Assembly (NCBI GenBank): GCA_035456865.1
Contig: DATICK010000250.1
Span: 1-40,779, forward strand
Reading direction: 5' to 3'
DNA length: 40,779 nucleotides
DNA from: Sulfuricaulis sp.
GTDB taxonomy: Bacteria > Pseudomonadota > Gammaproteobacteria > Acidiferrobacterales > Sulfurifustaceae
The translations under genes were made by a program, and so were the position numbers. The notes under the pieces are model-generated. The model searched no databases, had not been told where the DNA came from, and worked only from the letters and a program-made list of their open reading frames with translations. Shown here one piece after another: positions 1 to 40,779 of this stretch; the stretch's first letter is position 1, and each line of letters opens with the position of its first letter.

Positions 1-958
1 TGGGCTGGCCTTCGGCGATACGGATCTGTTCCTGGACGATGTCCACGCCGGTGATCTGTTCCGTCACGGTGTGTTCCACCTGCAGGCGCGTGTTCATTTC
101 CATGAAATAGAACCGGCCTTCCTGGTCGAACAGGAATTCGACGGTGCCGGCGTTTTCGTAGTTGACGCATCGGGCGGCACGCACGCCCAGCTCGCACACC
201 GCGGCGCGCTGCTCCTCGGTGACCTGGGGTGATGGTGCGATCTCGATCAGCTTCTGATGGCGGCGCTGGATCGAGCAGTCGCGCTCGAACAGGTGAATCA
301 TGTTGCCGTGCTTGTCGCCGAGCACCTGCACCTCGATGTGGCGCGGGTTGAGGAGTGCCTTTTCCAGGAACACGTCGGCGCTGCCGAAGGCCTTGGTGGC
401 TTCGGACACCACGCGCTCGTAGGCGCGGCTCAGTTCGTCTTCGTTGTTGCAGCGGCGGATGCCGCGCCCGCCGCCGCCCGAGGTGGCCTTGAGCATCACC
501 GGGTAACCGATTTTTTTGGCGAGCTTCACCGCCTCGGCCACGTTTTTGAGATTACCCTCGCTGCCGGGCACCACCGGTACGCCGGCGGCGATCATGGCTT
601 CGCGCGCGGCGGTCTTGTCGCCCATGCGACGGATGGCGTCCACGGACGGGCCGATGTAGGTGATCCCGCGCCGCATGCAGACTTCGGTGAGTTGGGGGTT
701 TTCCGAGAGGAAGCCGTAACCGGGATGCAGCGCGTCGCAGCCGGTGGCCACGGCCAGGTTCACGATGCGGTGGGCATTGAGATAGCCGCCGACCGGGTCC
801 GGACCGACGTTGTAGGCTTCGTCGGCTTTTTTGACGTGCAACGCATGACGGTCGGCATCGGTGTAGATGGCGACTGATTTAATGCCCATTTCGGCGCAGG
901 CGCGCACTATGCGTACCGCGATTTCACCGCGGTTGGCAACCAATATCTTTTTGATCAA
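1..958 (-). CDS. pycA: Pyruvate carboxylase subunit A / biotin carboxylase; runs off the left edge
   Basis: Hand translation from TTG at 958 (GGAG upstream) gives MIKKILVANRGEIAVRIVRACAEMGIKSVAIYTDADRHALHVKKADEAY...GCDALHPGYGFLSEN. These are biotin carboxylase motifs, closest in style to Pseudomonas-type PycA. Not in the ORF track because it is truncated. Confidence 0.85.
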   Translation of the reverse strand, partial: MIKKILVANRGEIAVRIVRACAEMGIKSVAIYTDADRHALHVKKADEAYNVGPDPVGGYLNAHRIVNLAVATGCDALHPGYGFLSENPQLTEVCMRRGITYIGPSVDAIRRMGDKTAAREAMIAAGVPVVPGSEGNLKNVAEAVKLAKKIGYPVMLKATSGGGGRGIRRCNNEDELSRAYERVVSEATKAFGSADVFLEKALLNPRHIEVQVLGDKHGNMIHLFERDCSIQRRHQKLIEIAPSPQVTEEQRAAVCELGVRAARCVNYENAGTVEFLFDQEGRFYFMEMNTRLQVEHTVTEQITGVDIVQEQIRIAEGQP

Positions 959-1011
959 GCTGAAAACTCCGCTGAACTGGCCCGGACACTCCCTCGGGGA
1001 ATGCTGCCTTC

Positions 1012-1040
1012 TTTGTACGGAATGGGGCTGGCAGTGTCAA
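1012..1040 (-). promoter_or_regulatory. Putative sigma70 promoter for pycA
   Basis: Minus strand TTGACA (1040-1035), 17 nt, TACAAA (1017-1012). Confidence 0.45.
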
Positions 1041-1077
1041 CCACAACCGCCCGGCTTGCCGCGTCTAAAACCCTATT

Positions 1078-1114
1078 TTGACACAAGTTTGCCGCGAATA
1101 TATGATGCGCCGCC
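1078..1114 (+). promoter_or_regulatory. sigma70 promoter with GC-rich discriminator for the yceD-rpmF-fab operon
   Basis: TTGACA (1078-1083), 17 nt, TATGAT (1101-1106), followed by GCGCCGCC, typical of stringently controlled promoters. Confidence 0.75.
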
Positions 1115-1203
1115 TGTATCCGGCCGGCTGCCGTCGAATTCGCCCGGATGAGAGAGGTCAAGTACCCACCCGGCGCCGGTTTCGCCGCGGGGAAAAGGCG
1201 TAG

Positions 1204-1348
1204 AGAGGGTATCATGTCGCCATCCTGGGAAGTTTCTCGGGACATTTCCGGCGATAGTGCCCGGCTCCCGAGGCGAATGCTCTTTCGGAGACGGGCACAG
1301 GGTCGCCGGAAGGAAAGAGTGTAAGAGGGCATCATGTCGCCATCCTGG
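1204..1348 (+). repeat. Direct repeat of the yceD RBS plus first 5 codons, enclosing a long hairpin
   Basis: AGAGGG(T/C)ATCATGTCGCCATCCTGG at 1204-1228 and 1324-1348 (24/25 identical, 120 nt apart). Hairpin 1246-1311 (TTCCGGCGA/TCGCCGGAA; GTGCCCG/CGGGCAC). Confidence 0.85.
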
Positions 1349-1879
1349 AAAGAGTCACACGGTCATTTACCGGCGACCATAGACCCGATCCAGCTGGCGG
1401 AGAGAGGCGCGCGCCTGACCGGCACGCTCCCGCTGAAGAGCATGCCGCGGCTGATGCAGACGTGTCTGGAAGGCTCGGACGATGTCTACGTCGATCTGCT
1501 CTTCGAGCGCGGTGAGGGCGAGCAGGTATTTCTCATGCATGGGAACCTGCGCGCGCGATTGCACATGACCTGCCAGCGTTGCCTCGAAGGCATGGACCTG
1601 GACGTGGAGGCCGCTCCCTGGTTGATGCTGATGCGACCGGGAAACCGGCGTGACAGGCTCGACGACGAGCCCGACATTCTGGTGGTGGAGAAGCCGCTGC
1701 CGTTGAGCGCACTGGTCGAAGATGAATTGCTGCTGGCGTTGCCGATGGTGCCAACGCATGCGTTGAGTGAATGTCCGGCCGGGACTTACGTGAAGCAAGG
1801 GACGGCCGGCGGCGGAAACCCCGAGGGGAAAAAGAAAAATCCCTTCGCCGCCTTGGACGGATTGAAGAAAACGAGATAG
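1334..1879 (+). CDS. yceD: YceD/DUF177 family protein (23S rRNA accumulation)
   Basis: CQRCL and EDELLLALPMVP motifs, C-terminal NPFAAL, directly upstream of rpmF. Confidence 0.93.
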   Translation: MSPSWKESHGHLPATIDPIQLAERGARLTGTLPLKSMPRLMQTCLEGSDDVYVDLLFERGEGEQVFLMHGNLRARLHMTCQRCLEGMDLDVEAAPWLMLMRPGNRRDRLDDEPDILVVEKPLPLSALVEDELLLALPMVPTHALSECPAGTYVKQGTAGGGNPEGKKKNPFAALDGLKKTR

Positions 1880-1910
1880 TGCCGGTTATTTTACCTGACG
1901 AGGATTTACC

Positions 1911-2093
1911 ATGGCCGTACAGAAAAGCCGAGTATCACCTTCCCGCCGCGGCATGCGTCGTTCACACGACAAGCTGAAGAAGTCGGCGCTTTCGGTTGAC
2001 AAGACGAGCGGCGAAACGCATCGCCGGCATCAGGTCACCGCCGACGGATATTATCGCGGCCGTAAAGTGCTGGACACCAAACCGGAAAATTGA
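1911..2093 (+). CDS. rpmF: 50S ribosomal protein L32
   Basis: [20 protein letters not shown]...GETHRRH..GYYRG. Confidence 0.98.
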
Positions 2094-2293
2094 GGCGGCG
2101 TGTACCTGTTCGATAAAGTTGCTGACCTGAATCCCGTAATCGGGCTTCGTGGTGAGCCGTTTGCCGCCTCAATTTTCGAACAATCATAAATTAATTTCAT
2201 TATTGATCCGGCATGTTGATAATTCCATGAAAGCACCAGAATATTTTTTCGTGCATTTCTTCCTTCAACAAGGTTCATGCCGGATCAATAATG
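2085..2293. repeat. Double-hairpin element, copy 1
   Basis: Perfect 15-bp inverted repeat 2085-2099/2163-2177 (GAAAATTGAGGCGGC) and perfect 18-bp inverted repeat 2198-2215/2276-2293 (CATTATTGATCCGGCATG). Homologous to 6515-6721. Confidence 0.85.
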
Positions 2294-2329
2294 GCGGTTT
2301 GAACCGGAACCGTTCAGGGACTTGAGAAC

Positions 2330-3349
2330 GTGATCACGATTGCCCTCGACGCCATGGGGGGCGATCACGGTGTCGGCGTCACCGTGCCCGCCGCCCTCAA
2401 GACGCTACGCGACGAACCGACGCTGAAGCTGATCTTGGTAGGCCAGCGCGATGCCATCGAAGCCGAATTGAAACACCACCACGCGGCCGAAGGCGAGCGC
2501 CTTGTCATCCATCATGCCTCGGAAGTAGTGGGCATGGATGAACCTCCGGCGCAGGCGCTGCGCGGCAAGAAAGACTCCTCCATGCGCGTGGCCATCAACC
2601 TCGTCAAGGAAGGCGCGGCCCAGGCCGCTGTCTCCGCCGGCAACACCGGGGCGCTCATGGCGACTTCGCGTTTTGTCCTCAAGACCCTGCCCGGGATCGA
2701 CCGTCCGGCTATCGTCACGACACTGCCCACGATGCATGACCACGTGCATATGCTGGACCTTGGCGCCAACGTGGACTGCACGCCGGAGCAACTTCTGCAG
2801 TTCGCCATCATGGGCTCCATTCTGGTCGGCGCTGTCGAGGAAAATCCGCGTCCGCGTGTCGCGTTGCTCAACATTGGCGCGGAAGACATCAAGGGCAACG
2901 AGATCGTCAAAAAGACCCACGAATTGCTTCGCGCCAGTTCGTTGAATTATTGCGGCTATGTCGAGGGCAATGAAATCTACACGGGCAACATGGACGTGAT
3001 CGTGTGTGACGGTTTTGTCGGCAACGTGATGCTCAAGACGAGCGAGGGCCTGGCGCGCATGATCACGCATTTCATGAAGCAGGAATTCCGGCGCAACATC
3101 CTCACGCGACTTTCCGCCCTGGTGGCGATCCCGGTGTTGCACGCTTTCAAGAAGCGCGTGGACCCGCGCCGTTACAACGGCGCCACCTTCATTGGCCTGA
3201 ACGGGATCGTGATCAAAAGCCACGGTGGAGCGGATATCCTGGCCTTCGAACATGCCATTCTCGAAGCGCTGGCGGAGGTAAGCCACAATGTGCCCGAGCG
3301 CATCGGGCGAGAACTGACCGCGATGGCGGCCAAGGGTGCAGTGGCATGA
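2330..3349 (+). CDS. plsX: Phosphate acyltransferase PlsX
   Basis: [26 protein letters not shown] motifs. Confidence 0.97.
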
Positions 3350-3359
3350 GGCGGCGGGC

Positions 3360-4328
3360 ATGATCCATTCGCGCATCATCGGCACCGGCGGCTACCTGCC
3401 GGCCAAGGTGCTCACCAACCACGATCTCGAGAAGATGGTCGAGACGACGGATCAGTGGATTGTCGAGCGCACCGGCATCCGCGAGCGTCACATCGCGGCC
3501 GCGGGCGAAACCAGCGCCTCCATGGGCGAGCAGGCCGCGCGGCGCGCCATCGAGGCGGCTGGCATCAGCACCAAAGACATCGACCTTATCATCGTGGCGA
3601 CCACCACCGCCGATCAGGTATTTCCGAGCACCGCCTGTTTGCTTCAAGACCGCCTGAAGATACATGGTTGCGCGGCGTTTGATGTCCAGGCGGTATGCAC
3701 GGGTTTCGTGTACGCGCTGGGAATCGCGGACAAATTCATCCGCACCGGTTCTGCCAGGCACGCCCTGGTCGTGGGCAGCGAAACCCTGTCGCGCATCACC
3801 GATTGGACCGACCGTGCCACCTGTGTATTGTTTGGCGATGGTGCCGGCGCCGTGGTGCTCGCGGCATCGAAGACCCCCGGCATCATTTCCACGCATCTGC
3901 ATGCCGACGGCAAGTACAAGGACCTGCTCAGCGTTCCCGCCGGAATCTCTCGGGGTTATGACAAGGTCGTCAACGGCACGGCTTATATGAAGATGGAAGG
4001 CAACGAGGTGTTCAAAGTGGCGGTGAACACCCTCGGGCGCATCGTGGACGAAACGCTGGCGGCGAATCACATGAAGAAATCCGATATCCAGTGGCTCGTC
4101 CCGCATCAGGCCAACCACCGTATCATCGCGGCCACCGCGAAGAAACTTGGCATGTCCATGGATCATGTGGTGCAGACGGTGGAACGTCATGGCAATACCT
4201 CGGCGGCTTCTATCCCGCTGGCCTTCGACGAGGCGGTGCGCGACGGGCGCATCAAGCCCGGCGATACCGTGCTGATGGAGGCTTTCGGCGGCGGCTTCAC
4301 ATGGGGCTCGGTGCTTTTGAAGTATTGA
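3360..4328 (+). CDS. fabH: Beta-ketoacyl-ACP synthase III
   Basis: AVCTGF (catalytic Cys), PHQAN, GNTSAAS. Start placed at ATG 3360 ([10 protein letters not shown]). Confidence 0.96.
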
Positions 4329-4332
4329 TTCG

Positions 4333-4436
4333 AACCGCCAGGACGCCAGGATCGGCAAAGAACATCGAAGAAAGAAAACATCTTGAGAAATATTTTTCTT
4401 GAATCTTTTCTTGGCGCTCCTGGCGTCCTGGCGGTT
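4333..4436. repeat. MITE/REP-like palindromic element
   Basis: Perfect 19-bp inverted repeat AACCGCCAGGACGCCAGGA (4333-4351) / TCCTGGCGTCCTGGCGGTT (4418-4436) around a 66-nt AT-rich interior. Confidence 0.8.
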
Positions 4437-4460
4437 TTAAAAATTTAAAATGGTGTTTTT

Positions 4461-5396
4461 ATGAAACTGGCATTCGTTTTTCCCGGACAAGGTTCGCACT
4501 CGGTCGGCATGATGAACGCGCTGGCCGCCGAGTTTCCCGTCGTCAGGCAAACCTTCAGCGAAGCTTCGCAGGCGCTCGGCTACGACCTCTGGCAGGTGGT
4601 GGAGCAGGGACCGGAAGAAAAACTCAATCAAACCGAGGTAACCCAGCCGGCAATGCTGACCGCCGATATCGCCACCTGGCGCGCGTGGCTTGAGAGCAAA
4701 GGCCCGCTGCCACAGGTGATGGCAGGCCACAGCCTCGGCGAATATTCCGCGCTGGTGTGCGCCGAGGCGCTCGATTTTTCCGCTGCCGTGAGACTGGTCG
4801 CGGATCGCGCGCGCTTCATGCAGGAAGCAGTGCCGATCGGACAGGGTGGCATTGCTGCGATTCTGGGTCTGGACGACGATGCCGTGCGCAAACTTTGCGA
4901 ACAGGCAGCCCAGGGTGAGATTCTTGACGCGGTCAATTTCAATTCGCCGAATCAGGTGGTGATCGCCGGGGCCGCGGCGGCCGTGGCCCGCGCCGTGGAG
5001 CAGTCCAAGGCGGCCGGCGCCAAGCGCGCCGTGGTGCTGCCCATGAGCGTACCGGCGCACAGCCGGCTTATGCATCCGGCGGCGCTGCGCATGGCCGAAA
5101 GGATCAAGACCGTGAACGTGCAATCGCCGCGCGTGCCGGTCATTCACAACGTTCATCTGCGGGCGGAATCCGACCCGGAGGAAATTCGAAATGCGCTCGT
5201 GCGCCAGATAGAATCCCCGGTGCGCTGGGTTGAGCTGATCCAGAAAATGGCCGCCGATGGCGTGGACCGGATGGTAGAATGCGGTCCGGGCAAGGTGCTC
5301 GCGGGTCTCAACAAGCGCATCGTCAAGACCTTTGAAACGCTGCCGGTGTACGATCCGGTGACACTGCGCGCGGCGTTGTCGACGCTGACAAATTAG
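4461..5396 (+). CDS. fabD: Malonyl-CoA:ACP transacylase
   Basis: FVFPGQGS, TQPA, GHSLGEY motifs. Confidence 0.97.
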   Translation: MKLAFVFPGQGSHSVGMMNALAAEFPVVRQTFSEASQALGYDLWQVVEQGPEEKLNQTEVTQPAMLTADIATWRAWLESKGPLPQVMAGHSLGEYSALVCAEALDFSAAVRLVADRARFMQEAVPIGQGGIAAILGLDDDAVRKLCEQAAQGEILDAVNFNSPNQVVIAGAAAAVARAVEQSKAAGAKRAVVLPMSVPAHSRLMHPAALRMAERIKTVNVQSPRVPVIHNVHLRAESDPEEIRNALVRQIESPVRWVELIQKMAADGVDRMVECGPGKVLAGLNKRIVKTFETLPVYDPVTLRAALSTLTN

Positions 5397-5412
5397 CAAA
5401 AAGGAAAACAGC

Positions 5413-6156
5413 ATGATTCTGAAAGGCCAAATCGCCCTGGTCACGGGCGCCAGCCGCGGCATCGGGCAGGCGATCGCGCTCGAGCTGGGGCGGCAGGGAG
5501 CCCAGGTGATTGGCACCGCGACATCGAACGATGGAGCGGAAAAAATCACCCAAGCCCTGAAGCAAAATAACGTCGCCGGGAGAGGGATCGTGCTTGACGT
5601 AAACAGCGCCGATTCCATCGCCGCGGCTCTGTCGGAACTGGAAAAATCCAGCGCCACACCGACCATACTGGTCAACAATGCGGGCATCACGCGAGATAAC
5701 CTGTTGCTGCGCATGACCGAAGAGGAGTGGGACGCGATTCTCGATACCAATCTCAAGTCGGTTTACCGGATGACCAAGGCCTGCCTGCGCGCCATGACCA
5801 AGGCGCGCTGGGGACGCATCATCAGCATCAGCTCGGTGGTGGGCGCGATGGGCAACGCCGGACAGGTCAACTATGCTGCCGCCAAGGCCGGCCTGATCGG
5901 CTTCACCAAGGCGCTGGCGCGCGAGGTGGGTTCGCGCAATATCACGGTGAATGCCGTGGCCCCGGGCTTCATCGACACCGACATGACCCGGGCCCTGCCC
6001 GAAGCGCAGAGGGAGGCGCTGCTCAAGCAGATTCCGCTGGGCCGGCTGGGCCGGGCCGAGGAGATCGCCCAAGCCGTGGCGTTCCTCGCCTCGCCGCAGG
6101 CCGGTTATATTACTGGTACAACTTTGCACGTGAATGGCGGAATGTACATGAATTAG
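5413..6156 (+). CDS. fabG: 3-oxoacyl-ACP reductase
   Basis: TGASRGIG, NNAGITRD, YAAAK SDR motifs. Confidence 0.97.
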   Translation: MILKGQIALVTGASRGIGQAIALELGRQGAQVIGTATSNDGAEKITQALKQNNVAGRGIVLDVNSADSIAAALSELEKSSATPTILVNNAGITRDNLLLRMTEEEWDAILDTNLKSVYRMTKACLRAMTKARWGRIISISSVVGAMGNAGQVNYAAAKAGLIGFTKALAREVGSRNITVNAVAPGFIDTDMTRALPEAQREALLKQIPLGRLGRAEEIAQAVAFLASPQAGYITGTTLHVNGGMYMN

Positions 6157-6272
6157 GCGGGGTATCCCGCTGAAAACCATCGTCTGTCGATTGGCTGGAC
6201 GATTTTGGGCAAATGGTGTTAACTATGCGCCCGCACGCGGGCAGTAAATCAATTTTGGAGGGAAAATCACCC

Positions 6273-6509
6273 ATGAGCAGTGTAGAAGAGCGCGTCAAGA
6301 AAATCGTTGTGGAGCAGCTGGGAGTCAATGAAGGCGAGGTCAAGCCCGGGGCTTCTTTTGTGGATGATCTGGGCGCGGATTCCCTGGATACTGTGGAACT
6401 GGTGATGGCGCTGGAAGAGGAATTCGACTGTGAAATTCCCGACGACCAGGCGGAAAAGATCACCACGGTCCAGCAGGCCATTGATTACGTCAATTCCCGT
6501 CTGAACTGA
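6273..6509 (+). CDS. acpP: Acyl carrier protein
   Basis: [20 protein letters not shown]. Start at ATG 6273 after GGAGGG. Confidence 0.98.
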
Positions 6510-6514
6510 TTACT

Positions 6515-6721
6515 CATTATTGCGGCGGCACGAATTCAACTGAACATGCCCGTGGGTTGTTATTTCAACGGCCTTGGGATATCGAAGTCGTTAAGCCGCC
6601 GCAATAATGGAAATCTTAATGAATTTTGTTATTGACCCGGCATGGCAGTGCCGTCACGGGTGCCTGGTAACACCCGTCGCAGCCTGCCTTCATTCAAGCA
6701 CGATAATGCCGGGTCAATAAC
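6515..6721. repeat. Double-hairpin element, copy 2
   Basis: Perfect 15-bp inverted repeat 6515-6529/6595-6609 (CATTATTGCGGCGGC) and perfect 16-bp inverted repeat 6628-6643/6706-6721 (GTTATTGACCCGGCAT). Homologous to 2085-2293. Confidence 0.85.
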
Positions 6722-6723
6722 TG

Positions 6724-6764
6724 GAGGGGCCGTCATCCGCAATGGGTGACGGCCTCTCGGTTTT
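6724..6764 (+). terminator. Probable intrinsic terminator or attenuator between acpP and fabF
   Basis: 15-bp GC-rich stem (2 G-U pairs) GAGGGGCCGTCATCC-gcaat-GGGTGACGGCCTCTC followed by GGTTTT; the U-tract is weak. Confidence 0.55.
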
Positions 6765-6808
6765 ATAAGCGCGGCGGAAACGCCGTGCCCACAATGAGGG
6801 ATTCGTCT

Positions 6809-8053
6809 TTGAGCAAGCGACGCGTCGTCATCACCGGCCTCGGTATCGTTTCTCCCCTCGGCATCGGTGTCGCCGAAAACTGGCGCAACATTCTGGCCGG
6901 TAAAAGCGGTATTACCCGCATCACTCATTTCGATGCCACCGGTTATCCCTCGATGATTGCCGGCGAGGTCAAGAACTTCGACCCCACGCAGTTCGGCATG
7001 ACCGAGAAAGAAGCTCGCCGCATGGACCGCTTCATCCAGCTCGGCATGGCGGCCGGCATCGAGGCAATCAAGGACTCCGGACTGGAAGTGACCGAAGCCA
7101 ACGCCGAGCGCATCGGCGTGCACATCGGTTCCGGCATCGGCGGCGTCGGCACCATCGAGGACACCACCAAAACCGTGCTGGAAAAAGGCCCGCGCCGGGT
7201 TTCTCCTTTTTATGTCCCCATGAGCATCATCAACATGATCTCGGGCGATCTCTCGGTGATGTACGGCCTCAAGGGACCGAATCTCGCCATGGTCAGCGCT
7301 TGCGCCACGGCCACCCATGGCATCGGCGATGCCGGGCGGCTGATCGAATACGGCGACGCCGACGTCATGATCGCCGGCGGCGGTGAGGCCGCTGTCACGC
7401 CAACCGCTGTCGCCGGATTCGGCAACGCCAAGGCGCTGTCCACGTGCAACGACAGCCCGGAAGCCGCCAGCCGTCCGTGGGACAAGGATCGCGATGGTTT
7501 CGTGTTGAGCGAGGGCGCGGGCGTAGTGGTGCTGGAGGAATACGAGCATGCCAAGAAGCGGGGCGCAAAAATATACTGCGAACTGGTCGGCTTCGGCATG
7601 AGCGGCGACGCCTATCACATGACCAGCCCGCCGGAGAACGGCGAGGGCGCGGCGCGTTGCATGCTTAACGCCCTGCGCAACGCCGGGCTCAATCCGGACC
7701 AGGTGCAGTACGTTAACGCCCACGGCACCTCGACGCAGCTTGGTGACCGCGCCGAATCGCTCGCTGCCAAGACCACCTTCGGCGCGCACGCGAGGAAAAT
7801 CGCCATGAGCTCGACCAAATCCATGACCGGCCACCTGCTCGGTGCGGCCGGCGGTGTCGAGGCGATTTATACCGCTCTCGCGGTGCGTGAGCAGATTGCG
7901 CCGCCCACCATCAATCTCACCACGCCCGATCCGGAATGCGATCTGGATTACGTTCCAGGTGCCGCGCGCAAGATGAAGATTGACGTGGCGATTTCCAATT
8001 CCTTCGGTTTCGGCGGCACCAACGGGACACTGGTGTTCCGCAAGCTGGCGTGA
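6809..8053 (+). CDS. fabF: Beta-ketoacyl-ACP synthase II
   Basis: [12 protein letters not shown]-terminus, [25 protein letters not shown] start at 6809 after GAGGG. Confidence 0.96.
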
Positions 8054-9468
8054 ATGCCAACCCGGCCCATACGCTAAACGCTTCCACACCGGGATATGTC
8101 TGCCGCCAATTGGCGGCGATTCCCGATCTCAGCGCGCTTCACGCCCGATTTCCCCAGCGCTATCCGCACCTGCTCACGAGCGTCGCGCGCGGTACGCCGC
8201 GGGCGCGTTATGACATCCTGTTCGCGTTTCCCGGAGACTCCCTGACACTGGACGCGGACCATCGGCTGAGCCGAAACGGTCGATTGTTGGGCACCGATGA
8301 TTTCCTTGATGCTCTTGATCGTGAGTGGAGACAGCAATCCACTACAGTCGATCAGGGCGCTATACCGACGGATGCCGCGCCGCCTTTCACCGGCGGATGG
8401 TTTGTCTTTCTTGGCTACGAATTGGTGTCGCAGATCGAACCAACCGTAACCGGCATTCGGCATGATTCGGCATTTCCGGTGGCCTGTGCCACGCGCATCC
8501 CGGCCGCCATCATCATCGACCATCTCGAGCAGCATACGCTGCTGGTGTGTGAGACCGAACGCGCCAGCGAAATTCTTCCGACGCTCGAGGCCGATATGCA
8601 AAGCCCAACGATAGTGAACGCCGAAGAGATCGCTATCGCGCAGGTTCATGAAGAAGAGCCCGCACGATTTCTGGAACATGTCCGACGGGTGCAGGACTAC
8701 ATCCGTGCGGGGGATGTCTTTCAGGTGAATCTCTCACGTAAGTGGCGAATTTCCCCGCGCGTCTCCGTCAATCCGATATCGCTCTACCGTCGCTTGTGTG
8801 CGACAAATCCGGCGCCTTTTGCGGGCCTGATGACCCTGGGTAACGGGCGCGCCGTCATCAGTTCATCGCCGGAACGCCTGGTGGAAGTGCGCGGCCGAAC
8901 CGTACGCACACGACCCATTGCCGGTACGTATCCGCGCAGCCAGGATCCAAGAGAAGACGAAGCTCTGTCGCGGGACCTGCTGCGACATCCCAAGGAGCGC
9001 GCCGAGCACGTGATGCTCATTGATCTCGAGCGCAACGATCTCGGCCGTGTGTGCCGCACGGGTTCGGTGCAGGTGAAGGAATTCATGGCGCTCGAGTCCT
9101 ACCGGCATGTGCATCACATCGTCTCCGAGGTCAATGGTGAATTACGCGATGACGTCACGCCGGCGCAGGTGATACGCGCCGTGTTCCCGGGCGGAACCAT
9201 CACCGGTTGCCCCAAGGTGCGTTGCATGCAGATCATCGCCGCGCTCGAACAGGCACCGCGTACCGCCTATACCGGGTCCATGGGATATCTCAATCGCGAC
9301 GGCAGTCTCGACATGAATATTCTGATTCGGACCCTCATCCAGAACGGAAACGAAATCAGCCTGCGCGCCGGCGCCGGCATCGTGGCCGATTCCATTCCGG
9401 AGCGGGAGCTGGCCGAGACCCGAGCCAAGGCGAAAGGCATGCTCGCGGCTTTGGGTGTGGCGACATGA
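8050..9468 (+). CDS. pabB: Aminodeoxychorismate synthase component I (chorismate-binding)
   Basis: [51 protein letters not shown]. Next to pabC. Confidence 0.85.
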
Positions 9469-9690
9469 GCAGGGCGCAGGGGCCCAGTGCGAAGCGCGGG
9501 GATGCGACCGCGGCGAATGTCGCCGGCCGCCGACAATTCGATGTTTCAGTCATGTTCGACCTGTCGGAGGCGGCGGGCGTGAGCAGGGAACAGGGGTTCA
9601 ACGCAGCGGGGATGCAACCGTGGCGAATGCCGCCGGACGCCGACGGCATTGCGTGTTGGTCTGGCTCGGCTTCACGGAGGCGGAGTGAGC
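9465..9690 (+). repeat. Two tandem imperfect units (114 and 106 nt) between pabB and pabC
   Basis: Units start at 9465 (ATGAGCAGGG) and 9579 (GTGAGCAGGG), share GCGGGGATGCRACCGYGGCGAATGYCGCCGGMCGCCGAC, and end in GGAGGCGG before the next GTGAGC. Confidence 0.8.
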
Positions 9691-10506
9691 ACAACTCTAA
9701 TTAACGGCGCGCCCGGAGAAAATATTTCGGTTCACGACCGTGGGTTTCAATACGGCGATGGCCTGTTCGAAACCATGGCGGTGGTGAATGGCGCTCCGCT
9801 TTTGTGGGACAGGCACATGCGGCGGTTATTTCATGGCGCCGCAAGACTTGGCATCCCTGCGCCTTCCGAGGGCCTGTTGCGGCATGAAGCAGAGCACCTC
9901 GGTCGCGGCGTCGAGCGTGCCGTGCTGAAGATTATTCTCACGCGCGGTGTTTCCGGACGCGGGTACGCGCCGGAAAAGCAGGCACGGCCGACACGTACCG
10001 TCAGTCTGTCGCCCTGGCCGGATTATCCAGCCGAACGGCGTACGCATGGCGTTGCCGCGCAGTTCTGCCGTACCATGATTTCGCGGAACCCGGCTACGGC
10101 AGGCGTCAAACATCTCAATCGGATCGAGCAGGTGCTGGCACGCGCGGAACTGGAGCAGGATTGCCGGGAGGGTCTGATGTGCAATGAATTCGGTCAGGTA
10201 ATCGCAGGAACCATGACGAATCTGTTCATCGTGTCCCGGGGCAGGCTGCTCACACCGGATCTGTCGCACAGCGGTGTGGAAGGCGTCATGCGCGGGCTGG
10301 TGCTGGAACGGGCGGTAAAACTGTCGCTGGATGCACGCGTGATGGACATCAACAAGAGCGATGTTTTGCTGGCGGATGAAGTGTTTCTGACCAATAGCCT
10401 GATAGGTTTATGGCCGGTGCGTCGCATCGAAACGAAGGAATTTCCCTTGGGCAGGATAACGCAACGAGTTCAGGAGGCCATTGTCGATGCGTACGCGGCT
10501 GATTAG
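9685..10506 (+). CDS. pabC: Aminodeoxychorismate lyase
   Basis: DRGFQYGDGLFET, GVKHLNR, ADEVFLTNS (class IV aminotransferase fold). GTG start at 9685 after GGAGG. Confidence 0.92.
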   Translation: MSTTLINGAPGENISVHDRGFQYGDGLFETMAVVNGAPLLWDRHMRRLFHGAARLGIPAPSEGLLRHEAEHLGRGVERAVLKIILTRGVSGRGYAPEKQARPTRTVSLSPWPDYPAERRTHGVAAQFCRTMISRNPATAGVKHLNRIEQVLARAELEQDCREGLMCNEFGQVIAGTMTNLFIVSRGRLLTPDLSHSGVEGVMRGLVLERAVKLSLDARVMDINKSDVLLADEVFLTNSLIGLWPVRRIETKEFPLGRITQRVQEAIVDAYAAD

Positions 10507-11530
10507 GCCGGCAATCGGCTTGCTGGTGGTGAGCGCCGTGGCCGCCGTTTATCTATTATGGTCGTGGAATCATTCACTTCTGCCCGGCATGGAGATTTAT
10601 GCGGTCAAGCCGGGCATGACGCTGCGCGCTTTTGCACGCGAGCTGAGCAGCCGTGACGTGCTGCCGGAAAGCCATTCTTTCGTGTGGCTGGCGTATCTTA
10701 CCGGGCATCAACGTGACTTGAAGACAGGGGAGTACCGGTTCCGCAACGGAATGACGGCAAGGGAATTGCTGGACCAGATCGTCGCGGGGCGTGTTGTTGA
10801 ATATCCCCTCGTGCTGGTGGAGGGCTGGACCTTCCGGCAGTTTCTGGATGCGATCGAGGAGGCGCCCAAGCTTACGCGCACGCTCACTGGTTTGTCGCCA
10901 CGCGCCATCATGGAAAGGCTGGGCCATCAAGGAGAGCATCCCGAGGGCCGGTTTTTCCCCGATACATATTATTATTCCTCCGGCCAGACGGAACTCGCGA
11001 TCCTGGCCAACGCCTATGACAAAATGCAGAAGCTGTTGCAGCAGGAATGGGAAAAGCGCGACAACAATCTCCCGTTCAAGGATCCCTACGAAGCGCTGAT
11101 ACTGGCCTCGATCGTGGAAAAAGAAACCGGACGCGCCGATGAACGCCGTATGATCGCCGGTGTCTTCGTCAACCGTTTGCGCCACGGCATGCGGCTGCAA
11201 ACGGACCCGACCGTGATTTACGGCATGGGTGAGTCGTTCGACGGCAACCTGCGGCTTAAGGACCTCAGACGCGACACACCCTATAATACGTACACTCGTC
11301 ACGGTCTGCCGCCCACGCCGGTGGCCATGCCAGGGAAGGAATCGTTACAGGCCGTGATGCATCCGGTGATTACCGGAGCCCTGTATTTTGTCGCTCGCGG
11401 CGATGGAAGCCACGATTTTTCCAGTACACTGGAAGAACACAACAAAGCCGTGATCAAATACCAGCTGAAAGGAAAGCCGCGGACTTCGGTAACGCGCGAT
11501 AAGACGTCCACTGCCATGACAAGCCGGTAA
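10487..11530 (+). CDS. mltG: Endolytic transglycosylase MltG (YceG)
   Basis: EGRFFPDTY, ASIVEKET, LQTDPTVIYG, PYNTY..GLPPTP; N-terminal TM segment. Confidence 0.96.
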   Translation: MRTRLIRPAIGLLVVSAVAAVYLLWSWNHSLLPGMEIYAVKPGMTLRAFARELSSRDVLPESHSFVWLAYLTGHQRDLKTGEYRFRNGMTARELLDQIVAGRVVEYPLVLVEGWTFRQFLDAIEEAPKLTRTLTGLSPRAIMERLGHQGEHPEGRFFPDTYYYSSGQTELAILANAYDKMQKLLQQEWEKRDNNLPFKDPYEALILASIVEKETGRADERRMIAGVFVNRLRHGMRLQTDPTVIYGMGESFDGNLRLKDLRRDTPYNTYTRHGLPPTPVAMPGKESLQAVMHPVITGALYFVARGDGSHDFSSTLEEHNKAVIKYQLKGKPRTSVTRDKTSTAMTSR

Positions 11531-13250
<1,720 letters not shown>

Positions 13251-13268
13251 AGTAAGCATCAACCGCAT

Positions 13269-13676
13269 ATGAACGACAAAACCATTCCACCCATGCCCAC
13301 CGGTGCCACCAAGCCGATGAAACCTACCCCCATTGCGGCCGCCCGGCCCGGGGTATTGTCTCTTACCATCAAGGACAAAAACGCCCTCTATGCCGCCTAC
13401 ATGCCGTTTGTGAAGGGCGGGGGGATTTTCGTTCCCAGTGGTCGGACGTATAAGCTCGGGGAAGAGGTGTTCATGTTGCTGACGCTCATGGATAGCAAAG
13501 AAAAAATTCCGGTCGCCGGACACGTGATCTGGGTCACACCGCCCGGTGCCCAGGGCAGCCGGACTTCCGGCATCGGCATCCAGTTCAGCGAGAAGGACGC
13601 GGGCATCGCGCGCCTCAAGATCGAAGGCATCCTGGCCGGTTCGCTCAATTCCGACCGGCTCACGCACACGATGTAA
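13269..13676 (+). CDS. pilZ: Type IV pilus assembly PilZ protein
   Basis: LYAAYMPFVKGGGIFVP, WVTP, GIGIQF, THTM; usual holB-pilZ-tatD synteny. Confidence 0.92.
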   Translation: MNDKTIPPMPTGATKPMKPTPIAAARPGVLSLTIKDKNALYAAYMPFVKGGGIFVPSGRTYKLGEEVFMLLTLMDSKEKIPVAGHVIWVTPPGAQGSRTSGIGIQFSEKDAGIARLKIEGILAGSLNSDRLTHTM

Positions 13677-13679
13677 CGT

Positions 13680-13779
13680 GAGGCGATCTCAAAAATTCTC
13701 CATCATCTGGCAGCTTGGGGTTATTACACGAACGAACGGTGTTGTGGCACCATAACGCGATCATTTTTGAGATCGCTTC
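13680..13779. repeat. MITE-like palindromic element
   Basis: Perfect 14-bp inverted repeat GCGATCTCAAAAAT (13683-13696) / ATTTTTGAGATCGC (13763-13776), extendable by 3 pairs, with a 66-nt interior. CGTGA occurs at both ends (13677, 13779). Confidence 0.75.
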
Positions 13780-14577
13780 GTGACGCCGCTCGTTGATTCC
13801 CACTGTCATCTGAATTTCGAACCTCTAAACGCCGGTCTGGATGATGTTCTCCAGCGTGCCCGGGACAACGGGGTTGGCCATATGCTGTGCGTGTCGGTCA
13901 CGCTGGAAACCTTTCCCGAAATACGCGCGCTCGCGCACGGTCATCCGCACGTGTTCGCCTCCGCCGGCGTGCATCCCAACGAAACCGAGGGACGTGAGCC
14001 CACGGTCGATGATCTGGTCGGCCTGGCAAAAGACGAAAGAGTGGTGGCGATCGGTGAAACCGGATTGGATTACTATCGCAGTCATGGCGACATGGCATGG
14101 CAGCAGGAGCGGTTCCGCCGCCACATTCGTGCCGCAAAACAATCCGGCAAGCCGCTGATCATCCACACCCGCGAAGCCGCGGACGATACCTTGCGGATCA
14201 TGCGCGAGGAACGCGCAGCTGACATTGGCGGCGTGATGCACTGCTTCACGGAAAGCTGGGAGGTCGCGCGTGCCGCGCTCGATCTGAGTTTCCATATTTC
14301 CTTTTCCGGGATCATTACTTTCCGCAACGCCGAAGCCCTGCGCGAAGTCGCAAGACAAGTTCCGGAAGACCGGTTGCTGATCGAGACCGACGCACCTTAC
14401 CTGGCACCGGTGCCGTTTCGCGGCAAGACCAACGAACCGGCTTTCGTGCGCCACGTCGCGGAATGCGTGGCCAAGGTGCGTCAGTCCGACATGGATTCCA
14501 TCGCCGATGTAACCACGCGCAATTTCTTCTCTTTGTTCCGTCACGCCGTACCGGTCAGCACGAGCGACGCCGTTTAA
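13780..14577 (+). CDS. tatD: TatD/YcfH family metal-dependent DNase
   Basis: DSHCHL, GVHP, GETGLDY, HTREA, HCF, ETDAPYLAP. Confidence 0.94.
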   Translation: MTPLVDSHCHLNFEPLNAGLDDVLQRARDNGVGHMLCVSVTLETFPEIRALAHGHPHVFASAGVHPNETEGREPTVDDLVGLAKDERVVAIGETGLDYYRSHGDMAWQQERFRRHIRAAKQSGKPLIIHTREAADDTLRIMREERAADIGGVMHCFTESWEVARAALDLSFHISFSGIITFRNAEALREVARQVPEDRLLIETDAPYLAPVPFRGKTNEPAFVRHVAECVAKVRQSDMDSIADVTTRNFFSLFRHAVPVSTSDAV

Positions 14578-14695
14578 GGAAAGATTCTCCACCGTTTTTA
14601 CTGTGTGCCGCGATTTGCTCGGCACGGCGTAATCCGTTACATTGGTTCGGCGATACGATGCCGACGAAACCGCGGCGTCGTTAAGGAGATCCTGC

Positions 14696-16648
14696 ATGGC
14701 GACTACTCACGCCGGCGATGGCAAGCAAGTTTTATACGGAGTCAGCCCGCTCACCGACCACGACGTCTATCTCTTCCGTCAGGGGCGACACTCCCGTCTG
14801 TACGAGAAACTCGGCGCGCATGTGATGAGCGTGAAGCACGTCACTGGCGTGCATTTCGCCGTGTGGGCGCCGAACGCGCGCGCGGTTTCGGTGATCGGCG
14901 ATTTCAACGGTTGGCGTCCGGGCTCGCATCCACTGCATTCGCGCAAGGACGGCTGCGGCATCTGGGAGGGTTTCATTCCCGGTGTCGTGGCGGGCGCGCA
15001 TTACAAATACCATCTGACGTCGCAAAACGGAAAATACCACGTCGAGAAAGCCGACCCGTTCGCCGTGCGCACCGAAACGCCGCCGCGCACGGCGTCGGTA
15101 GTATGGAGCCTCGACTACCAGTGGGCCGATGATCAATGGATGCGGACACGCAGCGAGGCGAACGCGCTCAACGCACCGATGTCGATCTACGAAGCGCATC
15201 TCGGATCGTGGCGACGTGTGCCGGAGGAGGACAATCGTTCCCTCAGTTATCGCGAACTCGCCGTACAGTTAACGGATTATGTTCGCGACATGAATTTTAC
15301 GCATGTCGAGTTGATGCCGATAACGGAACATCCTTTTTACGGATCCTGGGGTTACCAGACCACGGGTTACTTCGCGCCAACCGCGCGCAACGGCACGCCG
15401 CAGGATTGCATGCACCTGGTCGATTGTCTGCACCAGAATAATGTGGGTGTGATTCTCGACTGGGTGCCGTCACATTTTCCGACGGATGAACACGGGCTTG
15501 TATATTTCGACGGAACCTATCTGTTCGAACACGCCGATCCCAAGCTGGGTTATCACCCGGAATGGAATTCGAGCATTTTCAATTACGGACGCCACGAGGT
15601 GCGCTCGATCCTGACCTCCAGTGCGCTGTTCTGGCTCGACAAGTACCATGCCGACGGTCTGCGCGTGGATGCCGTGGCTTCCATGCTGTATCTCGATTAC
15701 GCGCGTGAGGCTGGCGAGTGGATTCCCAACGAATACGGCGGCAGAGAGAATATCCAGGCCGTCCAGTTTCTGCGCGATCTGAACGAAGCCGTTTACCGCG
15801 ATTTCCCGGGCGCGCAAACCATCGCCGAGGAGTCCACGGCCTGGCCCATGGTATCGCGCCCAACCTATCTCGGTGGACTGGGGTTTGGCCTGAAATGGAA
15901 CATGGGTTGGATGCACGACACGCTCAACTATTTCGCACTCGATCCGATCTATCGGAAGTATCATCACGATCAACTGACCTTCAGCATCTGGTATGCGTTT
16001 CACGAGAACTTCATATTGCCGTTCTCCCATGATGAAGTGGTGCATGGAAAGGGTTCGCTGCTCGGCAAGATGCCGGGGGACAATTGGCAAAAGTTTGCCA
16101 ATCTGCGCCTGCTGTTCGGCTACATGTACGGTCACCCCGGCAAAAAGCTGTTGTTCATGGGCGGTGAGTTCGGACAGTGGCGTGAATGGAATCATGATCA
16201 GAGCCTCGACTGGCATCTGCTCGAGCACGCTCCGCATCAGGGGATACAACGCTGGATGCAGGACCTCAATCACCTCTATCGCGTCGAGCCCGCGTTGTAT
16301 ACACGCGATTTTGACATGAGCGGTTTTGAATGGGCTGACCTGCATGATTGGGAGCACAGCATCATCAGTTTCTGTCGAAAGAGCGCGAACCCGGACGACA
16401 TTATTCTGGTGGTCTGTAACTTCACCCCGGTGCCGCAAGCCAATTATCGCGTGGGCGTGTCGCGTGGCGGTTTCTGGAGCGAGGTACTTAATAGTGATGC
16501 GGTTACCTATGGCGGCAGCGGCCAGGGCAATCTGGGCGGCGTGGAGGCAGCGCCGGTTCCGGCACACGGCCGGTATTACTCCCTTTTGTTGACATTGCCC
16601 CCGCTGGGGGTGATTTATTTCAAAGCGCCGCGTGCGCCGGCTCACTGA
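14696..16648 (+). CDS. glgB: 1,4-alpha-glucan branching enzyme (GH13)
   Basis: [44 protein letters not shown] 14696 after AAGGAG. Confidence 0.96.
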
Positions 16649-16659
16649 GCGACGCGGCC

Positions 16660-18672
16660 ATGACCAAAACCCGATCACCCGATGCGTTGATTTCCACCGA
16701 CGGAAGATGCCGCGCGGTGATCGAGAATGTGCGGCCGGAAGTGGACAACGGTCGCTATCCCGTCAAACGCGCCGTGGGCGAGCCGGTGACGGTCGAGGCG
16801 GACGTGTTCGTGGACGGACACGACAGGATTACCAGCCTCCTGCTTTACCGACGCGAGGCGGATCGCGAATGGTCCGAGGTTCCCATGGTTCCGCTCGGCA
16901 ACGATCGTTGGCGCGCGACCTTCCAGCCGACCGAGGTCGGTCGTTATCGTTATACGGTCATGGCCTGGGTCAATCACTTCAGGTCCTGGTGCCATGACCT
17001 GACGCGGCGACCCGATACCGATCCAGACATCAAAATGGTATTCCTTGCCGGGGCCGACCTCATCGCCCAAACCGTTGCGAATACCACCGGTCGTGACGTG
17101 GAACACCTGACGGCGATCGCGCGAACCCTGAGCGGCGCCATCACCGTGGCGGAAAAACGCCGCGTCGCGTTGGATGAAGAGACGGCGAAACTGATGGACC
17201 GCCACGCCAAGCGTCGTTTTGCCACACGCTATGAGAAGGAGCTGGCTCTGGCGGTGGACCGCGAGCGCGCCCGATTCAGCACCTGGTACGAATTCTTTCC
17301 ACGCTCCTGCTCCGGCGACAGGCACGGAAGTTTCCTCGACTGCGAGGCGCGCCTGCGTTACGTCGCCGCCATGGGGTTCGACGTGGTTTACTTGCCCCCG
17401 ATCCATCCCATCGGCCAGTCCTTCCGGAAGGGCTCCAATAATACGCTGACCGCCAATCCCGGAGATGTCGGCAGCCCGTGGGCGATCGGCGCGAAGGAGG
17501 GTGGGCACAAGGCGGTGCATCCCGAACTTGGCACGCTCGAGGATTTTCGCTGGTTCGTGGTTAAGGCCGGGGAACACGGTCTGGAAGTCGCCCTGGACAT
17601 CGCCTTTCAGTGCTCACCGGATCATCCGTACGTCCGCGAACACCCGGAATGGTTTCGCCGGCGTGCGGATGGCAGCGTGCAATACGCCGAGAACCCGCCC
17701 AAGAAATACCAGGATATCTATCCTTTCGACTTTGAAATCGAATCCTGGCAGGAGCTGTGGCACGAGCTCAAGAATGTCGTGGAATTCTGGATCGAGCAGG
17801 GCGTGCGCATCTTCCGCGTGGACAATCCGCACACTAAACCGTTCGCGTTCTGGGAATGGCTGATCGGCGAGATCAAGCGCGCCCATCCCGATGTACTGTT
17901 CCTGTCGGAAGCGTTCACCCGGCCCAAGGTCATGCATCGCCTGTCCAAACTCGGGTTCACGTATTCCTATACCTATTTCACGTGGCGCAATACCAAGCGC
18001 GAGCTCACTGATTATTTCACCGAACTGACCCGGCTCGAGGGCCGTGATTATTTCCGTCCGCACGTTTGGCCGAACACGCCCGATATCCTCAATGAGTATC
18101 TGCAGTTCGGCGGCCGTCCGGCATTCATGGTGCGTCTGGTGCTGGCCGCGACGCTGGCGGCGAACTACGGCATCTACGGTCCGGCATTCGAGCTGGCCGA
18201 AGGCCGGCCGCGCGAGCCCGGCAGCGAGGAATACCTGGATTCGGAAAAATACCAATTGCGCCAATGGGACCTGGATCGGCCCGACAGTCTGCGCGATTTC
18301 ATCGCGCGCGTGAACCGCATCCGGCGCGAAAACCCGGCGTTGCAGTACGATTGGAACCTGCATTTTCACGCCGTCGACAACGACAAGCTGATCTGCTACA
18401 GCAAGGCCAGCGAAGACCGGAACGACACCATTCTGGTGGTTGTCAACCTGGACCCACATCATCGCCAGTCCGGATGGGTCGAGGTGCCGCTCGACGCCTT
18501 GAACATACACGGCGGGCAGTCATACCAGATGCATGACCTGCTTACCGACGCGCGATTTCTCTGGAACGGCCCGCGCAACTACGTCGAGCTCGACCCGCTC
18601 GAGGCGCCGGCGCATATTTTCCGCTTGCGGCGCCGCGTGCGCTCGGAGCATGATTTCGATTACTTCATGTAA
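16660..18672 (+). CDS. glgE: Alpha-1,4-glucan:maltose-1-phosphate maltosyltransferase
   Basis: WYEFFPRS, YAENPPKKYQDIYP, FRVDNPHTKP, EAFTRP, PNTPDIL. Confidence 0.96.
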   Translation: MTKTRSPDALISTDGRCRAVIENVRPEVDNGRYPVKRAVGEPVTVEADVFVDGHDRITSLLLYRREADREWSEVPMVPLGNDRWRATFQPTEVGRYRYTVMAWVNHFRSWCHDLTRRPDTDPDIKMVFLAGADLIAQTVANTTGRDVEHLTAIARTLSGAITVAEKRRVALDEETAKLMDRHAKRRFATRYEKELALAVDRERARFSTWYEFFPRSCSGDRHGSFLDCEARLRYVAAMGFDVVYLPPIHPIGQSFRKGSNNTLTANPGDVGSPWAIGAKEGGHKAVHPELGTLEDFRWFVVKAGEHGLEVALDIAFQCSPDHPYVREHPEWFRRRADGSVQYAENPPKKYQDIYPFDFEIESWQELWHELKNVVEFWIEQGVRIFRVDNPHTKPFAFWEWLIGEIKRAHPDVLFLSEAFTRPKVMHRLSKLGFTYSYTYFTWRNTKRELTDYFTELTRLEGRDYFRPHVWPNTPDILNEYLQFGGRPAFMVRLVLAATLAANYGIYGPAFELAEGRPREPGSEEYLDSEKYQLRQWDLDRPDSLRDFIARVNRIRRENPALQYDWNLHFHAVDNDKLICYSKASEDRNDTILVVVNLDPHHRQSGWVEVPLDALNIHGGQSYQMHDLLTDARFLWNGPRNYVELDPLEAPAHIFRLRRRVRSEHDFDYFM

Positions 18673-18683
18673 ACGCAACGGCC

Positions 18684-21600
18684 ATGGACCAGAAGCTTAA
18701 ACAGCATTTGACGGTGCTGGTGGATGATCCGCTCTGGTACAAGGACGCCGTTATCTACGAGCTTCATGTCAAGGCGTTCTTCGACAGCAACAACGACGGC
18801 GTCGGCGATTTCCCCGGACTAACCTCCAAGCTCGATTATCTCCAGGAACTCGGCGTCAATACGCTCTGGGTGTTGCCGTTCTATCCTTCGCCGATGCTCG
18901 ACGACGGCTACGATATCTCCGACTACCGCAATATCCACCCGGACTACGGCACGCGCAAGGATTTTACGACCTTCGTGCGCGCGGCGCACGAACGCGGGCT
19001 GCGGGTCATCACCGAACTCGTGATCAACCACACCTCCGACCAGCACCCGTGGTTTCAGGCGGCGCGGCGCGCCCCACCGGATTCCCCCAAGCGAAATTTC
19101 TATGTCTGGAGCGAAACCGCCAAGAAATTTCCCGAGACGCGCGTGATCTTCACCGATACCGAGAAATCCAACTGGGCCTGGGACGATGTGGCCAAGGCCT
19201 ACTACTGGCACCGTTTCTTTTCGCATCAGCCGGATCTCAACCACGACAACCCGCAGGTGGTGAAGGCCGTTACCCGCGTGATGCAGTTGTGGCTGGATCA
19301 GGGTGTGGATGGCCTGCGCCTCGACGCGATTTCCTACCTGTGCGTGCGCGAGGGCACCAGCAACGAAAACCTGCCCGAAACTCACGCCGTGATCAAACAG
19401 ATGCGTGCAGTCATCGACAAACATTATAGTAACCGCATGTTTCTGGCCGAGGCCAATCAATGGCCGGAGGACGTGCGCGACTATTTCGGCTACGGCGATG
19501 AGTGCCACATGGCTTACCACTTCCCGCTGATGCCGCGCATGTACATGGCTATTGCGCAGGAGGACCGGCATCCCATCACCGAGATCATGCAGCAGACGCC
19601 GGATATCCCCGTGAACTGCCAGTGGGCGATTTTCCTGCGCAACCACGACGAGCTGACGCTCGAGATGGTGACGAGCAAGGAGCGTGACTACATGTATCAG
19701 ATGTACGCCGCCGACCCGCGTTCCCGGTTGAACCTGGGGATACGCCGCCGCCTTGCGCCGCTGATGGACAACGATTTCGACAAGATCCGCCTGATGAACA
19801 GCCTGCTGCTGTCCATGCCCGGCTCGCCGATCATTTATTACGGCGACGAGATCGGCATGGGCGACAACATTTATCTGGGCGATCGCAACGGCGTGCGCAC
19901 TCCCATGCAATGGAGCCCGGACCGCAACGCGGGTTTTTCACACGCCGATCCCCAGCGCCTGTATTTGCCGCCGATCATGGATCCGGTGTACGGGTTCGAG
20001 GCGGTCAACGTGGAAGCGCAGTCGCGCGATCCCTCGTCGCTGCTCAACTGGATGAAACGTCTGCTCGCCGTACGCAAAAGCAGCAAGGCCTTCGGGCGCG
20101 GCACGCTGGAGTTCCTCCAGCCTGGCAACCGCAAGATACTCGTCTATCTGCGCAAACATGGGGAGGAGACCATTCTTTGTGTCGCCAACCTTTCGCGAAC
20201 GGCGCAACCGGTGGAGCTGGACCTTTCCCGCTACAAGGGTTGCGTGCCCATTGAGCTGTTGGGGCGGACGGCTTTTCCTCCCATCGGCGATCTTCCCTAT
20301 CTGCTCACACTGCATGGGCATGGCTTCTACTGGTTTCGACTGGCCAAGGGCGAGGAGGTGCCGTCGTGGCACGAGGAGCGTTTGCCGCGCGAGGAACCTC
20401 CGCTACTGGTGTTGTTCGACGGTTGGCGCAGTTTCTTCCGTGATCGAGTGGTGCCATGGCGCATCGCCATGGCGGAGAAGGTGCGGGCGCAATTTGAGGA
20501 GGAGGCGCTGCCACGTTTCATATCGACCCAGCGCTGGTATGCGGCCAAGGGCGAGCCGGTGCGACGCGCGGCGCTCATGGAACATGCCGAGTGGAGCGAG
20601 GACCTCGCCAACTGGTTCATGGCGTTGTTCAAGGTAGAGAGCGCCGCGGGCGAACCCTCGATGTACTTTCTGCCGCTTTCGCTGGTGTGGGAGAACGATC
20701 CGGAGGAGCGCCAGCGTGGCCTGATGCCCGTTACCGTAGCCCGGGTGCGCCAGCAAGCGCGCGCCGGTTTCCTGGGGGACGCCTTTGCCGATGAGATGTT
20801 TTGCCGTGCCGTGGTGCAGGCGATCGGATCGTCCCGGGAATTGACGGGCACATCAGGGACCATCAGATTTATACCGACGAGCGTCTTTCAGGATCTGGCT
20901 GGCGGGTCGGTGGCGGAGCTTTCCATACGGCAGCCCGGCGCCCAGGGCAGCAACACCGCCGTCATACTCGGTGACCGCCTGTTCCTTAAAGGCTATCGCC
21001 GCCTGCATACCGGCGTGAATCCGGAAGTTGAAATCGGCCGATTCCTCACCGAGGTGGCGCATTTCCCCAACATTGTCCCTGTCGCCGGAGCAGTTGAATA
21101 TGTGGCGAATGACGGCGCCCAGATGAGGCTCGCCGTGCTTCAAGGGTATGTTGGAAACCAGGGAGATGGGTGGAGTTACACGCAGAATTACCTCGATCGT
21201 TATCTGGAGCAGCATCGCGTGCCGACCGAAACACCCACGTCGCCGAGCGAAGCCCATGGCGGTTATCTCGCCTTGGTGCAGATGCTTGGTCGGCGCACGG
21301 CCGAACTGCACAAGGCGCTGAATATCGTTACCGGAGACCCGGCGTTTGATCCCGAAAATCTCGAGTCACACGATACGACAACATGGATGAAGCAGGTGCG
21401 CGACGAGGCGGAAGCCACTCTGGACATGCTGCAGCAACGGCTGGATGCGCTACCGGAAGCGGCACGCGCCGACGGGGAATCGCTGCTTGCGCAACGCAAG
21501 ACGGTTCTCAAGCGAATTGAAGAAAGCACACCCGCTCACATGAAAGCCGTCAAAACGCGTTACCACGGAGATTATCATCTGGGCCAGGTGCTGCTCAAGC

Positions 21601-22001
21601 AGAACGATTTCATCATCATCGATTTTGAAGGCGAGCCGGCACGACCGTTGGCGGAGCGCCGTCACAAGCATTCACCGCTCAAAGACGTGGCGGGTATGTT
21701 GCGTTCTTTCAATTATGCCGCCTACACCGCCTTGTTCCGTTTTTCCTCCGAACGGCCCGAAGGCTCCCCTGCCATCGAATCGTCAGTGCGGGAGTGGGAA
21801 GCGGAAGTCACGAGCGCTTTCCTCCGGTCATATGAACAGCATGTACGTGATTCCGGTCTGTACGCCGACTGGGACGAAGCGCGTTTGTTGCTGGATTTAT
21901 TTATGCTTGAAAAGGCTTTCTACGAACTACGTTACGAGCTGAATAACCGTCCGCTGTGGGCGCCCATTCCGTTGCGGGGAATTCTGGGGCTCAACGGGTG
22001 A
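18684..22001 (+). CDS. treS: Trehalose synthase / maltokinase (TreS-Mak) fusion
   Basis: N-terminal WYKDAVIYE, FLRNHDELTLE, DRNGVRTPMQW. C-terminal kinase with HGDYHLGQVL, IIDFEGEP, DVAGMLRSF. Confidence 0.95.
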   Translation: MDQKLKQHLTVLVDDPLWYKDAVIYELHVKAFFDSNNDGVGDFPGLTSKLDYLQELGVNTLWVLPFYPSPMLDDGYDISDYRNIHPDYGTRKDFTTFVRAAHERGLRVITELVINHTSDQHPWFQAARRAPPDSPKRNFYVWSETAKKFPETRVIFTDTEKSNWAWDDVAKAYYWHRFFSHQPDLNHDNPQVVKAVTRVMQLWLDQGVDGLRLDAISYLCVREGTSNENLPETHAVIKQMRAVIDKHYSNRMFLAEANQWPEDVRDYFGYGDECHMAYHFPLMPRMYMAIAQEDRHPITEIMQQTPDIPVNCQWAIFLRNHDELTLEMVTSKERDYMYQMYAADPRSRLNLGIRRRLAPLMDNDFDKIRLMNSLLLSMPGSPIIYYGDEIGMGDNIYLGDRNGVRTPMQWSPDRNAGFSHADPQRLYLPPIMDPVYGFEAVNVEAQSRDPSSLLNWMKRLLAVRKSSKAFGRGTLEFLQPGNRKILVYLRKHGEETILCVANLSRTAQPVELDLSRYKGCVPIELLGRTAFPPIGDLPYLLTLHGHGFYWFRLAKGEEVPSWHEERLPREEPPLLVLFDGWRSFFRDRVVPWRIAMAEKVRAQFEEEALPRFISTQRWYAAKGEPVRRAALMEHAEWSEDLANWFMALFKVESAAGEPSMYFLPLSLVWENDPEERQRGLMPVTVARVRQQARAGFLGDAFADEMFCRAVVQAIGSSRELTGTSGTIRFIPTSVFQDLAGGSVAELSIRQPGAQGSNTAVILGDRLFLKGYRRLHTGVNPEVEIGRFLTEVAHFPNIVPVAGAVEYVANDGAQMRLAVLQGYVGNQGDGWSYTQNYLDRYLEQHRVPTETPTSPSEAHGGYLALVQMLGRRTAELHKALNIVTGDPAFDPENLESHDTTTWMKQVRDEAEATLDMLQQRLDALPEAARADGESLLAQRKTVLKRIEESTPAHMKAVKTRYHGDYHLGQVLLKQNDFIIIDFEGEPARPLAERRHKHSPLKDVAGMLRSFNYAAYTALFRFSSERPEGSPAIESSVREWEAEVTSAFLRSYEQHVRDSGLYADWDEARLLLDLFMLEKAFYELRYELNNRPLWAPIPLRGILGLNG

Positions 22002-22110
22002 AATCGCGTAGCATTCACACGGTATGAACACACCGGGTGGATAACACGGGCCGATCGGTGCATGGTCGTTCGACATTAATTTTCGACAGACGGCGTAAAA
22101 GGAGGAAGTC

Positions 22111-22776
22111 ATGGAACAGGTAAATCTGGCATTGGAGCCGCTTCGGGCCTTTCTCATGCAACTGGGGGTGTTTTTGCCGAAGCTGATTCTGGCGATTATT
22201 ATCATCATCGCCGGCTGGTTACTGGCGAAGTTTCTCAAACTCCTGGTCATCAAGGGCTTGCAGGTTATCAATTTTCATGTGCTGACCGAAAAAGCCGGAA
22301 TAGACGGCTTCCTGCAACAAGGCGGCATTAAAACCGGAATGTCGGGAATATTGGGGGCGCTTATCTACTGGCTCGTCATTCTCGTGACGCTGGTGATTGC
22401 CTTCAACGGTCTCGGCCTCACTTATGTCACCGATCTGGTGAGCCGCGTGGTCATGTTTATCCCCAAGGTAATCGTGGCCGTGTTGATTCTCGCAGTCGGC
22501 ATGTATTTCGCCCGGTTTATCGCGCAGACCGTTTCCGCGTATTGCAAGAATGTGGGGCTCCAAGACGCTGACCTTCTGGGACGAATTTCGCAATACGCCA
22601 TCATGACCTTCGTCGTGTTGATCGCGCTCGATCAGGTGAACGTGGTAACCGATATCATTCGCCAGTCCTTCTTGATTCTGCTGGCGGGTTTGGTGTTGGC
22701 GCTGGCGCTCGCCTTCGGCATTGGCGGACAGAAAACGGCGGCAGAACTGCTGGAGCGCTGGTGGTCCAAGAAGTGA
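22111..22776 (+). CDS. CmpX-like membrane protein (MscS TM-helix repeats)
   Basis: Two repeats of the FLPKLILAIII / FIPKVIVAVLIL TM unit; C-terminal ALAFGIGG. Confidence 0.75.
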   Translation: MEQVNLALEPLRAFLMQLGVFLPKLILAIIIIIAGWLLAKFLKLLVIKGLQVINFHVLTEKAGIDGFLQQGGIKTGMSGILGALIYWLVILVTLVIAFNGLGLTYVTDLVSRVVMFIPKVIVAVLILAVGMYFARFIAQTVSAYCKNVGLQDADLLGRISQYAIMTFVVLIALDQVNVVTDIIRQSFLILLAGLVLALALAFGIGGQKTAAELLERWWSKK

Positions 22777-22865
22777 GCGACGGAGCGGAAGGAAAACGAA
22801 CAACCCGGCGCGGAGAAAGGTGAAGCTTTCCTCTGTCGGCGGACCGCGGCAAAGGAGAGTATATT

Positions 22866-22931
22866 ATGACCGCGATTAATTCAGCCCGGTATGCGAACAG
22901 GGCGCCGAGGCGACCGCTACATGAACAATAA
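22866..22931 (+). CDS. Putative 21-aa leader peptide upstream of glgX
   Basis: AAAGGAG at 22851, then ATG 22866: [21 protein letters not shown]. The stop is followed by T-ATG in the glgX frame. Confidence 0.3.
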
Positions 22932-25077
22932 TATGCCCATTTGGCCAGGCAGACCTTATCCCTTGGGTGCTACTTGGGACGGCGAGGGTGTGAACTTCGC
23001 CATATTTTCCGAGCATGCCGAACAAGTGGAGCTGTGTCTGTTTGAGGACAAGGGCAAGCATGAAGTCGGGCGAATCCCCCTGCGTTGGCAGACCGATCAG
23101 GTTTGGCACTGTTATTTACCCGAGGCGCGACCGGGACTGCTTTATGGATACCGTGTCCACGGTCCTTACGATCCCAGGAAAGGCAAACGCTTCAATCATA
23201 ATAAGCTATTGCTTGATCCCTATGCCAAGGCGATCACAGGCCAGGTCAAGTGGAGCAACGCGGACTTCGGGTACCGTGTCGGCCACCGGCTGGAGGATTT
23301 GTCCTTCGACCGCAGCAATAACGCGCCGGGAGTGCCGAAGTGCAAGGTAATCGACCCGGCGTTTACTTGGGGCGATGACCGGCGGCTGCGCACGCCGTGG
23401 CACGACACTGTCATCTACGAACTGCACGTCAAGGGCTTCACCAGCCGCCATCCGCAGGTGCCGCCGCCCCTGTGTGGCACGTACGCGGGCCTGGGAACGG
23501 AGCCGGTGATTCGGCATCTCAAGCGTCTCGGCATCAACGCGGTCGAGCTCATGCCGGTACACACCTTCGTCGACGAGCGTCATCTCGTCGAAAAAGGACT
23601 GCGCAATTACTGGGGCTACAACTCGATCGGATTCTTCGCGCTGGACATGCGTTACTCGGCAACCGGTCTCGTGCGCGAATTTAAGACCATGGTCAAGACC
23701 CTGCACTCGAACGGCATCGAGGTGATCCTCGACGTGGTCTACAACCACACTGCCGAGGGCAACCAGATGGGCCCGACGCTCTCGTTCCGCGGCATCGACA
23801 ACGAGGCGTACTACCGTCTGAATCCGGACGATCCGCGTTACTACGTGGATTTCACCGGTTGTGGCAATACGCTTAACATGCAGCACCCACGCGTGCTGCA
23901 GCTCATCATGGACAGCCTGCGCTACTGGGTGCTGGAGATGCACGTGGATGGATTCCGTTTCGATCTCGCCTCCGCGCTGGCGCGTGAGCTGCACGAAGTG
24001 AACCGGTTGTCCGCGTTCTTCGACATCATCCAACAGGACCCGGTCTTGTCGCAGGTGAAGCTCATCGCCGAGCCCTGGGACCTGGGCGAGGGTGGTTACC
24101 AGGTCGGAAATTTTCCGGTCGGTTGGACCGAATGGAACGGCAAGTACCGCGACGTGGTGCGCGCCTACTGGAAAGGCGAGGGCGGGCTCATCGGCGAGCT
24201 GGCCTACCGGCTGACCGGCTCGAGCGACCTGTACGGCCACAGTGGCCGCCGGCCTCACGCCTCGATCAACTTCGTCACGGCGCACGACGGGTTCACCCTG
24301 CAAGATATCGTGAGCTACAACGACAAGCACAACGAGGCCAACGGCGAAGACAACCACGACGGGAGCGATCACAATCTATCCTGGAACTGCGGCGTGGAGG
24401 GGCCGACCGACGATCCGGTCGTCAGGGCCCTGCGCACTCAACAGAAACGCAACTTTCTGGCCACGTTGATCCTCTCCCAGGGCGTGCCCATGCTGCTCGC
24501 GGGCGATGAAATGGGACGCACGCAGCAGGGCAATAACAACGCCTACTGTCAGGACAGCGAGCTCACCTGGAACGACTGGAGCCTGACCCTGGAAGACCAC
24601 CAGCTGATCGCATTCGTGTCGCATGTCATCCGGATCCAGCAGCTCCACCCGGTATTTCGCCGTCGTTCGTTTTTTCAGGGCCGCCGTATCCGGGGTGAAG
24701 GCATCAAGGACATCACCTGGCTCAAGCCCGACGGCACGGAAATGACCGACCAGGAATGGCAGCAGGCGTTCGCCCGTTGCCTCGGCATGTTTCTCGCCGG
24801 CGAAGGGCTCGATGAGCAAGACGACCGCGGTCAGTCCGTCAGGGACGTCAACTTTCTGTTGCTGCTCAACGCGCATCACGACGAGATCGCGTTCACCTTG
24901 CCGGCCTATCATCCAGAGAGAAGCTGGAAGGTGGAACTCGACACGAGTCGGGACGCCGGCCTTGGCAGCGACAGTATCTACGCCGGCCTGCAGGCCTATC
25001 CGCTGCAGGGACGATCGCTGGCGTTGTTGCGCGAGAGCGGAAGCGAAACGCAAAACCCCACATCGGGACGCGTTTAA
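22921..25077 (+). CDS. glgX: Glycogen debranching enzyme (isoamylase)
   Basis: [41 protein letters not shown]. Start is 22921 or 22933. Confidence 0.96.
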
Positions 25078-25280
25078 TGTCATTCAGGCTTATCCTGACA
25101 CTGGTGCTGACCGTCGTGGCTACCGTTTTCGTTTTGCAGAATACCGCCGTGGTTGAAATTCGCTTTCTGTTCTGTACGGTGGCCATGTCGCGCTCCTTGT
25201 TTATCGTCGTCATGCTTGTGATCGGCATGGCCCTGAGCTGGCTGCCGCATGGCTACATCGCGTTGCGACGCAAAAAATAG
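25077..25280 (+). CDS. LapA/DUF1049-like small membrane protein
   Basis: Two TM segments with FVLQNTAVVEIRFLF between them. Confidence 0.7.
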   Translation: MSFRLILTLVLTVVATVFVLQNTAVVEIRFLFCTVAMSRSLFIVVMLVIGMALSWLPHGYIALRRKK

Positions 25281-25289
25281 ATTTGTGCC

Positions 25290-26453
25290 ATGTCAGAAGT
25301 GATTGAGAAATGTCATCAGGAAGCACTGCGGCTGCTTCATCGTAATCTGACGCCCGATGGAATTCTGGCGGCGACGCGAACCGAAAAGTCGCAGAGTCGG
25401 CGCTATGACTGTATCTTTGGGAGAGATGCCGCCATTTGTACACTGGCCATGGTCTTGAGCGGCGACGCCAAATTGGTGCAAGGCGCCAAGAACAGCCTGC
25501 TGACGCTGGCGCGGCATCAGGCCGAAAATGGCCAGATTCCCAAGTATGTCGACACCAAACGGCACGAGCCGGATTTCTGGTACGTGGGCTGCATCGACGC
25601 CACCCTGTGGTGGCTGGTGGCGCTGAATTTCATCGCCAGGCATGCCCCGGATATGGCATTGGAAAAGAAGCTGAAGCCGCACGTGCAGCGCGCCATCACG
25701 TGGCTGCAATGCCAGGAACATCCACGGCTGCATCTGTTGCAGCAGAACGAGGCCAGCGACTGGGCCGACATCATGCCGCGCTCCGGATTCGTGCTTTACA
25801 CCAATGCCCTGTGGTATTACGTCAAGCAACAGTACGGATTGGCGCGGGCGAAACAGACGCGTTACCATTTCAACCATCTGTTCCACCCGTTTTCGCACGA
25901 CGTGCCGGGATACCGCCGTCTGCAGTTGCTCACGCATTATGCGCGCAGCAAGGCGAAGAACCGCGATCTATACCTGAGCTTCGTGAACTTTTCGTTCTGG
26001 GGCGAGGAGGGCGATGTATTCGGCAACCTGCTGGCGATTCTTTTCGGGCTGGCGGACGCGAAACAGGCGCGTCGCATCCTGCGCGCGCTGGACAAGGCGG
26101 CGATCGCCGCGCGTCATCCGGTGCGCGTGACCTGCATGCCGATCCGCCGCACCGATTCCCTGTGGCGCGCGTACATGGCGCGCCACCGGCAGAATTTCGA
26201 GCTCCGCTACCACAATGGCGGGATCTGGCCCTTCATCGGTGGATTCTGGGTCATGACGCTGGCGCTGCTCGGCAAGCGGCGCTTGGCGGCGCGGCAACTC
26301 GAGCGCCTGGCCAGGGTTAACGCGATTAATGGCTGGGAGTTCAATGAGTGGTTTCACGGCAAGACCGGCAAGCCCTCGGGCATGGCGGGCCAGTCATGGA
26401 ACGCGGCGATGTACCTGCTAGCGCTGCGCGCGCTGGAGTCGAATATATTCTGA
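25290..26453 (+). CDS. GH100-like (alkaline/neutral invertase-related) six-hairpin glycosidase
   Basis: IFGRD, DATLWW, DWAD, YHNGGIWP, FNEW, QSWNAA motifs. Confidence 0.7.
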   Translation: MSEVIEKCHQEALRLLHRNLTPDGILAATRTEKSQSRRYDCIFGRDAAICTLAMVLSGDAKLVQGAKNSLLTLARHQAENGQIPKYVDTKRHEPDFWYVGCIDATLWWLVALNFIARHAPDMALEKKLKPHVQRAITWLQCQEHPRLHLLQQNEASDWADIMPRSGFVLYTNALWYYVKQQYGLARAKQTRYHFNHLFHPFSHDVPGYRRLQLLTHYARSKAKNRDLYLSFVNFSFWGEEGDVFGNLLAILFGLADAKQARRILRALDKAAIAARHPVRVTCMPIRRTDSLWRAYMARHRQNFELRYHNGGIWPFIGGFWVMTLALLGKRRLAARQLERLARVNAINGWEFNEWFHGKTGKPSGMAGQSWNAAMYLLALRALESNIF

Positions 26454-26494
26454 CGGCGTCGCTTTTTTCGGTTTCCCGCGGAAAAGGAGGCAAC

Positions 26495-27625
26495 ATGACA
26501 CATAATCCCCTGCTCATCATCAAGTCGTTGGGCCAGAGCATCTGGCTCGATTATATTGAGCGCGGGATGGTCGAAAGCGGCGAGCTGGCCCATCTGATCG
26601 AACGCGACGGGCTCGCCGGCATCACGTCCAACCCGTCCATATTCGAAAAGGCCATCACCGGACACGAGGACTATGAGGCGGACATCGCCAGGCTCTCCCG
26701 CCGCGCCCGGAACGCGATGGAGATGTACGAGGCCATCGTCCTGGATGACATCGGCCACGCGGCCGATCTGTTCCTGCCGGTACATGAAAAGACGAAGGGG
26801 CGTGACGGTTTCGTCAGCATCGAAGTCTCGCCGCACCTGGCCTACGACGCGGACAAGACAGTCAAACAAGCGGTGTGGCTGTGGGAGAAATTGCACCGGC
26901 CCAATATCATGATCAAGGTTCCGGGGACCGTTTCGGGCCTGCCCGCCATCCGGCAACTCATCGCGAAAGGCATCAACGTGAACGTGACCCTGCTGTTCGG
27001 TCTCGGCCGATATCGCGAGGTGTTGCAGGCATGGCTTTCCGGTCTCGAAGACCGCGTGAACGCCGGACTGACGCTGGAGCCTGTGGCCTCGGTCGCCAGT
27101 TTCTTCCTGAGCCGAATCGATGTGCTGGTGGACAAGCGTCTCGATGCGCTGATCCGCTCAGGATCGGACAAGTCCGTTTCGACGTTGCGCGGCGCGGCGG
27201 CCATCGCCTATGCGCGCATGGCTTACCGCATATACCGTGAGATGCAGGGCACGGAGCGCTGGCGCAGGCTCGCCGCGCGTGGCGCGCAGCCGCAACGGCT
27301 GTTGTGGGCCAGCACCGGGACCAAGGACCCGGCCTACAGCGACGTGAAGTATGTCGAGTCATTGATCGGACCGGAAACGGTCAACACCTTGCCGCCGGAG
27401 ACGCTGGATGCCTACCGCAAACACGGTGACCCGGCCCTGCGTCTGGAGCAGGACCTGGCGCAGGCCGCCGAGGTAACGGCCAGGCTGGAGCGATCGGGAA
27501 TTGATCTGGAAGCCGTGGCGCAGCAGCTGGAAGCAGAGGGCGTGAAAAAATTTGTCGAGCCGTTTGACAAGCTGCTTGCCTCGCTCGAGCAACGGCGCCG
27601 GAAATTCGCCATCGAGGGCGCGTGA
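26495..27625 (+). CDS. tal: Transaldolase (long, type 2)
   Basis: GQSIWLD, TSNPSIF, MIKVP, NVNVTLLF, VASFFLSRID, WASTGTK. ATG 26495 after AAGGAGG. Confidence 0.93.
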   Translation: MTHNPLLIIKSLGQSIWLDYIERGMVESGELAHLIERDGLAGITSNPSIFEKAITGHEDYEADIARLSRRARNAMEMYEAIVLDDIGHAADLFLPVHEKTKGRDGFVSIEVSPHLAYDADKTVKQAVWLWEKLHRPNIMIKVPGTVSGLPAIRQLIAKGINVNVTLLFGLGRYREVLQAWLSGLEDRVNAGLTLEPVASVASFFLSRIDVLVDKRLDALIRSGSDKSVSTLRGAAAIAYARMAYRIYREMQGTERWRRLAARGAQPQRLLWASTGTKDPAYSDVKYVESLIGPETVNTLPPETLDAYRKHGDPALRLEQDLAQAAEVTARLERSGIDLEAVAQQLEAEGVKKFVEPFDKLLASLEQRRRKFAIEGA

Positions 27626-29460
27626 ATCGTCGCCATCGCATGCCGTTCGGAGTCGAGCGGCAGGCGAATGGGGCGCTGCGTTTTCGCCTGTGGGCGCCGG
27701 CGGCGCACCGCGTCGACCTGTGCCTCGAAACCGCGACAACGGAAACTCTCCTGCCCATGGAAAAGGAAAAGGACGGATGGTTCAGCCTGTTGACAGCGCG
27801 CGCAGAGCCGGGCGCGCTCTACCGATACCGCATTGACGGCGATCAACGCGTGCCCGACCCGGCCTCGCGCTACCAGCCACGGGACGTGCACGGGCCGAGC
27901 CAGGTGATCGAACCCGAGGCCTGGGAGTGGACGGATGCCGACTGGCGCGGCCGTCCCTGGGAAGAGGCGGTGACATACGAATTGCATGTGGGAAGCTTCA
28001 GCGAAATTGGCACCTTCGCCGGCGTGAAACAGCATCTCGCTGAACTCGCTGAACTGGGCATCACGGCCATCGAACTCATGCCAGTGGCGGATTTCCCCGG
28101 GCGGCGTAACTGGGGCTATGACGGCGTGCTGCCATTCGCGCCGGACAGCCGTTACGGCCGCCCCGAGGACCTGAAGGATCTGGTGCAGAGCGCCCACGCG
28201 CGCGGGATCATGGTGTTCCTCGACGTGGTCTACAACCACTTCGGTCCCGAAGGCAATTACCTGCATCTGTACGCGCCGCAATTTTTCACTGACCGGCATC
28301 ACACACCCTGGGGTGCGGCCATTAATTTCGACGGCGAGGACAGCGCCACGGTGCGGGATTTTTTCATCCACAACGCCCTGTACTGGCTGGAGGAATATCA
28401 TCTGGACGGCCTGCGTTTCGATGCGGTGCATGCCATTATCGATGATTCGCAGCCGGATATTTTGCAGGACATTGCCAAGGCCGTGGCACACGGTCCCGCT
28501 GTCTCACGTCGGTTACACCTGGTGCTTGAAAACGAACACAATCAGGCCCGGTATCTCGAACGAGATTTCGCACTGTGTCCACACTGTTATGTCGCACAGT
28601 GGAATGACGACATCCATCACACATTGCATGTATTGACCACCGGCGAGACGGGCGGTTATTACGAGGATTACGCCGATGCGCCGGTGCAGCGACTTGGGCG
28701 CTGCTTGGCCGAGGGATTTGCCTATCAGGGTGAGCCATCGCGTTACCGTCACGGCGCGGCGCGCGGCGAATCTTCGCGTGAACTGCCGGTCACCGCGTTC
28801 GTATCGTTCCTGCAGAACCACGACCAGATTGGCAACCGGGCAATGGGTGAACGCATTACAAGGCTTGCCTCCGAAGAGTCAATACGGGCGGCCATGGCCA
28901 TCTTGCTCCTGGCGCCCTCACCGCCATTGCTGTTCATGGGTCAGGAATGGGGCGCGACGCAGCCATTCCTGTTTTTCTGCGACTTCGGGCCGGAACTGGC
29001 GGCTGCCGTGACGGAAGGGCGGCGCAAGGAGTTTGCCCGCTTCCCCGAATTCAACGATGCCGATGCACGTGCACGCATTCCCGATCCCAACGATGAAAAA
29101 ACTTTTGCCATGTCCTGCCTTGATCATGCCTCTTCCCGCACCGAAGCGGCACAGGCGTGGCGCCGGTTCCATCAGGAAATGCTCACGTTACGGGCGCGTG
29201 AGATCGTCCCACGCCTGCGCGGACTGCGCCCGGGCGGCACCGACTTTGAACCGCTGGGCGCCGAGGCGCTGCGTGTCCACTGGCGGCTCGGCGACGGTTC
29301 GTATCTGACGCTGCTGGCCAACCTGGGTTCGAAGCCGGTGTCGGGTATTACGAAGCCATGCGGGAAATTACTGACAGCCGTGCCGGTGCACAGGGAAAAC
29401 CGTTTCAGCGGTCAGCTTCCGGTCTGGTCGGTATGGTGGTTTCTTGAGCCATCCTCGTGA
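27622..29460 (+). CDS. treZ: Malto-oligosyltrehalose trehalohydrolase
   Basis: FRLWAP, PDPASRYQP, NWGYDG, DGLRFDAVHAI, LQNHDQIGNR. Confidence 0.95.
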   Translation: MNRRHRMPFGVERQANGALRFRLWAPAAHRVDLCLETATTETLLPMEKEKDGWFSLLTARAEPGALYRYRIDGDQRVPDPASRYQPRDVHGPSQVIEPEAWEWTDADWRGRPWEEAVTYELHVGSFSEIGTFAGVKQHLAELAELGITAIELMPVADFPGRRNWGYDGVLPFAPDSRYGRPEDLKDLVQSAHARGIMVFLDVVYNHFGPEGNYLHLYAPQFFTDRHHTPWGAAINFDGEDSATVRDFFIHNALYWLEEYHLDGLRFDAVHAIIDDSQPDILQDIAKAVAHGPAVSRRLHLVLENEHNQARYLERDFALCPHCYVAQWNDDIHHTLHVLTTGETGGYYEDYADAPVQRLGRCLAEGFAYQGEPSRYRHGAARGESSRELPVTAFVSFLQNHDQIGNRAMGERITRLASEESIRAAMAILLLAPSPPLLFMGQEWGATQPFLFFCDFGPELAAAVTEGRRKEFARFPEFNDADARARIPDPNDEKTFAMSCLDHASSRTEAAQAWRRFHQEMLTLRAREIVPRLRGLRPGGTDFEPLGAEALRVHWRLGDGSYLTLLANLGSKPVSGITKPCGKLLTAVPVHRENRFSGQLPVWSVWWFLEPSS

Positions 29461-29467
29461 GGCGGAC

Positions 29468-32400
29468 ATGAGCGAACCAGACAAACTTCAGGAACTCTGC
29501 CGGCTCTGTGGCGTGGACATCGAGTACACCGACATCTGGGGAAAATCTCATGCTGTGCCGGAGCGCACTCTCTTGGCGCTGCTAGCGGCCATGGGTGTTG
29601 ATGCCGCTGACGAGACAAACCTGCGCTCGGCGCTGAAGGCGCGCCGATGGCGCCCGTGGCAACGGATGCTGGCGCCGGTTCAGGTTGTGCGCGCTGCCAC
29701 ATCCCCGACACGCATTCTCCTGGTGTTCGCGGTGAGCGACGCGGCTTTGCCGTTTGAATGGAAGCTGTGGACCGAAGCGGGCAGAGAGTCAGGCGGCAAG
29801 ACGAGCGCTATGGATCTGGAATTACTGGAGCAGCGCGATATCGATGGCGATGTCATGGCCAGGTACGCCATGATCCTGCCGGAGACCCTGTCTTGCGGTT
29901 ACCACCGGTTCGAAATCAAATGCGCATCCGGCAATTCCGCGAGCCTGAGTCTCATTGTCGCGCCTGACGCCTGTTATCTGCCGCCGGCGCTGGCCGGCGA
30001 GGGAAGGGTATGGGGTCCGGCGGTGCATCTGTATACCCTGCGTTCCCCGCATAACTGGGGCATCGGCGATTTTACCGACCTTCGCGGTCTGCTGGAGCAG
30101 TGCCGCGAGTCCGGCGCCGACATCATCGGCCTGAATCCCTTGCACGACTTGTTTCCGCACAATCCGCAGCATGCCAGCCCCTACAGTCCATCGAGCCGGC
30201 AGTTCCTCAACTACCTGTACATCGATGTCGAGGCCATTCCTGAGTTTACCGAATGCGAAACCGTCAGGCAGATGGTCGCCGCACCTGAGTTTCAGGCACG
30301 CCTACAGGCCCTGCGCGCGGCGGAATGCGTGGATCATGACGGCGTCGCCGCCATGAAACGACCGGTGCTGGAAGAATTGTACAGCTATTTTCGCCGGCAA
30401 CATGTACAGACCGGGACAGACAGTAGCCATGCATTCCGCGCCTTTATTGAGGCGGGGGGTGAAGGACTCTACCGTCACGCACTGTACGAGGCCTTGCAGG
30501 AATATTTTCATGCACAGGACCCCTCGGTCTGGGGCTGGGAAATCTGGCCGCAGGCCTTTCGCGATCCGCAGTCTTCCGAAGTCAGGCAGTTTGCCGAAAG
30601 TCACCACGAACGGGTGGAGTTTTTCCAATATCTGCAATGGCACGCGGAAACCCAACTCGCCGCTGCCGGCCACCGTTCACTCGAACTGCGCCTTGGAGTC
30701 GGCCTCTACCAGGACTTGGCAATCAGCGTCGATCGTGCCAGTGCCGAAGTCTGGGCCAACCAATCACTGTTTGTCACCCATGCGACCATCGGTGCGCCAC
30801 CGGATGATTTCAATCTGAACGGACAGAACTGGGGCTTGCCACCGTGGAACCCCGATGCACTCGTGGATTCGGCCTATGCACCGTTCATCGCGACCTTGCG
30901 CGCCAACATGCGCCACAGCGGCGGGTTGCGCATCGATCACGTCATGGGTCTCATGCGGCTGTTCTGGGTGCCGAGGGATGCCGGCCCGGTTGATGGGACC
31001 TACGTCCATTATCCGTTTGACGATCTGCTCGGTATTGTCGCACTCGAAAGCCAGCGCAACCGCTGCCTCGTCATCGGCGAGGATCTCGGAACCGTGCCGG
31101 ATGCCGTGCGGTCGACTCTGGCATCATCAGGCGTCTTTACCCACCGACTGTTGTATTTTGAAAAAGACCCACAAGGCGATTTCAAACCGCCGGGAGACTA
31201 TCCGCAACAGGCGCTGGTGGCGGTGAGCACCCACGATCTGCCAACCCTGTCCGGGTTCTGGCACGGCGACGATCTCTCCGAACGGGCCGCGCTCAATCAC
31301 TTTCCGTCCGAGGCAGAGCGGGACAGACAGGTGATCGCGCGGGCCGAAGATCGCGCCCGCCTGTTGCTTGCCCTGGACCGGGAAAAGCTGCTGCCGAAAG
31401 GCATGACCGTGTACCCGATATCGAGTCCGGACATGACGCTGGAACTCATGTGCGCGGTACACAATTACCTTGCCAATACTCCTTCCAAGATCATGCTGGT
31501 GCAGCTCGAAGATGTCCTGGGCCAGCGACGCCAGGTGAACTTCCCCGGGACAAGCGAGGAACGTCCGAACTGGCGTTACAAGCTGGTTCTCGACATGGAA
31601 GACTTAGCGGCTGACCCCCGCTGGAAAAAGCTGACGAACGACCTGCGCGCTCGGCGCTTGCCAGCACCCGTGCCGGTCAGACGCGAGCGGGTCTTGCAGA
31701 TCCCGACAGCCACCTACCGCCTGCAGTTCCATCGTGATTTCACCTTTGCCCAGGCCGCGGCGCTTGTGCCATACCTGCAGCGCCTCGGAATCAGCCATTG
31801 TTACGCCTCGCCTTATCTCAAGGCGCGCGCCGGCAGCCGCCACGGGTATGACATCGTGGATCACAATGCGCTCAATCCGGAGATCGGCAGCGTCGAGGAT
31901 TACGATCGCTTTGTCCGGACCCTGCACGATCATGGACTCGGTCAGATAGTCGACATCGTACCGAACCACATGGGCGCGGGAGGTGATGACAACCAGTGGT
32001 GGATGGATGTGCTCGAGAACGGCCAGGCCTCGGCCTATGCCGGTTTCTTCGATATCGACTGGCATCCGCCAAAGGACGATTTGCGCGGCAAGGTGCTGTC
32101 ACCGGTGCTCGGTGACCACTATGGCAGATTGCTCGAGAGTGGCGAGATTAAACTCGCGTTTGAGGCGGGGCAGGGCACATTTGCGGTGCGCTATTATTCC
32201 AACCGGTTTCCGATCGACCCGCAGTCCTATCCATTACTGTTAGGCCATGACCTGGCACGCCTCGAGCGGCAGCTCGGCGCCGATCATCCGCTGTTGTCGG
32301 AATTCCAGAGTCTGATTACCGCGTTGCGCAACCTTCCGGGACGCGGGGAGACGGATGAGGCGCACATCAAGGAGCGACGTCGCGACAAAGAGGTGCACAA

Positions 32401-34612
32401 GCGCCGCCTGGCGCAGATGGCGCGCGAACATCCCGAGATCCTCCGGTTTATCGAAGAGAATGTGGCAATTTTCAATGGCGTCAGAGAGGATGCACGCAGT
32501 TTCGATCTGCTGCACAACCTTCTCGATGCGCAGGCCTTCCGTTTGGCCAACTGGCGGGTGGCGAGCGACGAGATCAATTATCGGCGCTTCTTCGATATCA
32601 ACGACCTCGCCGGCCTGCGCACGGAAAACCCGGAGGTGTTCGAGGCCACGCACCGGCTGATCTTCGAGCTGATCGCCCAGGAAAAGATCGACGGGCTGCG
32701 CATCGATCACCCGGATGGCTTGTTCGATCCCGTCCAGTATTTCGACCGATTGAATCATCGCATCCGGGAGCTCGTTTCCGGCGTGGGGGTAACGCAGAAT
32801 TCGGGAGAGCCGGCATCTACCGCGAAAAATCCATCAATCTACCTGGTGGTCGAAAAGATTCTGGCCAGTCACGAACGCTTGCCGGAGAACTGGCAGGTGC
32901 ATGGTACGACAGGTTACGACTTCGCCAATCTGGTTAACGGGCTGTTTGTTTACGGACCTGCTGAGCGCGAAATGGACCGTATCTATCGACACTTCGCCGG
33001 CTTACAGCCGGACTTTGACGATCTGCTCTATGAGTGCAAGAAACTCGTCATGCGCACAACGCTTTCCAGCGAATTGCACGTGCTGACCAATTATCTCGAC
33101 CGTATTTCCGAGTCTGATCGCTATACGCGCGACTTCACCCTGACTGCCCAGCATACCGCATTGTTTGAAGTCGTTGCCTGCTTTCCGGTTTATCGAACTT
33201 ATGTCACCAGCGAAGAAGTGACCGATGATGACCGGCGCAATGTGGACTGGGCCATTGTTGCGGCGAAGCGCCGCAGCACGGCAGCGGATACCAGTATCTT
33301 TGATTTCATCCGTCGAATTCTGTTGCTCCAGGACCTGGAAGGGCGCAGCGGGGGCTATCGAAAAGCGGTGGTGGAATTTGTCATGCGGTTCCAGCAATAC
33401 ACGGCACCGGTCATGGCAAAGGGTCTCGAAGACACGATGTTCTACCGTTACAACCGCCTGCTATCGCTCAATGAAGTCGGGAGTAATGGGTATCGCTTCG
33501 CGGTGTCGATCCACGCCTTTCATATTGCCAACCAGGAGCGCCTGCGCCGCTGGCCACATGCCATGCTTTGCACGTCCTCGCACGATACCAAGCGCAGCGA
33601 GGACGCGCGCGCACGCATCAATGTCTTGTCGGAGCTTGCGGGCGAGTGGCGAATACATCTGTCCCGCTGGAGCCGAATCAACCGCAGCAAGAAACGCCGC
33701 CTCGAGACTGGATGGGCGCCGAGCCAGAATGATGAGTATCTGCTCTATCAGACGCTGTTGGGCGTTTGGCCGGCGGCGATGCTGGATACATCGCAACTGG
33801 CGGACCTGCGGCAGCGCATCGAGGCGTATATGCTTAAGGCGATTCGCGAGGCGAAGGTGCATACCAGCTGGGTCAATCCCAATCATTCTTATGAAGAGGG
33901 GGTGGCCGCCTTTGTGCAGGCCCTGCTGGAAATCCCAGAACGCAACCTTTTCCTCGAGGATTTTCTGGCATTTCATCACCGGGTGGCGCATCTGGGCCGG
34001 CTCAACAGTCTGAGCCAAACCTTGATCAGTCTGACCTCTCCCGGGGTCCCGGATATCTACCAGGGAACCGAGTTGTGGGATCTGAGCCTGGTCGATCCGG
34101 ACAACCGGCGACCCGTGGATTATCCACGGCGGCAAGACATGCTGGAGGAATTGAGCGCACTGGCCGCGCGCAAAGGCAAGGAGGCGTGTGCCGAAAGGGT
34201 GCGTGCTTTATTGGATACCCTGGAGGACGGCAAGGCGAAACTTTATCTGACTTGGCAGGCGTTATCGCTGCGCCGTGACAAACCTCACTGGTTCGGCCGG
34301 GGCAGTTACCTCCCGCTCGGTGTCGATGGCCCCCGGGCCGACCATCTTTGTGCGTTTGCCCGGGTTTACCAGGATCAAGCGGTGGTGACGGCGGCGTCTC
34401 GCTGGTTTTCGACGCTGGTCAGCGACACCCAGCCTATGCCCCTCGGCAAGGAGGTCTGGGCAGACACCTGGGTGGAGGCACCCGCCGAGCGCGAGTATCT
34501 CAATGTCCTGACCGGGGAGACGCTGGGTACCACATGCCGCAACGACAAAATATACTTCGCCGTGCAAAACCTGTTTGCCCATTTCCCCGTGGCTTTGCTG
34601 ATCACAACTTAA
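29468..34612 (+). CDS. 4-alpha-glucanotransferase (MalQ, GH77) / malto-oligosyltrehalose synthase (TreY) fusion
   Basis: N-half: WGIGDFTDL, SPYSPSSR, GAPPD, GQNWGLPP, RIDHVMGL, GEDLG. C-half: PTATYRLQF, HGYD, INYRRFFDIN, RIDHPDGL, SHDTKRSED. Single ORF, ATG at 29468. Confidence 0.93.
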   Translation: MSEPDKLQELCRLCGVDIEYTDIWGKSHAVPERTLLALLAAMGVDAADETNLRSALKARRWRPWQRMLAPVQVVRAATSPTRILLVFAVSDAALPFEWKLWTEAGRESGGKTSAMDLELLEQRDIDGDVMARYAMILPETLSCGYHRFEIKCASGNSASLSLIVAPDACYLPPALAGEGRVWGPAVHLYTLRSPHNWGIGDFTDLRGLLEQCRESGADIIGLNPLHDLFPHNPQHASPYSPSSRQFLNYLYIDVEAIPEFTECETVRQMVAAPEFQARLQALRAAECVDHDGVAAMKRPVLEELYSYFRRQHVQTGTDSSHAFRAFIEAGGEGLYRHALYEALQEYFHAQDPSVWGWEIWPQAFRDPQSSEVRQFAESHHERVEFFQYLQWHAETQLAAAGHRSLELRLGVGLYQDLAISVDRASAEVWANQSLFVTHATIGAPPDDFNLNGQNWGLPPWNPDALVDSAYAPFIATLRANMRHSGGLRIDHVMGLMRLFWVPRDAGPVDGTYVHYPFDDLLGIVALESQRNRCLVIGEDLGTVPDAVRSTLASSGVFTHRLLYFEKDPQGDFKPPGDYPQQALVAVSTHDLPTLSGFWHGDDLSERAALNHFPSEAERDRQVIARAEDRARLLLALDREKLLPKGMTVYPISSPDMTLELMCAVHNYLANTPSKIMLVQLEDVLGQRRQVNFPGTSEERPNWRYKLVLDMEDLAADPRWKKLTNDLRARRLPAPVPVRRERVLQIPTATYRLQFHRDFTFAQAAALVPYLQRLGISHCYASPYLKARAGSRHGYDIVDHNALNPEIGSVEDYDRFVRTLHDHGLGQIVDIVPNHMGAGGDDNQWWMDVLENGQASAYAGFFDIDWHPPKDDLRGKVLSPVLGDHYGRLLESGEIKLAFEAGQGTFAVRYYSNRFPIDPQSYPLLLGHDLARLERQLGADHPLLSEFQSLITALRNLPGRGETDEAHIKERRRDKEVHKRRLAQMAREHPEILRFIEENVAIFNGVREDARSFDLLHNLLDAQAFRLANWRVASDEINYRRFFDINDLAGLRTENPEVFEATHRLIFELIAQEKIDGLRIDHPDGLFDPVQYFDRLNHRIRELVSGVGVTQNSGEPASTAKNPSIYLVVEKILASHERLPENWQVHGTTGYDFANLVNGLFVYGPAEREMDRIYRHFAGLQPDFDDLLYECKKLVMRTTLSSELHVLTNYLDRISESDRYTRDFTLTAQHTALFEVVACFPVYRTYVTSEEVTDDDRRNVDWAIVAAKRRSTAADTSIFDFIRRILLLQDLEGRSGGYRKAVVEFVMRFQQYTAPVMAKGLEDTMFYRYNRLLSLNEVGSNGYRFAVSIHAFHIANQERLRRWPHAMLCTSSHDTKRSEDARARINVLSELAGEWRIHLSRWSRINRSKKRRLETGWAPSQNDEYLLYQTLLGVWPAAMLDTSQLADLRQRIEAYMLKAIREAKVHTSWVNPNHSYEEGVAAFVQALLEIPERNLFLEDFLAFHHRVAHLGRLNSLSQTLISLTSPGVPDIYQGTELWDLSLVDPDNRRPVDYPRRQDMLEELSALAARKGKEACAERVRALLDTLEDGKAKLYLTWQALSLRRDKPHWFGRGSYLPLGVDGPRADHLCAFARVYQDQAVVTAASRWFSTLVSDTQPMPLGKEVWADTWVEAPAEREYLNVLTGETLGTTCRNDKIYFAVQNLFAHFPVALLITT

Positions 34613-34785
34613 TTTTTTATAAACAATTAGATAATAAATTACATTTATGTAAATTATTAAAATTCGATCGCGGCTATGCCAGACTGCGACATAAAACGTA
34701 AATAGATAAGTAAACAGATACGCAGGTGAGCTGGTTGGGGGGGATGGAATTCCGGGCTCGTGTCTAGACGGTACGCGCTTATTAT

Positions 34786-34813
34786 ACTTCGTATAATGTA
34801 TATTATGTCAAAT
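34786..34813 (+). other. dif: Chromosomal dif site (XerC/XerD)
   Basis: ACTTCGTATAA-TGTATA-TTATGTCAAAT, 23/28 identical to E. coli dif (spacer identical, XerD arm 10/11). It is intergenic and AT-rich, and gene orientation switches nearby. Confidence 0.85.
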
Positions 34814-34836
34814 CTAAAAAGGAGCTAAATAACGCC

Positions 34837-35178
34837 ATGTACGAACGCCGTCATGAGGCCCTGCTCCCGTACCCCATCTTCATTCGACGCGTCATCAAGC
34901 ATGTCGGCGCTGCTGTTCTGATTCTTGCAGCGACATTGGGCATCGGAACATGGGGATATCATGCACTGGAGAATCTGTCATGGGTGGATGCACTCCTGAA
35001 CGCGTCCATGATCTTGGGCGGTATGGGGCCGGTGGATACGCTGTACACAACCGCCGGAAAATTGTTCGCTTCGGCTTACGCGTTGTTCAGCGGAATTGTG
35101 TTTCTGGCCACGTCCGGGGTGCTTCTGGCGCCGTTCCTGCATCGTCTGATGCACCGGTTTCATCTCGAGGCGCGATAA
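34837..35178 (+). CDS. Small 2-TM membrane protein with a K+-channel-like pore layout
   Basis: TM1-GYHALENLSWVDALLNASMILGGMGP-TTAGKLFAS-TM2; RBS AAAGGAG. Confidence 0.7.
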   Translation: MYERRHEALLPYPIFIRRVIKHVGAAVLILAATLGIGTWGYHALENLSWVDALLNASMILGGMGPVDTLYTTAGKLFASAYALFSGIVFLATSGVLLAPFLHRLMHRFHLEAR

Positions 35179-35190
35179 TTTCTGAAGTCC

Positions 35191-36546
35191 CTAACGCGTT
35201 AATCGTGCACGAAGCGTCTTCACCCGGTTCGCCAGATTTTTCCGGCTAAATTCCGGCACGTCCTTGAGCGCGAGCACCCGTTCAGGGTAATCCTTGGTCG
35301 CTGTCAGCAGTTCCTGCAGGATATCCGCCGCTACGACACGCGTGAGGCCGAAGGATTCGCCCACCCGCGCGACGCTGTATCCAAGATTGTGTTTCTCGTC
35401 GATGTAAAACGGCAGCGCCGAGACCAGATCATGCCGATCCCAGGCGCGCATGGGGGTTGGATCGAATACCGGTGCGATACGAACCTTTTCCGGTCCGCCC
35501 AGGAAGGCCAGGTTTTCGAGGTGCAGGTCGCCATTGCCGGTGAGCAGCGCCATCACGAACCGCCGATAAACCTCAAGGCGCGCGGCCGGGGCGTCGATAG
35601 GGGTGATTTCCGCCAGTTTCAGCAGCATCAGGCCCACGCCTTCGACTTCGGCGTCGGTCATGGTGCGCACCTGCTGCTGGCCGGTGGCGTACACCGAGAA
35701 AAAGCTTTCCATCGCGAGCGACGCACCGGTTGGCGTCCGGTCGAAGCGTTCCACGGCCAGCGCCGACAGGCCGTCGATCGTGGCACGCCAGTGGCGCGGA
35801 ACCTCGAAACCCAGTTCGTGGTGCAGGTCCAGGCACAAAGCTTCCAGTGCTTCGAGGCCGCGATATTGCGGATCCTCGACTTTCATCACCACGTCGGTGT
35901 AGGCCACTTCGTCGACTTGGCGCGCGCCGGGCTCAGCCAGCGTGCCGTCCCAACTTTTCTTATCGGGGATGGATACCAGCAGCTTCGGGATCTGGCCCCC
36001 GACCGAGGGGGTAGGACCGATGAGCCGCATGATATCCAGGGTTTCGGCGCTGAACTCCCGGCTCGTGCCCTCCCTCAGCAACTGCCAGAACTCGGAGCGC
36101 GACCCCACCCGCTTCTTCGGTTCGCCAGTGCCGGCATAGGCATCCAGTGCTGCGCGATCGTCGGGGAACACGTCGATGTGCCCGATGCCGTTATGGCCGG
36201 TAAGCATCAATAGTTCCCATTCAGTTTCAAAGCCTGGCGCCGGAACGTTCGAGCGTTTTGCGAGCAAGCTGGTGTACAGCCGTCGCTGGATGTTGTTCGC
36301 GTTTCGGCCCGGGATCAGCGCCATAAGCCGCGGCAACAGCGGCAGGATTTCGGTGGACACGTGCACGAACGGCCGCGTCTGCCACAGCGATGGCGGCAAT
36401 AGCAACGACAGGCCAGCGGTGTCGGCCTGCTCCAGGAATTCCGGCGAATAGGAAAACCGCATCTCGCGGCCGGTGGCCACGAGCTGGCCCATCTTGCGGG
36501 GTGCGGCGGCAGTTCGGGCCCACACCACCGCATAGCGGTCGGTCAT
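35191..36546 (-). CDS. HipA-family serine/threonine kinase toxin
   Basis: N-terminal FSYSPEF..GLSLLLP (HipA N/couple domain), P-loop SVGGQIPK, ERFDR, GNGDLHLENLAF, APVFD. Confidence 0.85.
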   Translation of the reverse strand: MTDRYAVVWARTAAAPRKMGQLVATGREMRFSYSPEFLEQADTAGLSLLLPPSLWQTRPFVHVSTEILPLLPRLMALIPGRNANNIQRRLYTSLLAKRSNVPAPGFETEWELLMLTGHNGIGHIDVFPDDRAALDAYAGTGEPKKRVGSRSEFWQLLREGTSREFSAETLDIMRLIGPTPSVGGQIPKLLVSIPDKKSWDGTLAEPGARQVDEVAYTDVVMKVEDPQYRGLEALEALCLDLHHELGFEVPRHWRATIDGLSALAVERFDRTPTGASLAMESFFSVYATGQQQVRTMTDAEVEGVGLMLLKLAEITPIDAPAARLEVYRRFVMALLTGNGDLHLENLAFLGGPEKVRIAPVFDPTPMRAWDRHDLVSALPFYIDEKHNLGYSVARVGESFGLTRVVAADILQELLTATKDYPERVLALKDVPEFSRKNLANRVKTLRARLTR

Positions 36547-36812
36547 GAGAAAAAGCGGCCCTGCTGTATGCGCGCGAGCTGGTCGTCGTCCGGTACCACG
36601 GCGAGTTTCAGCCCCACTGCCCGTGCCAGCCGATCGATGAGCGCAAAGTCCGCGGTGCCGCGGCTTTTCATGCGGCTCAGAGTCTCGGGCCGCACGCCGG
36701 CCAGCCGGGCCAGTTCCTTTTCTTTGAGCTTGCGGGACTCGGCAGCGGCCAGGATGGCATTCAGTGTGGACCGAACCGACTCAATGTTGCCTTGGGGTTT
36801 AATATTGATCAT
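36543..36812 (-). CDS. XRE/Cro-type HTH protein, probable HipB-like antitoxin
   Basis: LKEKELARLAGVRPETLSRM HTH; ATGA overlap with the HipA-like gene. Confidence 0.8.
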   Translation of the reverse strand: MINIKPQGNIESVRSTLNAILAAAESRKLKEKELARLAGVRPETLSRMKSRGTADFALIDRLARAVGLKLAVVPDDDQLARIQQGRFFS

Positions 36813-36878
36813 ATGATCAATATTAATAAGATATTGATCTATATGTCAATATAAATATATAAATGACTATATAGTCAA
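36799..36878. promoter_or_regulatory. Three palindromic operators overlapping the HTH-HipA promoter
   Basis: TTGATCATATGATCAA (36805), TTGATCTATATGTCAA (36834), ATGACTATATAGTCAA (36863). Minus strand TTGACA-18-TAATAT, then 7 nt, then ATG. Confidence 0.75.
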
Positions 36879-36937
36879 TAATAATGAGATGTCAGATATA
36901 TGAAGTATTTATATTATTTTTCAATCAGATATGCATA

Positions 36938-36965
36938 TGTACGTATAATAAACCTTAACTCAAAG
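36938..36965 (+). other. Degenerate dif-like site 2
   Basis: TGTACGTATAA-TAAACC-TTAACTCAAAG; 8/11 and 8/11 identical to the arms of the site at 34786. Confidence 0.5.
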
Positions 36966-37236
36966 GTGTTCAGAATTACTCCTGTACCCTGCCCTGACAG
37001 CCAGGTTTTACCCAGCCGTCTCCATGGTTCGGACCTGTACCCATGCATCGCGAACAATGCTCGCCGCGCGTCCATCTGCAGGCGCAGCCGGCTTTCCCAC
37101 CCGTTACGCGCCGCTCACCGTCGACTCCGGACCGGAAGCGCTTCACGCCGCGGCGGCGTCACCACCAGCCGATCGAAGCGGTCGTCCGCCGACGCCGATA
37201 ATTTGATTACCGCGACCGACGCGGGCGAGCCAGCCT

Positions 37237-38205
37237 CTAGTACCCGCCACCCCAGCGATACTGCCAAGCGACGCCGAGACCGGTAAAGTCGCTGCCGGTG
37301 CGGGTGGAGGTGCCGGTGCTGGCGTAGAGTTTCACTGAGTTGTACCGGTCCACCGGCAGCGCGAGGGTCAGGCCTGACCGCGTGTTCGTTTGCATGTTCT
37401 CTCCCTTCACGCCGTTGACGGTGGTGCGCCCGCCCGTATAGTAAATGCCGTTGAATCCCAGCCACATGCCGGAGGGAAAACTGTAAATGATATGCCCCTG
37501 CACCGCGTAGAGCGGTGCCTGCGCAAGCCTGTTACCATTGTTGAAATCAGTATTGTCGGTGTAAAACGTGACGCTCGGCATGATCTCCATCGTCCACGAA
37601 CCCAAAGCCTTGGAAATGCCCAGCTCGGGCTTAAATGACCAGCGGTTGTTGCCGAGGTTGATCAACTTGCTGTTGTCGTATTGCCCCAGCGGCGCTGTCA
37701 CCTGCAGGCTCGCCCCGACGATGACGTCCTGCCGGTAGCTCGCAAACTCCTTCAGCGAAAGCGCGGGAGAGCCGTAGAAGTTCATTGCGAAACGAAATCG
37801 CGGGTCGCCGAAACCCGACATATCGCGTTCTCTGGGCTGGCCGTCCACCGTCCCGTGTCCTGAAAACGAAGTATAGGGCAGCACCACGTCGAACTTGGCG
37901 GCCTTGCCCCACGCATCCAGTGAACGCGCGTAGGCGAAGACCCCGGTATTGGTGTGAAATTGCGCGTCGGTGATCGACGTCGACGGATCGAACGCCATTT
38001 TGCCTTCCGCGTAGACGTAGCCCGCAATCAGGAAATTGAGTCCGACCGGCGTGTTCGTATACGACCTCGGTTCGAGTTCCTGCGCGTGCGCGACCGCGGC
38101 CGGGAACATGAGCGCAATCGGGAAGATTGCTGCGCCCAGGCTGCGAACGGTGCGCGGAAATGCAGTTTCGGAATTACCGGAAAATTTCCTAATGCAGGGG
38201 CGCAA
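37237..38205 (-). CDS. Outer-membrane beta-barrel 'transporter' (Phenol_MetA_deg-like)
   Basis: Signal peptide AAVAHA-QELEPRSYTNTPVGLN, GFGDP, PLGQYD..KLINLGNNRW, C-terminal WQYRW. Start codon uncertain. Confidence 0.75.
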   Translation of the reverse strand: MRPCIRKFSGNSETAFPRTVRSLGAAIFPIALMFPAAVAHAQELEPRSYTNTPVGLNFLIAGYVYAEGKMAFDPSTSITDAQFHTNTGVFAYARSLDAWGKAAKFDVVLPYTSFSGHGTVDGQPRERDMSGFGDPRFRFAMNFYGSPALSLKEFASYRQDVIVGASLQVTAPLGQYDNSKLINLGNNRWSFKPELGISKALGSWTMEIMPSVTFYTDNTDFNNGNRLAQAPLYAVQGHIIYSFPSGMWLGFNGIYYTGGRTTVNGVKGENMQTNTRSGLTLALPVDRYNSVKLYASTGTSTRTGSDFTGLGVAWQYRWGGGY

Positions 38206-38328
38206 CAGGGAGTTTCCTCAAATGGTGCCGGCGGTTCCCACTTCTTATTAGCGATAGGAAATTCAATCCACCCATGTTCTCACCGGGCCAAGCCGCGGCG
38301 CCGGCAGTAAGTGCGAAAGAGTTCCACG

Positions 38329-38356
38329 ACTGCGCATAACGGAACTGATGTTCATA
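38329..38356 (+). other. Degenerate dif-like site 3
   Basis: ACTGCGCATAA-CGGAAC-TGATGTTCATA; XerC arm 9/11 and XerD arm 7/11 to E. coli dif. Confidence 0.45.
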
Positions 38357-38531
38357 CTGGCATCTCCCTCCCCGCCAGACGACTACGATCCGGACGGATC
38401 TTGAGCGGGATCAGCAGTCAATTTCCCAGTAATCTATTCCAACCGCCGCAGCGCGGCAAACACTTTTTACTAATTATCAGTTACCGGGTTCGTAATGAAT
38501 GAAAACTTTTCGCTGACCCGATCGTGTTCTG

Positions 38532-39314
38532 CTATTTCTTTCCTGTCATGCTGGCTTGCGCCGCCTCGCGGAAGTGCTCGATGCTGCCCTGGTGCTCTTG
38601 GTACTCTATTCTCCCCGCCGCAATCTCGGCATCGTAGGCGGCCAGAAAGGCCTTGTAGGCTCCGGCGGCGCTGTCTTTTTTCCCGCTGCGCTCGGCGATT
38701 TGATGCTCCAGCATGATACCTAAAAGATGATTTGGGACGGCCTGCCGAAGCTTATCGATCTGCACGCGCGCGTTTTTGATATCGCCCAGCGTCAAATGCA
38801 GCAAAGCCACATGATAGCGGGCGTCGTTGTCCAACGTTCCCAGATTGTCATAGGCCTGCAGGGCCATCGGCGCGAACTTTAACGCTTCTTCGGTATTCCC
38901 GTTTTCGCTCGCTGCCATGGTCCGGTTGAACAATCGATCCGCCGCATCCCGTGGTGACATGCTGGCAAGGTCTACGGGCTGGCCTGGCGCCGGAACCTTA
39001 GACGTCATAGGCAGTGAAGACGGCGCTGGTGACGCCGCACCATCGCCCCGACCAAACCAGGACAGTAACGCCACGAACAGGGCGATCGTCGCGATCCCGA
39101 TGGCGACCCACGGCGCGATCGTTTGCGCGTTCCATTGTTTAGATGTCGCCTTGGCCTCGAGGGATTCGCCGCACTCGTGACACACGCGCGACCCGGGTTT
39201 GACCTCGGTGTCACAAGACGGGCAGACCGACACAATAGGTGATCCGCAGTGACTGCAGAAATTGCCCGCAGCGTGCTTGCCACAGCTGGGACATTGAATA
39301 GACTTGGCATTCAT
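38532..39314 (-). CDS. Double zinc-ribbon, single-TM, TPR-like protein
   Basis: CPSC/CSHC/CPSC/CHEC, TM segment, Pro/Ser linker, helical TPR-like C-terminus. Confidence 0.75.
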   Translation of the reverse strand: MNAKSIQCPSCGKHAAGNFCSHCGSPIVSVCPSCDTEVKPGSRVCHECGESLEAKATSKQWNAQTIAPWVAIGIATIALFVALLSWFGRGDGAASPAPSSLPMTSKVPAPGQPVDLASMSPRDAADRLFNRTMAASENGNTEEALKFAPMALQAYDNLGTLDNDARYHVALLHLTLGDIKNARVQIDKLRQAVPNHLLGIMLEHQIAERSGKKDSAAGAYKAFLAAYDAEIAAGRIEYQEHQGSIEHFREAAQASMTGKK

Positions 39315-39447
39315 AGTCGCACCTTACCACGGGACAATGTGACGTGACGAGGTGCGCAGAGACGCGGGAAACAAGCGGTGCCGGGGCGCGTCGCCTCGAT
39401 GGAATCGTCGAGCGTCATTTGACTGATTGGCTTGATCTCCGTGCCAC

Positions 39448-39867
39448 TTACTGCGGCCGCGAGAGCACTCCTTCCACAACGTCGGTGTTCTGCGAATCGA
39501 TGATGGCCCAACTCCCGTCATCGACGGTGAGCACATTAAGCAATATGCCCGTCCTGGGAGGAAGCGCCTGACCGTCCGGGCCCACATGCCCCTCAAGGCG
39601 CCATCGTGAGCGCGCAATGGCGAGCTGAGGCAACGGGAAACGCACTGACGTATCGAGAATGGTCAGACGACTGTTCTTGAACATGCTCGCGTGAGTGGCC
39701 TCGTGTGCTTGCCTGATCTCCGCCCTGCCCTTCCACCACAGCCCGACCACATTGACGAACTCGGCATCCGCCGCGAAGAGCTGAGCGAACGCCTCCATGT
39801 CGTGCCGATTCCAGGCGGCGGCAAAGGCATTGACAACACCGGTAACTTTCGAAGTATCTGTGGACAT
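39448..39867 (-). CDS. SgcJ/EcaC (SnoaL/NTF2-like) family protein
   Basis: FAAAWNRHDMEAFAQLFAADAEFVNVVG..GRAEI; WAIIDSQNT. Confidence 0.8.
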   Translation of the reverse strand: MSTDTSKVTGVVNAFAAAWNRHDMEAFAQLFAADAEFVNVVGLWWKGRAEIRQAHEATHASMFKNSRLTILDTSVRFPLPQLAIARSRWRLEGHVGPDGQALPPRTGILLNVLTVDDGSWAIIDSQNTDVVEGVLSRPQ

Positions 39868-39972
39868 ATTCTTGTTCCTCTTATATCGATGCGATCCAGA
39901 CTAAGGATGTGGCGCTCAACGATGATTAAACGACATATAGACTGATATTAACGATATACTCTGCCAAGACAC

Positions 39973-40779
39973 ATGAACCAAGCGATTGACGACTACCTTA
40001 CCAAGCGCATTGGGCGCGTGCACCTGAGACAGCGGCTGGGCCTGGAGGCCGAGTACGAGGTCAAGGTGTTCCGCAAGGGCACCCATTTCTTTCATCTCGA
40101 AAACTGGTATTCGGTCCACTCGTTCATCCGCAACAGCCTGCGGCTGGTCGGCTTGCACGGCCGCGGTCGGCGCAACACGCTGCGGATCCGTCTCCGCGAG
40201 CACGAGGTCAAACTGCCGGGGCTCCCGGCGGCATTTGACGGCTACACGCTGTTGCACATCAGCGACCTGCACTTGGATATGAACCGCGAGATCGTGCACG
40301 CACTGATCGAGCGCGTGCGCACGGTGGATTACGACCTGTGCGTGCTAACCGGGGATTACCGCTACCGCACCTTCGGTCAGATCGAGTCGACGCTCGAGGC
40401 CATGGCCCTTCTGCGCGGTCACCTCAAAGACCCGGTGTACGCCGTGCTCGGCAATCACGACAGCATTCGTATGGTGCCGGGAATCGAGACGATGGGCATC
40501 CGTGTGTTGCTCAACGAATCGGTGGCGCTGGAACGAAACGGCGCAGCCATTCACCTCGCCGGTATTGACGATGCGCATTACTATCAGGTCGACAACATCG
40601 AGAAGGCGGCGCACGACATCCCGCACGAGGCGGTCTCCATTCTGCTGTCCCATACGCCCGAGGCGTACCGCAACGCCGCACACGCCGGCTTCCGTCTCAT
40701 GCTGTGCGGTCATACCCACGGCGGCCAGATCTGCCTGCCGGGGGGTATTCCCATCATCACCGACGCCGACTGTCCACGC
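39973..40779 (+). CDS. Metallophosphoesterase (YkuE/YaeI-like); runs off the right edge
   Basis: Hand translation from ATG 39973 gives HISDLH, LTGDY, VLGNHD, LSHTP, GHTHGGQ. Confidence 0.85.
   Translation, partial: MNQAIDDYLTKRIGRVHLRQRLGLEAEYEVKVFRKGTHFFHLENWYSVHSFIRNSLRLVGLHGRGRRNTLRIRLREHEVKLPGLPAAFDGYTLLHISDLHLDMNREIVHALIERVRTVDYDLCVLTGDYRYRTFGQIESTLEAMALLRGHLKDPVYAVLGNHDSIRMVPGIETMGIRVLLNESVALERNGAAIHLAGIDDAHYYQVDNIEKAAHDIPHEAVSILLSHTPEAYRNAAHAGFRLMLCGHTHGGQICLPGGIPIITDADCPR

What the first reader, a model, noticed from the sequence alone, without database searches (positions are those of the whole stretch)
2085..2293. Repeated ~208-nt double-hairpin element with covarying stems and unrelated ~65-nt loops (copy 1, after rpmF)
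Seen: this region and 6515-6721 share one architecture, ATTG-N-GGCGGC [63-65 nt] GCCGCC-N-CAAT, an AT-rich linker, then TTATTGA-Y-CCGGC [66 nt] GCCGG-R-TCAATAA. The central junctions align closely: GCCGCCTCAATTTTCGAACAATCATAAATTAATTTCATTATTGATCCGGCATG versus GCCGCCGCAATAATGGAAATCTTAATGAATTTTGTTATTGACCCGGCATG. Stem differences between the copies are compensatory (A-T to C-G in stem 1; T-A to C-G in stem 2; outer GAAAA/TTTTC versus CATTA/TAATG). By eye the four loops share no sequence but have nearly constant length and contain sub-hairpins. Both copies directly follow small, normally highly expressed genes, and copy 1 overlaps the rpmF stop codon. Inference: a fixed scaffold with variable loops suggests a structured RNA or ssDNA substrate, such as an uncharacterised ncRNA or guide-like RNA, a REPIN-like element, a recombination cassette site or an RNase III processing module. 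I do not recognise the family.
Basis: partly seen in the sequence, partly recalled or inferred. Interest (0 to 1): 0.85.

Follow-up and report, generated by a model that had tools for sequence, protein, structure and literature searches.

The report
Double-hairpin IS630-type miniature transposon
The two repeats are copies of a gene-less, 200-base piece of jumping DNA that sits between duplicated TA bases in about twenty places in this genome; its ends match those of a common IS630-family transposon that likely moved it, and its one unusual feature is a second, inner pair of shortened ends that folds it into two hairpins.

Summary
The double hairpin is real (fold z-scores -7.8 and -7.4), but it is not a scaffold with unrelated guide loops. 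It is a miniature inverted-repeat transposable element (MITE) of 198-199 bp, TTG...CAA, flanked by a duplicated TA. There are 17-19 full copies in this genome and matches in 19 of 20 same-genus genomes; Nevskiales carry it too. Relatives show empty sites at both window loci (13 of 17; 18 of 21). A metagenome scan for the outer end, TA|TTGA..CGGC-N10-TTGAA, recovered the likely mover: 1.11-1.14-kb IS630-family elements with the same ends (12 complete copies). No such transposase was found in this genome. The loops are diverged homologues that drift at or below the neutral rate and are sometimes inverted. The unusual part is an inner pair of 13-15-bp arms that copy each terminus without the TTGAA box. 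The stems stay paired after insertion, even 2-3 bases into host DNA, and mismatches are fixed from either side. This points to template switching plus selection for pairing; RNA processing is untested. The architecture resembles Caulobacter CIR repeats, whose mover was unknown in the review read. Verdict: new variant of a known kind, modest interest.

The parts
1911..2093 (+). rpmF (L32); its original TAG stop was the insertion target and the element now supplies a TGA stop, adding one Asn codon
2088..2089 (.). left target-site duplication of copy 1 (TA, here changed to AA)
   Evidence: an RNA contig of a relative skips 201 bases here with 2 letters fitting both sides
2090..2288 (+). MITE copy 1, 199 bp, TTG...CAA
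2090..2114 (+). outer left terminal inverted repeat, TTGAGGCGGC-N10-box; the box is decayed (TCGAT for TTGAA)
2100..2162 (+). loop A, diverged internal sequence
2163..2177 (+). inner arm A': inverted copy of the left terminus plus 5 bases that match the left flank; no TTGAA box
2178..2197 (+). AT-rich, weakly palindromic linker
2198..2215 (+). inner arm B: inverted copy of the right terminus plus flank-matching bases; no TTGAA box
2216..2275 (+). loop B (holds the TTCAA box of the right end at 2264-2268)
2264..2288 (-). outer right terminal inverted repeat, TTGATCCGGC-N10-TTGAA, identical to the IS630 end consensus at all 15 conserved positions
2289..2290 (.). right target-site duplication of copy 1 (TA)
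2330..3349 (+). plsX, next gene downstream of copy 1
   Evidence: ORF; name from recall
6273..6509 (+). acpP, gene upstream of copy 2
   Evidence: ORF; name from recall
6518..6519 (.). left target-site duplication of copy 2 (TA)
   Evidence: an RNA contig of a relative skips 200 bases, 2 letters fitting both sides
6520..6717 (+). MITE copy 2, 198 bp
6520..6544 (+). outer left terminal inverted repeat of copy 2, TTGCGGCGGC-N10-CTGAA
6595..6609 (+). inner arm A' of copy 2; its last base (G) is changed from the family's C and pairs with the ancestral host C at 6515
6628..6643 (+). inner arm B of copy 2
6693..6717 (-). outer right terminal inverted repeat of copy 2, TTGACCCGGC-N10-TTGAA
6718..6719 (.). 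right target-site duplication of copy 2 (TA)
6724..6758 (+). host terminator-like hairpin, present in empty alleles too, not part of the element
6809..8053 (+). fabF, gene downstream of copy 2
   Evidence: ORF; name from recall

Best explanation
The repeat is a gene-less miniature transposon of 198-199 bp inserted at TA sites, likely moved by a borrowed IS630-family transposase whose own element has the same ends. Shown: many copies, filled and empty sites in relatives, a duplicated TA, and 25-bp bipartite outer ends (TTGA..CGGC-N10-TTGAA) shared with complete IS630-family elements. Inferred: the transposase binds the two outer ends, cuts the element out and pastes it into a (T)TA(A) site, as shown in vitro for the IS630-family element ISY100. 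Shown: each end has an inner inverted copy of its last 13-15 bases that lacks the TTGAA box, so single strands can fold into two local hairpins. Inferred: the inner arms are not transposase-binding ends. After insertion the loops and the TTGAA boxes drift, while the stems stay paired and extend 2-3 bases into host DNA. Likely causes are polymerase template switching between the arms (which would also invert loops) and selection against broken pairs. Most copies in this genome are probably old and no longer mobile.
For: Empty sites: rpmF-plsX filled in 4 of 17 same-genus genomes and empty in 13, plus 9 of 9 other genomes of the order; acpP-fabF filled in 3 of 21; 26 of 64 scored relative loci were empty in G000 (several being the same locus). 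TA duplication: exact at L093 and at acpP; TA at the aligned place in 9 of 15 well-aligned empty sites. Partner: 34 of 62 metagenome loci with a lone end hit one transposase; NF033545 IS630 at 238 and 241 bits, cut-off 100; 12 complete elements of 1114-1138 bp, one from a Ralstonia plasmid found by BLAST, not by the pattern. TTGAA box at the exact place in 35 and 42 of 55 outer ends but 1 and 1 of 55 inner arms. Genome G571 holds both IS ends on broken contigs and a double-hairpin copy whose left end shares its first 17 bases with them. ISY100: 24-bp ends bound by two helix-turn-helix motifs, TA target (PMC2170065, passages). Template switching homogenises arms and inverts spacers (PMC8604942, passages); 7 of 240 loops have the box only at the inner end.
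Against: No cognate transposase was found in G000 (genome 84% complete) or in 42 genomes of its family at E 1e-40; the nearest are broken copies in two genomes of other families of the order. None of the 28 IS630 loci fetched from relatives and Nevskiales carried these ends. The left end reads GAGG or GCGG where the IS has GATC; no transposase-bearing element with that end was seen. The TTGAA box in the IS set is partly there by construction, since the pattern asked for it. 6 of 15 empty sites lack TA at the aligned place. Template switching alone should give many two-sided stem changes, but 50 were one-sided and 5 two-sided, so selection or survivor bias must contribute. Mobility was not shown by experiment.
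Confidence: 0.85

Rival explanations
1. Same origin, but the host now keeps the two stems as RNA-processing modules (RNase III sites or stabilising hairpins) that uncouple genes in operons such as rpmF-plsX and acpP-fabF. This adds to the best explanation rather than replacing it.
For: Arms differ by 2-9% between orthologous copies whatever the distance, loops by 4-41%, four-fold sites by 12-43%. At the two loci found by gene order alone, arms differ at 0-4 of 46 sites while loops differ at up to 29 of 124. The TTGAA boxes decay like loops (15-18% in 14 less-biased pairs). Convergent positions are rare (3 of 81). RNase III cuts Correia-element stems in mRNA (PMC10969869, passages).
Against: No excess of G-U over A-C mismatches on the transcribed strand (29 against 27). 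No fixed orientation to transcription (27 against 19). Most relatives lack each insertion, so no site needs it. Copies were found by models that weight the arms, so survivor bias is possible outside the two gene-order loci.
Confidence: 0.3
2. The inner arms take part in integration: they pair with the target and bias site choice, or rewrite 2-3 flanking bases during insertion (a short DNA guide in a DDE transposon).
For: Flank and inner arm covary with a sharp edge: second and third host bases on the left 46 and 47 of 55 (shuffled 31.5, 33.0), fourth 13 (12.2); first and second on the right 50 and 52 of 55 (42.2, 28.1), third 15 (12.8). Two empty sites already match variant inner arms exactly (L093, L469).
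Against: Empty sites match the inner arm at 49 of 75 positions, filled ones at 68 of 75. At acpP the same mismatch was fixed in the flank in G004 and G005 and in the inner arm in G000, which must postdate insertion. The 24 Nevskiales loci (7 copies in one genome 91% alike) show no clear excess (14 against 12.4; 10 against 7.0; 10 against 7.7), though their inner arms vary little, so power is low.
Confidence: 0.08
3. An uncharacterised ncRNA or guide-RNA family with a fixed scaffold and variable, programmable loops.
For: Strong predicted folding; covarying stems; near-constant loop length within the genus.
Against: Loops are homologous and drift at or below neutral rates; loops can be inverted; both strands fold alike (alifold -47.0 and -46.9); no Rfam match; no phage or plasmid match; no partner gene nearby; TA duplication and IS630-type ends.
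Confidence: 0.04
4. A REPIN-like element moved by a RAYT (HUH) transposase, or a recombination cassette site.
For: Intergenic, multi-copy, paired inverted arms about 65 nt apart.
Against: The arms are not self-complementary hairpins with a GTAG-type foot (sequence; REP features recalled); copies avoid convergent gene ends; the TA duplication and IS630 end match explain mobility. RAYT genes were not searched for.
Confidence: 0.03

Closest known systems
TA-duplicating bacterial MITEs tied to IS630: RUP of Streptococcus pneumoniae (IS630-Spn1), with Correia/NEMIS and ERIC as kin (PMC2229807, parts 1-2 of 3 read)
   Same: 100-200 bp, no coding role, intergenic, TA at both ends, terminal repeats that match an autonomous IS630-family element, filled and empty sites
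   Different: Those fold as one long stem by pairing the two ends. Here each end pairs with its own inner copy, giving two hairpins, and the stems reach into host DNA. No sequence relation was tested or is claimed.
CIR1-4 repeats of Caulobacter and Brucella (Chen and Shapiro 2003, seen only through the review PMC2229807; the original is not held)
   Same: Two long inverted-repeat arms joined by a linker, TA at the termini, strictly intergenic
   Different: CIRs are about 110 bp, alphaproteobacterial, defined by a conserved GANTC site at a terminal loop, and the review lists no terminal inverted repeat and no known mover. This element is 200 bp, has 60-65-nt loops, has true terminal repeats and a matching IS630-family element.
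IS630-family elements of the L301/L323 clade, related to IS1471 (54% protein identity) and to unnamed elements of Ralstonia megaplasmids and Xanthomonas oryzae
   Same: Ends TA|TTGATCCGGC-N10-TTGAA
   Different: They are 1.11-1.14 kb, encode a 344-352-aa transposase and have no inner arms.
Template-switch homogenisation of short inverted repeats (PMC8604942, passages)
   Same: Arm matching in either direction and spacer inversion
   Different: Described there for yeast genes with 2-5-bp spacers; here 60-65-nt loops of a mobile element, and mostly one-sided stem changes.

Membership tests
IS630/Tc1/mariner-mobilised MITE | short element (50-800 bp) without a transposase gene | tested here: met
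   198-199 bp; only short chance-length frames overlap it
IS630/Tc1/mariner-mobilised MITE | terminal inverted repeats of at least 10-15 bp | tested here: met
   25-bp imperfect, bipartite repeats at both outer ends
IS630/Tc1/mariner-mobilised MITE | TA target-site duplication | tested here: met
   9 of 15 well-aligned empty sites have TA at the aligned place
IS630/Tc1/mariner-mobilised MITE | ends match those of an autonomous IS630-family element | tested here: met
   the right end matches best, the left end differs at 2-3 of the first 10 bases
IS630/Tc1/mariner-mobilised MITE | dispersed copies with filled and empty sites | tested here: met
IS630/Tc1/mariner-mobilised MITE | cognate transposase in the same genome | tested here: inconclusive
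   not found in G000 or 42 family genomes (drafts often lose IS copies); found together with a double-hairpin copy in G571
IS630/Tc1/mariner-mobilised MITE | mobilisation by that transposase | not testable with these tools
   needs a transposition assay
CIR repeats | two inverted-repeat arms joined by a linker, TA termini, intergenic | tested here: met
CIR repeats | conserved GANTC site at a terminal loop | tested here: not met
   the family consensus has GAATC next to stem A, inside the outer terminal repeat, not at a terminal loop; copy 2 reads GAATT there
CIR repeats | about 110 bp, sequence similarity to CIR1-4 | not tested
REP/REPIN-RAYT | short self-palindromic REP with a GTAG-type foot (recalled) | tested here: not met
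   arms TTGAGGCGGC and TTGACCCGGC pair only with a partner 60-65 nt away
REP/REPIN-RAYT | RAYT gene flanked by the repeats | not tested
   no RAYT search run; no recurring neighbour gene at 85 loci
Guide or bridge RNA systems (IS110 and the like) | variable loops that match targets; dedicated enzyme gene beside the RNA (recalled) | tested here: not met
   loops homologous; no phage or plasmid match; no recurring neighbour
Rfam families | match to a curated model | tested here: not met
   window 1-12000, nothing on either copy at E up to 1

The most novel reading that the evidence does not exclude
The inner arms are working parts: they let a DDE-type miniature transposon fold each end onto an internal copy and so choose, or rewrite, the 2-3 host bases beside its TA target. 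That would be a short base-pairing guide in the IS630/Tc1/mariner superfamily, and it would also explain two-armed repeats such as CIR.
Probability: 0.08. Interest if true: 0.75.

Novelty: new variant of a known kind. Interest (0 to 1): 0.36.

Why it matters
As filed, it is one more selfish repeat, but a clean case. It ties a two-armed intergenic repeat to a named class of transposase, which the review of such repeats (2007) lists as open for CIR. It supplies many independent, dated insertions in which one can watch inverted repeats being corrected and inverted. It also warns RNA-motif screens that covarying stems with variable loops can come from a dead transposon. If the host keeps the stems for RNA processing, the element has rewired core operons (fatty-acid synthesis here). 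If the inner arms steer integration, that would be new for this transposon superfamily.

Tried and rejected
Rfam: no match on either copy. Viral scans: the one junction hit lies inside a terminase gene; the 42 single-end hits have no partner arm and best E 0.011 to the element model; both read as chance. IS630 loci found by Pfam PF13358 in relatives and five Nevskiales-type genomes: none of 28 had these ends. A long 'linker' in G042 (L192) held no plausible transposase frame. Neighbour-gene clustering over 85 loci found only orthologous neighbours and shadow frames. The class-wide scan of 401 genomes used a pattern too narrow for the 66-nt loop and the CCC variant; it found 1 of about 20 copies in G000 itself and says nothing on range. 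Phage and plasmid BLAST of both copies: best E 0.7. RNA runs: eight small-share runs, four laid; all are contigs of relatives. Three bridge the rpmF site and one the acpP site without the element; two carry the same six letters as the empty DNA allele of G004, so they are empty alleles, not splicing. They say nothing on RNA ends. Promoter scan: two 9-of-12 matches in copy 1, none in copy 2; not used. A third hairpin in the linker is weak (mean -1.9 kcal/mol against -0.7 shuffled; absent from the consensus fold); it may set the edge of the flank matching but this is not shown. Integron attC was rejected on the recalled core consensus. Two records titled Bacteroidota and Methylomirabilis carry genus-type copies; titles may be misassigned, so they were not used for range. 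Rows dropped: 2 of 44 references with mis-cut ends and 5 elements with inverted loops were left out of alignment A2; linkers over 35 nt were left out of linker tests.

Full report
Observation. Both copies are in the sequence as described. A scan of the whole genome for perfect long-loop inverted repeats gives stems of 15 and 18 bp for copy 1 and 15 and 16 bp for copy 2. Both fold as two hairpins, with z-scores of -7.79 and -7.43 against 200 shuffles. Rfam has no match on either. The claim that the loops are unrelated fails once more copies are seen.

A dispersed family. The genome (G000, 2.44 Mb, 84% complete) holds 17 full pairs by pattern and 19 full-length profile hits at E 1e-6, plus single or decayed units. 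A sequence-only model built from 42 relative copies matches 19 of 20 same-genus genomes and 27 of 42 family genomes. A strict junction pattern gave 85 loci in the genome collection. Their titles are mostly Sulfuricaulis and Ca. Muproteobacteria, so the window is likely Sulfuricaulis (inference); a second group is Solimonas, Panacagrimonas, Hydrocarboniphaga and Stenotrophobium, with the same arms and often a shorter loop B. Across 55 independent loci the loops align with each other (mean scores 27.1 and 28.2) far better than with shuffles (6.7 and 7.4). Paralogues are 71% alike in G000 and 91% alike among 7 Panacagrimonas copies.

It is an insertion with a TA duplication. The rpmF-plsX spacer is filled in 4 of 17 same-genus genomes and empty in 13; the 9 other genomes of the order are empty. 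The target was the TAG stop codon of rpmF; the element now supplies a TGA. The acpP-fabF spacer is filled in 3 of 21 genomes; close empty alleles read CTCAT-TA-(A/G)ATGG and the filled one CTCAT-TA-[TTG...CAA]-TA-ACTGG. Of 64 scored relative loci, 26 were empty in G000, 18 filled, 12 had one flank only and 8 were unclear. In 15 well-aligned independent empty sites, 9 have TA at the aligned place. RNA contigs of relatives skip 201 and 200 bases at the two window sites with two letters fitting both sides; these are empty alleles. The element is therefore 2090-2288 and 6520-6717.

The likely mover. Both outer ends share the motif TA|TTGA..CGGC-N10-TTGAA. IS630 loci pulled from relatives by Pfam did not carry it (0 of 28). 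A metagenome scan for the motif (it stopped after 9 of 64 parts, 122 loci) gave 126 ends: 66 lone, 42 with a nearby partner arm, 18 cut short. 34 of the 62 loci with a lone end hit one transposase; the other 28 are longer MITEs or chance hits in genes. L301 and L323 are complete elements with inward-facing ends and one 347-352-aa frame, scored as IS630 transposase (NF033545, 238 and 241 bits, cut-off 100; DDE_3 and helix-turn-helix domains). Twelve complete copies are 1114-1138 bp, with end consensus TA|TTGATCCGGC-N10-TTGAA (the box was required by the pattern, so its count there is no test). One copy came from a Ralstonia plasmid by BLAST. IS1471 is a 54% relative with a like right end, and the clade is large (4979 proteins at E 1e-100 among 7999 scored). 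The same metagenome sample holds 20 double-hairpin and 22 single-hairpin derivatives. G571, drawn from the family of the Panacagrimonas genome, has IS ends on broken contigs and a double-hairpin copy whose left end shares 17 bases with them. Against this, no cognate transposase was found in G000 or in 42 family genomes at E 1e-40, and no element with the GAGG/GCGG left end and a transposase was seen. ISY100 shows what such ends do: 24-bp repeats bound by two helix-turn-helix motifs, cut and pasted into TA (PMC2170065, passages). That this transposase moves this element is inference.

What is unusual. Each end has an inner inverted copy of its last 13-15 bases, TA included. The TTGAA box is at the exact place in 35 and 42 of 55 outer ends and in 1 and 1 of 55 inner arms. 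In 120 elements, 7 loops have the box only at the inner end, that is, the loop is inverted; one orthologous pair (G000 C10 and L005) differs in this way. The stems extend into host DNA. On the left the second and third host bases pair with the inner arm in 46 and 47 of 55 loci (shuffled 31.5 and 33.0) and the fourth in 13 (12.2). On the right the first and second pair in 50 and 52 (42.2 and 28.1) and the third in 15 (12.8). The 24 Nevskiales loci show no clear excess. Empty sites match the inner arm at 49 of 75 positions, filled flanks at 68 of 75; filled and empty flanks differ more near the TA than beside it, but not significantly (54 of 75 against 146 of 180 alike, P 0.13). The clearest case is copy 2: 17 of 18 empty alleles have C three bases left of the TA and none has G. 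G004 and G005 changed that host base to G, while G000 kept C and changed the inner arm. At rpmF, where the flank is coding, the inner arm was changed. So matching arises after insertion and from either side.

Why the stems last. Between orthologous copies the arms differ by 2-9% at all distances, loops by 4-41%, and four-fold sites of neighbouring genes by 12-43%. In 14 pairs with a member missed by the exact pattern, arms differ by 2-8%, TTGAA boxes by 15-18% and loops by 20-24%; some of these pairs may not be true orthologues, and profile searches favour intact arms. The five pairs at the two gene-order loci show the same trend. Template switching is known to homogenise arms and invert spacers, and short inverted repeats of proteobacteria are reported to be more conserved than their surroundings (PMC8604942, passages). 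It fits the two-way correction and the inversions. But 50 stem changes were one-sided and 5 two-sided, and switching alone would not slow the arms, so selection for pairing, or loss of copies with broken stems, is also likely. An RNA-level cause is not shown: G-U is not favoured on the transcribed strand (29 against 27) and orientation is mixed (27 against 19). RNase III does cut Correia stems in mRNA (PMC10969869, passages), so the idea stays open.

Comparison and novelty. It meets every testable feature of an IS630-linked MITE, like RUP (PMC2229807, parts 1-2 of 3 read). In shape it resembles the CIR repeats, two arms and a linker with TA ends, for which that review names no terminal repeat and no mover; it is not a CIR by length, lineage or GANTC placement. 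Nine literature searches showed no description of this family in the listings. A MITE census of 183,232 genomes does not name these taxa in its main text (passages), but its supplements were closed and may list the copies. Most subscription papers and ISfinder were not searchable. Earlier notes of this scan had nothing on this sequence; word search gave look-alike reports from other genomes, not checked here. Gene names (rpmF, plsX, acpP, fabF) are from recall of the translations.

Verdict. A new architectural variant of a known kind of selfish element, with its likely transposase identified. Interest 0.36; the guide-like role for the inner arms is not excluded but unlikely (0.08).

Noticed in passing
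window 4333-4436: A second long-loop inverted-repeat family (arms of the AACCGCCAAGACGCCAAG type around an AT-rich loop) between fabH and fabD; 48 arm matches in G000. Its mover was not sought.
   Followed up: partly
window 36802-36886: Three AT-rich, self-complementary boxes of about 27 nt at 29-nt spacing in a very AT-rich spacer; they look like tandem operators of a regulator.
   Followed up: no
window 13683-13776: A 14-bp perfect inverted repeat around a 66-nt loop, unrelated in sequence to the element.
   Followed up: no
window 1204-1232 and 1324-1352; 9496-9534 and 9606-9644: Two pairs of short direct repeats 120 and 110 bases apart; the first pair duplicates the start of the gene at 1334.
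   Followed up: no
G000 C283:17118-17221: A 104-bp inverted repeat with CTAG-type ends, possibly a MITE of another IS630 clade.
   Followed up: no
G000 C153:2746-2987: A copy of the element with a different 43-nt repeat inserted in its linker; G004 and G005 have the same copy without it.
   Followed up: partly
L194:835-938 (G042) and G000 C159:6716-6819: Single-hairpin hybrids with one A end and one B end, as expected from deletion between the inner and outer arms.
   Followed up: partly
L424 (G005), acpP-fabF copy: Mosaic: loop A is close to G004's, loop B is close to G000's (2 of 62 differences), so loops seem to be exchanged by recombination at the arms.
   Followed up: partly
L275, L282, L294, L336, L393 and others: Single-hairpin MITEs with the same IS630 ends, several carrying another common repeat inside; also a 47-bp form (L334, L374, L389).
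   Followed up: no
L188: A Nevskiales-type copy sits inside the spacer of what looks like a REP doublet.
   Followed up: no
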